DNA from: Chiloscyllium plagiosum
Taxonomy: Eukaryota
Length of the DNA: 64,000 bases
Direction of reading: 5' to 3'
Assembly (NCBI RefSeq): GCF_004010195.1
Contig: NC_057717.1
Span: forward strand, 104,096,910 to 104,160,909
In this document: in pieces, positions 1 to 64,000 of the stretch
Layout of the letters: every line of letters begins with the position of its first letter
Numbering within the stretch: position 1 is the stretch's first letter
Made by a program: the position numbers and the translations under genes
Notes under the pieces: generated by a model
The model's input: only the letters and a program-made list of their open reading frames with translations
Database searches by the model: none
What the model was told of the DNA's origin: nothing

Positions 1-687
1 GGGGGGGGCGGCGATACATTACCGGAGGGTTTCAGGAGTCAGCTGAGAAGAGAGGGATGGGGTAGTAGATAGGGAAAAGCACAGCAGAGATCGACCGGGG
101 GGACGCAATGGCTTTGAGGGCATTGGGTGAGGGAGGTGCGGGGGTGAGGCTTGGGTAGGTTGAGTGGGGGATGGAAGATGGAGTTGGGGGCGGTAAGATG
201 ATATTCTGCTGACAATGGAAGCAGTGGCACCTCTGAGCACTAGGGGGCTGTCTTTCCCTGTCTTTGGGTTGAGGTCTTGTCAAAGTGGAAGCATGTTTAC
301 AAGTTGGCATTTCTATCCACATCACGCACGGTGTTTGTAAATTGCCCTCTCGGTGTTTGCCAACCGATGTCCCCCCACTCCCCTTCGAGCACCTCCCACT
401 CCTCCCCGCCTCAGGGTGAGGGTCCAAGTTGTTGTATTTTCAACATCAAGGCAGCTCCATTCAACTAGCCACCCGAGCATCCTCCCTCCCCGTTGGAAAT
501 CTGGAGTGAACCCAGAGGGTGCCAGAGAGCAACTCCTCCAGGTCTGGCAGTGTCTGTGGGAAGTGAGAAGCCGAGTTCATGTCCAGTGTGACTGCAGGTG
601 GTGGGACGTGCTGATATTTAGCGTAAAAAGGATTTTTTTTTTTCCCAGCCCCCTTCAGTCCTGAGGATACATGTCAGACTTGACATC

Positions 688-912
688 GAGGCGAAAGTGA
701 GGACTGCAGATACTGGAGATCAGAGTCGAGAGAGTGGTGCTGGAAAAGCACAGCAGCTCAGGCAGCATCCGAGGAGCAGGAAAATCGATGTTACAGACAA
801 AAGTCCTTTATCAGAAATGGTCCTGATGAAGGGCTTTTGCCTGAAACATCGATTCTCCTGCTCCTCGGATGCTGCCTGAGCTGCTGTGCTTTTCCAGCAC
901 CACTCTCTCGAC
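688..912. mobile_element. Short palindromic PLE-derived element
   Basis: Inverted arms (gagtcgagagagtggtgctggaaaagcacagcag... / ...ctgctgtgcttttccagcaccactctctcgactc) with a decayed hammerhead core CTGATGA...GAAACATC; flanked by the 14-bp direct repeat TCAGACTTGACATC (674-687, 913-926). Confidence 0.8.
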
Positions 913-1087
913 TCAGACTTGACATCAGCATGACCCCTGTTCCTTTGTGCACTTATTTTGTTTTTACTGCCATGTATCTCTGTCAGTCACTATGACCGTG
1001 CTCTGTGGGAGCAAGTTCCACATTTCCACCTCTCCCACCGCCTGCTATTGACAGTGTGTCTCCTGGACTGCCTGGTGGTGCTATCAC

Positions 1088-2075
1088 TGATAGTCAGAGA
1101 GATGTACAGCACGGAAACAGACCCTTCGGTCCAACCCGTCCATGCCAACCAGATATCCCAAACTAATCTAGTCCCACCTGCCAGCACCCGGCCCATATCC
1201 CTCCAAACCCTTCCTATTCATATACCCATCCAAATACCTTTTAAATGTTGCAATTGTACCAGCCTCCACCACATCCTCTGGCAGCTTATTCCATACACTC
1301 ACCACCCTCTGTGTGAAGGAATTGCCCCTTAGGTCTCTTTTATATCTTTCCCCTCTCACCCTAAACCTATCAACTCTAGGTGTTAACTCCCTCACCCCAG
1401 GGAACAGACCTTGTCTATTTATCCTATCCATGCCTCTCATGACTTTGTAAACCTCTATAAGGTCACCCCTCAGCCTCCGACGCTCCAGGGAAAACAGCCC
1501 CAGCCTGTTCAGCCTCTCCCTGTAGCTCAGATCCTCCAACCCTGGCAACATCCTTGTAAGTCTTTTCTGAACCCTTTCAAGTTTCACAACATCTTTCCGA
1601 TAGGAAGGAGACCAGAATTGCATGCAATATTCCAACAGTAGCCTAACCAATGTCCTGTACAGTCGCAACATGACCTCCCAACTCCTGTACTCAGTACTCT
1701 GACCAATAAAGGAAAGCAAACCAAACGCCGCCTTCACTATCCTATCTACCTGCAACTTTCAAGGAGCTATGAACCTGCACTCCAAGGTCTCTATGTTCAG
1801 CAGCACTCCCTCGGACCTTGCCATTAAGTGTATAAGTCCTGCTAAGATTTGCTTTCCCAAAATGTAGCACCTTGTGTTTATCTGAATTAAACTCCATCTG
1901 CCACTTCTCAGCCCATTGGCCCATCTGGACCAGATCCTGTTGTAATCTGAGGTAACCCTCTTCGCTGTCCACTACACCTCCAATTTTGGTGTCGTCTGCA
2001 AACTCACTAACTGTACCTCTTATGCTCACATCCAAATCATTTATGTAAATGACAAAAGGTAGAGGACCCAGCACC
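1088..2075 (-). mobile_element. CR1 LINE 3' fragment (RT C-terminus and 3' UTR)
   Basis: Minus ORFs contain LGPLPFVIYINDLD...FADDTKIGG and LYRTLVRLLLEYCMQFWSP...RLRGDLIEVYK, typical of CR1 ORF2. Confidence 0.92.
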
Positions 2076-2202
2076 TCGCTGCTGATGTCACTGTGTGATG
2101 CAGAGATTGGCTTGGCTCTCAGACCTCAGTGAGATGATCCAAAATCAGGCCCCTCCTCTGGGCGAAGCAGTGTGACCTCCGAACCCCATTGCATGTCGTG
2201 GG

Positions 2203-2540
2203 TGGCGCGGTGGCTCAGTGGTTAACACTGCTGCCTCACAGTGCCAGGGTCCTGGGTTCAATTCCAGCCTCGGGTGACAGTCTGTGTGGAGTTTGCACAT
2301 TCTCCCCGTGTCTGCGTGGGTTTCCTCCGGGTGCTCCGGTTTCCTCCTAAAATTCCCTTCAGTGGATTGGCCATGAGAAATTGCCCATAGTGTTCAAGGA
2401 TGTGTAGGTTAGGTACATTAGGGGAAATGTACAGTAATAGGGATAGGGGAAGGAGTCTGGATGGGTTACTCTTCAGAGGGCCAGTGTGGACTTGTTGGGC
2501 CGAAGGGCCTGTTTCCACACTGTAGGGATTGTATGATTTG
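2203..2540 (+). mobile_element. tRNA-derived V-SINE (HE1-like)
   Basis: A/B-box head GGTGGCTCAGTGGTTA...GGTTCAATTCC, V-domain GTGTGGAGTTTGCACATTCTCCCCGTGTCTGCGTGGGTTTCCTCCGGGTGCTCCGG, CR1-like tail GGGCCGAAGGGCCTGTTTCC. Confidence 0.88.
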
Positions 2541-2609
2541 AGACGAGCTGAGAAAGGGAAGACTCCGAATTGGAAGGATCAGCTGGTCTGAGGCCACCTC
2601 GATGTGTAG

Positions 2610-3260
2610 CAGAAACAAAAATAGAAATTGCTGGAAAAGCTCAGCAGGCCTAGAAGCAGTGGTGCAGAGAAATCAGAGCTAACGTTTCAGATCCTCAGAA
2701 CTGATGGTAGCTGGGAAAATATCGGTTTATATGGGGGGATGGGGGGGTTAAACGATAGGTGGAAACAGAACCCAAAGAGAGGGAAGACCAGTTAGACAGA
2801 TAAAAGGAGTTGGTTAAGATTTGGTTGGAGGGTAAATAGTTGTTAATGGGGACTGTTAATGGCTAACAGTGGGTAGTGTGTAATGGCAGACTATGTGATA
2901 ACAAGAGAGAAAGTGAGGACTGCAGATGCTGGAGATCAGAGCTGAATTTGTCCTGGTTGGGTCCAAATTTTGTTGGTCTGAACGTAGTCCAGAGTCCGTG
3001 CGCGATCACCTTTTATCTTAGCCGGCTTGGCACACCTCCTCATTCCTGAAGAAGGGCTTATGCCCGGAACGTCGATTCTCCTGCTCCTTGGATGCTGCCT
3101 GACCTGCTGCGCTTTTCCAGCAACACATTTGCAGTACCTGATAACAAGGCCTGGTGTGTGGGATCAGGGGCTAGGAACATTGGGGAGTTCAAGCCCTCAA
3201 ATTATTAAACTCAATATTGAGTCCGGAGGATTGATGTGCAGCAGGTCTGCTTCTTAAGCA
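2610..3260 (-). mobile_element. PLE 3' remnant with a nested short PLE-derived insertion (2906-3138)
   Basis: Terminal-repeat-like start GAAATTGCTGGAAAAGCTCAGCAGG. The nested element is flanked by the 10-bp direct repeat TGATAACAAG (2896-2905, 3139-3148). Confidence 0.6.
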
Positions 3261-3451
3261 AGGAGGTAGTAGACATCCATGGATTTTGCCGCTTACAAGT
3301 TAAATTAACTGAAGTGTCTTATCCTTCATGGAATGAGAAACTGGGTGGTGGATACCGTGGTATTGAAAGATCTGACAGATGTTCACTTACAGTTGGCGGT
3401 CATTATATTCTCAGGACCCACCAGTGCCTGGCTTTGTGCGTCTAGTAGAGT

Positions 3452-3886
3452 TTAAAAATGTGTTGCTGGAAAAGCGCAGCAGGTCAGGCAGCATCCAAGG
3501 AGAAGGAGAATCGACGTTTCGGGCATGAGCCCTTCTTCAGGAATGAGGAGGGTGTGCCAAGCAGGCTAAGATAAAAGGTAGGGAGGAGGGACTTGGGGGA
3601 GGGGTGTTCGGAATGCGATAGGTGGAAGGAGGTTAAGGTGAGGGTGATAGGCNNNNNNNNNNNNNNNNNNNNNNNNNNNNNNNNNNNNNNNNNNNNNNNN
3701 NNNNNNNNNNNNNAGTTAAAGTGTTCAGCCACGGGGCTGCTTGGCACACCCTCCTCATTCCTGAAGAAGGGCTTATGCCCGAAACGTCGATTCTCCTGTT
3801 CCTTTGATGCTGCCTGACCTGCTGCGCTTTTCCAGCAACACATTTGTAAGCTCTGATCTCCAGCATCTGCAGTCCTCACTTTCTCC
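3452..3886. mobile_element. Palindromic PLE-derived element spanning an assembly gap
   Basis: Inverted terminal-repeat arms, each with CTGAAGAAGGGCT(T/C)ATGCCCGAAACGTC (3513-3540 minus; 3761-3788 plus). Confidence 0.8.
3653..3713. other. Assembly gap (61 N)
   Basis: Run of N. Confidence 1.
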
Positions 3887-4092
3887 TAGTTGCTTCTAAT
3901 AGAGTGTCATGCTTCACGCGGTCCAAGGTAAGGTGGAGTCTGAGGGGTTCAGACCTCAGGCTGTTTCCCTGGATACAGCCATGAGATAATGAGCACGTTT
4001 CTTCAAGGCACCCTGACTGTGAGACAGGGCCACACAGCAGTCACCCCCGCGGGCCTGGGGAGTGGGGGTGGTGGAGGCAGGGTGTGGTTTGA

Positions 4093-4479
<387 letters not shown>

Positions 4480-5058
4480 TAGTGCCTCCATCTCAAAACG
4501 TTACTTCACTGGAGTGTTTTCCAACTAAATTCAACACCAGGTCTTAACAGAGATGAAGGGACATGTGACCTGGAGCTTGGCCAGAGAGAGGATTTAAGGA
4601 GTATCTTAAAAAGAGGAGAGAGAGGGGTGTTAAGGAGAGATTTCTATGGTCGTCCACAAGATGGTGGCTGCTGCATTTGTTGACCTTCCGCGCTGCTGAA
4701 GCCACTGTTCTCCATGTGGTGTAGGAACACACAGTGCTGTGTGGGGGTGGGGGTGGGAGGGGGTGGGGTGGTGAGGGGGGGGGTCGGGGGGGGCGGGGGA
4801 GGAGGTGGTGAGGGGGTGAGGTGAGGGGGTATTTCAGGATTCTGACCCAGTGACACTGAAGGAACAACAGTACATTTCCACGAGAGAGGGTGGCATTCCC
4901 AATTCCATTTCTTGGAGATTTTTGATGTTATTTATTTATGGAGGTGGGGGCCTGAATTTATTGCCCGTCCCTAATTGCCCTTGAAGGTGGTGGGATGCTA
5001 GTGCAGCCCGATACTCAGCCAATAAAAGTCTCGTCTGTGGTGTGACAGTGAGATGTAG

Positions 5059-5505
<447 letters not shown>

Positions 5506-5599
5506 TAGCCAGCACTCAAGGGAGAACTCCCACCCATGTTAGGGCAGGCAGAGCCTCCATTTAACATCTCCAACAAAAGACAATAGGTCCAACAGCACA

Positions 5600-5763
5600 G
5601 CACTCCCTCCGACAGTGTGGCACTCCCTCAGCACTGACCCTCCGACAGTGTGGCACTCCCTCAGCACTGACCCTCCGACAGTGCGGCACTCCCTCAGCAC
5701 TGACCCTCTGACAGTGCGGCACTCCCTCAGCACTGACCCTCTGACAGTGCGGCACTCCCTCAG
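5600..5763 (+). repeat. 33-bp minisatellite (~5 copies) derived from a Deu-domain SINE
   Basis: Unit CAGCACTGACCCTCCGACAGTGCGGCACTCCCT, preceded by Deu-domain-like TTTAACATCTCCAACAAAAGAC. Confidence 0.85.
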
Positions 5764-6373
5764 GATCATACCAACTGTGCCTGCTCAGAGCTTCTGCTCC
5801 ATTCCTTGGAGAGAGTAGTGCTGGTGTTTGAGCACATGGCATTGTGATGTAACCGAGACTGCTATGTTCACTGAGCCATTGGTTTGTGCCTCTGGCCTTG
5901 ACCCATTCAGTCTGTGTCTAGTTTCAGAATGCTCATCATCACTGTCTGATGCAGTCAGTGTTGTACATCTGCATTCAAAACCAGAAAGCGTAGGAGAAAC
6001 GCAGCAGGTCTGGCTGCATCTGTGGAGCGAGAGAGAGAAAAACAGAATTAACTTTTCAGTTCCACTGACCCTTCCTCTGCAGAACTGGCCCCTATCCATT
6101 GAGGACTTTGGCGCTGGTGGCACTCGGAGTATCATCTCCGATTGCATGGTCCCGGTCTTGTGAATCCAAGCTCGATGGTGGGAAAGCCCATGAGTGGTGC
6201 AAAGTCCTTGACACGAAGATCAGTTCTCAGGAAGGGTCACTGGATCCGAAACATTACCTCTGTTTTTTTCTCTCTCTCTGCAAAGATGTTGCCAGACCTG
6301 CTGGGTTTCTCCAGCACTTTCTGCTTTGGTCTCTGACATTAATACTATTCTGAATCTAAGAATACGTGCTGAA

Positions 6374-7027
6374 TGAATCCCCCCCATATTGTGATAATTC
6401 CAGTACTTTTCCGGATGCACAGAAAAATACATTAAAAACATCTCCGGGTGGCTCTGTGTTCACTCCGTAAAAGAATAGTTCCCATAGACAATCAAAGTCC
6501 CTTCCAGTGAAAACAGCCAGGCCACGCTCAGACAACAACACACCAGGACTAAAGACCCTATACCCATCATGTGCAAGACTAAGGTAATTTACAAGATTCC
6601 ATGCAAAAGCTCCATGAGATACTATCTCGGACAAACAGGCAGACAACTAGTATTCCGCATCTACAAACACCAACTAGCCACTGAATGCCGTGAGCAGCTG
6701 TCCCTAGTGGCCACACACACAGATGACAAGGACCACAAACTGGACTGGGACAACACAATGATCAAAGACAGAGAGTAGCCGGAGAATTTCTAGAACCATG
6801 GCCATCATCCACGACGCTATCAACAAGCACATAGACCTAGACCCAATATACCAGCCACTACAATGAACAACCAGAAACTGCAGGACTGGAACCAAATAAA
6901 CTCCAGGTGACACAGTACAGTAGTGCCACACAGGAGCCTCCAAAGCATTGAGGATGTCACCTAGACAGGGGATAAAATGTCTGCAGATTAACTTCCCACC
7001 TCGGCGAACATACCCACAACTATGGCA
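6374..7027 (+). repeat. 654-bp segment (copy 1) containing a PLE GIY-YIG fragment
   Basis: Repeated at 7500-8153 (offset 1126). Encodes a decayed VIYKIPCK...YLGQTGR GIY-YIG motif. Confidence 0.9.
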
Positions 7028-7499
7028 ATCATCACCCGAGCAACAAACCTTCACGCAAACATTGGAAAATAAACAAAGTACTGGGGAAACTCAGCAGCTC
7101 TGGTCACATCTGCAGAGAGAGAAACAGAGTTATCATGTCATGTACAATAATATGATTCTTTGGATCTGAAGATGGCTGGAAATGATGGTGTTCATGTTGT
7201 TGACAAAGGTGCAGGAGGAACAAGTGGAACAGATGCTTAGTGCACCCTGAGCAAAATACAAAGGAAGAGAGTGCTAATGTGAATAGAGGAGAGACGTGGC
7301 TGCAAAACAGATGTTAATAATGAGTGAATAGTCAGAAATACATCAGCTTTACTGAGAGCAAATCCATGCAAACAAGACATGGGGTAGAAAAAGCTAGGGA
7401 CAGAAAACTAAGGACACCATTCATGATTTGACATTGTTGAACTTAAGTCCTGAAGACTGTAAAGTACTGAGGTGGAAAATGAATTGGTGTTCCTCCAGC

Positions 7500-8153
7500 T
7501 GAATCCCCCCCATATTGTGATAATTCCAGTACTTTTCCGGATGCACAGAAAAATACATTAAAAACATCTCCGGGTGGCTCTGTGTTCACTCCGTAAAAGA
7601 ATAGTTCCCATAGACAATCAAAGTCCCTTCCAGTGAAAACAGCCAGGCCACGCTCAGACAACAACACACCAGGACTAAAGACCCTATACCCATCATGTGC
7701 AAGACTAAGGTAATTTACAAGATTCCATGCAAAAGCTCCATGAGATACTATCTCGGACAAACAGGCAGACAACTAGTATTCCGCATCTACAAACACCAAC
7801 TAGCCACTGAATGCCGTGAGCAGCTGTCCCTAGTGGCCACACACACAGATGACAAGGACCACAAACTGGACTGGGACAACACAATGATCAAAGACAGAGA
7901 GTAGCCGGAGAATTTCTAGAACCATGGCCATCATCCACGACGCTATCAACAAGCACATAGACCTAGACCCAATATACCAGCCACTACAATGAACAACCAG
8001 AAACTGCAGGACTGCAACCAAATAAACTCCAGGTGACACAGTACAGTAGTGCCACACAGGAGCCTCCACAGTATTGAGGATGTCACCTAGACAGGGGATA
8101 AAATGTCTGCAGATTAACTTCCCACCTCGGCGAACATACCCACAACTATGGCA
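7500..8153 (+). repeat. 654-bp segment (copy 2)
   Basis: Near-identical to 6374-7027; three substitutions seen by eye, all in the 3' part. Confidence 0.9.
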
Positions 8154-8724
8154 GCCAGGCCTATTCACATGTATTGTTCTACCTTGTTTCAATTTCTCAT
8201 TGCCATGACAACGAACCCTTACTGGTCTGGTTTGAAGATATCATTTTAATGTACATGTAGATTGTCAAAGCACTGGCTGGACAATGCAATAACATGTTCA
8301 AGAGGGATTTTCAAAAGTTGATGGGATTGTTGTTTGCAGCTGTCCTGGAGAAATAATGTTGTAATATTATGGACATCACTATTATCTCTATTATACATGA
8401 GTCATTAGTAATAAACCATCACATGCAGGGATACATCCTCTGGAAACAAAAGGGACGTGTCCAAGCCTTGCACTTTGATTTATCCAGAAGCTTGGGGAAC
8501 CTTTGGTTCCTGATTGGTTGAGGTGTTGCCATGGAGAAAGCAGTCCAAATTAAGCCAACCAGTTAGCACCCTTGTTTCTCCTGTGGTTAAACTACTGCGC
8601 TGGTTTGAAATTTGGCATGTGTCCTGATGAGGGCAAGAGGAAAAGATCTAGCGACCCATCTAGTCTTTTCCAGCAATGTTCCTAATCTTTCCCAAATTCC
8701 CATCCATTTCCTTTCCTCTTTCAG

Positions 8725-8824
8725 GTTTCCGTCCAGCAATCCGAGTGGCGGCCAGGGGAGCGGTGACGGAGGGAGTGGAGGGAACTTGTATCGCGAAGAG
8801 GGGGATGACGATCTCTACAACTGA
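8725..8824 (+). CDS. vcp-like: VCP/p97-like, last coding exon (C-terminal tail with HbYX/PUB-binding end)
   Basis: Acceptor ctttcctctttcAG ending at 8724. The phase-2 junction completes Arg; translates (R)FPSSNPSGGQGSGDGGSGGNLYREEGDDDLYN*, compared with human [34 protein letters not shown]. Confidence 0.93.
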
Positions 8825-10154
8825 GCAGCGGGGTTCAGAGGTCAAAGACTTACAGGGTCATGGTCTGGGGAAGGCAGCCTTTGCACACTGCCAAGGGAAG
8901 ACCTGTTAGCTTTCACCCTCGCTGGAAAGTGACACGCTATTTGTGGATTCTGCATTCACTCCCGCTTTTTTTTTTGAACTCTGACCCCACGTTCTCAAGG
9001 CTCGGTTTTGGCAGGCATGACCCGGTACCCTGTACAGGTACACCGGGAGTAAACATGCCTGTCCTTCGCCGTGGTTACTGTGTGGGCATTGAGTGCATGC
9101 ATGTGTGGGTTTGTGTATATATAAAGGTACGTGTGTGAGTGCGAGTTCAGCCCTGTACATTATGACTGCTATCCATTCAGATGCGGGCAAGATAGCTCAG
9201 TTTTTCACAATGTGACTAAACCGAACCAAAGGCCTGGTCCCTGGAGACAGAAAAAGACCTTTTCTGCTTTATTAGGTATGAGTCAGAGAGTTATACAGCA
9301 CAGAAACAGACCCTTCGATCCAATGTGTCCATGCCGAACACAATTCCAAACCTTGTTTTACAGAGTTTGGTATTCTCGAAAGAATTTCAGTGGTCAACAT
9401 TGAGGGAAAAGCTGCGATCTGAGTTGTGTCTCTAATCCCAACATCTCATCCAGCTCGATTTCTGACCGTCTTAGAATTCATTTTGGTGGCCAGCCATGTA
9501 CTACAAACTGAAATATATTGTCTGAGACGAGGAACAGGGTGGGTGTCTGGGGGCCTGATAAAAAGGGTCTCACTCACCAACCTCGCAGACCTTCTGGGTA
9601 AAGATCAGGTATAATCTTTCTGACCTATATTTTGCTGTCTCCAATCCCAACTCCAAACCGTTCAGATTGAAAATCTTCATCCTTGTGTCCACATCCGTTC
9701 ATCCCCTTGAGAAGATCAATGTCTGTGACTTCCCTCTGCCCTACAATTGACCCTCTTGCATTGTGTCACCTTGACAGCCTCCACTGGGCCTGGGATGTGC
9801 TACTCAATAGGCCCCAGGCCTCAGTGTAAGTTAGGCCTGTCAACTGGGAGTGTGGCTAACGCTCCAACTCAGAGTGCCCCAGACTGTTTAGCAAGTTGGG
9901 CTTACAGTCCAGGCTGTAGCTGTGATGGGGACAGTGTAGGATCCACGCAACAAAAATAAGGGTTTAACTTGAACTTTCTCTGGACATGTTCTTATTTCAA
10001 AGAGATGTTGCGATGAGGACATTTGATTGGGTAAGGGAATACGTCGATGATGAACTGTGCCTTCCCGCTGGAGAACACACTGTGGAGGTGGTCATGTAAC
10101 CCCCATCTCCAGGCCTGGGTTTATGACCGTGATTCCAATCCACCTGGACAAATA

Positions 10155-10184
10155 TATCTCTTTCTGTCCCTCTCTGTGTTCCTG

Positions 10185-10215
<31 letters not shown>

Positions 10216-10440
10216 GTCTGACTCTCTGTCCGTTTCTGTCCCTCTCTGTCTGTCTCTTTGTCTCACTCTCCCCTTCTCTTTGTCATTGTCTATCTGTCCT
10301 TCCCTCTCTCCCAGCCTTTCTTTCCCTCTCTGTCTCTCTCCCTCTCTTTCCATTTCTGCTCCTCTCTGTCTTTGCCTATCTCTGTGTCTCCCTCTCTCAG
10401 TCAGTGTCACTCTCTCACACATGTACTCTCTCTCTTTCTC
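10155..10440 (+). repeat. (CT/GT)n low-complexity microsatellite
   Basis: tctctgtctctc-type tract. Confidence 0.9.
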
Positions 10441-10652
10441 TGGCGAAAGTTGTCCAAGTGCAGATTGTTGATCGAACGAGTCAGAATTGTGATGTCTGAC
10501 AGTGTGTCGCATGTTTTGCCAGATTGAGGTGGACTTTCCTATTCTGTCATAATCAGATGACGTTGTACACACTTATAAAATCTAGAAGTCACTTCCTGCT
10601 GTAACGTGTCAGAGAAAAGGAAAAGCTTATCTGCTGTGAATTTAAAATGGAC

Positions 10653-10658
10653 AATAAA
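10653..10658 (+). terminator. Candidate polyadenylation signal of the vcp-like gene
   Basis: First AATAAA I could find downstream of the stop at 8824, with ATTAAA about 25 nt later. No transcript evidence. Confidence 0.4.
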
Positions 10659-10869
10659 GGTGCTGAACTTTAATTCCATTAAAGTCTTCCAGAAACACAC
10701 CAGTCCTTCATCCCTCTCTCCGTCTCTGTGAGAGAGTCGATGGCTGTGGGAGTACAGGGGAAGCTCAGACTCTGGTCGCTAGTCTAATTCAGGCAGTGGG
10801 TCCTGATCAGTACCAGGGAGAGTATTCCAATCAAATTCAACCAACATCATCATGGCCAAATCCAATTCA

Positions 10870-12083
10870 TTTCTCTCACCTCACACACCTCTCCTCCTCC
10901 ACCCCCGTCTTTCCCCAACCGACCGACTCCCACAGCTACCGAGATTACACCTCCTCCCACCCTGCCCCCTGTAAAAACGCCATCCCATATTCCCAATTCC
11001 TCTGCCTCCGCCGCATCTGCTCCCAGGAGGACCAGTTCCAATACTGAACAACCCAGATGGCCTCCTCCTTCAAAGACCGCAAATTCCCCTCCGAAGTGGT
11101 CAACGACACTCTCCACCACATCTCCTCCACTTCCTGCACCTCCGCCCTAAACCCCGCCCCTCCAATCGCCACCAGGACAGAACCCCACTGGTCCTCACCT
11201 TCCACCCACTAACCTCCGGATACATCGTATCATCCTCCGTCATTTCCACCACCTCCAAACAGACCCCACCACCAGGGATATATTTCCTTCCCCACCCCTA
11301 TCAGCGTTCCGGAGAGACTATTCCCTCCGCGACTCCCTTGTCAGGTCCACACCCCTCACCAACCCAACCTCCACTCCTGGCACCTTCTCCTGCAACCGCA
11401 AGAAGTGCAAAACTTGCGCCCACACCTCCCCCCTCACCTCCCTCCAAGGCCCCAAGGGATCCTTCCATATCCATCACAAATTCACCTGCACCTCCATTTA
11501 CTGTATCCGTTGCACCCGATGTGGTCTCCTCTACATTGGGGAGACAGGCCACCTACTTGCGGAACGTTTCAGGGAACACCTCTGGGACACCTGCACCAAC
11601 CAACCCAACCGTCCCGTGGGTGAACACTTTAACTCCCCCTCCCACTCCGCCAAGGACATACAGGTCCTTGGCCTCCTCCATCGCCAGACAATGACCACAC
11701 GACGCCTGGAGGAAGAGCGCCTCATCTTCCGCCTAGGAACCCTCCAACCACACGGGATGAATGTAGATTTCTCCAGCTTCCTCATTTCCCCTCCCCCCAC
11801 CTTATCTCAGTCCCAACTCCCGGATTCAGCACCGCTCTCTTGACCTGCAATCTTCTTCCCAATCTCTCTGCCCCTACCCCCTCTCCGGCCTATCACCCTC
11901 ACCTCCTTCCACCTATCGTATTCCCAGTGCCCCTCCCCCAAATCCCCTCCCCCCCTACCTTTTATCTTAGCCCGCGTGGCACACCAGCCTCATTCCTGAA
12001 GAAGGGCTTAAGCCCGAAACGTCAATTCTCCTGCTCCTCGGATGCTGCCTGGCCTGCTATATTTTTCCAGCATCACATTTTTT
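10870..12083 (+). mobile_element. Penelope-like retroelement, 5'-truncated (RT C-terminus, GIY-YIG endonuclease, terminal repeat with hammerhead core)
   Basis: PTDSHSYRDYTSSHPAPCKNAIPYSQFLCLRRICS and IYCIRCTRCGLLYIGETG...FREH motifs, interrupted by stops and frameshifts. CTGAAGA-GGGCTTAAGCCC-GAAACGTC at 11996-12023. Confidence 0.9.
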
Positions 12084-12679
12084 AACAAATATTTACAAGA
12101 AACTAGAAGTTGAAGTAACTTTAGAAAGTATCCTACATTAATTTTCTTTTAAAAGTTGTACAAAGTAAAAGCTGAAACAGACTATGAAAGAGAGAACATT
12201 TTTCAACCTTTAGAATCCATGTAAACTTCCCTATCAGTCCCTATATATTTTCAACAAATCCTTTGCAAATTTATTTTTCCCCAAACTTAAAATGAGTATC
12301 TCCTGTTTATTAATGCAATTTATCTTATAGGGGATAAATAAGCCACCCTCTTAAAACACAAATGATCATTAAATAAGGATAAGGGTTTGTCAAACGTAAA
12401 TATTTGACGAGAACCAGTAAACTTTCCTTTGCAAAGTCTAGAAACTGAAAACAAAAATAAAATATTTCAGAGGTGGCAGACTGGGAAATCTTAAAATGTG
12501 TAACAAAAAATGTTTGGATGACATTTAAAAGAAATAGGAAGTTATAATATTTTGAATTTCGTCAAAACTAACCCTTTTCGTGTTTTTTTTTAAAGGAAAC
12601 ATTATTAAGTTGAATTCCTGCAGAAGCAACATTTTTCCTAGTATAGTAATGATACTGAAAATCTTGTAAAGTTTGTTTT

Positions 12680-12880
12680 GCTTACGATTGCTCGAAGCCA
12701 CGTCTGCCTGGACTCCTATCTCCGCCTTGTGTCTCCTGTTCAAATATCAACACAGGCGCGCGCTCCCGATGAGCTTCGCGGACACGCGCACCAGGCAGCT
12801 TTCAAATCAGAAAAGGCGCGCGTTACCAGGGCGACAGTGCACGCGCCCCGAACCGAACTGCCTCTCTTTCCCTCCCTCCA
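12680..12880. promoter_or_regulatory. Orphan CpG-rich promoter-like element
   Basis: Local CpG cluster (GGCGCGCG twice) in AT-rich flanks, X-box-like GTTACCAGGGCGAC at 12822-12835, CHR-like TTTGAA on the minus strand at 12801-12806, minus-strand donor GTAAGC at 12685-12680. Confidence 0.5.
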
Positions 12881-14257
12881 CAAAAGGGTTGAGGTCATGA
12901 GTGGAAATTTAGGTTAAAACTGAGATTGGGTGTTTAGATTAAACTGGGAATGTGATTGGGAGTCTAAATTAGTTTGGGTCTGAGATTGGGGTGAGGGTTG
13001 GGAAATTACATCAATTTGGTAAGGAGACTGGCAATTTAGCTTAGTTCGGAAATGATGTTGGGGCCAATGTTGTGATCTTAGATTGAATTTGGAATGATAT
13101 TGGATTGGATTGGGAATTGTACTTGGGTTATGATTGACAATTTAGATCAAATTGATTTGTGATTTGGTCGGCAATTGGGACTGGGATTTGGAATTGGACG
13201 ATTTTGGTGTTAAATGAGAGTTATATTCAGATGGTATTTTGATATTTGGTAAGGTTGTGATGGCATTGGACAAATTTCATTTTTAAACTACCTCAAATCC
13301 AGAATGTCATGTTTGAAGTGGGGTATTGATGGAGTCACCCCAAAGTGCTTCGCAACAGTATTATTGAACAGAATTTAACACTGAGCTAAGTACCAAAACC
13401 TGCTGTATGGGACAACTTCGTGTTCAAACCAGAATTTTCAGAAACACAAAAGTGGAAGCAAACACTGTTACACAATAATGTGGCCAAATACATTAGATCA
13501 CTGCAGGGAGAGAATGAAAGTTGCTGATGGTTATTAGTGCAATTGGATGATATCAACCCTCCTAGAACCAGCTATTATGGAGCTCTCTATATTAGTAAAA
13601 AAAACAAGTGATTTACTGCTTCACATACTTATGCCCAAAATTTCAACCTGCCTCATTTGCAAAGTCGATGTGGGATTTGCATTTGTGTGGACATGTGTTC
13701 TCATATTCAAGGTCCTTGGATAAACCCCCACAAAGTCAAGAAGCAGCAATGTGATTTTCTGCACCCACAGTTTCTACCCTGCACACTAGGCATGAGCAGA
13801 TGGAGCTGACCTCCCTTAGAATTTCAAACAGCCTTGACATTTGAAATATAATGAGAAAAATGCTGGAAAGAGTCTTGAAGAGGGCAAAGCAGAATTAAGA
13901 TTTCAGATTGATGCTTCCTCTTCAGCCTTGAGGTTTGTTGGACTGGGTCGTGAATATGCTCTGAAAGAACAGTTTTTAAAGTCTTAAGGATTGATGTTAA
14001 GGTAACTTTAGGTGAAGTGTGCTGGGGGGAGGTTCCTGTGGACTGGTGTAGACAAGTTCGACTGGTTTCTGTGTAAATTTGTTGGAAGCCAGTGACTGAT
14101 CCTATGATTCTTCTTTGTTGCTTTGCTATTACTATAGCAATCTGAGACTGTTTGTTACAGTTCAAAACAAAACTGTGCCTCGAATATTAAACCTAGTTTG
14201 TTCATGTGGCTGTATGTATGTCATTTCATTCATATTGTCTAATCTTCCTTATACATA

Positions 14258-14575
14258 GGGGTGGCATGGTGGCTCAGTGGTTAGCACTGCTGCCTCACAG
14301 TGCCACAGACCCTAGTTCGATTCCATCCCTCGGGGTGGCTGCCTGTGTGGAGTTTGCACATTCCCCCTGTATTGCTCCATGTTTTCTCCCACAGTCCAAA
14401 GATGTACAGGTTAGGGTGGATTGACCATGGTAAATTCCCAGGGATGTGCAGGCTAGGTGGGTTCACCATGGCAAATGCAGGGATAGGGCGGGGGTGGTTG
14501 GGACTGCTGTTCAGAGGGTTGGTGTGAACTTGATGGGCTGAATGGCCTGTCTCCACGCCGTAGAGATTCAATGAT
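14258..14575 (+). mobile_element. tRNA-derived V-SINE (HE1-like)
   Basis: Same head, V-domain and tail as the copy at 2203-2540. Confidence 0.85.
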
Positions 14576-15204
14576 TATACGATCCGCACTCTGTGAAGTA
14601 TTTCTTAACATGTTGGTGGAATGCATCCTGGTTTGTTCTAATCACATTCTCACCAAAGAAATGTACTTTTTTAAAAATGTTAATGGATATATCTTCAAAC
14701 TTCAAACTGAGAGTTCTATATTTTAAATTAGCGTAAGCAGAAACATAGAATGGTTACAGAATGGAAGGAGGACACTCAGCTCATCATACCTCTGCTAGCC
14801 CTCTGCTAGATCAGTTTAGGTAGTCCCACTTGGCTGTCATTTCCCTGTATTCCTGCAAATAATTTCCTATTTGGGTGATTATCAAACTTCCTCTTTAGTC
14901 ACAACTGAATTGGCCTCTACTATGCCCCCAGGTAGAGTGCTCCAGATCCTGACCATTCTCTGCATAAAAAAGGATTCTTCCTCATATCACTGTTAGTTTA
15001 TTTGACATGCATCTTTAATGCAGAAGGAAAGAAGACTTACTGTTTGAGAGCATCATTCTGCAAAAGGGTCAAAAGTCACACAAAAGCCAATTTGTGCTGC
15101 AAGATCCCACACACTTCACCGAAATAAATTACCAGTCAGTCTGTCTTGGTTGTGCTGAATACTTGTCAGGATATTGTAAGCAATCCCCATGTGAAATATT
15201 CATG

Positions 15205-16238
15205 TGCTAAGATTGCCATACATGCTATGATAAGAGGGAGGGGAGAGGACGTACCCAATGCTACCCTCACCCTAATGGCCACCTTGGTGTGTGGCTGCAT
15301 CAAGTTGTGTGCAGACCCTCAGTGCACAATACCAAGTCTCACTACGTACTGATGTTCTACCTGTCCCCGGTGCTGCGAGGCATGGACCTGGCCCCGCTGC
15401 CGCAGAATGCTCCAAGTAGTTGGACCGTTCTGTATCTGGAGAAATTTGACCACAGTCTGCCATAGCATCCTTGAGAGCCTGTGGGAAAAGGAGATGGCGG
15501 ATCCTGTTGTGTGGTTCCCTGAGCAGATGGACAAAGTTATTTAGCAGAAAGCCTCATCACCAGAACTTTGTAATAAGCTCTATGGCATTGCTTGGCTAGT
15601 GGTAAGAAGGGCGCTAACCTGTGAGATCCTTCACAGACTCCCAGACTGGGTGCACTACCGCATGCTTCCCTCGAAGTTGGGTGGTGGGTGGCATTGAGAG
15701 AGTGACTTTGCAAAAGAAATCTGGAGAAAGATGCAATGGGTTTTGTCAAGGTTCGGACCAAGCAGCTCTGTGACATAGGACTCTGTGTTTTACGGTCTGT
15801 TCCCCAAGACACACATTGAGACAAACATCGACTGGGCATGGAGGACCATCAACTCGGTGAATGACACTCTTTAATTTGCCTAAAACCTGTTGGTCTTCCA
15901 GAGGTCCTCCAGACCAAGTGTTGCAGACAGGCACATTCCAAGGTCCAGGACTACGTGCTGACCATGCACTAATGCTTGAGGCAGCTGCCGCCAAGGTGCA
16001 GCAGGGAAAGACCACTGTCTGAAGGCTTCCTGCTGAAGGTAAATGGGAGTCCATTCAGTTATCTGACCCTCCTGATGCCTCAAATGCATGTAAATACCGT
16101 CTGGTTTAAGTAAGAGATGCCTTTGATTTGTTTGGACAGAGTTAAACTTCAATGTTTGTTTCCTTGATATGCTACTGTACAGGATCAAACTGCATTTGTG
16201 CATTTGAAATATATAAAATATATTTTGAAATAAAAAAG
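15205..16238 (+). mobile_element. Tx1-clade (L1-like) LINE 3' fragment, decayed
   Basis: Frameshifted DVPNATLTLMATLVCGCIKLC..P...HYVL.FYLSPVLR motifs typical of Tx1 ORF2 C-terminus; A-rich 3' end. Confidence 0.75.
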
Positions 16239-18221
16239 AGTAAATAATTTGATTGCTGGAGTGATTCTTTCCAAAATTATTTTCTAAATTAGCAAGATAC
16301 AATTCTAGACTTCTGCTAGAACAACAGGTTCCCTGCTCAATTTCTTTGTTGCTGAATATCCCCCTGAGATTTCCATTCTACAACGTCTGATTTCAAAATC
16401 AATTTTGGTAATTTTTATTTCTTCCTGGGATTGAAATTTGGTCTCTCTTAAAATGCCAAGTGGTAAAAAGTACTGTGATGAGTGCGAATCCATTATGTGC
16501 AAATTGTTCATTTTTAAAGGCACATTTTCTGCCATTCCGATCTGGCAATCAGCTTTCAGCTGTGTGTTGGTCAGTACATATAATGGATGTATCTGATAGT
16601 GGATGGTGTGCTCTGTGTAACCTACACGTGTTTGTGAATCATTCACCTGATTCCACACATCATTCACAGATGTCACATTTCCAATGTCAGCGTTTCCTCA
16701 CAGAGGCGGTGAAATCTTTGAAAAGAAAAGGAAGACAGTTTTCTCTCAAGAGGTGTGAGTGTCATTGGCTGGGCTAGTATTCATTGCACATTCTTGGTTG
16801 CAATAAGATTTGGAGCCATTTGCAACATCAGGTCTACTCCATCATTCGATCATGGCTAATATGTTTCCCAGCTACAGTCACCTGCCTTGTCTGTGTAACC
16901 TTTGATCCCCTCTCTAATTAAGAATTCTGTCTTAAATACACACAATGACTTGGCCTCTGTGGTAATGAGTTCCACACATTCACCACCTTCTAGCCGAAGA
17001 AATTCTTCCTGAACTCAGTTCGAAAAAGTTGTCCCCTCACTCTGAGGCTGTGCCCTCAGGTCTTAGTCTCTCCCATTAACGGAACCATCTTCTCTACATC
17101 TACTCTATGCAGTCTTCTCAGTATTTTGTAAGTTTCAATCGGGTCACTTGAGAATGTGGTGCAGAGCCATATTTATGAATCACTGAAATCCAGAGTGAGT
17201 GGGAGGGTGTGGGAGACGGCATGTGTGAGGACACCCACAGATTTTGACCTAATGACATTGAAGGAATGACAATACATATTCAAGTTATTGACTTCAATCT
17301 TGAGATTTATAAACATTTAAGGTGTTTGCAGACTAACCTCAGTACACAGAACTGTCCAGATGTTCTTATCAGTAAGGATGACCCTAAAGTCTCAACCCAA
17401 ATAAAAAATAGTGGTTCATATTATGAGAGGATGGCAGAACACAAACTTTCTGTGAGCAGTTTGGTAAGACACCCTTACAGTCACAATTTTAAAAAAAGCT
17501 GGGTTTGATGGCAACTACTGAATAAGAATACAAAGTGATAATAAAGATAGTGGTAATTACGATGAGTGAAGCAGATTTGAAAGGGACACAACTAAAAGAC
17601 TTATCCTTTTAGATGTTGATCCATTTGAGGAAAATCGAAGGGGGAGGGGTTATTCAGTCCAATAAGCTTGGACTGAATACAATCATGGTTCATTCAATAC
17701 AATCATGGTTCATTGTTTTGCATTTCCAGAGAGTTCATCTCTCTCCATAATTCATCTTGTTGACAGAGGAGCTGTGTATTTTCCTGTTCAGCTGAACACA
17801 GCTTTAAGTTATTGGCAATGAAATTTTAGGCTGAACAGGCCATGCAGACTGTTGTGTCTGTTGCCACTTCCACGGACTGTTTAATTAAACTCACTTTGTC
17901 CCCTTTTGCTCATATCGCTGCAGTGCGCTCTTTTCTCCAAGAGTTTTGACCGGGTTTTCAGACAGCGAATTCCAGATCACAATAACTCATCACATGAAAA
18001 TAATCAATTCACCTGTCCTTTGGATCTTTTGACAGCGACCCAAAATCTGTGTGTTCTGGTTACTGACTCTCCAGTCAGTAGAATTAAGAGAAAATCAGGT
18101 GGAGCTGCTGAAATGCTCAATCATTTTCGGCATCTTTATCAATTGCCCCCTCTTCATGTGAACAGATTTTTTTAGACTTAGACTTTATTGTCACATGTAT
18201 TCAAGTACAGGAGTTTTACAG

Positions 18222-18541
18222 ATTAGAATAGATTCCCTACCGTATGGAAACAGGCCCTTTGGCCCAACAGTTCCACACCGACCCTCCAAACAGTAACCCA
18301 CCCATTCCCCTAACCTATATTTACCCCTCACTAATGCACCTAACATTATGGGCAATTTAGCATGGCCAACTGACCTGACTTGCACATCTTTGGACTGTGG
18401 GAGGAAACTGGAGCACTCAGAGGAAACCCATGCAGACACGGGGGAGAATGTGCAAACTCCACACAGACAGTTGCTCGAGGCGGGAATCACACCCAGGTCC
18501 ATAGCACTGGGAGGCAGCAGTGCTAACTACTGAGCCACCAT
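18222..18541 (-). mobile_element. tRNA-derived V-SINE (HE1-like)
   Basis: Reverse complement of the SINE head, V-domain and tail. Confidence 0.85.
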
Positions 18542-20061
18542 ATAGTGAAAATTTTTCAATGTCACCACACAAGGTACCATCTTAGATCGAAGTACCCAGG
18601 TACAAAAACTTAAGAACAAAGTAGAAAAAAAAGAACAATGTTAAAAATCACAGAATACCGTAAAAAAAGTTATAAGTTAGACATTATAGTCCTTCTTAGT
18701 ATTAGGTGGAAAAATAAGGAAATAAAGCTAAAGGTTAAACCATTGCAATCTTTCTGAAGTGCATAGCCATGGTGGGACAGCACTTCTTCCAAGGGCTCTA
18801 TCTCCTCCTCTTTGTCATGCTTTCCCCACGCTGGCTTGATCTCCCCTACTCTCGACTACTTCTGGCTCTGGCCATGACCAGGATCAGGTCTCACACAGTT
18901 GAGAGGTTCTCTGAGATGGCCCATCTCTCCTTTGCAGCTATACTTCTGGGTCCAGGTGTCCCTGTTACATAGTGTGTCCAGTGGTATACACCCTCCCCTC
19001 TCACCAATGCCTCGTGTGATTGGTGGGCACCACAGGAACTGAAGTACATGAGGGCACTTGTGAGAATGCTACTCCCTGTAGCAGGGAGAGGACATTTAAC
19101 CCCTGAACCTGACCTGTATTTAATGATATCATGGCTGATCTTTGACCAAACTCCACACTTTTTTATTTCAAAACTATACTTTATTAATAGACAAAAAGTA
19201 TGTAGTCACTAAAGCAGTGCAGAAGCATATGAAGAAAACAAACAAACATTGAGGTGGACTCTATCCAACACATGAACCAAAGGCATCTCTTACTTGTACA
19301 AGTATACTTGTATACTACCCATGCCTGTCTTTGACCCATGACATCGAACACATTTAGTTAACCAGTTTCTCTTGTCATTGTCAGCAACCACTGGCTAACG
19401 AGAATGATTATTTACTTTGGAAATTCCCTGTAACTGGTAAAAGATCTGAAATTATCAGTTGATTGATTATCAATTACCATTCATTGAAGAAAGTTCCAAA
19501 CACCTCCTGCATTGTTAATTTCATTCTTAATATTTGGGCTATGCCCCCTCTCTGTAGACTATGCAAATAGAGTAGAAAAGGAAACTATCTGCTCCTCTTC
19601 ATTAAAGCTTCCAAATAAATCATTCCTTAACCTTTTAAATTCTAGGGAATACAGCCCTGTTCAAGATCTTACACACTTCAGTGAAATACCCCTTGACTCT
19701 TTTAAACTTCAGGGGAAACAAGCCCAGCTATGACAACCTATGGTCATGAGACCACTTGCTGACTTTAGTTATTTTTGTTATTTCAAAAGTATACTTTATT
19801 CACAAAACATATCTTTGTAAATATACACAGTCATAAAGGTTGTCATACTGTTCTGTACAGTTAGCATATTGGGGCAACAAACAAACAGGACCTAACGGGC
19901 ACGTTTCCACACAGACGGTGATATGCTTATGGAATGTGCTGCCCGAGGAACTGGTGAATGACTTGGTTAGGGACAAAAAAAACCTGCAGTTGCTGGAATC
20001 CAAGGTCGACAAGCAGTAGGCTGGAAGAGCACAGCAAGCCAGGCAGCATTAGGAAGTGCAG

Positions 20062-20540
20062 AATCGAATCGAATTGAATTCAATTTATTGTCATGTGGAC
20101 TGAGGCATAGTGAAAAGCTTTATCTTATGAACAATACAGGCAGATCCTACAGTTAAGTAGCATAGGTAAGTAAATAATTGGTAAACAGCGGCAAAAACAA
20201 AAACACAGGGAAAGGGGAAATGTTAAGAGTTTGTGAGTCCATTCAGTATTCTATCAACAGTAAGATAGAAACATGTATTCAGGCTTCTGTACCTTCTGCC
20301 CGATGATACAGGTTGTAGAAAAACATTGCCAGGGTGGGATGGATCTTTGAGAATACTGGCAGCCTTTCCTTGACAGTGGGCCTGGTAGGTGGATCCTATC
20401 GATGGGAGGTTGGCCTTTGTGATTGTCCGGGCCGAGTTCACCATTCTCTGTAATCATCTCTGATCTTGAATGGTACAGTTGCCATACCAGGTAGTGATAC
20501 ATCCAGATGGAATACATCCATCCAGGATACGTCCACTTTT
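20062..20540 (-). mobile_element. Rex1/Babar-like LINE 3' fragment
   Basis: Minus frames contain CITTWYGNCT and KAASILKDPSHPG...SGRRYRSL; (CAATT)n-like tail. Confidence 0.75.
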
Positions 20541-20542
20541 GG

Positions 20543-20853
20543 TGTGGCACGGTGGCTCAGTGGTTAGCACTACTGCCTCATAGCACCAGGGTCCCAGGTT
20601 CGATTCCAGCCTCGGATGACTGTCTGTGTGGAGTTTATACATTCTCCCCGTGTCTGCGTGGGTTTCCTCCGGGTGCTCCGGTTTCCTCCCACAGTACAAA
20701 GATGTGCAGGGCAGGTGAATTGGCCATGCTAAGTTGCCCATATTGTTAGGTGCATTAGCCAGAGGGAAATGGGACTGGGTGGGTTACTCTTCGGACGGTT
20801 GGTGTGGATTTGTTGGGTCAAAGAGCCAGTTTCTACACTGTAGGGAATCTAAT
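20543..20853 (+). mobile_element. tRNA-derived V-SINE (HE1-like)
   Basis: Full SINE head, V-domain and tail. Confidence 0.88.
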
Positions 20854-21459
20854 CCAGAAGTCAACGTTTCACGTGTAATCCTTCTTCAGGAGGAAGTGGC
20901 GGAGGCTGGTACAATTACAACATTTCAAAGGTGTCTGGATAGGTATAAGAACAGGAAGGGTTTAGAGGGACATGGGTAAATGCTGGCAAATGGGACTACA
21001 TTAATGTAGGATATCTGGTCGGCATGGACGAGTTGGATTGAAAGGTCTGTTTCGATGCTGTACAGCTCTATGACTCTATTTGAGTTTGACTCTAACCCAA
21101 CAAGCTCCACGTATCCATCTAGTAAACACTCCTCCCCTTCCTTAAATAAAGTGCAGATCAGCAATGGAGACATGGGCTTACCACAACGCTCTCTCACCAG
21201 TGCTGCCAAAAGTTGCTCTCTCTCTCAACGCAGGGCTCTGAGCATGAGAATGAAGCCATCTACCCCATTGTTGCTGCCCTCCCTCTTGCCCGGGAGAGAA
21301 GTTGGGGTTTGGGGGGAAGGTGTTGGAAGCAGAGAAGCAATTCCTTCCTTTAGGGACACGGGGAGGTGAATGAATGAAAGCCGAAAGAACAGCAGACGCT
21401 TTAACTCAGAACAAAATCGCTGCAGAGACTCAGCGGGCCCGGCAGCATTGGTGAAGAGG

Positions 21460-21710
21460 ATATGAGGAGAAACTTCTTCACCAGAGAGTGGTGGGTGTGT
21501 GGAATGCTCTGCCCCAGAGGGCAGTGGAGGCCCAGTCTCTGGATTCATTTAAGAAAGAGTTGGATAGAGCTCTCAAAGATTGTGGAATCAAGGGTTATGG
21601 GGATAAGGCAGGAACAGGATACTGATTAAGCATGATCAGCCATAACCACATTGAATGGTGGTGCAGGCTCGAAGGGCAGAATGGCCTACTCCTGCACCTA
21701 TTGTCTATAA
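21460..21710 (+). mobile_element. CR1 LINE 3' end directly upstream of the dnajb1 promoter
   Basis: RNFFTREWWV-like CR1 terminus and 3' tail GAATGGCCTACTCCTGCACC. Confidence 0.8.
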
Positions 21711-21779
21711 TGGAGTTAACATCTCGGGTGCGGAGACCCTTCCTCGGAATGTATGAATGAATGAATGTGATGTGACGCT

Positions 21780-21936
21780 GTGTCTGTGAGGGGGCGGGGA
21801 GGATGGGAGAGTAGCCCCGCCCACGGGGTGGGGCTTGAGGAGGGGAAGGGAAGTGACGAGGCATGGAATGTTCCTGAAAGTTCGAGCAATTTTGTTGAAA
21901 GTGTTGCGGAGAGACGGCGAGAGCGGTGGGCCTTGG
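21780..21936 (+). promoter_or_regulatory. dnajb1: Probable DNAJB1 promoter plus short non-coding first exon
   Basis: CpG-rich region with GC boxes (GGGGCGGGG ~21790, CCCCGCCC ~21815), an ETS/CRE-half GGAAGTGACG at 21849-21858, a perfect HSE at 21865-21884, and a donor GG|GTGAGT at 21937. The DNAJB1 ATG exon is preceded by an acceptor, so an upstream exon is expected. Confidence 0.7.
21865..21884. promoter_or_regulatory. Heat shock element (four alternating nGAAn units)
   Basis: gGAAt gTTCc tGAAa gTTCg, a perfect 4-unit HSF1 consensus. Confidence 0.85.
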
Positions 21937-22630
21937 GTGAGTGTGCCTCTGGTCGCTGGGTATCCGATTGTATCCAGGCCGAGGGGAGTTCCCCCCCAAG
22001 TGGATACATTGGGCGGGCGGGTGGATGGATGAGCGAATGTATCCTTTTCTGTCCCGGAGCCAGGCGCCCGGATACATTGTTTCCCCCTCGCTGGGAGGTG
22101 CGGGCTTAGGCGCTGGGTTTGAGGGGGCACTGCTGTTGGGGAGGGATTTGTGCCAGTTATCTGGCGGAATACCTTACGTTGTGACAGCCCTGTGGGATGG
22201 AGACGACACTCTCTCCCCATCCTGGTCACTTTCCAAAAGAAGAACAGGCCCTCGAGTCTAAGGTACCTTCTATATAATCATGCAAAGGGTTAAAAAAACT
22301 AATTGTCTCTGTGTGTCTATCTCTCTACATATGTGTGTCTCTCTGTCTGTCTGTGTCTCTCTGTCTCCACCACCCCCCTGTAATAAATTGGGGTTAAGTT
22401 GGGTTTTTTTAATATATGGATGTAGCCCATTCTGGCAGTAAACCTGAATTAAGGGGTCTTTACAAACCCCACCCCCTCCACCAACAACAAAATTCCTTCT
22501 CCTGCTAAGGTGCAGAGCAACTTGACAATGACTGATCAGCTGTCAGATCTGGATCCCAAGCTAACATAGGGATCAGAGCCGGAAAGAGAAATTGCTGGAG
22601 GGACTCCAGTGGGTCTGGCAGCATCTGAGG

Positions 22631-22855
22631 AGAGCTGAAAATGTGTTGCTGGAAAAGCGCAGCAGGTCAGGCAGCATCCAGGGAACAGGAGAATCGACGT
22701 TTCGGGCATAAGCCCTTCTTCAGGAACCTTCCTGAAGAAGGGCTTATGCCCGAAACGTCGATTCTCCTGTTCCCTGGATGCTGCCTGACCTGTGCTTTTC
22801 CAGCAACACATTTTCAGCTCTGATCTCCAGCATCTGCAGACCTCACTTTCTCCTC
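22631..22855. mobile_element. Near-perfect palindromic PLE-derived element with two hammerhead cores
   Basis: Arms 22631-22726 and 22729-22821; 16-bp direct repeat CAGCATCTGAGGAGAG at 22619-22634 and 22856-22871. Confidence 0.88.
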
Positions 22856-23109
22856 CAGCATCTGAGGAGAGACAACAGACTTGGTGTTTGAGTCCTGCTG
22901 AAGTGAACTGAAATGGGTAATGACACCAGTTTGCTAGTGAACCTAGGTCAGCACTTGGTTGGATCTCCATGCATTGAGTTTCTTAGCTTCTGATTTTGTT
23001 TTTTTTTGAGGTAGGGGTGATGTTGAAAGGTCAAACTATTGTGGTTTTGCTTCTTTTCCCTCCTGTCTCTATTTGACCCAGTGTTCTCTGCAACCCCATT
23101 GATAAAGGA

Positions 23110-23597
23110 CTCAGATGTACAGCATGGAAACAGCCCCTTTGGTCCAACTCCATCCACGCTGACCAGATATTCTAAATTCATTTAGTCCCATTTGCCAGCA
23201 CTTGGCCCATATCCCTCTAAACCCTTTCTATTCATGTACCCATCCAGATGCCTTTTAAATTTGTAATTGTACCAGCCTCTGTCACTTCCTCTGGCAGCTC
23301 ATTACATAAACGCTCCACCCTCTGTGAAAAAGTTGCCCCTTAGGTCCCATCTAAGTTTTTTTTTCCCCCTCATCATTAAACCTATGCCCTCTAATTCTGG
23401 ACTCTTTCCCCCTGCCAGGAAAAACACCTTATCTATTTACCCTATCCATGCCCCTCATGATTTTATAAACCTCTATAAGGTCACCCATCAGTTTCCGACG
23501 CTCCAGGGAAAATAGCCCCAGCCTATTTAGCCTCTCCCTATAGCTCAAAGCCGTCAACCTTGGCAACATCCTTGTTCATCTTTTCTGAACTCTTTGG
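23110..23597 (-). mobile_element. CR1 LINE 3' fragment
   Basis: Same family as 1088-1700. Confidence 0.85.
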
Positions 23598-23821
23598 ATT
23601 GCAAAGGGCCTCCTAAGCTCGGTCCAGAGGACCTCTGTGCCTGTTTCTGTGCTGTATGACTTTGACTCTGTCTCTCCCATTGTAGTTGTGTATCTGTTAT
23701 TAGCAACAACTCGAGGTTTCCTGTAATGTCATCAGATCTGAATGAAGTAGAAACTGTGGGGATGCTGTTGACTTGTGAAAGGAGAGATAGAAGGGTGAAC
23801 TAGACCAGAGTCTGGGTCTTG

Positions 23822-23980
23822 GATTAGTGGTGCTGGAAGAGCACAGCAATTCAGGCAGCATCCGAGGACAGGCAAAATCCGAGGACAGGATGCCTGTCCT
23901 CGGATGCTGCCTGAACTGCTGTGCTCTTCCAGCACCACTAATCCAGAATCTGGTTTCCAGCATCTGCAGTCATTGTTTTT
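23822..23980. mobile_element. Short palindromic PLE-derived insertion
   Basis: Inverted arms GGATTAGTGGTGCTGGAAGAGCACAGCA / TGCTGTGCTCTTCCAGCACCACTAATCC; 18-bp direct repeat ACCAGAGTCTGGGTCTTG at 23804-23821 and 23981-23998. Confidence 0.85.
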
Positions 23981-24059
23981 ACCAGAGTCTGGGTCTTGTG
24001 GAGGTGTGTGAATGGCCATGGGGAGGTTGAGAAGGTTCATTGATCCTTGTGTAGTGAAG

Positions 24060-24406
24060 GACACAGTTTATAAAACGTTGAAGGGCATGGATGGAGAGGG
24101 TGAATAGTCAAGGTCTTTTCCCCAGGGAAGGGAAGTCCAAAACTAGAGGGGCATAGGCTTAAGGTGAGAGGGGAAAAATTGAAAAGGGACCTGAAGGGCA
24201 ATTTTTTCACAGAGGGTGGTACGTGTATGAAATGAGCTGCCAGAGGAAGTGATGGAGGCTGGTACAATGACAACATTTAAAAGGCATCTGGATGGGTATA
24301 TGGATAGGAGGGATATGGGCCAAGTGCTGGCAAATGGGACTAGATTAATTTAGAATACCTGGTCAGCATGGACGAGTTGGATTGAATGGCCTGTTTCTGT
24401 GCTGTT
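24060..24406 (+). mobile_element. CR1 LINE 3' fragment
   Basis: GNFFTEGGTCMK-type CR1 terminus, opposite orientation to 23110-23597. Confidence 0.82.
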
Positions 24407-24719
24407 CAGTTCCATGGCAATGTCAGTGGCAACACTAGCAGGTTTGGATCAAAAACCTGAACTGCTAATGGGTGGTGGGCAAGGAAAAAGTTATTTATCT
24501 CGCACCATGCATGCCCAGCATAACTATGGTAAGGACCAAACTCTGCTGTTTTTATAGTATCAAAGTTGGTCGAAGGAAAGTTATTGGCTACGGCACTGGA
24601 GAGAACCACCCCTGATTTATTTTCAAAATGTTGGTTTGTTTTTTAGCTCTGTGGGTTTGTTTGAAAGACAGTTGCAAAGTGACGTGTTGAACCACGTGAT
24701 GTGAACTTGAAGCAGAAAT

Positions 24720-26230
24720 ACAGAAGGAATTTTGACACAGCGATGTTCGAGGTATCTGGTCCAGACAGTAAAGAGCTAATGGGATCCATGACCAAGTGGA
24801 ACATTAGCTAGGAGGTGGAAGGTAGAGGGATGTTTCTGTAGCTGGTGGTCTGTTTCCAGTGGGGCTCCTTGCTGTTCATGGTGTGCATTAATGATTTGGA
24901 CTTAAATATAGGGAGAATGATCAAAATTCAGGCTGTAAATAGCGAGGAAGATGGCCATAAATGGCAGGAAGACATCTGTGAACTGCTCAGGTGGGCAAAG
25001 TAGTGGCAAATGGGATACAGCACAGAAAATACACTTGGGGATGGCTAGCAAGGCAAGGGGTTATGATTAGATTAGATTCCCTACAGTGTGGAAACAGGCC
25101 CTTCGGCCCAACAAGTCCACACTGACCCGAAGAGTAACTCCCCCAAACCCATTTCCCTCTGACTAATGCACCTAACGCTACGGGCAATTTAGCATGACCA
25201 ATTCACCTAACCTGCACATCTTTGGACTGTGGGAGGAAACCTGAGCAGCCGGAGGAAACCCACGCAGACACAGGGAGAGCGTGCAAACTCCACACAGACA
25301 ATCACCCAAGGCTGGAATCGAACCTGGGACCCTGGTGCTGTGAGGCAGCAGTGCTAACTACTGAGCCACCGTGCTGCCCAGTTGTCCAATCTTGTAAATC
25401 GTAGCATGCGGGAAGTATTAAAGATCAGAAGGACCCTGGCATGCATGTTCACAGATCCATGAAGGTGATGGGGTAGGTAGGTAAGTTGGTTAAGAAGTTA
25501 TATAGGATACTTGCCCTTATTAGCTAAGGCATAGAATGCATGAGCAAGGAGACTATGTATAAAACACTGGGTAGGCTACAATTGGAGTAATGTGTGCTGT
25601 TCTGATCAGGTTTAATTGGAAGCACTAGCTTTCGGAGTGCTCTGAAAGCTAGTGCTCCCAATTAAACCTGTTGGACTATAACCTGGTGTTGTGATTTTTT
25701 TTAACTTTGTACACCCCTGTCCAACACAGGCACCTCCAAAACATTCTGATTAGAACATTATTGGGACAATGTGATTTGCTCTAGAGAGGATGCAGAGGAG
25801 ATTTACCAGGATGATGCCTGGACAGGAAGGTCTGAGCTATAAGCAAAGATTGGATGATCTGGGGCTGTCAGGGGCAAGTAGAAATGTACTGTATTAGGTT
25901 ATGAGGCGTGCCATTAGGGTGCATAGGAAGATATTTTTCCTGTTGGTAGAGGGTATCAATTACCAGAGGAACTTGAATTTAAGGTCAAAGGCTAAGAGGG
26001 GAATATTTTTTGCTGAGGGCGGTGGGAGTTTGGAACTCATTCCTGGAAAAGGTTGGTTGGGTCAGAAACTCACCATGACATTGAAGCAGTATTTAGATAT
26101 ACAATTGCATTGCCATAGCCTCCAGAGCAATGGGCCAAGAACCAGAAACTGGGATTAATGCAATCAGGTCATTTGAGTTGTGTGGAAACAATGGGCCATA
26201 CAGACTCTTACTGTGGTAGAAACATCTAGG
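24720..26230 (+). mobile_element. Old CR1 fragment interrupted by a minus-strand V-SINE (25063-25378) and a small palindromic PLE end (25610-25742)
   Basis: Decayed CR1 RT motifs; SINE reverse complement; hairpin TTTAATTGGAAGCACTAGCTTTC / GAAAGCTAGTGCTCCCAATTAAA. Confidence 0.7.
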
Positions 26231-28747
26231 AGTCTGAGTAAACTTCTTGAATGTTTTGCTTAATTGGAGAGGTTGAATTATTTGTAATGGTAGAAAGGGA
26301 AGTATTGTATATACGACAATGAGTTCGGATAGTAACTGAAAGTCGATGAGCTGACTAGTCCGTTCTCTCATCTTCGCTTTCCTTTCCAATCTTGTATAAT
26401 TGGAAGGGTGAGGCTGTCGCTCTGCAGTTAGACTGTATTTGAATATTTTTATCTATTGGCAGTGAACCCCATTTCCTTATTGAACGTATCTATTTTTGCT
26501 TCCTCCTGATGCTTAACTCGCAACTTGTATTTAGATAGCACCTTTTTGCATAGTTTTAAAAACAAAACCCAAGGTCCTCCACATAAGCAGGATCAGATGA
26601 GGTTTGACACACAGTTGCACAGGAGATATACTAGGACAGGTGACCAAATGTTTGATGACAGAGATAGGTGTTAATAAGCATCTTGAAGAGACAGAGAGGG
26701 TTAGGGAGAAAATTCCCCCAGTGTTTAGGGCTTGGGCATCTGAAAGTACTGTTGCTGATGGAGGTCCAGAGGAAACTAGGATTATCAGATTACCAAAATT
26801 TGAGATTATCAGGCTTAAGTAAATGTAGGATACGGAGAGAAAGTGGGAACAGGTACTGAATTGGATTCTCAACCATGATATTGAATGGTGGAGTGGGTTC
26901 CAAGGGTTGAGTAGCCTACTCCTATTTTCAGTGTCTAAGGTCACACTGGCGAGGCCAGGTTTTTCCTTGTTCATTCACAAGATGAGTGTGACTAACAAAG
27001 ACAGCACTTACTGTATTTCTTATTATCCTTGAGCAGTGGGTGGTGAGTTGCGAGTCATTTATCTGCGAAGAAACGGTGATGTCCAGGTCTGAATGGTGTA
27101 TGGCTTGCAAGGGAAATGGAAGGTGATGGGCTTCCCGTGTTTGCTGCCCTTCATCTTCGAGGTGACATAACATATTGGTTTGAGGGGGAACTGTTGAAGG
27201 AGTTGGTGAGTTGCTGCAATGTATCTTGTAAATTGTACACATTGCAGTATGTGTGTGTTGGTATTGAAAATAGTGGATTGTATGATCAAGTGGGTTGCTT
27301 TGTCCTGGATGGTGTAGAGCTTCAAGTGTTTCACCCAGTGGCTGCTGGTTTGACATGTTGTAAATATTAAAATGGCAATCCCTTTTTGAAGGTAAAGGGA
27401 GAAAGTTGATGCTTGTAAAATTACAGTGAATTAATTCCCTTTGCTGTCATGTTTGAACTATTTCTTTCATGGGTGGGTGTCTCCTGCAATGTGAAATAAG
27501 CAGTGACCTTGTATAATGGAGCCCCAAACAGAACTGTCTTTTTTTTTATATATAGCAAGACCTAGTGGATGGTTAAATGATATAAATGCTTTCTACTAGT
27601 GATAATGGCATATAATGCCATCTTGATTATTTAAGATGTTGATTCTGGCTTCAGAGAGACATTGAATTGGTGGTTTGAGTGGTGCCTGTATTCAGTATGC
27701 CACGTTTGAGTTTTATATTTTGTGCTGGTAGATCTATCTTGGGGAGAAGGTACAGAAGCCTGAACACGTGCGCACACATGAGCGCATGCACACGCATGTT
27801 TCAAAACAGTTTCTACCCTCCTGTTGTTAGAATACTGAATGGACTCTCAAACTCTTAGCATTCACCTGTAGCTATGTTTTGGTTTTTGCTGCTGTTTACC
27901 TATTATTTATTTATCTATGCTACATAACTGATCTGCCTGTATCGCTCACTTTTCACTGTGCCTTGGTACACTTGACAATAAATTCAATTCAATTCAATAA
28001 TATATTTGGGGATGGTTACCAAATATTCATGTGGGTGTTTCCTGCAAATGTAGGCACACCCCACCCAATGCCTCTGGAAGGCGGTCAGACTACACAAAGG
28101 AAGGAAAAGTGCCATCGTTGCTCAAACTTGATTAAGAGCAGAAGCACATTTTTTAAAAAGTCATCAAATATTGACATTACCAAGAGGTTGTCCACAAAAC
28201 TATTGACTTCAGATTTTCTGATTTGGTCTTAACTTGTGTAGATAATTTGATTTTTCACCCCTCTGCTTTTTAGAAAAGTGAAATTAATGAGGAGAATCCA
28301 AATGTTAATTCCTGAACTCCCCAGGCAGAACCGAATTCCATGGGAGCCCTGCGCCATAAGTGAGATTCAGATGTGAAATTGCTTTAAATGCCAGATAGTT
28401 AAATATCCTTTGGACTACAAACCCAAGGACTGTTGTAAAAATCTGATATTACGCAAGGTCATTTTAGTTTTCCACACACTAACTAACCTTTGACCCCTAA
28501 AAAAAAAACAGTATCAAGTACAAAAATTGCCACATGGACTCAGGCTATCCATCCCAAAGAGGCTTTCTTGGGCCTGGGAACACTCGCCTTTCTAAACATT
28601 TCAGTTTATCTCCTGTCACTTATCCAAACCAATCTTCAACATGGGATTTTCTGAAGTGTTAGCACACACCCTAGGCGAATAAATCCCATGCACACTGATT
28701 CTGTCTGTACAAACCCCACACCCCCACCATTCAGTTTTGAATTGAGG

Positions 28748-29228
28748 ATGGTACAGTGGCTCAGTGGCTTGCACTGCGGTCTCAAAGCGCCAGGCACCTG
28801 GATACAATTCCACCTTCAGGCAGCTGTCTGTGTGGAGATTACACATTCGCCCTGTTTCTGATGGGTGCTCCAGTTTCCTTCCACAATCCAAAGATGTGCA
28901 GGTTAAGGTGGATGGGCCATGCTAAATTGCCCTTAGTGTCCAGGGATGTGCAGGTTAGGTGGATTAGCCACGAGAAATGTAAGGTTACGGGGTCGGGTAG
29001 GGGGTAGGTCTGGGCAGGTAAAAACAACGACTGCAGATGCTGGAAACCAGATTCTGGATTAGTGGTGCTGGAAGAGCACAGCAGTTCAGGCAGCATTCAA
29101 GGAGCTTCGAAATCGACGTTTCGGGCAAAAGCCCTTCATCAGGAATAATGGTCTGGGCAGGATGTACGTAGGGTCAGTGTGGCCTCAGTGGACTGAATGG
29201 TGTGTTTCCACACAGTGGGGGATTCTGT
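28748..29228 (+). mobile_element. V-SINE with nested PLE terminal-repeat insertion (29019-29149)
   Basis: The insertion is flanked by the 12-bp direct repeat GGTCTGGGCAGG (29007-29018, 29150-29161) and carries minus-strand CTGATGAAGGGCTTTTGCCCGAAACGTC. Confidence 0.85.
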
Positions 29229-30029
29229 TCTCCTCCTATGTCATACCCAGGCAATCCATTCAAATATGATTTGGGAATAAAAACCCTTCATGTCCTGCCA
29301 CATTACCTGTTCCTATTAATTGACTTACTATTCATTTCTTAACACACTGCTAACAGCTCGCCTTATTGAGAATTCCTCTGTCCATATTTAAATATTCTTT
29401 CACAGGATGTGGGTATTATTGCCCGTCCATCCCTAAGAAATTAGTGCAGGACGTGATCACAAATTGCAGTCTGAATTATTTTCCCCAGTTCAATAGAAAT
29501 GTTAAGCACCACCACCCCCCCCCATGCCCCAAAAAGGCCTTTTTTGAAAAATCTAAATGAATATATTTAATGATAGTTTAAAAGAATCTATACGTTTATT
29601 GGAAGGTTTCCATAACTCCCAATGTGACCTGAATTTCAGATTGTTAATTTGACTGCTGATTTTTGAGGATTGTGCAATACAGAGTTTTGTAATTTGTAAT
29701 AAGGTGTTGCCTGAACATGAAACAAGACTGAACTTCAGATCCAATGGTTTCTGCCCAGTGGCTTTTATTTTCCTATCATTTTGCAGACCATGTAGGTCAG
29801 GGTGTGGGGCTGCAGTGCATCATCAGTGAGGGATAGGCATCACCAAGCACCATCACTATTCATGCCCCTTTGTGACTGTGTGCAATGATTTCAAAAGGCA
29901 AGTCACGCTCTTATTGAATTCCTCTTCAAAAGAGTTGATCGGGCTTATTGAAGAGGAAAGTGCAGGAAGACATGGTCTTTTCTCATTCTAACTTGATATT
30001 TCAAATTTAATTTTGAAAGGACTGTACAC

Positions 30030-30350
30030 CAGCTCAGTGGTTAGTATTTGCTGACTCACAACGCCAGGGACCCATGTTTGATTCCAGCCTTAGGCGACTG
30101 TGTGGTATTTGCACATTCTCCACATGTCTGTACATGTGTTTTCTCTGGGTGCTCTGGTTTCCTGTCACAGTCCAAAGACATGCAGGTTAGGTGGATTGAA
30201 CATCCTAAATTGCCCATAGCGTCTAGGGTTGTGCAAACTGGGTGGATTGGCCATGGGAAACGCAAGGTTACAGGGATGGGGTGGGATGCTCTTTGGAGGG
30301 CAGTGTGGACTCAATGGGCTGAATGGCTTGCTTCCACAGTAGGGATTCTA
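30030..30350 (+). mobile_element. tRNA-derived V-SINE
   Basis: SINE head and V-domain. Confidence 0.8.
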
Positions 30351-32884
30351 AGAAGTAAATGGCAATAACAGGTAAATTGTTGGGATTAGCAAGAAACTTT
30401 GGTGGGTGAGTGGGGGAGGCTGGTGATGGCAGAGGTAGAGGTCTTTCTGTGTGATGGTAATTCCTCTAGCTTGGACCAGAAGGCCTTAGTTCAAATTGTC
30501 CTTGTGCATAACACATCTGAACAGGTTGATTGAAAGTATCTAACAGGGAAACTGGTGGGAATTTGTGACTGAACACATCTGCAGTTGGAAAGAAGCTAAG
30601 AGATGGATAAGGAATCTCCCAAAAATATTTATTCTCTTTGTTGGAACTCCCCCCAAAGGTTGGTGGAAGCCAGGGCCATGTATGTTTTTAAGACTAGGTA
30701 AATAGGTACTGGATTGACCAGAGAGTTTGAGTATTGAGGATAAACACGAATGTGGAGTTGAGAGGCTGCAGTCACATCAGCCATGATCTTATTGAATGGC
30801 AGAGAGAGCTCAAGGAGTGGTTGGACACTCTCCATCTGCCCCTTATCTGTATGTTGGTATGTTACTCAGCATAGTCCAGGAGTCAAACTGGTGACCGCAT
30901 CTGCTTGCCTCAGTGTTGCTAAACTGTGGGAAGATCAGTTCCTGTGATGAGTTTCGTTCACACCCATTCCACCCAGCTCAATCTTCCCCCACATTAGCAG
31001 ATTTTTCCCCTTGGTGTGTAACTAGCCTGGCTGCTGTTGCATGTGTCCATTTTCCACCTCATCCATTCCCTGCATTAGCAAGTTTCACTTTCTTACCCAA
31101 AGTTTCTACTGAATTCCCTCTTGGATTCATTAGTGACTGACTCCTTATTTGTAATTCCTAACTTTGGTCTCCCCAAGCAAGTGAAAATATCTCCCTCAGA
31201 CTCTTCCAGAATTATGTGAAAGTGAGGACTACAGATGCTGGAGATCAGTCAAGATTAGAGTGGTGCTGGAAAAGCACAGCAGGTCAGGCAGCATCCGAGG
31301 AGCAGGGAAATCGATGTTTCGGGCAAAATATTGTATTTATTTATTTACTTATTTATTTGTTGTATTTATTCATATGGAACGCTATCTTACCTGGCCACAA
31401 GTCTTGCTTCCTTGGGTCATTCTAGAAATTTCCTCTTGTGCAGGTAAATCACTTTCACATTGCAGTCTGGAAATTGATAGTACAGCTGTTTCTGCCTGAT
31501 GAGAACAACAGCATTCTCAGTTCCATTTAATAACCAGCACCGTAATGGACTTGTTCAGACCTGTTACGTACCTCTGCAGCAGGTGGGAATTGAACTTGGG
31601 TCATCTGGCCTACAGACAGGGACACTACCACTGCAATTAAAAATCCTTATGCTCAGAAATATAAACCTGTTCAAATATAGTGAGACCAACATCTAGGATC
31701 GCACTTGGTTCTTAATTAAATGCAAATGAGCTGCTAACTGATCCTTGTGGGTCTCTTTTTATTGAAGTCTCAAGCTGGTTGCTGCTTAGCTTCTAGTGAA
31801 CAGTTGCAAGTAATCTATAATCACTTTAGAATTAGGTCATGTGTACAACTATAGGAGTGCATTGAAAAGTGTACTATGTTGCCATTCTTTATGCTATATT
31901 AAGTACATAGATATAAAGGTACCAAGGTACAAAGTAGAAAAATAAAGAATCTAAGTTCAATACTCCAGTCCTCAAGTGCTTAGCCATGCTGGGTACGCAC
32001 TCCCTACCACGGTTTGATCTCCCCTGCGCTGGACACCTTGACGTTGCTGATCTCCCCACAGAAGGTAAGTAGGTTAAAGGAGAAAACAAAACTCTGAAAG
32101 AAGAAATGAAAGTAAAAGCAGATGGAGCAGCTGAATTCCAGGCAGGAGCCTGCACGCTGCCGCCATCTTGGAAATTAAGTGTGGGGCTTTTGTGGCATTG
32201 TCCCTACCTCTGGGCCAGGAGGTCTATGTTCACCTTCCATCTGCTCTAGAGGAGTGTCATAACCTGTCTGAACAGGTTGAATAAAAAAAAATTGCTTGTG
32301 CTGGTCAATAACTTGGTTCAGTAAATATCTTTACCTGTTGAGTGTGAAAGGTGTCTGTTCCGATACACATTCAGTGCCATAGTTTGGGGGGTGGGCGTTG
32401 ATGCTGCATTACCAGAGGGGTTTCTTATGGTGTAACCAGGGCTTTATCTACCAGCCCAGGTGAAATAACCAAAGAAGTCCCTCAACCATCCAAAGATAAT
32501 TTGGATTAAGTTGGACATTGAATCCCGTTCTGTTGGCGGATTTGAGTTAGCTTACAAAATGCTGGCTTCAATTCAAGGTTAATTTAATGGATGTGGTCCT
32601 TTCCTTGGAACAGCCCGAGGGGCGTACAAGGATTTATGTCCGTGCCAGTATTTAATTCCATAGTTGTCAACTTCATAGAATCTCCCTGATACAGAAATCT
32701 TCACAATATCACATGGCAAATACTTGGCACTGACTAAGGATCTTTCCAAAAAACAATAAGCCTCAAGATGTTACGACATGTGCAACCAATAGTGGAAAGG
32801 GTACAAGAGGTTTATAAGTCAACAAACATCCTGTATCCATTTAAGGACGATTATAAATCTGAACTGAAAGTGCTCGTCACTCTG

Positions 32885-33330
32885 AGACCATAGAGACATA
32901 CAGCATGGAAACAGACCCTTCGGCCCAACTCACCCATGCTGACCAGACTTCCGAAACTGAACTAGTCCCATTTGGCCCATATCCCCCTCAATCCTTCCTA
33001 TTCCTGTACCAATCCAGATGCCTTTTAAATGTTGTGTCTGTACCTGCATATACCACTTCCTCTGGCAGCTCGTTCCATATATGCACCACCCTCTGATACA
33101 TTGCCCTTCTGATCCCTTTTAAATTTTTACCCTCTACCTTAAACCGTCTACGTTTGGACTCCCCAACCCTGGGGAAAAGACCTTGGCTATTCACCTTATT
33201 TTTACCCCTCATGATTTTATAAACCTCAGCCTCCTACACTCCAGGGGGGGAGAAAATAATCCCAGTCTATCCTTGCACCTCGAGCCTTCCAGTCTTGGTA
33301 ACATCCTTGTACATCTTTTTTGCATTCTTT
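32885..33330 (-). mobile_element. CR1 LINE 3' fragment
   Basis: RVVHIWNELPEEVV...FKRHLD in a minus frame. Confidence 0.82.
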
Positions 33331-33954
33331 GCAGGGTAACAGAACAATCTTTCACATTAGGTAAGCTGTGTCCCCTTGTTCTCTCCCACAAGGAGAAACA
33401 TCCTTTCAAAATCCATGTGGAGTGACCTCAGGATTTTGTAGGTTTGAGACACCTTTTCTTGTCCTGACCCTTTGCTGATGCCTTAGTTCATCATGTAAGA
33501 GAATCTTTTGTTTCTGTTGTGCTGTACACGGCCACAAGGTGTTCCCTGCTACCTTGTTGTAATGCAGGAAACACAGCAGCCAGTTTATGCACATCAAACT
33601 CCCACAAACAGCAATGTGATAATGACCAGAAAATTGCTTATGCTGGCTGAGGAATAATTCTTGGGATCTTTCACATATGGCCTCGCAGGTAAAAGGGGCC
33701 TCCTGTACTGCATGAAATGCCAAATAAATTGAGCTGAGCTCTCCGGAGCAGGGCCTGAATGCAAGGCCTGAGCCACAGTGACATCTGCCGAAACCACTTG
33801 CTCTCTCACTGGTCAAGTGCAGTGGGTGACTGTTGGAACTATTTGACTGCACTGGTGGAGCAGGGAAATGGAGAGGGAATAGTGTTCCTGTGGTACTGAG
33901 ATGGCGTTGGAATGCTGACCTAATATATTACCTTTCCACTTCTGTAGGTAGAAG

Positions 33955-34165
33955 ATGGGGAAGGATTATTATAAAATCCTGGGCATTAATAAAGGAACAG
34001 CAGAGGAAGATATCAAGAAGGCATACAGGAAGCTAGCCCTTAAGTACCATCCTGACAAGAACAAATCTCCAGATGCAGAGGAGAAGTTCAAGGAGATTGC
34101 TGAGGCTTATGATGTCCTGAGTGATCCCAAGAAACGAGAAATCTACGATCAATATGGCGAGGAAG
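33955..34165 (+). CDS. dnajb1: DNAJB1 (Hsp40) coding exon 1, J-domain
   Basis: [14 protein letters not shown]...YHPDKNK...YGEE(G) with the HPD motif. Acceptor ttctgtAG ending at 33947 precedes the ATG; donor GTAAGG at 34166; 211 coding nt. Confidence 0.95.
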
Positions 34166-34984
34166 GTAAGGGATGTTTAATCTGACCTGGCACACTCCTG
34201 TTCAGGTGGTGTAGTCTGACTCATGTACTTTTTGGACTTTAGTTGTATCACAACAAACAAGTTTGAAAAGAAGTAATTGTGTTTCACATCACCTGATGTT
34301 CAGGAATCTGATTAAAGTGGCAAAGATAGCTCTTGGGAGCAGGAGAAGGCCATTGAGCCCCTTCAATATGCTCTGCCATTCAACCTTCTTATCTGCCTCC
34401 ATTCCATTTTCCTGCACAATCTCCATATCCCTTGATGTCTGGAAATCTATCCATGTTGAACATTTTCCAATTGTTGTCCTTCACTTGAAAATTAAGATTT
34501 GAATCTACAACTTTGTTGGTAGAGTTGTTCTCTCCATCAGAGTGGACAGCTTTTGGAATGGGTGGAACACAGGCTGTTCTGCTGTCATGTGTGTTTCTGC
34601 AATGAGAATTTGCTGTAACGCAATTGACAAACTGGGGACTAAAGTGCAAACTTTTAAAACATCTGCTAGCTGTCATGCAATTACATCGTCAGCACTTTAA
34701 GCACTATTTCTAAAGCACGATTTTTTCTATAATGCAGGGTTGCACCAGAATGCAGCCTCACATTAGGCTAAATTGTCCGTAGTGTTAGGTGAAGGGGTAA
34801 ATGTAGGGGAATGGGTCTGGGTGGGTTGCGCTTCGGTGGGGACTTGTTGGGCCGAAGGGCCTGTTTCCACACTGTAAGTAATCTAAACTGACTGTATTGT
34901 AGACGTAACAAGAGAAGTCATCCAGATACTACAACAAGGGAAGGTAGATGATTGCTTTGGGATATTGTGAGTGAGCCATTGAGG

Positions 34985-35395
34985 AATGCTGCCTGGACTG
35001 GAGGGCTGTCTTATGAAGAAAGGTTGAGGAGACTAGGGCTTTTCTCATTGGAGCGAAGAAGGATGAGGCTTGACTTGACAGAAGTTTACAAGATGATGAG
35101 AGGCATAGCCAGAGACTTTTTCCCAGGCGGAAATGGCTATCACAAGGGGGCATAATTTTAAGGTGATTGGAGGAAGGTTTAGGGGAGATGTCAGAGGTCA
35201 GTTCTTACAGAGAGAGTGGTGGGTGCATGGAATGCATTGCCAGCAGTGGTAGTGGAGTCAGATACATTAGACATTTAAGCGATTCTTTGCTAGGCACATG
35301 GATGATAGTAAAATGAATGTATGTATGTTAGTTTGATCTTAGAGTAGGATAAAAGGTCGGCACAACATCAAGGACTGAAGGGTCTGTACTGTTCT
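34985..35395 (+). mobile_element. CR1 LINE 3' fragment
   Basis: GLSYEERLRRLGLFSLERRRMRLDLTEVYKMMRG. Confidence 0.85.
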
Positions 35396-38300
35396 ATAAA
35401 ACTGTTGGCATCAGTTGCATTGCACTGGTAACAGGGCAGGGCTGGTCTGTAGGCATTTTCACCTTGAACTTTTTGCTGTGGTTATCAAAATACAGAATGG
35501 GTGTATGTTTTTAATAAGGTTCAGAATTGCACCCAGCATCTCTCCAACTCAAAATAGAGGTGAAAGCCTTTGTATGGTGCCTTTAATTGCTACTTTAGGT
35601 TTTGGATGTTGCATGTGCATAGAGCTACCTGAATGTAAGTGATTCACTGCAGAACATAATTAATATGCAAGCCAGGTGGCAAAAACATCAAAATCCTCTG
35701 GGTCAGTGGGCAGATGCAGCTTTCAACTCTCAGCAGTATTCCATGGCAAAGCATTCACTCTGATAAAAGCAGGCTACTAATCAGATTTAACAGCATAAAT
35801 ATTCTAATGGAAGAACTGAGCTACACTTGCTCAGGATGAGAAGACTTGAGTGAAAATTTCTCACTATCATGTCGAAAGTCCTGAGCATCATTGCCCTGTG
35901 CTTGCCGACCTACGTTGGTTCCTATCCCAATAATTTATCAATGTTTAAATCATCATCCCGCAATTATCTTATCCTTCACTGTATTTCTGTTTTCCTCCAG
36001 CTCTACAATCTTTCTGCGCTTGTGCGTTGAGCTCCAATTCAAGAGTATTTCACTGGATGCAGAGCCATTCAAACCGCTCCGAGTGTAAAAGGCTCTCTCT
36101 AAATGCAATTTTGTTTTTTTACCCTTTTCTCCGCAACAGAATAGCTGTAACTAATAGCAGAGCCCATAAACGTTGCACTGCCTGTAATCAGCTAACTCAG
36201 CACTGACCCAAAATTGAACTATCATCGTTCCTGCTGTCCTTCCAGCACTTGCCTTGCGTTGCGATACCCATCCGACTGAGGAGAGTTAACCACGTGCTTT
36301 GTCCACATCAGCCTTTCACTGTGAGCTTCCTTTTCATTGTTGGATGCTGTTGACTGAATAAGACCACTGCTGGTCAGCAATTGGAAACACAAACAAATTG
36401 AATTCCTTGTTTCAGGGACAGATGGAGCGTACATCAGCTGAATATGTGAATACCTCCCTGCCACAGTACTAATTGTAATCATAGCTTTCTTTGCAGGAAG
36501 ACAAGTAATGTTTCATCTGAAGCAGCCTATTTTTCCAGCGACAGGTCAGATCACGTGAACCTACGGAGTAATTGGGGGAAACTGTTCACTGCATCCTCCC
36601 TCACAATGATACAAGAGTTCTGTTAATAGATGCTGCTAAGGAGCATTCGGTTGGGGGGGGAGAAGAAGTGACCAGTCAGCCCCTGAAGCCTGCTTTGGCA
36701 TTGAGTTAGATCATGGTTGATCTGCATCTTGACATTATTTTTAACTGTCTTGGTTTCATGTTCCTAACAAAGATGTGTACTCGGATATGAAATCTTTTCG
36801 ATTAAGTTGCACTGCATTAACTTGCCCTGGTGCCTTAGCATCTTTCAACCCAAGACTTCTACTCTCTAGGATGACGCCCTCTACAATGAAAAGAATGCGC
36901 ATTGAGAGATAGGCTGACATGGACAAAACTTGTGGTTAACTCTCCTAATATGTAGGAACACCATCCCCTGCAGCTTGCCCCTCCAAGCCACTCGCCATCC
37001 TGACTGTAAATGCATCACTATTTCTTCACTGTTCCTGGATCAGAATGCTAAAACTGCTTCTCTAACAGTGCTGCACCAATGGACAGTGGTCTCAGCACCA
37101 TCTTCTCCAACTCAATATAGGGATGAACAATAAAGGCTGGTCCTGGCAGCAATGCCTATGTTCCCTGAACTAACTTTTTTTTCCCAGTGGCCACCTCTGC
37201 TTTCCCCAGTATATTGCAGGGAGAGGGAATTCCAGATTTTCAGGATCCTTTGGGTGAGGAAGTCCCAACATCATCCCTGAACATGCTGGTTCTAATTTGA
37301 GCTATACTGGACATTTGGCGCACCTGTGCTGGCAGTACCACTTGGTGCAAGAGCTCACCAACATTGGTGAGGGTGACCATGGAGAATAAGTATCTGATTG
37401 GTGTTGCCTGTGGCGCTAAATTTGGATGGATCTCCTCAGCAAAACAAGAGGCAAATATACTGAAATCTTTTAGTACATATTAAACTGACTGACAAGTATC
37501 TGAGCTATACTGTATCTTTACCACTTGAAATTTATCTTGATCATAGGCTGTATTCAACACTGATAGTTACCTTATTTAACTGTTGTCATAGAAGGTGAGC
37601 CTGGTGTGAACATGATGTAGATAACACCATCCAGACAGGAGGACCTCTAAGCCACTCTTCAGATCCTTCAGCACATCCTCTTCTCCCTAAAGTTTCACTC
37701 CTAGGTTGCTAAATTTGAAAGTGTGGGTTTGAGATCTGAGAAGGAGCTTTCCGTAATGCTTTCCAGATGATTGTGTATAAGTGGTGAGTTTAGGTGCTCA
37801 GTAACTGGAGGCAAGTGGATCAAGTAGAAGTGTTAAACTTTAACTTGATCGGGGGTTTCCAGAGGATGAGCCATGAAGATGAACACATGTGACACCTGTC
37901 TTTTATAGTCTAGTGTCTATGCCAGTGCACAAATTGTTTGTTTTGTTGAATTTTATTAAATGCAGAGAGAAATCATTAAAGCTATTCTCTGTTCCCTAGC
38001 TATGGACTCTATCCCCCTGTTTCTCTCTAACCATTGCCTTGCAGTTGAATCAGGATGTTTGATATCCAATTTGACTCCATGGAGAGCTTCCAACCGTATA
38101 TTCTGTCTTATCAGCAATATTGCCAATCTCTGCCCTGTCTCCCACCATATCTGCTGCTAAAACTCTCATCCACATTTTAGTTGCTCAAACTTAATCTCCT
38201 TCTGATTAGTGTCAGTAGTCACTTCCCATAAAATGCTTGTGGACAGTCCCCTTTGTTTAGTGGTTATTAATGAGTAAGGTTGTTTCTCTGGGCAATGATT

Positions 38301-38487
38301 AGTGGACACCAACAGCCAGTTTATAACAATTTTTAACTGGTTTGCAGTTTCTCCTTGTCCCTGCCACCTCTGGGTTCAGTCAGTTCATCATCTTGATAGT
38401 GATATTCTCAATCTATCTGCTGATTTTTCGGCATTTTCAAAAACTTGTATCTGTTTTTCCTCCGACTCCCTCCCCCGTCTGCTTTAG

Positions 38488-39059
38488 GGCTTAAGGGTGG
38501 TGGAGCTGCAGGTCCCAATGGCACCAACTTCCAGTACACATTCCACGGGGACCCCCATGCTGTGTTTGCTGAATTCTTTGGCGGAAGGAACCCATTCGAC
38601 ATTTTCTTTGGACAGAGAAATGGCGAAGAAGACATGGAGATTGACGATGATCCGCTGAGCTCTTTCAGTGGCTTCGGCATGGGTGGCATGGGGAACATGG
38701 GCGGCATGTCTGGCTTTCACCGAACGCGGGGCACTGCTAAGAAGCAGGACCCTCCTGTCATGCATGATCTGAAGGTTTCCCTGGAGGAGATCCTCACCGG
38801 CTGCACCAAGAAGATGAAGATCCGGCGGAAGCGGCTGAACCCTGACCGGCACACGTCCCGGCAGGAGGACACCATCCTCACCATTGAAATCAAGAAAGGC
38901 TGGAAGGAAGGGACAAAGATCACCTTCCCCAAGGAGGGCGATGAAACTCCCAACAATATTCCTGCCGATATCATCTTTGTGCTCAAGGACAAGCCACATC
39001 CAGTCTTCAAACGGAACGGGTCTGACATCATCTACCAAGTGAGGATCAGCCTCCGGGAG
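38488..39059 (+). CDS. dnajb1: DNAJB1 coding exon 2 (G/F region and CTD-I)
   Basis: Acceptor ctttAG ending at 38487, donor GTAGGT at 39060. GLKGGG...FHGDPHAVFAEFFGGRNPFDIFFGQRNGEEDMEIDD...KKGWKEGTKITFPKEGD...ISLRE. The FAEFFGGRNPFD-FFGQRNGEE motif fits DNAJB1 better than DNAJB4/5. Confidence 0.95.
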
Positions 39060-39870
39060 GTAGGTGCTGTTTTTGTATCGATACTTTTTGGTGGAGTTGC
39101 AGTGGGGGGGTCTGAGCACTCACCTGTGGGAGATTTCTATTCTCTGGAGAGACGATAGAAGCTGGATTGGTTTTTCTTGGAGCAGAGTGGTGATTTAATC
39201 ATGTGGTTCAGAATTATGAAGAGGTTTTTGACTGGGTAAGTAAGGAGTCAGTGTTGCCAATGGCAACTAAAGGGCATGTTTAAGACAATTGGCAAAGGTC
39301 ACAAATAGAAGAAAAACAAGATTTTTTCTTGTACAGTGAGTTATGATCTGGAATGTGCAGTCTGACAGGGAGGATGTGAATATTTCAAGGAAACTTAGGG
39401 CTGTAGAGAATGAGCAGCTGTTCTGGAACAAATTTGTGTAATGCACTGAATTAGCTCCCTTTGTGCTTTTGGGATTACATTTTAAAACACATGTTTTTCT
39501 TTTAAAATTGTTATCCTTCTGTGGCCTTGCTCCACCTAAACAAAACAGTTAGCTGCTTCAGCCCTACATCACTTTCCAATGTCTCCACGCTCTTCTGACT
39601 CTTACCTTATAGAGTATCATTGGTTTTCAATCTTTGACATTCTGTATCTTCAGAAGCTTACATGCTCTCACTCCTAGAGTTCCCTGTCTAGACTTTGTCT
39701 TTCTACTCTCTCCTCCTCTGAGCTTTTGGTCACCTCTCCTAACATCATTGGGTATCAAGTTCTTGTCTGTCTGCTTCTGGCAGGTCTTGGTATGTTGCTT
39801 GGCGATATATGAATGCAAGTTGTTGAGAGGTTATTCCCGTTAAACCTCCGCGTGGGCAGGTGCGTAGCTA

Positions 39871-40236
39871 GTTTTGGATATAGGTTTGTTCGCTGAGCTG
39901 CAAGGTTCATTTCCAGACATTTAGTTACCCTACTAGGTAACATCTTCAGTGGGACTCGGGCGAAGCAATGCTGAAAATTCCTGCTTTCTATTTATGTTTT
40001 CTTTGGGTTGGTGATGTCATTTCCTGTGGTGGTGATATTTCCTGTGGTGACATCACCAACCCAAAGAAAACATATAAATAGAATGCAGGAATTTTCAGCA
40101 TTGCTTTGCCTGAGGCCCACTGAAGATGTTACCTAGGGTAGGGTAATGAAACATCTGGAAATGAACCTTCCAGCTCAGCGAGCAAACCTACATACAAAAC
40201 CTCAACCTGAGCTACAAATCTTCTCAAAACTCGTGG
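39871..40236. mobile_element. Palindromic PLE-derived element in the last dnajb1 intron
   Basis: ~150-bp inverted arms 39871-40019 and 40048-40200; hammerhead-like CCA-CTGAAGA-TGTTACC..GGTAAT-GAAACATC-TGG at 40117-40158; 9-bp repeat GTAGCTAGT at 39864-39872 and 40237-40245. Confidence 0.85.
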
Positions 40237-40285
40237 GTAGCTAGTGTCACGTTACTAAGGACCCCTGTTTCTTCTGCTGTTTCAG

Positions 40286-40516
40286 GCGCTTTGCGGTTGT
40301 ACGTTATCTATCCCGACACTGGATAAGAAAACCCACATGATGGCTTTCAAGGATGTTATTCAGCCAGGCTCGCAGAGAAGGATAGCATCCGAAGGACTGC
40401 CACTGCCAAAACAACCAGACCGCCGCGGCGATTTGGTGATCGAGTTCCATGTGCGATTTCCTGAAAACCTGTCAAACGCCACAAAGGAAAAGCTCAAGGA
40501 GCTACTGCCACTGTAA
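40286..40516 (+). CDS. dnajb1: DNAJB1 last coding exon (CTD-II/dimerisation)
   Basis: Not in the ORF track. Acceptor tttcAG ending at 40285; translates ALCGCTLSIPTLDKKTHMMAFKDVIQPGSQRRIASEGLPLPKQPDRRGDLVIEFHVRFPENLSNATKEKLKELLPL*. Joined CDS is 1014 nt = 337 aa. Confidence 0.95.
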   Translation, partial: ALCGCTLSIPTLDKKTHMMAFKDVIQPGSQRRIASEGLPLPKQPDRRGDLVIEFHVRFPENLSNATKEKLKELLPL

Positions 40517-40879
40517 CTGTGACAGAAACCTTGGAGCCCAGTGATTATGGGAATGGGGCAGACAAAGAAAGAAATAGTATTTTAGTGGACTACGGCTGGT
40601 AGCTTGTGGTCTTAAAGTAACAACCCTAACTTGAAAGATTTACTGTTGAGCGAGTTGCTTGATGGGCTTTTTTTTTTAAAAAAATCTATATTCAAGTCTT
40701 TACATAATTGAAAACTGGTCTACAAATTATACCTGCAGAAGACTGCATCACCAACTGTTCAATCCCATATGTTCTGTTCAGTGTAAATAATACATCCATT
40801 TGTAATCAAATAATATGCAGCATTAATAGTATTTGCCATTCTATTCAAATATTGACTGTCTGTAACTCTTTGTTAAAAC

Positions 40880-40885
40880 AATAAA
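40880..40885 (+). terminator. Polyadenylation signal of dnajb1
   Basis: AATAAA about 360 nt after the stop, with upstream TGTA motifs and a downstream U/GU-rich tract. Confidence 0.7.
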
Positions 40886-42024
40886 TCATTTTTCTTTTTA
40901 TCAAACAAACTTATTGATTTTTTTGTTTTAGTCCTGTTCCAACATTTTTAATCAAAAATATGTTTCCCTTTCAGGTAAGCAAAATGATGGACATTGTTTT
41001 ATTTTTAATTGCCCTTGATCTTTTTGCAGGCATCTTTTTTGAAGATATTTCCTAATCAACCTGTTCAGAGATGTTGTTATCACCTGTGGAGCAAGGTGGG
41101 ACTTGAATCCAGGTCTCCTGGCTGAGAGGTAGGCTCATTTACCACTATACCACAAGAGCCCAACAACTTTCCTGAACCACTGCACTCATTGTGGTGAACA
41201 TGCTTCCATAAGGCTTATTAAGAAGACAGTTTCAGTATTTTGACCCAATTACTAAAAGAACAACGTCCATCAAGCCAGGAAAGAATGTGACTTCCAGGGG
41301 ACAGTTTGAAGGTGATGCATCTGCTGTCCTTGCCTCTGAGGTGTTGGAGGACAAAGGTTTGGAAGGTGCTGTCCAAGGAGTGTTGACAAATTGCTACAAT
41401 GCATGTTGCAAATAGTACATGTCGGCACAAAGGAAAGAGTGGGATTGTTTAAGATTCTTCAGAGCTGTACCCATTCTAAGCAAATGGAGAATATTCCATC
41501 ACATTTCTCATTCCTGCTTTGCCAGTGGTGGACAGGTTTAAGAAGGGCAAGCAGTTATGCACTCATTGCAGATTAACTAGCTTCTCACCTATTACAAGAA
41601 AATGGTGATGTTGTGTCATTTTTTTAGAATGCAATGAATCTATGGTGTTTTACCTTTCTTCCTCAAATGAAGGGAAGAACTTGCTTTCTGTATTGCAGGA
41701 AGAGGTAGCTGTCCCACAATGATGGAGGGTGGAGTGAGAAAGTAGTTTGAGAATGATTGATTTATCTAGGTCAACTGCTTCAGTATCACCATGTGATCTT
41801 GCATATCCAACTGAGAATCTCACTACAGCTTTGGTTCTTTGTAGGAGTGACCAAGAAAGTTTAATGGATGGTGTCTTTGTCGCCTTCTGTAGGTATCAAT
41901 AATAAATGCAATGTCAGTGGAAGTAACTTCATTTCAAAAGCTCTTTTGCCAACCTCCACTGTTTGGGCTTGAAGTTGATTAACTGTTCAGGTGTACAAGT
42001 TCACCTGTCCACTATTGACAGAGC

Positions 42025-42530
42025 ACAAAGCCTGTCCATAATCTACAAGGCACAAATCAAGAGTTTGGTGTAATACTCCCCACTTGGCTGGATGGGTGCA
42101 GCTCCAACAACACTCTAGAAGCTTGACACCATCCAGGACTAAGCATCCAGCTTGTTTGGCACCACATTCACAAATATCCCCATTGCTTCCACCACCGACT
42201 GTCAGTAGCAGTAGTGTATACTATCCACAAGATCCTTAAGACAGCGCCTTAATTTCCAAATCCACAACCACTTTCTTCTAGAATGAAGAAAATACATGAA
42301 CACCACCACCTGCAAGTTCCCCTCCAAGCCACTCATTGTCTTGACTTGGAAATATATCGCTGTTCCTTCACTGTCGTTGGGTCAGAATCCTGGGATGGTA
42401 GGTCAACCTACAGCAGGTAGACTGCAGCAGTTTAAGAAGGCAGCTCACCATCACCACCTCAGGCAACTAGGGACAGGTAATAAATGCTGGCTAGCCAGTG
42501 ATGCCAATGTTCCACAAGTGAATAAACAAA
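42025..42530 (+). mobile_element. LINE (CR1/L2-group) 3' fragment; related minus-strand copies near 26950-27350, 41000-41420 and 43890-44270
   Basis: Decayed IYKAQIKS...YSPLGWMG RT C-terminal motif and shared tail CACCACCTGCAAGTTCCCCTCCAAGCCACTC. Confidence 0.65.
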
Positions 42531-42559
42531 TATCTGACACAAGTGGTGACAATTCATTC

Positions 42560-42910
42560 ATATAGCACAATGGTTAGCACTGTTAAGTGCCAGGGACCGG
42601 GTTTGATTCCTGCTTCGAGTGTCTGTCTGAATGGTGTTTGCACCTTTATCCCCAGTGTTTCTGACTAGCGCACTGGTTTCCTCCCATAATACAAAGTCAT
42701 CTCTATGATTCTCTATGTGCAGGTTGGGTGGATTGGCCATGGAAAATTGCCCTGTAGAATCCAGAGATGTACAGGCTAGATGGATTAGCCATGGGAAACG
42801 AAGATTATGGAATAGAGTGAGGGGCTGGATCTGGGTGGGATACTCTTTAGTGGTGATGTGTGGATTCGATGGGCCAAGTGGCCTCTTCCTGCGCTGTTGC
42901 AATTCCGTGA
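42560..42910 (+). mobile_element. tRNA-derived V-SINE, diverged
   Basis: SINE head, V-domain-like core and CR1-like tail. Confidence 0.72.
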
Positions 42911-45099
42911 TATACCAGTATCATTACAAGGAACAAGGGATTATGGCATGTATATGTGAATATAGTTAACGGTTTACTTGTTCCAATGTGTAAGAGAAAC
43001 TGCACATTTATTCTAAAGCACTTATCCTAATCTAACCCTCTGATCTACTTCATTGCAATTTATAAATTTAAGGCTAATCTGTGTTTTTAATCACAAAGTT
43101 TGAGCCTCTTTTTATTCTGTACTGTCTGCTGACTGTACCAGTGTTGGTCAACAGTGCATTATCAAGGATTAGCACAATACTTGGGACTGGTCTTTAAATT
43201 TGATGGATAACATTGCAGTGATACTCCCAGTGACCACAAACCAGCTTGATATGTGCTATCCTGTTCAAAGTGGCAAGAGTTGAATCTGTCAGGATTTTAA
43301 GTTTTGTCTGTAGATACTTGGGAACAGGAGCAAGTTAGAGAAAAATGGTCTCTACAAAGTGACACATGACCTATTGGGGACTTCCAATTTACGTAATTGG
43401 GAGAATTTGGATGGGGTAAACTTAATTTCGTAAGTACTCTCTCAAAAGTTTTAACAAAAAAATTAATTTTATCTACAGGCTAGTGCAAGATATGCAGGAA
43501 ACGTTGATAATGTCATGTATTATTGGTCTTTCTGAGATTGCTTGTACAGTATGGTGAGCAGGATTATAGTCATACTCCAAACACTTTAAAAGCGCTGGTA
43601 TTGTGACAAAGTGGGAAATGTCCCTGCCTCAGAGTCAGAAGTACCAGGTTTGAGTCTTGCCCCAGGTCTTGAGGAGGGGCAGTTAAATGGGCTGAGTATC
43701 AACCTGCAAATCTGATTGTGGGTGGTGGCAGGAGCAGTTCTTGATGATGAAAAGAGATTGGAGCCTTGACCATCACTATGCATGGTTCCAGAATACAACA
43801 TGCAGGTAAACATCGGCGTCGGTTCCGTTGCTGGACAGCCATTGTGGATCAGATCATTGTACAGCTGGAAGGTTCAATCCCCATTCTGCCTGGGCTGGGC
43901 TTGACCAGCGTTTATTGCCTGTCCTTAGTTACTGTTGAAGGTGGTGGTGAACTGTTGCAGTCTATGTGCTGTTGGTTGACCCACAATGCTGTTAGAGAGT
44001 TGCAGGATTTTGGGACTGAAAAAACAGTGACATTGTCCCAAGTCAGCACAATAAGTGGCTTGGAAGGGAACTTGCACGGAGTGGTGTTCCCATGTATCTG
44101 CTGCCCCTGTCCCTTCAGATGGAAATAGATATGAGTTTGGAAGGTGCTGTCAAGCAGGCTTGGAGAATTTCTGGAATGCAACTTGTAGCTGGTACACACT
44201 GAGTGTTGGTGGTAGAAACAGTGAATGAATGTGGATGTGGTGCCAGTCAAGTGGGCCGCATTTACATGGAGGTCACGGCGTTTATACGCCAGCCTTGCTT
44301 TCAGCCAGCAAACTTGAAGAAGCTGAGCATAACCATTCTGCTAAAAGAAATATTTTCAAAACACTACTAAACTATTGGAAAGTGTTACTATTCTCGGAAT
44401 ATTGAGGAGAATGAGTGACTTTACAATTACCCAAACCTTTTTTTTTAAAAAAAAAAGCTGTCCCTCCTTCAGGACTGAAGCTGAGACATACAGAAAATGG
44501 GAAGAGGCTAAGGAAAGTATACCAACAAGAGAAGGGTGGATACTATAGTTTGACAGAGGTTTGTAATCTACAACACAGAGGTAATTCAGCCCACAGGCTT
44601 TGCTCTATTTAGTTCCACGCAAAGCTGCTTTTTCACTCAATTCTTCAATTTTCCTTTTGAAAATTTCTATTGAATCTGCTTTCACCATCCCTTCAGAGAG
44701 TGTAAGGTATTTTCCAGGACTGGACTGGACTGGACTTGACGATGACAGAGGTTTTGTTGTGTTGGCAGTGCTACTTGTTTTAAATTGGCAGAACCAGCAG
44801 CCTGGCATTTTTACAACCAACGCCCAGTGAAGCTTGCCTGTTCATGCAATATGATGACAGAGCTAATGCAGTGCCTTTGTGTTGCATTGAATGCAGACCA
44901 TAGGAACAGGCCATTCAATCTAACTGGTTCCATACTATTGTTACACATGAACGTCTTCCCATTCTGTCTCAAGCCAACAGCATATCCTCCAAATCCTTGA
45001 ATATGTAAAGGGAATCCATGGTAAAGACAAAGCGGCTGGAGCCCACAAATAGGAAATTCTGAAACTGCCGTAAAGTGTCAGAGGAATTGCGGACAGAAG

Positions 45100-45720
45100 G
45101 CGTTGGGTATACTTTCCTTTATCGATCAGGGTATTGAGCACAGGAGTTGGGAGGTTATGTTGCGGCTGTACAGGACATCGGTTCGGCCACTGTTGGAATA
45201 TTGCGTGCAATTCTGGTCTCCTTCCTATAGGAAGGATGTTGTGAAACTTGAAAGGGTTCAGAAAAGATTTACAAGGATGTTGCCAGGGTTGGAGGATTTG
45301 AGGTATAGGGAATGATTGAATTGGCTAGGGCTGTTTTCTCTGGAGTGTGGGAGGCCGAGGGGTGACCAAATAGAGGTTTTATAAAATCATGAGCATGGAT
45401 AGGGTAAATAGACACAGTCTTTTCCCTGGGGTGGGCAAGTCCAGAACTAGAGGGCACAGGTTTAGGGTGAGGGGAAAAGATATTAAAGAGACCTAAGGGA
45501 CAACCTTTTCACGTAGAGGAATGAGCTGCCAGAGGATGTGGTGGAGGCTGGTACATTTGCAATTTTTAAAAGGCATCTGGATGGGTATATGAATAGGAAG
45601 GGTTTGGAGGGATATGGGCCGGGTGCTGGCAGGTGGGACTACATTGGGTTGGGATGTCTGGTTAGCATGGATGAGTTGGACTGAAGTGTCTGTTTCCGTG
45701 TTGTACATCTCTCTGACTCT
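45100..45720 (+). mobile_element. CR1 LINE 3' fragment
   Basis: LRLYRTSVRPLLEYCVQFWSPSYRKDVVKLERVQKRFTRMLPGL. Confidence 0.9.
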
Positions 45721-45859
45721 AAGTGGGCAGGGACTGGATAAGGGGAGAAAGACCATGTCAAGGTAGGAAGAGTTCTGTATGATAGAAGCAAGCAGAAACA
45801 ATTGATCAGCCCAGACTGTCCTGTTTGTGGAACATCCATCATTCGGGTTCTGATGCAGC

Positions 45860-46490
45860 TGTACGTCATGTCAGTTAGGCCACAGCTGGAATACTATGTG
45901 CTGTTCTGGTTGCCACACTATAAGGAGTACATGATGGCACTGGAGAGGGTGTAGGAGATGATTGGATGTTATGGGTTGGAATGATTCAGCTATGAAGAGA
46001 GACTAGATAGATTGATAGATAGATAGATTATGGTTATTTTCCTGAGAGTAGAGAAGGCTGAGGAGAGGGTGACTTGATTTGAGATGTACAAAGTTTGAGG
46101 AGCGATCAATAACCAGGGGGCACAGTTTTAAGGTCAGGAACAGGGTGTTTTAAGAGGAGATTGGAGGAAAATATCTTTTCACCCAGAGGGTGGTGGGTAT
46201 CTGGAATTCACTGCCTGTAAGGGTGGTGGAGACAAAAAGACCTGCAGATGCTGGAATCCAAGGTGGACAAGCAGAAGGCTGGGAGAACACAGCAAGCCAG
46301 GCAGCATCAGGAGGTGAAGTTTGGTAAGTTGGTAGAGGCAGGATACCTCAAGACATTTAAGTAGTATTTAGATGAGCACTTGAAATGCCACAGCGTGTGC
46401 TGGGAATTGGGATTAGAATAGACAGTTGCTGGATGAGTAGCACACGTGATGGGTCAAAGGGCCTCTTGCCATGCTGTAATGACACTATAA
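45860..46490 (+). mobile_element. Older CR1 fragment with a nested PLE terminal-repeat fragment (~46232-46315)
   Basis: Decayed VRPQLEYYVLFW motif; inserted CTGCAGATGCTGGAATCC...GGCAGCATC. Confidence 0.65.
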
Positions 46491-47559
46491 CCCACAAAAA
46501 TGTAGTTGACTCAGCTTGCTCAACCATTTCAGACAACACGTACGTTGTTCAGAAGCAATTCAGACAGTCAGTGAGTCTTGGCCTTGCCAGTGACCCTACA
46601 TACCATAAGAAGAAGAAAAAATGTCATCCATGTTCTTACTGGGTGAAGAGGTTTCTCTTGAATTTCTGAATGAATTAATTAGTGGCAATCTTATGTCCTT
46701 TTTATCCTTCGCTTTGAGACAACACTGAGCTCAGTAGTGCTATTCAGAGTAGCCCCTCTGCTTCTCAATTATGTAGAAGCAGCACTCTCTGGAGAGTTTT
46801 AATTTTAAAAGCATTTTGAGAAAGAAAGGAATTGGCGTGGCAATAATCTCTTGTTGACTCACAGGAACTGTGTGTTAGCATAAGGGAGTGGTGCGATGAT
46901 GGCAGAGAATATGAAGATGCGCTACTGTGGTTATAAAGTGACTCTAGCTTTGCAGTAAATTGAACCCTTTTACAAAAAGTAATGACTGACCTCCCAGTAG
47001 AAGTCATTAATGTTGATGGTCTGTTACTGTTCACTCAGTGTCTGAGTTGCTCTGGTAGCATGCATTTTACATGCTGTCTGGAGCTACAGATGAAGGTCCA
47101 ACTTTCTCTTCATCTCGCAATTAACCAGGAACCTGTCTGGCTCTTCCTTCATTATTCACATTATGAATGCGCCTTTCCCGGTCATCCAAGTCCCAGACTG
47201 GCAATCAAACCTGGAGCTTCTCATTCAGGGACAGAGACACTACCCAATGCACCACCAGATGTTAATTTTATGTTGATGGACCACTGTGCAGAAAGCCAGC
47301 TTTATGAGAATAGTCGTTGCTCCAGTACTTTCACTGGAATTAATGTGTCTTGGAGTCGATGGAATGTAATTTTCTGGAAAGTGACAAATGACTTACCCAG
47401 ATATTAGGCATATAGACTAAAAACAAAAAATGCTGGAAATCACAGTAGGTCAGGCAGCATCTGTGAAGAGAGGGCAAGCTCATGTTTCAAGTCTAGATAT
47501 TGGGCATCCAGCTTTTGTTGTGAAACTTGGAGTTCCAAAAAAATTTACAAGGATGTTTT

Positions 47560-47835
47560 GAGGGTTAGGGAGTCCAAAACTAGAGGGATTAGGTTTAAGG
47601 TGAGACGGGAAAGATTTAAAAGGGACCAGAGAGGCAACTTTTTCATGCAGAGGGTGGTGTGTGTATGGAATGCGCTGCCAGAGGAAGTGGTGGAGGCTGG
47701 TACAATTGCAACATTTAAAAGATGTCTGGATGGGTATATGAATAGGAAGGGTTTAGTGGGATATGAGCCAGGTGCTGGCAAATGGGGCTACATTAATTTG
47801 GGATATCTGGTTTGCTTCCATGCTGGAGAGCTGTA
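47560..47835 (+). mobile_element. CR1 LINE 3' fragment
   Basis: RGNFFMQRVVCVWNALPEEVVEAGTIATFKRCLDGYM. Confidence 0.85.
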
Positions 47836-48299
47836 TGATGTACATTGCTACTCCAAAGTGTGGTGGACGCTGGGACGGTAAGTTAGATGGATTTAGTAGG
47901 TTAAAGGGTCATGATCAAATGGCAGAATAGACTCGATGGGCTGAATGGCGTAATTCTGCTTTACATCTTTTGACATATGACCCAAGGGATCGGATCCATT
48001 GCTTTGGTAATGACCATTCTCCTTGCATTGGAAGAGGAACATATAACTTGCATTTATATACAGCCTTTCTTAACCCATGATCCTTTACAGAAACAGAACT
48101 TTTATAACAGAGAGAAGGGCCCTTCCCTTCTGCCCATTGTATACGTGCCAGTCATCTATTCTAATCTCTCTTTCCATCACTTGGCCTTTCAAGTGTTCAC
48201 CAAAATACTAGACAGATGTCTTGGGAGTTCTTTTTCCCCCCCCGACCCAGTCCTTCTCTCTCTCTCTACAACCCTTTTCCCTGGGGCTGACCCAGAATA

Positions 48300-48629
48300 T
48301 TAGCGTTTAAATTATGTATGCACCTTATTTGCAAATCCAAGCCTGATTGGTCGGGTCGGCTAATTAATTATTAATATTTGTTTAATATGCATAATCTGCA
48401 TATCGCGATCTGGTTAGTCAAAGGCGACAGCTACCGGCTTCCTAGTGGTCGACGGCCTTATTAAATATTAATAGGCGGGCTGCACCGCTTGCTGACTGGC
48501 TGGCACCGCTGTCAATCACAGCTCTCGGAGCTCGGGTTCCGTCCCCTGGGCGGCCGTTGCCCTGACAGGAGCCCGCGAGCTCCGCGGGAGCCGGGCCAGT
48601 GCTGATCCGAGCCGAGCCGAGCCGGGGCC
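48300..48629 (+). promoter_or_regulatory. gipc1: GIPC1 CpG-island promoter / 5' UTR
   Basis: Reverse CCAAT (ATTGG ~48346), CGCG-element-like TATCGCGATC at 48401-48410, AT-rich TATA-like stretch ~48459-48472, GC box, then CpG-dense sequence running into a Kozak GCCATG. Confidence 0.65.
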
Positions 48630-48896
48630 ATGCCGCTGGGTCGCTGGAAGAAGGCTGCTCCCTTGGTGGGAAACAACGAGGCGGATGCCGAGAGCCAGCA
48701 GCTGGAGCCGGAGGCGGCGGGCGGGGAGTCGGGGCCGGCGTCCTCCAGTTGCTCCTCGGGCCCCCCGCTGCGGCCGCGCCTGGTCTTCCACACGCAGCTC
48801 GCGCACGGCAGCGCCACCGGCCGCGTGGAGGGGTTCACCAACGTCCGTGAGCTCTACAGCAAACTGGGGGAGGCGTTCAACATGGAGCCCGCGCAG
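48630..48896 (+). CDS. gipc1: GIPC1 PDZ adaptor, coding exon 1 (GH1 domain start)
   Basis: [18 protein letters not shown]...[43 protein letters not shown] matches GIPC1 (MPLGLGRRKKAPPLVENEEA...[25 protein letters not shown]). Donor CAG|GTCAGT at 48897; phase 0. Confidence 0.92.
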
Positions 48897-51080
48897 GTCA
48901 GTGAGGGGTCAACATGGGGCCCGCGCAGGTCAGTGAGGGGTCAACACGGGGCCCGCGCAGGTCAGTGAGGGGTCAACACGGGGCCCGCGCAGGTCAGTGA
49001 GGGGTCAACACGGAGCCCGCGCAGGTCAGTGAGGGGGCAACATGGGGCCCGCGCAGGTCAGTGAGGGGTCAACACGGAGCCCGCGCAGGTCAGTGAGGGG
49101 TCAACATGGGGCCCGCACAGGTCAGTGAGGGGGCAACGTGGCACCCGAGCAGGTCAGTGAGGGGTCAACATGGAGCCCGAGCAGGTCAGTGAGAGGTCAA
49201 CATGGAGCCCGCGCAGGTCAGTGAGGGGGCAACATGGAGCCCGCGCAGGTCAGTGAGGGGTCAACATGGGGCCCGCTCAGGTCAGTGAGGGGGCAACATG
49301 GGGCCCGCTCAGGTCAGTGAGGGGGCGAGGGGTCCACATGGGGCCCGCGCGGGTCAGTGAGGGGTCCACATGGGGCCCGCGCGGGTCAGTGAGGGGTCCA
49401 CATGGGGCCCGCGCGGGTCAGTGAGGGGTCCACATGGGGCCCGCGCAGGTCAGTGAGGGAGAGGGGTCAACATGGAGCCCGCACAGGTCAGTGAGGGGTC
49501 AACATGGGGCCCGCACAGGTCAGTGGGGAGGGGCGGGGTCAACATGGAGCCTGCACAGGTCAATGAGGGCGCGGAGGGGTCAACATGGAGCACGCGCAGG
49601 TCAGTGAGGGGTCAACATGGGGCCCACGCAGGTCAGTGAGGGAGTGGTAAACAGGGAGCCCGCGCAGGTCAGTGAGCGGGTGAGGGGTCAACGTAGAGCC
49701 CGCGCAGGTCAGTGAGGGGTCAACATGGAGCCCGCGCAGGTCAGTGAGGGGGAGGGGTCAACTTGGGGCCCGCGCAGGTCAGTGAACGCGGGAGGGGTCA
49801 ACATGGGGACCGCGCAGGTCAGTGAGGGGGGGAGGGGTCAACATGGGGCCTAGGCAGGTCAGTGAGAGGTCAACATAAGGCCCGTGCAGGTGTCAACATG
49901 GGGCCCACGCAGCTCAGTGAGGGGTCAACATGTGGCCCGCGCAGGTCAATGAGGGGTCAACATGTGGCCCGCGCAGGTCAGTGAGGGGTCAACATGGAAT
50001 CCACGCAGCTCAGTGAGGGGTCAACATGGGGCCCGCGCAGGTCAGTGAGGGGACAACATGGGGCCCATGCAGGTCAGTGAGGGGTCAACATGGGTCCCGC
50101 GCAGGTCAGTGAGGGGTCAACATGGGGCCCCACGCAGGTCAGTGGGAAGGGGTCAATATGGGGCCCATGCAGGTCAGTGATGCGGGGTCAACATGGGGCC
50201 CGCACAGGTCAGTGATGCGGGGTCAACATGGGGCCCGCGCAGGTCAGTGGGAAGGGGTCAATATGGGACAAACGCAGGTCAGTGGGAAGGGGTCAACATG
50301 GGGCCCGCGCAGGTCCGTGGGAAGGGGTCAACCTGGGGCCTGTGCAGCTCAGTGGGAAGGGGTCAACCTGGGGCCTGTGCAGGTCTGTGAGGCGGGGTCA
50401 ACATGGAGTCCGCGCAGGTCAGTGGGAAGGGGTCAACATGGAGCCCGTGCAGGTCTGTGAGGCGGGGTCAACATGGGGCCCGCGCAGGTCAGTGGGAAGG
50501 GGTCAACATGGAGTCCCCGCAGGTCAGTGGGAATGGGGCAACGTGGAGTCCGCGCAGGTCAGTGGGAAGGGGTCAACATGGAGTCCACGCAGGTCAGTGA
50601 GGAGGGGGCAACGTGGAGCCCGCGCAGGTCAGTGGGAAGGGGTCAACATGGAGCCCGCGCAGGTCAGTGGGAAGGGGTCAACATGGATCCCGCGCAGGTC
50701 AGTGGGAAGGGGTCAACATGGAGCCCGCGCAGGTCAGTGGGAAGGGGTCAACATGGATCCCGCGCAGGTTAGTGGGAAGGGGTCAACATGGAGTCCGTGC
50801 AGGTAAGGGGGAGGGGTCAACATGTGGCCCGCGCAGGTCAGTGGGAAGGGGTCAACATGGATCCCGCGCAGGTCAGTGGGAAGGGGTCAACATGGAGCCC
50901 GCGCAGGTCAGTGGGAAGGGGTCAACATGGATCCCGCGCAGGTTAGTGGGAAGGGGTCAACATGGAGTCCGTGCAGGTCAGGGGGAGGGGTCAACATGTG
51001 GCCCGCGCAGGTCAGGGGTAGGGGTCAGTATGAATCCCACACAGGTCATGGCAGGGTGAAAGGGGTGAACATGGATCCCG
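48877..51080 (+). repeat. GC-rich minisatellite (32-bp then 35-bp units, roughly 60 copies) derived from the GIPC1 exon1/intron1 junction
   Basis: Unit TCAACATGGAGCCCGCGCAG|GTCAGTGAGGGG = last 20 nt of the exon plus the first 12 nt of the intron. Distal units read ...GTCAGTGGGAAGGGG... Confidence 0.95.
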
Positions 51081-51520
51081 CCCAGTCAAGGGGAGGGGGG
51101 CGGAGTGAGGAGAGTGGGAGAAGAGGATGAAGGAAGGTTAGAGGGAGGATGAGGGCGAGGCATTCACTATTGAGTCGGCCAAGGTCAGGGAGGGAAAGGG
51201 GAGATAGGGAGGTAGTGTGTGGGAAAGGGGTGAGGTGGAAGGGGAGGGGAAGGCGGAATGGGTAGGGAGGATAAGGAATAGGGCTTCAACATCGAGCTGG
51301 CCCATGTCAGGGGAAGAAGGGAGGGATGAGCAGAGAAGTGTTGGGGGGGGGCGGGGGGCAAGGAGGAAGGGAAGGGTTGGAGAAAGGGCAGTGGAGGGAA
51401 GGGATTGGGTGGGAAGGACAAGTGGGGAGAAAGCATGGGAATGGATGAAGAGGGGGTACGTGGAGAGTGTGAGTGTGAGCAGAGGGAGAGGAGGTGGAGG
51501 AATGAGGGTGAGAATGTGAA
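51081..51520 (+). repeat. Purine-rich (GGA/GGGA) low-complexity tract after the minisatellite
   Basis: Strong G/A strand bias. Confidence 0.75.
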
Positions 51521-52389
51521 ACTGAGGAAATCTGGGGTTGTGTTGTTGAATGTGTGGAAGGAAAGGAAGGCAGTGGAAGATTTGATCCTTGTTGATGGCC
51601 TTGTAGGTCAACCAACTGTTTGAGGAATGGACACTGTCCGAGAGAGACATGTTCTGCACCCTGGTGAGACAGGGAAGAGCAGCAGAAACACATGTGGGAA
51701 TCATCAGCCTGGGGAAGAACTAGAGTGCACAGGGTGACCTTGGGATCTAGGAAAGGCAACCTTTGGGGATGAACAGGGATGGTACCTGGAGGGATGGTAT
51801 GGTGAGAAGTCTTGTGTTATAAAGACCGGCGTTGACTTGTTGCAGTGAATGGTCTGTTTCTGTACTATATTTGACATCAGCATTAATGTCTGGCACTGTA
51901 CTGTTGTTTTGTTCCTGTGTTTCCTGCAGTTGTGGCATCTTAATTCCTTTCTTTAAAAAAACCATTAATAATCCTGGATTGAACAAAGTCCATGCATTGC
52001 TGCATCAATGTAATGTTATTGGTAATCTGTGGCGTATGGTTGGAAAACTATAGGAAGACTGAGGATTTTGAGGACTTGCCATGCTAAAGTTCAACTCTGG
52101 GAAGAGGAGTTATTCTGTGACAGTGTCAGTGAACCATATTTCAGTACAGGGAAGACAAAAGGAAACCTTTTTGAGACAACATATTGCAAGCTTGTCATGA
52201 GGGGGAAATAACATGAGAAATAGGCCACATGTCCCTGCAAACTATTCAACAAACTTGTAATTGATCCACAACCAGTGGGTTATAGTTTAACAATATGGGT
52301 TAAGCCATTTATGTGTAGAAATTTCTTCACTGGAAAGTGGTGAGCCTGTGGAATTATCTGCCAGAGAACAGTTGAGGCCACAACATTTA

Positions 52390-52534
52390 CAGGGCAACCT
52401 CGATTATCTGAATGATGCAGGAGGCCAGTATTTTGTTTGGATAATAGAGTGATTGGATAACACAGTTTAGCAAAGCATCAGGACCTTGAGATCTTGTTTG
52501 GATCTTTGACGTTTGGATAATCGAGGTTGTCTTG
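52390..52534. mobile_element. Small Tc1/mariner-pogo (Tigger-like) MITE inserted in a CR1 remnant
   Basis: Imperfect TIRs taCAGGGCAACCTCGATTATCTGAA ... TTTGGATAATCGAGGTTGTCTTG. Confidence 0.6.
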
Positions 52535-53089
52535 TTAGATATACTCTGGGCTAAAGGGATCAAAGTGTATGGGGAGAAAGCGGGACCAGGGTTTGAGTGG
52601 GCTGATACAAAAACAGAAATTGCTGGAGAAACTCAGCAGGTCTGGCAGCATCTGTGGGGTAGAAAACAGAATTTAGCTGAACTGAAGAAGAGTCACTGGA
52701 CTTGCAGTGTTAACTCTGCTTTCTGTCCACATGCTGCCAGACCTGCTGAGTTCTCCAGCATCCACAGTTCTTTGTTTTATTTATGTGAGGGGGCTGGGTT
52801 TGATGATCATATTGAATAATGGAGCAGGCTCCAAGGACCGAATGACCTAATCTGCTCCTGTTTATTGTTTCCCATTTCATCTCCTGTTCTAGTCCTCGAT
52901 TTTCTCTCGAGCTAACGAGCAAACAAAACAAAGTCTTAAATGTGCTTAATGGCTGAGCTTCCACAGCCTCTTGAGTAGCGAGTTTCAAAGCTTGATCCTC
53001 CAAGTGAGGAAATTCCTCCTCATCGCGTTCCTAAATGATCAACCCTTTATACTAGGGTGGTGCTGTATAGTCTGTGACTCTTGAGCTGG

Positions 53090-54212
53090 GAAAATTGGCT
53101 CAAAGTTTGTGAGAAGATTTGTAGCTCGGGTGCTCGTTGTTGTGGTTCTGTTCGCCGAGCTCGGAATTTGTGTTGCAGACGTTTCGTCCCCTGTCTAGGT
53201 GACATCCTCAGTGCTTGGGAGCCTCCTGTGAAGCGCTTTTGTGATCTTTCCTCCGGCATTTGTAGTGGTTTGAATCTGCCGCTTCCGGTTGTCAGTTCCA
53301 GCTGCCCGCTGCAGTGGTCGGTATATTTGGTCCAGGTCGATGTGTTTGTTGATAGAATCTGTGGATGAGTGCCATGCCTCTAGGAATTCCCTGGCTNNNN
53401 NNNNNNNNNNNNNNNNNNNNNNNNNNNNNNNNNNNNNNNNNNNNNNNNNNNNNNNNNNNNNNNNNNNNNNNNNNNNNNNNNNNNNNNNNNNNNNNNNNNN
53501 NNNNNNNNNNNNNNNNNNNNNNNNNNNNNNNNNNNNNNNNNNNNNNNNNNNNNNNNNNNNNNNNNNNNNNNNNNNNNNNNNNNNNNNNNNNNNNNNNNNN
53601 NNNNNNNNNNNNNNNNNNNNNNNNNNNNNNNNNNNNNNNNNNNNNNNNNNNNNNNNNNNNNNNNNNNNNNNNNNNNNNNNNNNNNNNNNNNNNNNNNNNN
53701 NNNNNNNNNNNNNNNNNNNNNNNNNNNNNNNNNNNNNNNNNNNNNNNNNNNNNNNNNNNNNNNNNNNNNNNNNNNNNNNNNNNNNNNNNNNNNNNNNNNN
53801 NNNNNNNNNNNNNNNNNNNNNNNNNNNNNNNNNNNNNNNNNNNNNNNNNNNNNNNNNNNNNNNNNNNNNNNNNNNNNNNNNNNNNNNNNNNNNNNNNNNN
53901 NNNNNNNNNNNNNNNNNNNNNNNNNNNNNNNNNNNNNNNNNNNNNNNNNNNNNNNNNNNNNNNNNNNNNNNNNNNNNNNNNNNNNNNNNNNNNNNNNNNN
54001 NNNNNNNNNNNNNNNNNNNNNGGTGTTCTTCTTCCTCTTTTTGCAGTTCTGGTGTACTGCAGTGTGTTGTGGCCCTTTTGAACAGTGTCTAGATGCAACT
54101 TCTTTTGTGTGTGTTGGAGTGGTTGCTTTCATCATTGGCTCATCCAGCATCATCCTGTGGGATAAGGGATTTATCCAGGGTTCTGTTTTCACCCTTGGTT
54201 CAAATAAAATGT
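53090..54212 (-). mobile_element. Penelope-like element (gap inside) with an intact-looking hammerhead core
   Basis: Minus frames show SNHSNTHKRSCI.TLFKRATTHCS (RT C-terminus) and REFLEAWHSSTDSINKHIDL (GIY-YIG end); hammerhead motif at 53175-53214. Confidence 0.85.
53397..54021. other. Assembly gap (625 N)
   Basis: Run of N. Confidence 1.
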
Positions 54213-54440
54213 TTGCTGTTTGGCCATTGCCATAGAATGCTGCTTCAAACCAGTTGCTGAGCTAACAATTTCAAATGGAATGTTGTTCCTGAAATGTTAA
54301 CATGACTGTCCTGTGGGTGTAGAACCTTGCTGTTTGGCCATTGCCATAGAATGCTGCTTCAAACCAGTTGCTGAGCTAACAATTTCAAATGGAATGTTGT
54401 TCCTGAAATGTTAACATGACTGTCCTGTGGGTGTAGAACC
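54213..54440 (+). repeat. Perfect 114-bp tandem duplication
   Basis: 54213-54326 equals 54327-54440. Confidence 0.9.
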
Positions 54441-56524
54441 AAACTCATTCTCCATAACAAATATAATCTTCTTCCAAAAGTGAGGGGAACGATGAAACAA
54501 TTCTTCTGTCATTCCAGGTTCTATGACAGAGTCCCAAAATTGTTTCTTGTCCCTTCTTTAACTGGTCATGGGTTAAGAGCGTCACTGACTAGATCAGCAT
54601 GAAATGCATGTTCTTAATTGGTCTAAAGGCAAGAGTTTGCCCCATCATTGTGGACCTGAGTCATTTATCAATTGACAGTGGCTAGGCCAGTTTTAATTCC
54701 AGATTTTTATCAAAATCAAGTTTCCCCATCTGCCATGGTGGGTTTCAAACACATGTTTCTAGAATGTTAGGCCTGTGTTCTGGATTACTAGTCCATTGGC
54801 ATTAGCACTGCAACTCTAATGCGTTGCAGTGCTAATGCCACAGGTGTGCATGAGTTGTGTTGATGATTTTTGCAGTGAGTGGAAAAGCAAAATTTTAGGT
54901 TCAAGTATCCCCAGAGAACAGGACAATCAACAACAGCATTTCCCAAAGAACATTTTTACCAGCCTCTAGTCTGGTGACAGCCAGTATTACGTACCAGGCT
55001 TCCAGTAGGTAACAGTGCTTCTTTGAGTTGATTAAGGTTTTGCTTGTTTAGACACGTGGCTGTAATAACACGTTGCAAATAGATTCCTTATGAGGGTTGG
55101 TCTCAGTGGATCGGCTAATTGTTATACCATGCAACCTCCAACTTACCTTTATAACATCTTCATGAAATATGATTGGATATTTTACAGGGACAGTTATCCT
55201 TACGTGGCTCAGTTCTATTTGATATGTTGGAAGAACTTGGTCAAAGAGGGAGATTTTTCTAGAGCTTATTCAAAGGAGCTGAAGTTTAGGGAGGAGAATT
55301 CAGGGTTCAGGGCCTTAGAAATGGTGTGAGGGCTATCAGTGATGGAGCAATCAAAAGTTAGGGATGCATCGGGATTAGGGGAGTTGCTTGTTACTCCTTG
55401 TATCATCCAGTTTTGATATTTTGCCATTTACTGTATGTCTACCCTGACTTAATAATCAGTTTTTGTACAAAGACTTCAATTATACATCCTGCTGGTATTG
55501 ACTGTTGATTGTTCATACAAGTTTATCTCTGGTTGCTGTTTGAGACATCGCAGTGTGTTTATTCACTCTTGCACTTCACAAGGCTGCTGCATACCCTGGT
55601 GTACAGCTGCTGTACTGTGGAACTGAATATCTTTTTCAGGGCTGCAGCAGTGAAGAATGAGTTCCTAAGGGAAAGGTAGTTAAAAATACAAACCGCCTTG
55701 GAGTTGCAGCTCGGATTAGGGACCAACAACAGTGATAGCTTGGTCCTTTTCCCTTTCGGAGGAGTGACTTTTAGCAGCAGTGATACAACGTCTGCTAAAC
55801 TGGCATCGGAGCCCCTGAATGAAGGAAGAGAAAATGGGGTCAGGTTCCCATCCAGCTTCCCTTGCAGAAAATGAACAATGTCAGTAAATGATAAGGATGT
55901 GTGAGCTTAGTTTGTGACGCTTCAGAATCAAGAGTGAATCTGATTTTGAGGTGTTTAATGTAGTCGGATGTTTGAATAGAGCTGGTTGAAGGAAACATGC
56001 AAACCTATGAACACATGAAGTTGGAGCAAAAGTAGACCATTCAGTCCCTTGGGTCTGGTCAACCATTCAATAAGATGATGAATGACCTGCTTGTGTTTCA
56101 AATTCCACGTTTCCATCCCTGATAACCCTTAATTCCCCCCTGCTTACCAAGAACGTATCCAGGGTGGTTTAAAAATATTCAGTGGAGGATTAGTCTTTTA
56201 GCCCCTGCATCTGTTCTGCCATTCAGCTGGATCATGACCTTTCTCTTGCCTCCATCTACTCATCTTGGTTCCACATCCCTGAAGATCAATGACCAGTAAT
56301 CCACTTTTTCTGGGGAGTGGGAAGAGTTTCAGATTTCCATTACTGTATGCGTGAAGAATGGCATTCTGACATCACTCCTAAAAAACCTACTGCTAATTTT
56401 GATGTGTATAGCAACGGTTTTAGACTTTTGGTCTTCTCCAAACACATCAATTCTACCTTATTGCTCCAAACCATAAAGTTGACAGTTTGTGCCCTATCAT
56501 CTTTTTGAACCCATTTTTAGCTCT

Positions 56525-57745
56525 TGATTGATTTTATTGTTGTCACATGTACCGAGATTTTGAGTGTTTTGTGTACTATACAGACAGTACCATACAAAAG
56601 TGCATACAGAATGTGGAATGCAGTGTTACAGCAACAAAGAAGATGCAGAGAGAGAAAGAGATCAGAATTGCATTTGAGAGGTCCATTCAAAAGTCTGATA
56701 ACAGCAGAGAAGAAGCTGTCCTTGAATCCATTTGCGCGTGTAGTCAGATGTTTATATCATCTGCTCAAAATAAAAAGATGGAAGAGAGTGTAGCTAGAGT
56801 CGGAGGGGTCTGTGATGATGTTGGTTGCTTTCCCAAAGCAGCAGGAAGTATAGATGGAGTCAATGGATGGGAGGCTGGTTTGCGTCATAGACTGAGCTGT
56901 ATTCACCACTCTGGGTAGTTTCCTGCAGTCTTGGGAAGAAGCAGTTGCCATCCCACACTGTGCTGCATCCAGATGGAATGGTGCATCCATAAAAATTGGT
57001 TAAGAGTCTTTGTGGACATGCTGAATCTCTTTAGTTTCCTGAGGAAGTCAAACCATTGTTGTGCTTTCTTGACTGTCACATCAACACAGGTAGACCAGGA
57101 CAGATTGTTGGTGATCGTCACTTCCAGGAACTTGATGCTCTCGACCATCTCCACCTCAGCACCATTGACACAGACAGGGACATGCCCTCCAATCCGCTTC
57201 CTGAAGTCAATGAGCCGCTCCTTCATTTTGCTGACGTGGATGGAGAAATTGTTGTATTTATACCATGCTGCACTCAATCTCTTTCCTCCACTCTATCTCA
57301 TCATTGTTTGTGATCTGACCTACAACGGTGGTGTCATCAGCAAACTTGTAAATGGAGTTGGGATGGAATTTCGCCATATGCTTGAGAGTATATAAAGAGT
57401 ATAGTAGGGGGCAATCTAAGCAGCTTTTTGGGACACCGGTGTTGAGGATTATGATGGAGGAGGTGTTGTCACCTATTCTTACTGATGGCTGTCTGTAGAT
57501 CAAGGAGTTGAGGATCCAGTTATAGAGGTGGGAGCCGAGATCTAGGTCTCAGTTTGTTTGGAATTAGGTGTTGAAGGTGGAACTGTAGTCAATAAATTGG
57601 AGCCTGATTGTAGGTATCCTTGTTATCAAGGTGTTCTAGGGATGAGTATAGGGCCAGAGAGCTGTCATCTGCCTGTTGTACCGGTAAGCGAATTGCAAAG
57701 AATTAATAATTATTCCTAAAGATTCATAATTATTGAGGTCAGAGC
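56525..57745 (-). mobile_element. Rex1/Babar LINE fragment (RT)
   Basis: QPSVRIGDNTSS...LNTGVP...PLLYSLYT...IYKFADDTTVVGQITNNDE and IDFRK...VEMVESIKFL.VTITNNLSWS. Confidence 0.85.
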
Positions 57746-58091
57746 CACTAGGTGGTCCACCCAGGATCTAAGTGCATAGGTGGAGCCTCCATCCAGGCCA
57801 GTCACTTGCTGTGGGTTCACTCTCAAAAAGGCCGATCTAACGTCTGTGGCAGTGACTGTGGGTACAGATTACATCCGAGGCTGTGTAAATAGGTCTCTGT
57901 CCCAGCCAATCCATCTGTCAGCTAACATGCAAACCACGTTTGTGAATCTTACACGATTTTCCCAGCGTTGGAAGCCACAGGCCTTCCTTGACACCTGGCC
58001 TTTTATTTCTCTTTTTGTTATTTACGATCAGCTCTGCATTGTCTTTGAAGTATAGGTGCACCCTTATACACGTAACTGGATGTTGTACTTG

Positions 58092-58512
58092 GAGAAAGTG
58101 AGGATTGCAAATGCTGGAGATCAGAGTCGAGTGTGGCACTGGAAAATCACAGCAGCTCAGGCAGCATCCAAGGAGGAGAATCAACGTTTCGTGGCATAAG
58201 CCCTTCAGGAATGGATGAAGCCATTCCTGTTGAAGGGCTTATGCCCAACATGTCGATTTTCCTGCTCCTCTGATGCTGTCTGACCTGTTTGATTAGATTA
58301 GATTCCCTACAGTGTGGAAACAGGCTCTTCAGCCCAACAAGTCCACACCGACCCTCCAAAGAGTAGCCCACCCAGTCCCATTTCCCTCTGACTAATGCAT
58401 CTAACACTATGGGCAATTTATCAGACACTGGGAGAAAGTCACCCAAGGCTGGAATTGAACCTGGTGCTGTGAGGCAGCAGTGCTAACCACTGAGCCACTG
58501 CCCATCTCGACT
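58092..58512. mobile_element. Palindromic PLE-derived insertion with a nested minus-strand V-SINE (58290-58503)
   Basis: 16-bp direct repeat CTGGATGTTGTACTTG at 58076-58091 and 58513-58528. Confidence 0.8.
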
Positions 58513-59361
58513 CTGGATGTTGTACTTGCCTAGGATACAGTGTACAAAACTTCCAATAAGACTTCACTGGCCGTGAAAGAATCTGGCCATCCCAATGACT
58601 TTAAAATTGCTGCGTAATTACATGTTCCTTCTTTGTGGTTAACCACAAACTGATATTGCAGGCTGGTGTGTGACCTATATCCTTGCTTTCTGTATGAGAG
58701 CTAATTCTGAATTGCTGTTTGTTCAGTATTGAGGGGAAGGTGTGAATCTGAGTGACAAGTAAACCAATCAGTTTATTAAAGTCTGTTGTCAGTTCATATA
58801 CTCTAATTAAAATTTAATAAAGGATTTGATAAGGTAGGTACAAGGATGTGTCTATTTGTCAGTGGGAAGACAGAGTCCCGAACAAATCTAGTGAGGCATT
58901 TGAGAGCATGTTCTCTGTTACAAGTGATTATTAGACTTTGTAATTAGCTACTGCAGGGAGTGGTGGTTGAAAATCAAACGTATTGGAGGTAGCTAGATAA
59001 ATGCATGATGGAGAAAGGAATCCCAGGATGAAATGATGGCATGGGAGGAGGTTCATATGGAAAATAACCAACAGCATGGACAAGCTGGTTAAACATCTGT
59101 TTCTGGGCTGTCGATTTTGTATAATTCTATGCAGTACAATATAACTCATAATCTCTACTAGCTGAATGTAACCCTGTATTATAAGGAGTACTTCTCTAGT
59201 CTCTAACGCCTAATGTCAATTTCTTTCTTTTTTGAATAAAGGCACCCCACAAAACTATGGAGAAGTGTCTGTCACGTGCCTGTGCGTGCACATGATATTT
59301 GCATAAGCATTTGGTTGTCACAGACCAGCCTAACTGCATGTTTTCCTGTGTTACCCAATAG

Positions 59362-59547
59362 ATTATGTTCTGCACTCTGAACACCCATAAAGTGGACATG
59401 GACAAACTGCTAGGTGGGCAAATTGGCCTCGAAGATTTCATCTTTGCTCATGTCAAAGGGCAGAAGAAAGAAGTTGAAATCTACAAATCAGAAGATGCTC
59501 TGGGTCTTACCATCACTGACAATGGAGCAGGCTATGCATTTATCAAG
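59362..59547 (+). CDS. gipc1: GIPC1 coding exon 2 (GH1 end / PDZ start)
   Basis: Acceptor aatAG ending at 59361, donor GTAACT at 59548. [62 protein letters not shown] (186 nt), nearly identical to GIPC1. Confidence 0.95.
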
Positions 59548-62099
59548 GTAACTCTTGAAAACATTTTTGTGTGAAATAGTGGGGAATTGGATTCCTAAGC
59601 AATTAAATGAGCTATACATATAAAGCTTGCGAACAATGAATTTTGGATATTCTGGCTTCGAGAATACATGAAGTCCACATTATGCAGTATTAACTGAGAT
59701 GGATAAATTAACTTATGCCTGACTATGGGTCTCTTGTTGTACAAGGAAATTAGGGACACGCAATCTTATGAGCATTTCTTTCAGCTGTTGAAATATAATT
59801 GAGTTTATTGTCTCACCCAAAAGGGAGTTCCCTTTGATAGGATGGCACTCCCTCTGTACAGTGTCTGGGAGCATAAACGTTGATTCTGAACTAAATAATG
59901 TAGGGGCAGTTGAAAACGTTGTGCCCTGTTGAACCTGCTCCACCATTCAGTATGATCATGCTTGATCAGACTTCAATTCCACTTCTATGCCCACCAATAA
60001 TCCCTAAGACCTCTCTCTTCCAGTTTTTGATATGTTAAACCATGGAGCATTCTCAACCCTTTGGAATAGAGAATTCCAAAGATTCCCAAACCACTGACTG
60101 AAGAAAGTTCTCATCTCTGTCCTAAAACTCTGCCTTCTTAATCTAAATTCCCCAGTGGCGGAAACACCTCTGTATGTACTCTATCAAGCCCCCTTCATTA
60201 TCATGAGCTTTCCACTGAGATAATTTTTCCTTTCTCTAAACTCCAGAGAGTATAAACCCAATTTATTCCATACCTCATTCACACCAACCCTCTTTGAGGT
60301 GGGATTTGATTCCATGGCATTCTGACTTGAATGAGCATGCTATCCACTGAGTCACACCTGACTCCAGAAGTGAATTCCCCAGCGGAAACATTGATTTGGA
60401 GATCCACCCAGAGCTGAAGGGAGCAGTTATGCAGGTTTCACAAGCCTAACTGGTACTGATTTTTAAGGGATGGATAAGGTTAGGAAACGTGAAAGTTGCC
60501 TTTGACCTTTTCAAAGCATAGCACACCCCAGAGAGTTGCAAATATTCTCCCTGTTTTAAGGGGCTATTAACTTGATTGAGCATGATGCATCTCCCCAAGA
60601 AAAGTTTGTTTCTTTCTTACAAGTCACAATTTTCAAGATTGACAAAGAAAGAAAGTAGATGGGAATTTTAAATGTATTGAATTGTGATCTGGAAAGTGCT
60701 GTCTGAAAGGATGTTGGAAGCAAATTCATAGTAACTTTCAAAAGGTAATGAATATATACCTGAACAGAAAACTATTAGGTCTACAGGGGAAACGGAGGAG
60801 TAGGGGGACTAATTGGATATTTCATTCAAAGAACAAGCACAGGCTCAATGGGTCAGATGACTTCCTTCTGTTTGTTATTCTGATATTTATCAAGAAAATC
60901 ATAATAAACTATATTAAGCTGGGCAAATGGTTGGTAAGAGTTTATTACAAACACTGAAAAGGAAAGAAATTTAACTATTCCTTTTATCCCAACAATATTC
61001 TTGCAAACATCTATCTTTGAGCCAAACATTCATCTTTCTAATCTAATGTGCTCTATGCCAATTTGCATGTGGCTCAGTTTATAATGAAGAGATTATTTTT
61101 GAGATTCTGCCTGTTAAGTTGGTGCCTAGCTTGTCGTACTAATTGTATAGAACCACCTTCTTTGTCCTACTTATGTCATTGTTATCTACGTGGAAAAAAA
61201 CAACTGAATCCTCAACCTCACATTGTAAGTGCTTCTTCAGCCCTGAGCAGACTTCCCAAACCCTGACTCTGAGCCATCTGGATCTGCAGTCTTTACTGTA
61301 GAGAACAGCGTCTGTCCCCATACTATCTGTCCAATACTACCAGTGCATTCCTCCTCAATCTTCCCACTTTTCATACGCACAGGTATACACGTGCCTTACC
61401 TGACTGGCACCATGGTTCAGGAAGCCAATCATCCTGCTGTCCTCTCCTTCATCCAGAAGGAACTTTGAACCTATGAGGCAATTGCAAAAGCTGAGACATT
61501 AGTCTCTGGGTCCCCTTACCTGTTTTAATTGCAAATCACAATTTGCTGTCCCTGAAAACTGACCACATCAAATGATCCACCTGCAAGAGGTGTGACTTCC
61601 TCCTAGTACAAAGAATCCAGGTAATTTCCCTTTCCCAGTACATTGCAGTACAGCCTCCAATCGAGTTGTGGCTGCTTGAACTTCAACCACTTGCTGTAGG
61701 CATATTTCCCCTGGACCAAACTGACATTCAGGTGTTTCCACCTTCTGTAATTGTGAAACATCACTTATCCTGCTATCCTTAATGTTTTTTCTCGGAACTG
61801 CTTAGTTATTTTGTTGAATTTTATATTTAGTTATGTTTTATATCTTGCAGGGAGATGGTGGCATAATGCTATTATCACTGGACTAGTATCACAGATTAAT
61901 CTTCTGGTCTAAATAAAAACTGAAAGAACTTCGGATGCTGAAATCAGAAGCAAAAACAGAAATTGCTGGAAAAGTTCAGCAGGTCTTGGCAGCATCTGTG
62001 AAGAGAAATCAGAGTGACCCTTCTTCAGAACTGATGTAGTTGGGAAGAGGTCGGTTTATATGCATTTTCCAGCAATTTCTATTCTTGTTTCTAATATTC

Positions 62100-62612
62100 A
62101 GGTCCACCTGCTACAGGAAAGGTGTTGTTAAACTTGAGAGGATGTAGAAAAGATTTACAAGGATGTGGCCGGGGAAGAAAGATTTGAGCTATAGGGAGAG
62201 GCTGAATAGGCTCGGGCTTTTTCCCTGTGGCATCATAAGCTGAGAGGTGATCTTAGAGGTTTATAAAATCGTGAGGGCCATTGATAGGGTGAACAGCCAA
62301 GGTCTCTTTCCAGGATGGGAGACTCCAAAGCTAGAGGGCATATGTTTAAGGTGAGAGGGGAAACATATAAAAGGGACCTAAGGGGCAACATTTTCACGCA
62401 GAGGGTGGTGCGTTGTATGGAATGAGCTGCCAGAGGAAGTGGTGAAATTGGTACAATTACAGCATTTAAAAGACATCTGGGTGGATATATGAATAGGAAG
62501 AGTTTAGAGGGATATGGGCCAAATGCTGGCAAAAGGGACTAGATTAATTTAGGATATAGATGAGTTGGACCAAAGAGTCTGTTTTTGTGTTGTACATTTC
62601 TATGACTGTATA
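62100..62612 (+). mobile_element. CR1 LINE 3' fragment
   Basis: Same family as 45100-45720. Confidence 0.85.
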
Positions 62613-63466
62613 ACATGGTTCAAAATACTACCATGACAGATGGTGAAATTGGATTTCACTAAAAATCTGGAATTAAAAAGGTTGGCCTAATAGTGACCAT
62701 GTAACCACTGTTGATTGTTGTAGGAATCCATCTGGCTCACTAATGTCCTTTTTAAGGAAATGAATTTATCATCCTTATCTGGTCTGGTCTGTATGTGACT
62801 TAACAGCAGTATTGGTGTTTAAAATAAATGCTGGTCTAGGCAGTGACACAATTTGTGATGCTAATTTGCACCATAGTAATAGAATAAGCGTTAATCACTG
62901 ATCACATAGTCACCAAATAACCAGCTATTTTTCCTGTAGTAGAATAAGAATTAATTTCTGAGGCTGAAAAAGTTTGGGAAAAAGAAAAAAGCCACAGAAC
63001 ATATCATTCCCTCCTCCCCTTAACTCAAATCACTTAACATTGGCATACTATTTTAAATTGGCTAGTTTTACATACTTCTACAGCAACATGCCTATCTGAC
63101 ACACTTAATAAGAATTGAGATTGAGCTTTTTCTTTAATAAGCTGCTCTTTTGTACCCCTGTCTTCTGCAGTGACAGAGGCCTATCCCAGCCAGTGCTGTA
63201 CTCCCATCTTGTGCAGTGGCAGAGGCCCTGTCCCTGCCAGTGCTTACCCCAGTGTTGTGCACTGGTAGAGGCCTCTCCCCAAGTTACCAACTACCTCTGT
63301 ATGTGGCCATAGTCAGTGCCCATTGGTACCCCAGACAGGTTATTCAAAAATCCTTTTGCTTTATGTTCTCTTACCCCCCACCATTTCACTAGTAATGAGT
63401 CTGACAACAATACAAAATGGAGTTATGAAACAGCCCCACCTTTAAAAACTGTGATTTAATTGCCAG

Positions 63467-63647
63467 AGAATCAAAGAAGGAAGCCTCATTGACCGAATAG
63501 AGGCAATCAAGGTTGGGGATCTAATTGAGTCGATCAATGGCCAGAGTGTCATCGGTTTTCGCCACTTCGAGGTTGCCAAGCTGCTGAAAGGTCTGGTGAA
63601 GGGACAGCTGTTTACACTGCGTCTTGTGGAGCCTCTTAAGGCTTTCG
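63467..63647 (+). CDS. gipc1: GIPC1 coding exon 3 (PDZ domain); gene continues beyond the window
   Basis: Not in the ORF track. Acceptor gccAG ending at 63466, donor GTGAGT at 63648. [60 protein letters not shown] (181 nt). Confidence 0.93.
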
Positions 63648-64000
63648 GTGAGTCAGTGGCTCTCTTGTGTAAGTAGAATGTTACTGGATTCCTGCAGAGT
63701 TTCTTATTCTCTTCTCTCCCTATTAACTCTTCCTGTTAAACCCTGACCTTTCTGAGCTAACAAATCCCAAGGGCTTCCTCTCTCCAAGGTTTGTTTTCTC
63801 CGGAGCCCATACACTTGATGTCAGCCCCATGAAAACAGGTGGCTTCTGCCCTTTTCTGTACAAGTCCCCATCTTCTTACACTCTTTGTCTTTATAAACAT
63901 ATTTTCTTAAACCCTTAATAATGTCCCCATCTTCATCTTTTCAAAGTAAATTAACTCCACAGCTTTGAATGATACAATCCTGACACTTATCCCAGCTGGC

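What the first reader, a model, noticed from the sequence alone, without database searches (positions are those of the whole stretch)
22619..22871. Palindromic mini-element with back-to-back minimal hammerhead ribozymes and a 16-bp flanking duplication
Seen: a ~190-bp near-perfect inverted repeat in which each strand carries CTGAAGA-A-GGGC(TTAT)GCCC-GAAACGTC (22696-22723 minus; 22732-22759 plus). This is the hammerhead core CUGANGA / stem II / GAAA...UH, with stem III reduced to the palindrome ACGU. Established: Penelope-like elements carry such minimal type I hammerheads, thought to cleave as dimers. Inference: these are non-autonomous, retrozyme/MITE-like derivatives mobilised by PLE machinery, here inside the predicted first intron of dnajb1. 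Caveats: stem I is weak (about 2 bp), and the full hairpin would mask the core unless folding is co-transcriptional.
Basis: partly seen in the sequence, partly recalled or inferred. Interest (0 to 1): 0.72.

Follow-up and report, generated by a model that had tools for sequence, protein, structure and literature searches.

The report
Inverted Penelope-element tail-end insertion pair
The palindrome is one ordinary insertion left by a Penelope-like jumping gene, two shortened copies of its tail end joined head to head, each carrying that gene family's known minimal hammerhead ribozyme motif.

Summary
There is a ~190-bp inverted repeat (22631-22726 / 22729-22821), a hammerhead-like core on each strand, and a perfect 16-bp flanking duplication.

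It is not a MITE-like element that spreads as a palindrome. It is the usual one-step insertion product of an endonuclease-bearing Penelope-like element (PLE):
- two 5'-truncated copies lie head to head;
- a 34-nt "tail" is present on one arm only;
- one target-site duplication flanks the pair.

The 28-nt ribozyme word occurs 140,868 times (2 mismatches or fewer) in this 3.56-Gb genome. Tight back-to-back pairs occur at 7,126 places, with many different junctions. In 26 examined pairs, 24 have one duplication of 7-17 nt around the whole pair and 24 have exactly one tail. The arms of a pair share private variants (23 of 58, against 3% across loci).

Longer copies, one in this window, run from RT/GIY-YIG coding sequence into the same motif. 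The motif meets the published minimal-hammerhead criteria, and its stems covary among four families in this genome.

In this locus the two cores lie on opposite strands, so one transcript cannot form a ribozyme dimer. It is predicted to fold into a ~95-bp hairpin instead.

The "dnajb1 first intron" placement is not supported. This is a known kind, of low interest.

The parts
22619..22634 (.). Left copy of the 16-bp target-site duplication, CAGCATCTGAGGAGAG. Its last 4 nt (AGAG) overlap the end of the left arm as microhomology.
   Evidence: D3, 100%; longest flank match 16 nt, against 4 nt in displaced control windows
22631..22726 (-). Left arm: a minus-strand copy of the PLE 3' module. It runs from 3 nt upstream of the ribozyme core to the proximal end point (...CACATTTTCAGCTCT) and has no tail.
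   Evidence: (matches a real long copy, L023, from position -3 to +92)
22696..22723 (-). Minimal hammerhead motif on the minus strand. The predicted cut is after GUC.
   Evidence: exact match; criteria read in PMC4209133
22727..22728 (.). Two filler bases (CC) at the head-to-head junction
   Evidence: the exact 30-nt junction occurs at 9 places in the genome
22729..22821 (+). Right arm body: a plus-strand copy of the same module from position -3. It lacks 3 nt near 22784 compared with the left arm.
22732..22759 (+). Minimal hammerhead motif on the plus strand: CUGAAGA, extra A, stem II GGGC/GCCC with loop UUAU, then GAAA-CGUC. The predicted cut is after C22759.
   Evidence: the stem II hairpin is kept in the lowest-energy fold of the arm alone; covariation among families
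22822..22855 (+). 34-nt 'tail' extension (GATCTCCAGCATCTGCAGACCTCACTTTCTCCTC), present on the right arm only
   Evidence: exactly one tail in 24 of 26 pairs; the tail concept comes from PMC8557442 and PMC11167929
22856..22871 (.). Right copy of the 16-bp target-site duplication
   Evidence: D3
22571..22625 (-). Target DNA that looks like an older, diverged relative of the same 3' module in the opposite orientation (GATGCTGCC...TCCAGCAA...GCTCTGATC)
   Evidence: local alignment score 29; 200 shuffles gave mean 17.3, maximum 27; D2, I3, I4. Modest support.

Best explanation
The locus is a single, young, dead-on-arrival insertion made by an endonuclease-bearing Penelope-like retrotransposon (PLE) that is extremely abundant in this shark-like genome.

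Mechanism (inferred). The element's RT-endonuclease cut both strands of the target with a 16-bp stagger. Reverse transcription was primed from both DNA ends on the element's 3' module, starting once at the proximal and once at the distal of its two internal start sites. This explains why the 34-nt tail is on one arm only. Both cDNAs ran to the same point 3 nt upstream of the ribozyme motif and were joined head to head with 2 filler bases. Gap repair then produced the 16-bp duplication.

The ribozyme motifs. The hammerhead-like core on each arm is the family's own pseudo-LTR minimal hammerhead, carried along passively. Here the two cores are on opposite strands. A transcript through the locus therefore holds one sense core and its perfect complement, and is predicted to fold into a ~95-bp hairpin rather than a ribozyme.

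Shown here: the anatomy, the copy numbers, the single duplication per pair, the one-tail rule, the variants shared between arms, and the link to RT/GIY-YIG coding sequence.

Inferred: priming on both strands and the two start sites (from the in-vitro work on the Anolis element PAc), and the inactivity of this copy.
For: Anatomy.

Family size:
- 70,554 + 70,314 matches of the 28-mer at 2 mismatches or fewer in 3,556,477,427 bases; reversed-pattern control 0.
- Back-to-back pairs with 14 nt or fewer between the CTGAAGAAGG words: 7,126 places, control 0.

Sampled loci:
- Of 30 loci sampled by exact 28-mer, 17 have an adjacent inverted arm.
- 26 pairs were examined: those 17, the finding itself, and the 8 loci with the same junction.
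- 24 of 26 have one flanking duplication of 7-17 nt. Control windows 60 nt further out reach 7 nt in 3 of 26.
- 24 of 26 have the tail on exactly one arm.

Arms share variants: 23 of 58 variant positions within a pair, against 43 of 1,421 (3.0%) for arms taken from different loci.

Junctions vary: by my count of the printed list, 34 types among the first 50 listed places. The finding's own junction occurs 9 times, each with unrelated flanks.

Link to a PLE:
- Window 11151-11843 encodes CCHH...GLLYIGETG...; Pfam GIY-YIG E 5.3e-4, 20.7 bits, just under the 22.6 cutoff.
- That ORF ends about 150 nt upstream of the same motif at 11996-12023.
- Its longer relatives P0004 and P0018 carry RVT_1 and GIY-YIG above Pfam cutoffs.
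- Family fragments align collinearly with P0004: 53% identity, E 1e-34 in the RT part; 49%, E 2e-12; 45%, E 4e-43 in the endonuclease part.

Literature read:
- An inverted 5'-truncated copy plus a 30-40-bp tail at one end are PLE hallmarks (PMC8557442, passages).
- The PAc protein cleaves and extends both strands, and starts RT at two internal sites that delimit the tail (PMC11167929, main text).

Fold: -190.6 and -194.5 kcal/mol for the two strands of the 225-nt palindrome.
Against: - No Rfham-type support: no Rfam hammerhead model matches, at gathering score in the whole window or at E up to 10 in 22550-22950. This is expected for a motif without helix III, but it means the ribozyme call rests on motif criteria and covariation only.
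- The GIY-YIG match of the window's own ORF is below Pfam's cutoff. RVT_1 on the family's own fragments is only E 0.23. I found no uninterrupted full-length copy; the apparently long open frames in L043 and L044 were runs of N.
- Two of 26 pairs break the rules: L006 has both tails and no clear duplication, and L048 has no tail and its flanks are palindromic too.
- The sample is small and was chosen by exact motif or exact junction.
- Whether the second arm is copied from a second RNA or from the first cDNA cannot be told from sequence.
- Both-strand priming has been shown only in vitro, for a lizard element.
Confidence: 0.85

Rival explanations
1. A palindromic, MITE- or retrozyme-like non-autonomous element that is transcribed and re-inserted as a unit by PLE machinery.
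For: It is short and non-coding, has terminal inverted symmetry and a flanking duplication. The same junction recurs 9 times. The commonest junction type makes up 10 of the first 50 listed pairs.
Against: - Junctions are heterogeneous: 34 types in the first 50 listed places.
- The 9 same-junction loci differ in which side carries the tail, in left-arm length and in duplication length, 8-17 nt.
- The recurrent junctions are the simple joins of two arms that both reach positions -2 to -5.
- The arms carry the same subfamily signature as long copies that reach coding sequence.
- This locus has no tandem direct repeats, which define retrozymes.
Confidence: 0.05
2. Two independent insertions of the short form, the second landing by chance or by preference head to head next to the first.
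For: The family is very dense, with 7 copies in this 64-kb window. The target here is itself an old relative, and PLEs are reported to insert into their own sequence (PMC11167929).
Against: - One duplication flanks the whole pair in 24 of 26 pairs, and none sits at the inner junction.
- Arms share private variants far more than arms from different loci, 40% against 3%.
- Exactly one tail in 24 of 26 pairs.
- 7,126 pairs lie within 14 nt.
Confidence: 0.03
3. An assembly artefact or a later inverted duplication unrelated to retrotransposition.
For: Palindromic copies break the assembly elsewhere: an N gap sits in the centre of the 3450-3890 pair. In L048 the palindrome extends into the flanks.
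Against: - The arms are unequal, with a 34-nt tail on one only.
- The pair is flanked by a direct, not inverted, 16-bp repeat.
- RNA reads of an independent run show an opposite-strand joint at the same place in the family: 9 reads beginning at 8 places.
Confidence: 0.03
4. Whatever its origin, the locus acts as a hairpin-RNA gene (a microRNA or endo-siRNA precursor), or as a ribozyme switch for the neighbouring DnaJ gene.
For: - The predicted hairpin is very stable, -190.6 kcal/mol.
- 19 microRNA-precursor models match at E 5e-10 or weaker.
- Family RNA is present on both strands in one RNA run.
Against: - All microRNA matches are far below gathering scores (best 57 bits against 100) and simply fit a long hairpin.
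- 93% of the RNA reads run on into unrelated flanks, as expected for passive read-through.
- There is no conservation evidence.
- The locus is one of at least 7,126 alike.
Confidence: 0.05

Closest known systems
Minimal hammerhead ribozymes (min-HHR) in the pseudo-LTRs of metazoan Penelope-like elements (Cervera & de la Pena 2014, PMC4209133)
   Same: - CUGANGA and GAAA boxes and a GUC cut site.
- No helix III, with palindromic positions 15.2-16.2 (A-CG-U).
- An extra nucleotide between A9 and G10.1, and a G10.1-C11.1 pair.
- Location downstream of the RT-endonuclease ORF.
- Thousands of solitary copies.
- That paper also noted dual motifs close together on opposite strands.
   Different: - Stem II here is 4 bp with a 4-nt loop, whereas the paper describes 6-8 bp for many PLE motifs. 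Families F3 and F4 of this genome do have 6 bp.
- Helix I is only 2 contiguous pairs plus one more.
- Copy number (140,868 + 53,634 motif matches) is far above the roughly 4,000-9,000 quoted there for coelacanth and Xenopus.
- Cleavage was not tested.
Canonical endonuclease-bearing PLE insertion units: an inverted 5'-truncated copy next to a direct copy, with a 30-40-bp tail at one end (Craig et al. 2021, PMC8557442; PAc biochemistry, Frangieh et al. 2024, PMC11167929)
   Same: - Head-to-head arms, a one-sided 34-nt tail and a variable-length target duplication.
- An AC-rich sequence (CCAGCAACACA) just before the proximal end point.
- The ribozyme lies 62 and 96 nt upstream of the two end points, close to the PAc geometry (cut site at +26, RT start at +111-118).
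   Different: - Both arms are extremely short (about 95 and 127 nt) and stop at the same point just 5' of the ribozyme.
- No ORF or pseudo-LTR tandem is present at this locus.
- In this family the ORF ends upstream of the ribozyme, rather than starting in it as in PAc.
Non-LTR retrozymes of animals (Cervera & de la Pena 2020, PMC7229834, search listing only; Li, Clavereau & Pollet 2026 preprint, abstract and passages)
   Same: Short non-coding sequences that carry type I hammerheads, related to PLE pseudo-LTRs and dependent on PLE enzymes.
   Different: Retrozymes are direct tandem repeats whose RNAs self-cleave and circularise. This locus is an inverted pair with the motifs on opposite strands.
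Miniature inverted-repeat transposable elements (MITEs)
   Same: Small, non-coding, with inverted symmetry and a flanking duplication.
   Different: MITEs are cut-and-paste DNA elements with a fixed internal sequence and a fixed duplication length. Here the junction, the arm lengths and the duplication length (7-17 nt) vary, and the arms are retrotranscribed 3' ends.
Twin-priming inversions of LINE-1 (recalled from memory, not read here)
   Same: Both cut DNA ends are thought to prime reverse transcription, which gives an inverted 5' part inside one duplication.
   Different: In LINE-1 the inverted and direct parts are different, adjacent segments of one RNA. Here both arms copy the same segment.

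Membership tests
Hammerhead ribozyme, minimal PLE type (min-HHR) | Conserved core boxes CUGANGA and GAAA, and an NUH cleavage triplet | tested here: met
   CTGAAGA ... GAAA-C-GTC on both strands
Hammerhead ribozyme, minimal PLE type (min-HHR) | [quoted passage not shown] | tested here: met
   A + GGGC/GCCC. The first pair is G-C in 9 and G-U in 4 of 13 aligned sequences. The criteria are from PMC4209133.
Hammerhead ribozyme, minimal PLE type (min-HHR) | No helix III; positions 15.2-16.2 are palindromic, so that two copies can build helix III between them | tested here: met
   GAAA-CG-UC gives ACGU. At this locus, however, the second copy is on the other strand and cannot serve as partner on one RNA.
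Hammerhead ribozyme, minimal PLE type (min-HHR) | Helix I of about 4-5 bp | tested here: inconclusive
   - In long copies: G-C, A-U, U.U, U-A.
- In this copy: only G-C and A-U.
- The two inner pairs are standard pairs in 13 of 13 sequences of four families, with two pair types each.
Hammerhead ribozyme, minimal PLE type (min-HHR) | Compensatory changes in the stems among related copies | tested here: met
   - 82% of cells paired, against 22-39% when partners are slid.
- 4 of 10 pairs have changes on both sides.
- 0 of 500 shuffles reach the covariation score.
- Caveat: only four or five lineages, picked by their core boxes.
Hammerhead ribozyme, minimal PLE type (min-HHR) | Match to a curated hammerhead covariance model (Rfam) | tested here: not met
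   No hammerhead family at gathering score or at E up to 10. Rfam models include helix III.
Hammerhead ribozyme, minimal PLE type (min-HHR) | Self-cleavage after the H17 nucleotide | not testable with these tools
   The RNA reads showed no pile-up of ends, but the library type (poly(A) single-cell) cannot show it.
Penelope-like element (endonuclease-bearing) | A single ORF with reverse transcriptase followed by a GIY-YIG endonuclease | tested here: met
   - The window ORF 11151-11843 matches GIY-YIG at E 5.3e-4, below cutoff.
- Relatives P0004 and P0018 carry RVT_1 and GIY-YIG above cutoffs.
- Family fragments are collinear with P0004.
- No intact full-length copy was seen.
Penelope-like element (endonuclease-bearing) | An inverted 5'-truncated copy adjoining a direct copy, inside one target duplication | tested here: met
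   This locus. 17 of 30 sampled loci have it, and 24 of 26 pairs have a single duplication.
Penelope-like element (endonuclease-bearing) | [quoted passage not shown] | tested here: met
   34 nt on the right arm only. Exactly one tail in 24 of 26 pairs.
Penelope-like element (endonuclease-bearing) | Partial tandem copies forming pseudo-LTRs | not tested
MITE | One fixed internal sequence amplified as a unit, with a duplication of fixed length | tested here: not met
   34 junction types in the first 50 listed places; duplications of 7-17 nt.
Non-LTR retrozyme | Head-to-tail tandem repeats, each with a sense hammerhead | tested here: not met
   The locus holds an inverted pair, not a direct one. 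Genome-wide tandem arrays of this family were not searched.
microRNA precursor families (Rfam) | Score at or above the family's gathering threshold | tested here: not met
   The best is mir-3199 at 57.1 bits against 100. All 19 microRNA rows are below threshold.

The most novel reading that the evidence does not exclude
The dominant product of this family may be a discrete ribozyme-headed unit of about 95 or 130 nt, not a randomly truncated copy.

Evidence for a defined 5' end:
- 20 of 30 sampled copies start 1-7 nt upstream of the hammerhead core.
- Read and contig depth steps up 10- to 28-fold exactly there.
- Both arms of most tight pairs end there.

This points to an RNA with a defined 5' end. 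One candidate is a pseudo-LTR transcription start at the A of TCATTCC, about 30 nt downstream of a TTATCT word that families F1 and F2 share. Reverse transcription started at the upstream pseudo-LTR's own start sites would then run off after about 100 nt.

Together with the near-strict 'one proximal, one distal start per integration' rule (24 of 26 pairs), this would make the shark family a natural read-out of how the PLE enzyme uses its two start sites on the two DNA strands. It would also leave at least 7,126 perfect hairpin loci as possible sources of small RNAs against the family.
Probability: 0.3. Interest if true: 0.55.

Novelty: new member of a known kind. Interest (0 to 1): 0.27.

Why it matters
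For annotation, the locus should be masked as a PLE fragment. It should not be called a ribozyme gene, a microRNA or a new transposon class.

For PLE biology, this genome gives very large numbers of simple, young insertions in which the three odd PLE signatures can be counted: the inverted partner, the one-sided tail and the variable duplication. The strict one-tail-per-pair pattern and the sharp 5' boundary at the ribozyme are quantitative constraints on the still unresolved integration mechanism.

For genome function, thousands of perfect 95-bp hairpins within and near genes could feed double-stranded-RNA pathways. This is untested.

Tried and rejected
- Rfam found no hammerhead hit, either at gathering score on the whole window or at E up to 10 on 22550-22950. 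The microRNA-precursor hits were rejected as generic hairpin matches below threshold.
A shorter pattern within the limit was used instead.
- A search for an intact full-length element failed. The longest 'open frames' reported (764 and 603 aa) proved to be runs of N. Pfam on the family's own RT fragments gave nothing at E 0.01 and RVT_1 only at E 0.23. The Atlas search gave DUF8422/RVT_1-bearing clusters at 0.89-0.94, which is a lead only. The PDB sequence search of the endonuclease ORF gave nothing meaningful.
- RNA runs: no RNA holder was listed. Raw reads of one single-cell poly(A) run (X19: 1,608 reads laid, both directions, 93% running on into unlike sequence) showed no places where molecules begin or end. 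The second run (X20) laid 0 reads. X1 and X5 are contigs of uncertain kind. This says nothing on cleavage or on a transcription start.
- A strand-biased A>G at L023 positions 1580 and 1595 in X19 looked like RNA editing. It is matched in number by one highly expressed copy (160 reads share one downstream flank with a poly(A) signal), so I reject editing.
- The ATG in loop II opens only a 28-codon frame that stops in the tail (read). The PAc-like arrangement 'ORF starts in the ribozyme' does not hold for this family.
- Earlier-notes look-ups by place and by sequence gave nothing.
- Dfam and Repbase could not be consulted, so I cannot say whether this family already has a name there.
- Supplements of PMC4209133 and PMC8557442 (alignments of min-HHRs, element libraries) were not opened and may hold shark or close relatives' sequences.
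Full report
**1. The observation**

- The repeat finder gives a 64-nt arm pair at 22663-22726 / 22729-22792 with 100% complementarity.
- An outer pair at 22631-22662 / 22790-22821 is 97% complementary.
- A perfect 16-nt direct repeat, CAGCATCTGAGGAGAG, lies at 22619-22634 and 22856-22871.
- The 28-nt word CTGAAGAAGGGCTTATGCCCGAAACGTC is present exactly at 22696-22723 on the minus strand and at 22732-22759 on the plus strand.
- With up to 3 mismatches the window holds 7 matches, against none in 100 shuffles.

Three details were missed or are wrong.
- The right arm runs 34 nt further (22822-22855) than the left.
- The two arms are separated by two bases (CC), and each stops 3 nt upstream of CTGAAGA.
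- The gene placement is not as stated. The only J-domain exon of the window ([10 protein letters not shown]...YHPDKN..., 33952-34182, plus strand; Pfam DnaJ E 2.5e-30) lies 11.1 kb downstream. The finding is therefore upstream of the start-codon exon, and not demonstrably in an intron.

**2. It is one copy of a very large family**

The window lies in a 3.56-Gb assembly.
- The 28-mer occurs 70,554 + 70,314 times at 2 mismatches or fewer. The reversed control pattern occurs 0 times.
- The same core with another base at position 7 adds 26,829 + 26,805 matches, against 286 for the control. These reveal further families: F2 (CTGATGA-A-GGGC-TTTT-GCCC), F3 (stem GTTACC/GGTAAT) and F4 (GTCACC/GGGGAC). 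F2 is present in the window at 29115 and F4 at 53178.

I aligned thirty 3-kb loci around exact matches, plus the window's copies, to a real long copy, L023.
- The module ends either at ...CCAGCAACACATTTTCAGC(TCT) or about 35 nt further, at ...GATCTCCAGCATCTGCAGACCTCACTTTCTCCT(C).
- Its 5' start lies 1-7 nt upstream of CTGAAGA in 20 of 30 loci.
- In the other 10 it is scattered from -43 to at least -300.

**3. The family is a Penelope-like element**

Long copies continue upstream into coding sequence.
- In the window, the ORF 11151-11843 (...CKTCAHT...CTRCGLLYIGETGHLLAERFREH...RLEEERLIFRLGTLQPHGMN...) ends about 150 nt before the motif at 11996-12023.
- It matches Pfam GIY-YIG at E 5.3e-4, which at 20.7 bits is just below the 22.6 cutoff.
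- The own-genome search with this ORF gave 172,847 first-look candidates.
- Its longer relatives in the protein collection include P0004 (902 aa) and P0018 (797 aa). In my own scan both carry RVT_1 (42.4 and 41.8 bits; cutoff 29.6) followed by GIY-YIG (32.4 and 25.9 bits; cutoff 22.6).
- Fragments of the family are collinear with P0004: L037:548-901 matches residues 378-475 (53% identity, E 1e-34), window 10667-11047 matches residues 606-652 (49%, E 2e-12), and the endonuclease ORF matches at 45% identity (E 4e-43).
- In L037 the RT-like frame, the endonuclease frame and the motif lie on one strand within 1.8 kb.
- The nearest named relatives of the ORF are uncharacterised proteins of carpet sharks, at 62-70% identity.
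- I did not find an uninterrupted full-length copy. The long open frames suggested were assembly gaps.

**4. The palindrome is made in one integration event**

Of the 30 sampled loci, 17 have an inverted arm directly next to the direct arm. I examined 26 pairs in all: these 17, the finding itself, and the 8 other loci that share its junction.
- 24 have one direct repeat of 7-17 nt flanking the whole pair. Displaced control windows reach 7 nt in 3 of 26.
- 24 carry the distal extension on exactly one arm, on either side.
- The two exceptions, L006 and L048, are also the two without a clear duplication.

Arms of one pair share 23 of 58 variant positions relative to a real reference copy. Arms taken from different loci share 43 of 1,421, or 3.0%.

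Genome-wide, pairs with at most 14 nt between the two CTGAAGAAGG words occur at 7,126 places, against 0 for the control.
- Among the first 50 listed places I count 34 different junctions.
- The commonest, GAATC/GATTC, accounts for 10.
- The finding's own junction (GAACCTTC) is not among these 50.
- Searched exactly, that junction occurs at 9 places. The 8 others have unrelated flanks and their own duplications. In most of them the tail is on the left.

This rules out three readings:
- a palindromic master element,
- two chance insertions,
- for this locus, an assembly artefact.

**5. Fit to published PLE behaviour**

Craig et al. (PMC8557442, passages read) list the hallmarks of PLE insertions:
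- heavy 5' truncation;
- an inverted 5'-truncated copy adjoining the unit;
- a 30-40-bp tail often present at one end only.

Frangieh et al. (PMC11167929, main text read) report for the lizard element PAc:
- The purified protein cleaves and extends both target strands.
- Ribozyme cleavage is not needed for insertion and needs the protein.

The present family matches this geometry.
- The predicted cut is after C22759.
- The end points lie 62 and 96 nt downstream.
- An AC-rich CCAGCAACACA sits just before the proximal one.
- The 4-nt overlap AGAG/CTCT between the left arm's end and the duplication is consistent with microhomology at priming. This is my inference.

**6. The ribozyme motif**

It meets the sequence criteria that Cervera and de la Pena set out for PLE minimal hammerheads (PMC4209133, main text read):
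- both core boxes;
- a GUC site;
- a G10.1-C11.1 pair;
- no helix III, with palindromic 15.2-16.2;
- location near the end of PLEs.

That paper also notes dual motifs on opposite strands 100-700 bp apart, and low in-vitro activity even as dimers.

I aligned 13 sequences of families F1-F4.
- The hammerhead pairing gives 82% paired cells, against 22-39% with partners slid by 1-3 columns.
- 4 of 10 pairs change on both sides.
- The two inner helix I pairs are standard pairs in 13 of 13 sequences, with two pair types each.
- Only four or five lineages are involved, and they were picked by their core boxes, so this is supportive rather than strong.

No Rfam hammerhead model matches.

In the finding itself helix I keeps only G-C and A-U. 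More important, the second core is on the other strand. One transcript therefore holds a sense core next to its perfect complement. The predicted folds are single hairpins of -190.6 and -194.5 kcal/mol for the two strands. An arm alone folds at -25.7 kcal/mol and keeps the stem II hairpin. The dimer idea therefore cannot apply to this arrangement.

**7. RNA data**

- No run on record as RNA held the sequence.
- Raw reads of one poly(A) single-cell run laid on a long copy (1,608 reads) cover both directions. 93% of them run on into unlike sequence, and there are no sites where molecules begin or end.
- This fits passive read-through of dispersed copies, but the library cannot reveal cleavage or start sites.
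- The depth profile is useful as a copy census. Depth rises 10- to 28-fold exactly at the 5' border of the core (for example X1: 15,854 to 255,789) and falls at the tail end.

**8. What remains open**

- The sharp 5' boundary suggests a template RNA with a defined 5' end. I propose, with low confidence, a pseudo-LTR start at TCA(+1)TTCC, about 30 nt downstream of a TTATCT word shared by F1 and F2. Reverse transcription begun at the upstream pseudo-LTR's own start sites would then run off after about 100 nt.
- The one-tail rule implies that the proximal and distal start sites are used once each per integration. The in-vitro study did not report this.
- The target of this insertion looks like an older relative in the opposite orientation (score 29 against a shuffle maximum of 27). 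This is compatible with, but does not prove, self-targeting.

**9. Verdict**

- The ribozyme and PLE attribution is right.
- The 'palindromic mini-element with cooperating back-to-back ribozymes inside a dnajb1 intron' reading is not supported.
- The locus is a young insertion of a known kind: 0 and 1 differences from a real reference copy in its two arms.
- It is very probably inert.
- Two earlier notes on other pieces of the same genome reached the same reading. They are not independent evidence.

Noticed in passing
window 2897-3138, with repeats TGATAACAAG at 2887-2896 and 3139-3148: Another insertion of the same family. Its left part is only the tail in inverted orientation (about 45 nt). 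It is followed by a direct copy that ends at the proximal site without a tail. L010 has the same layout.
   Followed up: partly
window 3450-3890: A longer head-to-head pair of the same family, with arms reaching at least 110 nt upstream of the motif. The assembly has a 61-N gap (3653-3713) at its centre. The right arm carries the tail and the left does not.
   Followed up: partly
window ~10850-12085 (+): A 5'-truncated longer copy of a related, older subfamily. It runs from the RT C-terminal region and the CCHH/GIY-YIG endonuclease ORF (11151-11843), through about 150 nt, to the minimal hammerhead at 11996-12023, and ends at the proximal site.
   Followed up: yes
window 29033-29155 (-): A copy of family F2 (CTGATGA-A-GGGC-TTTT-GCCC) with its own tail and a 12-nt duplication, CCTGCCCAGACC. 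Its 5' start also lies just upstream of the core.
   Followed up: partly
window 53047-53396 (-), next to the N gap 53397-54021: A fragment of a different PLE family (F4). The ORF's stop codon lies inside loop II of its hammerhead (CTGAGGA-T-GTCACC-TAGACA-GGGGAC-GAAACGTC). F3 and F4 copies elsewhere also show two alternative 3' ends about 40 nt apart.
   Followed up: partly
window 22571-22625 (-): The DNA into which the finding inserted resembles an old, diverged copy of the same 3' module in the opposite orientation. This may be self-targeting or simply repeat density.
   Followed up: partly
L023:1580 and 1595 (family reference copy), run X19: A strand-biased A>G in RNA reads (63 of 430 and 165 of 596 in one direction, 11 of 233 and 2 of 220 in the other, and about 1% or less in contig runs). 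It is most simply due to one highly expressed copy whose 160 reads share a downstream flank with AATAAA, not to editing.
   Followed up: partly
window 33952-34182 (+): The J-domain exon of a class-B DnaJ gene, beginning [14 protein letters not shown]. From memory it resembles DNAJB4/B5 at least as much as DNAJB1. The paralogue was not determined.
   Followed up: partly
L026:1390-1500: A short-form unit starting exactly at CTGAAGA, inserted inside the GIY-YIG coding sequence of another PLE copy (...CSRCGLLYIGETGRLLAERFREHLRD...).
   Followed up: no
window 22310-22371: A TG/TC-rich low-complexity tract (three imperfect 22-nt repeats) about 250 nt upstream of the insertion.
   Followed up: no

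What the first reader, a model, noticed from the sequence alone, without database searches (positions are those of the whole stretch)
48877..51080. GIPC1 5' splice site amplified ~60-fold into a minisatellite: an array of decoy donors
Seen: the repeat unit is the last 20 nt of coding exon 1 plus the donor (TCAACATGGAGCCCGCGCAG|GTCAGTGAGGGG), so the intron opens with about 2.2 kb of repeated CAG|GTCAGT sites. Only the first donor (48897) is productive. The donors at 48929 (+32) and 48961 (+64) shift the frame, and every later donor, including the in-frame +96 one at 48993, includes the TGA at 48966-48968. Inference: competing donors could send transcripts to nonsense-mediated decay, making repeat copy number a dial on GIPC1 output, or the array could act as a U1 snRNP/hnRNP-H sink. 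If the first donor always wins, that selectivity needs explaining.
Basis: partly seen in the sequence, partly recalled or inferred. Interest (0 to 1): 0.82.

Follow-up and report, generated by a model that had tools for sequence, protein, structure and literature searches.

The report
Splice-donor minisatellite in shark GIPC1 intron
A tandem repeat of about 63 units has copied the end of the first coding exon of a shark GIPC1-like gene, splice donor included, into its first intron; the same arrangement is already documented in several human genes, where the first donor is normally the one used.

Summary
A 32-35 nt minisatellite (48877-51025, about 63 units) starts in the last 20 nt of the first coding exon of a GIPC1-like gene. 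It repeats the donor 9-mer CAG|GTCAGT 45 more times in intron 1. All 59 donor-like decoys would give a premature stop. Orthologs show the exon end is ancestral, so the array was copied from the exon/intron junction.

One public-run contig joins 48896 directly to 59362, so the first donor is used. No contig carries unique exon 1 sequence into the array, but contigs drop rare forms, so low-level decoy use is untested.

The architecture is not new. The literature describes minisatellites whose first monomer spans an exon-intron boundary in F7, IFI6/6-16, CBS, LMNB2, PDGF and ABCA7. In F7 minigenes only the most upstream donor is used. In ABCA7 repeat length lowers expression, but not through NMD.

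The donor core is not better conserved than the rest of the unit (p=0.11). Donor 1 is not more accessible in folded RNA than the decoys (rank 43 of 46).

Verdict: a real, large, probably near-neutral member of a known class. The dial and sink ideas are untested, and the human precedents do not favour them. Copy number and polymorphism could not be verified.

The parts
48630..48896 (+). First coding exon of the GIPC1-like gene (CDS part, 89 codons, ends ...[10 protein letters not shown], phase 0)
   Evidence: ORF and sequence. Pfam GIPC1_GH1 profile positions 1-37, E 4e-15. 100% identical to NCBI 'GIPC1-like isoform X2 [Chiloscyllium plagiosum]'.
48877..48908 (+). First repeat unit: last 20 nt of the exon, then the authentic donor (G at 48897) and GAGGGG
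   Evidence: Identical 32 of 32 to the unit at 49197. A public-run contig leaves the window at 48896 and continues with exon 2.
48877..50116 (+). Proximal part of the array: mostly 32-nt units ending GTGAGGGG, with some 36-41-nt variants
   Evidence: Unit list; TRF period 32.
50117..51025 (+). Distal part of the array: mostly 35-nt units ending GTGGGAAGGGG
   Evidence: Unit list; TRF period 35.
50678..51025 (+). Higher-order repeat: a five-unit block of 174 nt present twice
   Evidence: The blocks 50678-50851 and 50852-51025 are 169 of 174 identical.
48966..48968 (+). In-frame TGA, included in any exon extension from donor 48993 onward
   Evidence: ORF 48606..48968. 57 of 59 decoys include it.
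50803..50811 (+). Variant decoy CAG|GTAAGG (G at 50803), the only one with A at +3
   Evidence: One search list; unit at 50783.
51026..51700 (+). Degenerate, G-rich, purine-rich tail after the array
   Evidence: GC skew up to +0.785; 13 runs of G>=4 and no runs of C>=4.
59362..59547 (+). Exon 2 (62 codons, [17 protein letters not shown]...AFIK), the acceptor partner of donor 48897
   Evidence: AG at 59360-59361 and GT at 59548. Pfam GH1 positions 39-67. 57 of 62 identical to PDB chain 5v6b_A GIPC1.
63467..63647 (+). Exon 3 (PDZ domain part)
   Evidence: AG at 63465-63466 and GTGAGT from 63648. Pfam PDZ, E 2.4e-07. Matches orthologs.

Best explanation
This is a minisatellite born by tandem duplication of a roughly 32-nt segment straddling the exon 1/intron 1 junction of a GIPC1-like gene. 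Unequal exchange then expanded and diversified it to about 63 units. It sits in the intron as largely neutral DNA. The spliceosome uses the most upstream donor (48897) with the acceptor at 59362. The 45 identical and 14 near-identical downstream donors stay silent or are used only rarely, as shown experimentally for the same architecture in human F7 intron 7. Shown here: the structure, the derived direction (exon to array), the unproductive outcome of every decoy, and the existence of the donor 1 to exon 2 junction. Inferred: silence of the decoys, the most-upstream-site rule as the reason, and neutrality.
For: Structure. Direction: the junction position is conserved in all 18 aligned GIPC proteins, from rays to chicken. 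The residues NMEPAQ that the unit encodes are shared by 4 orectolobiform species and resemble G[IL]EPAE or GLHPSE in the others, so the exon end predates the array. Donor 1 is used: a 642-nt contig of run X15 (depth 21.8) covers 48400-48896 and continues with 28 nt that match the window only at 59362-59389. Exon 1 and exon 2 rebuild one Pfam GH1 domain. The NCBI model has ...NMEPAQ|IMFCTLN. No X15 piece other than that contig covers 48860-48878 (bin depth 22.6 against 21.8), so read-through past donor 1, which any decoy use requires, was not retained in the contigs. No selection on the decoys: donor 9-mer mismatches are 24 of 549 against 48 of 732 in non-CpG exon-derived columns, Fisher p=0.11 (61 of 64 units). 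CpG columns decay fastest, 34 of 244. A real evolving array: 52 of 63 units are distinct, there are two length subfamilies, and a 174-nt higher-order block is 169 of 174 identical between its two copies. Precedent: in F7 IVS7 five to nine identical sites occur and only the most upstream functional one is used, even against pseudo-sites improved to a consensus value of 91. Deleting monomers did not change the pattern (PMC1557585: abstract and passages read).
Against: The RNA evidence is one contig from a run of unstated type. Contigs drop rare variants, so decoy use of up to perhaps 10-20% cannot be excluded. Array words are present in X15 at summed depth up to 276. That could be intron RNA, DNA in the run, or decoy-extended transcripts. 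In IFI6/6-16, CBS and ABCA7 the first one or two pseudo-sites are used at some level (PMC1557585 introduction; PMC5954066), so complete silence is not the rule. The array keeps CpG o/e at 0.52-0.58 against 0.24-0.34 in the flanks and a strong G skew, so it may not be inert chromatin. Neutrality is an inference: no population or cross-species DNA was available.
Confidence: 0.7

Rival explanations
1. Decoy-donor dial. A fraction of transcripts splice from downstream donors, acquire a premature stop and are degraded by NMD, so array length tunes GIPC1-like output.
For: All 59 donor-like decoys give a premature stop. Forty-five are identical to the authentic 9-mer. Donor 1 is not structurally favoured: its unpaired probability ranks 43 of 46. 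In ABCA7 a one-unit-retention PTC transcript exists and rises with cycloheximide, and in CBS and 6-16 the proximal pseudo-sites are used (PMC5954066 passages; PMC1557585 introduction).
Against: The only junction recovered is donor 1 to 59362, and no contig reads from unique exon 1 into the array. F7 pseudo-sites do not compete even when strengthened (PMC1557585). [quoted passage not shown] Donor cores are not preferentially conserved. No decoy-spliced or read-through ORF at 90% identity or more appeared among the 30 hits of the short-protein search.
Confidence: 0.1
2. A cis-acting element that works independently of decoy splicing. The array extends the promoter CpG island by about 2.1 kb with a G-rich non-template strand and 45 U1-binding sites. 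This could favour R-loops, hypomethylation, U1-dependent suppression of premature polyadenylation, or hnRNP-H/F binding, and so affect transcription or elongation locally.
For: GC is 0.62-0.71 and GC skew +0.2 to +0.35 across the array, rising to +0.785 in the tail. CpG o/e is 0.58 and 0.52 in the array against 0.90 in promoter plus exon 1 and 0.24-0.34 in the flanks. There are 94 runs of G>=4 against 2 of C>=4 in 2129 nt. No AATAAA or ATTAAA occurs in 48897-53396. ABCA7 VNTR length lowers expression by a route other than NMD (PMC5954066).
Against: All of this follows from the composition of the copied unit and needs no selection. Only 4 canonical G4 motifs occur. CpG columns are decaying. As a global U1 sink, 45 sites per pre-mRNA is negligible against the very high U1 copy number per nucleus (recalled, not tested). 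There are no expression or methylation data.
Confidence: 0.12
3. Assembly artefact: the array, or most of its copy number, does not exist in the animal.
For: The window has N gaps (3653-3713 and 53397-54021), the second inside the same intron. A perfect 114-nt x2 duplication follows that gap. I could not lay long DNA reads across the array.
Against: 52 of 63 units are distinct, with ordered subfamilies and a diverged higher-order block. Mis-assembly does not create these. Short contigs of run X15 carry array-type words, including variants. There is no N inside the array. Existence is therefore robust; only the exact count is uncertain.
Confidence: 0.04
4. Recursive (ratchet-type) splicing. Each unit's AG|GT could serve as a 3' site that regenerates the donor, so the array is removed stepwise and leaves no trace in the mRNA.
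For: Every intact unit has CAG|GTCAGT. Joining the exon's terminal CAG to a later unit's GTCAGT recreates the original junction (sequence).
Against: The stretch before each AG (ATGGGGCCCGCGC) is G/C-rich, not a polypyrimidine tract. No good branch-site match is evident by eye, and the units are only 32-35 nt apart. No data bear on it.
Confidence: 0.03

Closest known systems
Human F7 intron 7 37-bp VNTR (Borensztajn et al. 2006, PMC1557585: abstract, introduction, results and discussion passages read)
   Same: The first monomer spans the exon/intron boundary. The authentic donor is followed by identical pseudo-donors, and only the most upstream site is used physiologically. The units are G-rich.
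   Different: F7 has 5-9 units, with 4 nt of exon per unit, a weak TGG|gtgggt donor and an internal exon. Here there are about 63 units, 20 nt of exon per unit, a stronger CAG|GTCAGT donor (8 of 9 to consensus) and the first coding exon next to the promoter CpG island. Polymorphism is not shown here.
Human IFI6 (6-16) intron 2 minisatellite (Turri et al. 1995, seen only as cited and described in PMC1557585)
   Same: The donor is reiterated many times (25 pseudo-sites) by a boundary-spanning minisatellite.
   Different: [quoted passage not shown] Here the two proximal decoys shift the frame and no such product was seen. Raw reads were not available to test this.
Human ABCA7 intron 18 25-bp VNTR (De Roeck et al. 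2018, PMC5954066: abstract and passages read)
   Same: The VNTR starts at the exon's splice donor, alleles are very long (12 to about 427 units), and use of the second unit's donor gives a PTC transcript. This is the closest precedent for copy number acting as a dial.
   Different: The ABCA7 units begin at the GT and include no exon sequence. Length correlates with lower expression and exon 19 skipping, but the authors found no length effect on NMD. No expression or length data exist for the shark array.
Human CBS exon 13/intron 13 31-bp VNTR, and the LMNB2 and PDGF boundary repeats (Yang 2000, Lievers 2001, de Stanchina 1997: seen only as citations and one-sentence descriptions in PMC1557585)
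   Same: Boundary-spanning minisatellites that reiterate the exon/intron junction. CBS has a near-identical unit length (31 bp) and 15-20 repeats.
   Different: CBS uses two pseudo-sites. LMNB2 and PDGF units are 100 and 81 bp. None lies in intron 1 beside the promoter.

Membership tests
Minisatellite whose first monomer spans an exon-intron boundary (F7 / IFI6 / CBS / LMNB2 / PDGF / ABCA7 class) | Head-to-tail array with a minisatellite-size unit (about 10-100 bp) | tested here: met
   TRF period 32/35, 62.8 copies, score 2040.
Minisatellite whose first monomer spans an exon-intron boundary (F7 / IFI6 / CBS / LMNB2 / PDGF / ABCA7 class) | The first monomer contains the authentic exon/intron junction | tested here: met
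   Unit 1 is 48877-48908 and the donor G is at 48897. The junction is validated by the Pfam GH1 split, a spliced contig and ortholog proteins.
Minisatellite whose first monomer spans an exon-intron boundary (F7 / IFI6 / CBS / LMNB2 / PDGF / ABCA7 class) | The exact donor sequence is reiterated in the intron | tested here: met
   46 exact CAGGTCAGT among 203 GT sites. 60 sites match the consensus at 7 or more of 9 positions.
Minisatellite whose first monomer spans an exon-intron boundary (F7 / IFI6 / CBS / LMNB2 / PDGF / ABCA7 class) | The most upstream donor is the one used in the mRNA | tested here: met
   The X15 contig joins 48896 to 59362. The NCBI protein model has the same junction. This shows presence only, not a proportion.
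Minisatellite whose first monomer spans an exon-intron boundary (F7 / IFI6 / CBS / LMNB2 / PDGF / ABCA7 class) | Downstream pseudo-sites are silent, or only the first one or two are used | tested here: inconclusive
   No contig reads from unique exon 1 into the array, but contigs drop rare forms. The raw-read run X20 laid nothing.
Minisatellite whose first monomer spans an exon-intron boundary (F7 / IFI6 / CBS / LMNB2 / PDGF / ABCA7 class) | Copy-number polymorphism among individuals (VNTR) | not testable with these tools
No whole genome is held.
GIPC1 (GH1-PDZ-GH2 adaptor) | GH1 and PDZ domains in the family order | tested here: met
   PF25083 spans exons 1 and 2, and PF00595 is in exon 3.
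GIPC1 (GH1-PDZ-GH2 adaptor) | Closer to GIPC1 than to GIPC2 or GIPC3 | tested here: met
   NCBI names the 100%-identical protein and 14 chondrichthyan orthologs 'GIPC1-like'. Whole-protein identity is 71% to gar GIPC1, 67% to chicken GIPC1 and 65% to the same shark's GIPC2. The margin is small and no tree was built.
GIPC1 (GH1-PDZ-GH2 adaptor) | C-terminal GH2 (myosin VI-binding) domain | not tested
   It lies beyond the window's end. It is present in the matching NCBI proteins by their precomputed Pfam.
Recursive splice site (AG|GT ratchet point) | Polypyrimidine tract and branch site upstream of the AG|GT | tested here: not met
   The consensus before the AG is ATGGGGCCCGCGC, read directly from the units. 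It is G/C-rich, with 6 of 13 pyrimidines.

The most novel reading that the evidence does not exclude
The array is a length-dependent cis-modulator of GIPC1-like output. With about 45 perfect U1 sites, about 94 G-runs and a CpG-rich, G-skewed 2.1 kb placed directly after the first exon, allele length would set promoter-proximal elongation or splicing commitment, with or without a small NMD-targeted decoy fraction. That would make this a natural model, an order of magnitude larger than F7, for how the spliceosome ignores dozens of perfect donors.
Probability: 0.1. Interest if true: 0.5.

Novelty: new member of a known kind. Interest (0 to 1): 0.3.

Why it matters
It adds a non-mammalian and unusually large example, with 45 identical pseudo-donors at the first intron and next to the promoter, to a small set of natural experiments on 5' splice-site choice. 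If the decoys are silent, the most-upstream-site rule seen in human F7 minigenes would extend to cartilaginous fish and to far higher site numbers. If they are used, it would be a frameshifting, NMD-coupled VNTR in a conserved trafficking adaptor. It also matters for annotation. Gene predictors and short-read assemblers can break or mis-splice at such arrays, and one relative's gene model stops inside the repeat-homologous part of the exon.

Tried and rejected
1) The whole-genome search for other copies of the unit was not possible, because no genome is held.

2) Sequencing-run search: no RNA holder listed. All holders are of guessed or unknown type.

3) Read laying. X5 (contigs) and X20 (raw single-cell polyA reads) laid nothing, which is no test. 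X1 laid one 151-nt contig on 48437-48555 only. A filter removes records that resemble human DNA, so holes prove nothing. Joints to 59362 could therefore only be seen as loose ends, and copy number could not be checked.

4) Earlier findings of this scan returned nothing by place or by sequence.

5) The short-protein search for decoy-spliced or read-through ORFs gave 30 hits among 32 candidates. The best is 80% identical and none is 90% or more. This is uninformative rather than negative.

6) RNA-structure masking of decoys is rejected as an explanation. Donor 1's unpaired probability is 0.0007, the decoy median is 0.009, and donor 1 ranks 43 of 46.

7) Preferential conservation of the donor core is not supported (p=0.11). 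The units are not independent. One unit with a 1-nt insertion (50117) is counted as mismatches in later columns, which slightly understates donor conservation.

8) There is no identity gradient away from the exon. Units identical to the exon unit over 26 nt occur at 49197, 49720, 50643, 50713 and 50887. Mean identity is 0.87 for adjacent units and 0.847 for units 10 or more apart.

9) A coding role for the array is rejected. Its longest ORF (50216-50806, 196 aa) has no Pfam hit, and no array peptide appears in the 18 aligned orthologs.

10) Rfam at gathering threshold found nothing in the window.

11) Correction: my notebook says exon 2 is 58 of 62 identical to the PDB GIPC1 chain. Recounting the alignment gives 57 of 62.

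12) The third protein-database search, with an array ORF to look for orthologous arrays, was not spent. Short-read contigs fragment the array (37-61 nt pieces), so ORFs could not be expected.
Full report
OBSERVATION. The region was read directly and scanned with Tandem Repeats Finder. One array spans 48877-51015, with period 32, 62.8 copies, 82% matches and score 2040. It can also be read as period 35 from 48868 to 51027. Splitting on the unit's first nine bases gives 64 unit starts between 48877 and 51066. Of the 63 units delimited, 27 are 32 nt and 22 are 35 nt, and 52 of 63 are distinct sequences. The proximal part (to about 50116) is the 32-nt form ending GTGAGGGG. The distal part is a 35-nt form ending GTGGGAAGGGG. 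A five-unit block of 174 nt occurs twice (50678-50851 and 50852-51025) at 169 of 174 identity. The array contains no N. The window's N runs are at 3653-3713 and 53397-54021.

GENE CONTEXT. The ATG is at 48630 and the frame runs to CAG at 48896 (89 codons), followed by GTCAGT. Exon 2 begins at 59362 after an AG and ends at 59547 before GTAACT. Exon 3 is 63467-63647. Pfam places GIPC1_GH1 profile positions 1-37 in exon 1 and 39-67 in exon 2, and a PDZ domain in exon 3. So joining 48896 to 59362 rebuilds one domain. Exon 2 is 57 of 62 identical to PDB chain 5v6b_A, named GIPC1. Exon 1 is 100% identical to an NCBI protein named GIPC1-like isoform X2 of Chiloscyllium plagiosum. There were 177 hits with E<=0.001 among 465 candidates.

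DECOYS. Of 203 GT dinucleotides in 48891-51110, 46 carry the 9-mer CAGGTCAGT, including the authentic one. Sixty sites match CAG|GTRAGT at 7 or more of 9 positions. I modelled each as a donor joined to exon 2. Only 48897 leaves the frame open. Donors 48929 and 48961 shift the frame and stop inside exon 2. The other 57 include the in-frame TGA at 48966-48968.

DIRECTION OF ORIGIN. I aligned 18 GIPC proteins: 15 chondrichthyan GIPC1-like, gar GIPC1, chicken GIPC1 and the same shark's GIPC2. The exon 1/exon 2 junction falls at the same column in all of them. The residues NMEPAQ that the repeat unit encodes are shared by four orectolobiform species and resemble GIEPAE, GLHPSE and GMESAE in the others. 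The exon end is therefore ancestral, and the array is a copy of the exon/intron junction, not the reverse. None of the 18 proteins contains array-derived peptide.

RNA EVIDENCE. No whole genome is held. The run search, using exon 1 plus three units, listed 24 runs. Eighteen hold part of the stretch, and none is on record as RNA (see Tried and rejected). Run X15 (type not stated, organism B) gave a 642-nt contig of depth 21.8. It covers 48400-48896 and then continues with 28 letters that match the window exactly once, at 59362-59389. This is the donor 1 to exon 2 junction. It must have been made by splicing, whether the run holds cDNA or, less likely, a processed retrocopy. In the 48860-48879 bin the summed depth is 22.6 against 21.8 for that contig alone. 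So no other retained contig joins unique exon 1 sequence to the array. If X15 were plain genomic DNA, that path should be there at full depth, so the run most likely holds RNA-derived sequence. Short contigs of 37-61 nt carrying array-type words are present, with summed depth up to 276. They could be intron RNA or DNA. Contigs drop rare variants, so this shows that donor 1 is used and dominant in that run, not that decoys are never used. X5 and X20 laid nothing, and X1 laid only 48437-48555.

TESTS OF SPECIAL PROPERTIES. (a) Selection on the donors, across 61 of 64 units. The three units dropped are a 23-nt unit, a 75-nt composite and the last degenerate one. The donor 9-mer has 24 of 549 mismatches to consensus, the non-CpG exon-derived columns 48 of 732, and the CGCG columns 34 of 244. 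Donor against non-CpG gives Fisher p=0.11, and the units are not independent. So there is no sign that donors are kept by selection, and CpG decay is visible. (b) RNA accessibility, by local folding with a 150-nt window and 100-nt span. The probability that the 9-mer is unpaired is 0.0007 for donor 1 and a median of 0.009 for the decoys, and donor 1 ranks 43 of 46. Structure does not explain first-donor use. (c) Composition. GC is 0.62-0.71 and GC skew +0.2 to +0.35 through the array, reaching +0.785 in the G-rich tail at 51200-51599. CpG o/e is 0.90 for promoter plus exon 1, 0.58 and 0.52 for the two array halves, and 0.24-0.34 for the flanks. There are 94 runs of G>=4 against 2 of C>=4, only 4 canonical G4 motifs, and no AATAAA or ATTAAA in 48897-53396. 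All of this follows from the composition of the copied unit. It permits a local chromatin or elongation role but does not demonstrate one.

WHAT IS KNOWN. A full-text search led to Borensztajn et al. 2006 (PMC1557585: abstract, introduction, results and discussion passages read). Its introduction describes exactly this class: minisatellites with their first monomer spanning an exon-intron boundary, so that the donor is reiterated in the intron. Its examples are IFI6/6-16 intron 2 (25 pseudo-sites, the two proximal ones used), CBS intron 13 (15-20 repeats, two pseudo-sites used), LMNB2 (10-15 repeats of 100 bp, only the authentic site used), PDGF intron 4 (16-18 repeats of 81 bp) and F7 intron 7 (5-9 repeats of 37 bp). 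With 50 minigene constructs the authors show four things. [quoted passage not shown] Inactivating sites activates the next most upstream functional one. Pseudo-sites improved to a consensus value of 91 still do not compete. Deleting monomers or mutating G triplets changes nothing. They also found no explanatory secondary structure, which agrees.

A second search led to De Roeck et al. 2018 on ABCA7 (PMC5954066: abstract and passages). There a 25-bp VNTR starts at the exon 18 donor and ranges from about 12 to about 427 units. A one-unit-retention transcript with a premature stop rises under cycloheximide. Expression falls with length, but the authors state that VNTR length had no effect on NMD. 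The supplements of these papers were not consulted.

MECHANISM. Most likely (0.7), the first donor is chosen by the same most-upstream-site preference documented for F7. It may be reinforced at a first exon by cap-proximal U1 recruitment; that point is recalled textbook knowledge and was not tested. The array would then be spliced out with the intron as near-neutral DNA that evolves by unequal exchange. Shown: the structure, the derived origin, the unproductive decoys, and use of donor 1. Inferred: silence of the decoys, the rule behind it, and neutrality. The rivals are an NMD dial (0.1), a splicing-independent cis effect of the G-rich, CpG-rich U1-site block (0.12), an assembly artefact (0.04) and recursive AG|GT splicing (0.03).

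VERDICT. The feature is real and correctly described. It is a new and unusually large member of a known kind, in a shark and in intron 1. The regulatory readings remain open but get no positive support here. Copy number, polymorphism and conservation in related sharks could not be checked with the tools available.

Noticed in passing
window 38424-39158 (+): An open frame with a strong DnaJ C-terminal domain hit (PF01556, E 2.1e-25). A DNAJB-type gene lies about 10 kb upstream on the same strand. From memory, a GIPC-DNAJB neighbourhood also exists in human, both for GIPC1-DNAJB1 and for GIPC2-DNAJB4, so this does not separate the paralogs.
   Followed up: partly
window 53397-54021 and 54213-54440: A 625-N assembly gap lies inside intron 1. 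About 190 nt after it comes a perfect 114-nt x2 tandem duplication (100% matches), possibly a scaffold seam artefact.
   Followed up: no
window 51026-51700: After the array comes a degenerate, purine-rich, G-rich tract (GGGAGG/GGAAGG-like) with GC skew up to +0.785. It may be the decayed older end of the array or an unrelated low-complexity run.
   Followed up: partly
window 5625-5763: A 33-nt tandem repeat, 4.2 copies, 98% matches. Its reverse complement shares a GGTCAGTG core with the GIPC1 unit. This is probably coincidence and was not tested.
   Followed up: no
window 56903-57548 (-): Two overlapping open frames lie in intron 1 on the opposite strand. One has a Pfam ALKBH8_N hit (E 7.9e-06). 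They look like a retroelement remnant; that is an inference, since no reverse-transcriptase domain was scored.
   Followed up: partly
window 11151-11843 (+) and 5059-5508 (+): A weak GIY-YIG hit (20.7 bits, below the 22.6 cut-off) and a marginal Vps4_C hit (22 bits against a 21.3 cut-off). They may be a Penelope-like element fragment and an AAA-ATPase exon respectively.
   Followed up: no
window 48437 (run X1, organism A): The single contig of X1 matches 48437-48555 exactly, but upstream it carries 32 letters unlike the window. X15 has G>T at 48436. There is no AG before 48437, so this looks like a species difference or a chimeric contig rather than an upstream exon.
   Followed up: no
protein P0122 (eukprot model, 89 aa, 80% identical to exon 1): This gene model from a relative stops at ...GEAFNME, three residues before the exon end and inside the repeat-homologous part. 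A contig break at a repeat in that species could explain it. It is a weak hint that the array is shared.
   Followed up: partly
protein P0011 (Mobula birostris isoform X1), alignment A1 columns 119-172: A predicted isoform carries a 54-residue, non-repetitive insertion exactly at the exon 1/exon 2 junction. This suggests an alternative exon or retained intron sequence at the same intron in a ray.
   Followed up: no
protein P0002 (the 100% match, isoform X2, 288 aa): This isoform ends ...DTELGMMVVFLKQVRM in place of the conserved GH2 C-terminus seen in the 323-333 aa orthologs. It is an alternative 3' end that would lack most of the myosin VI-binding domain.
   Followed up: no
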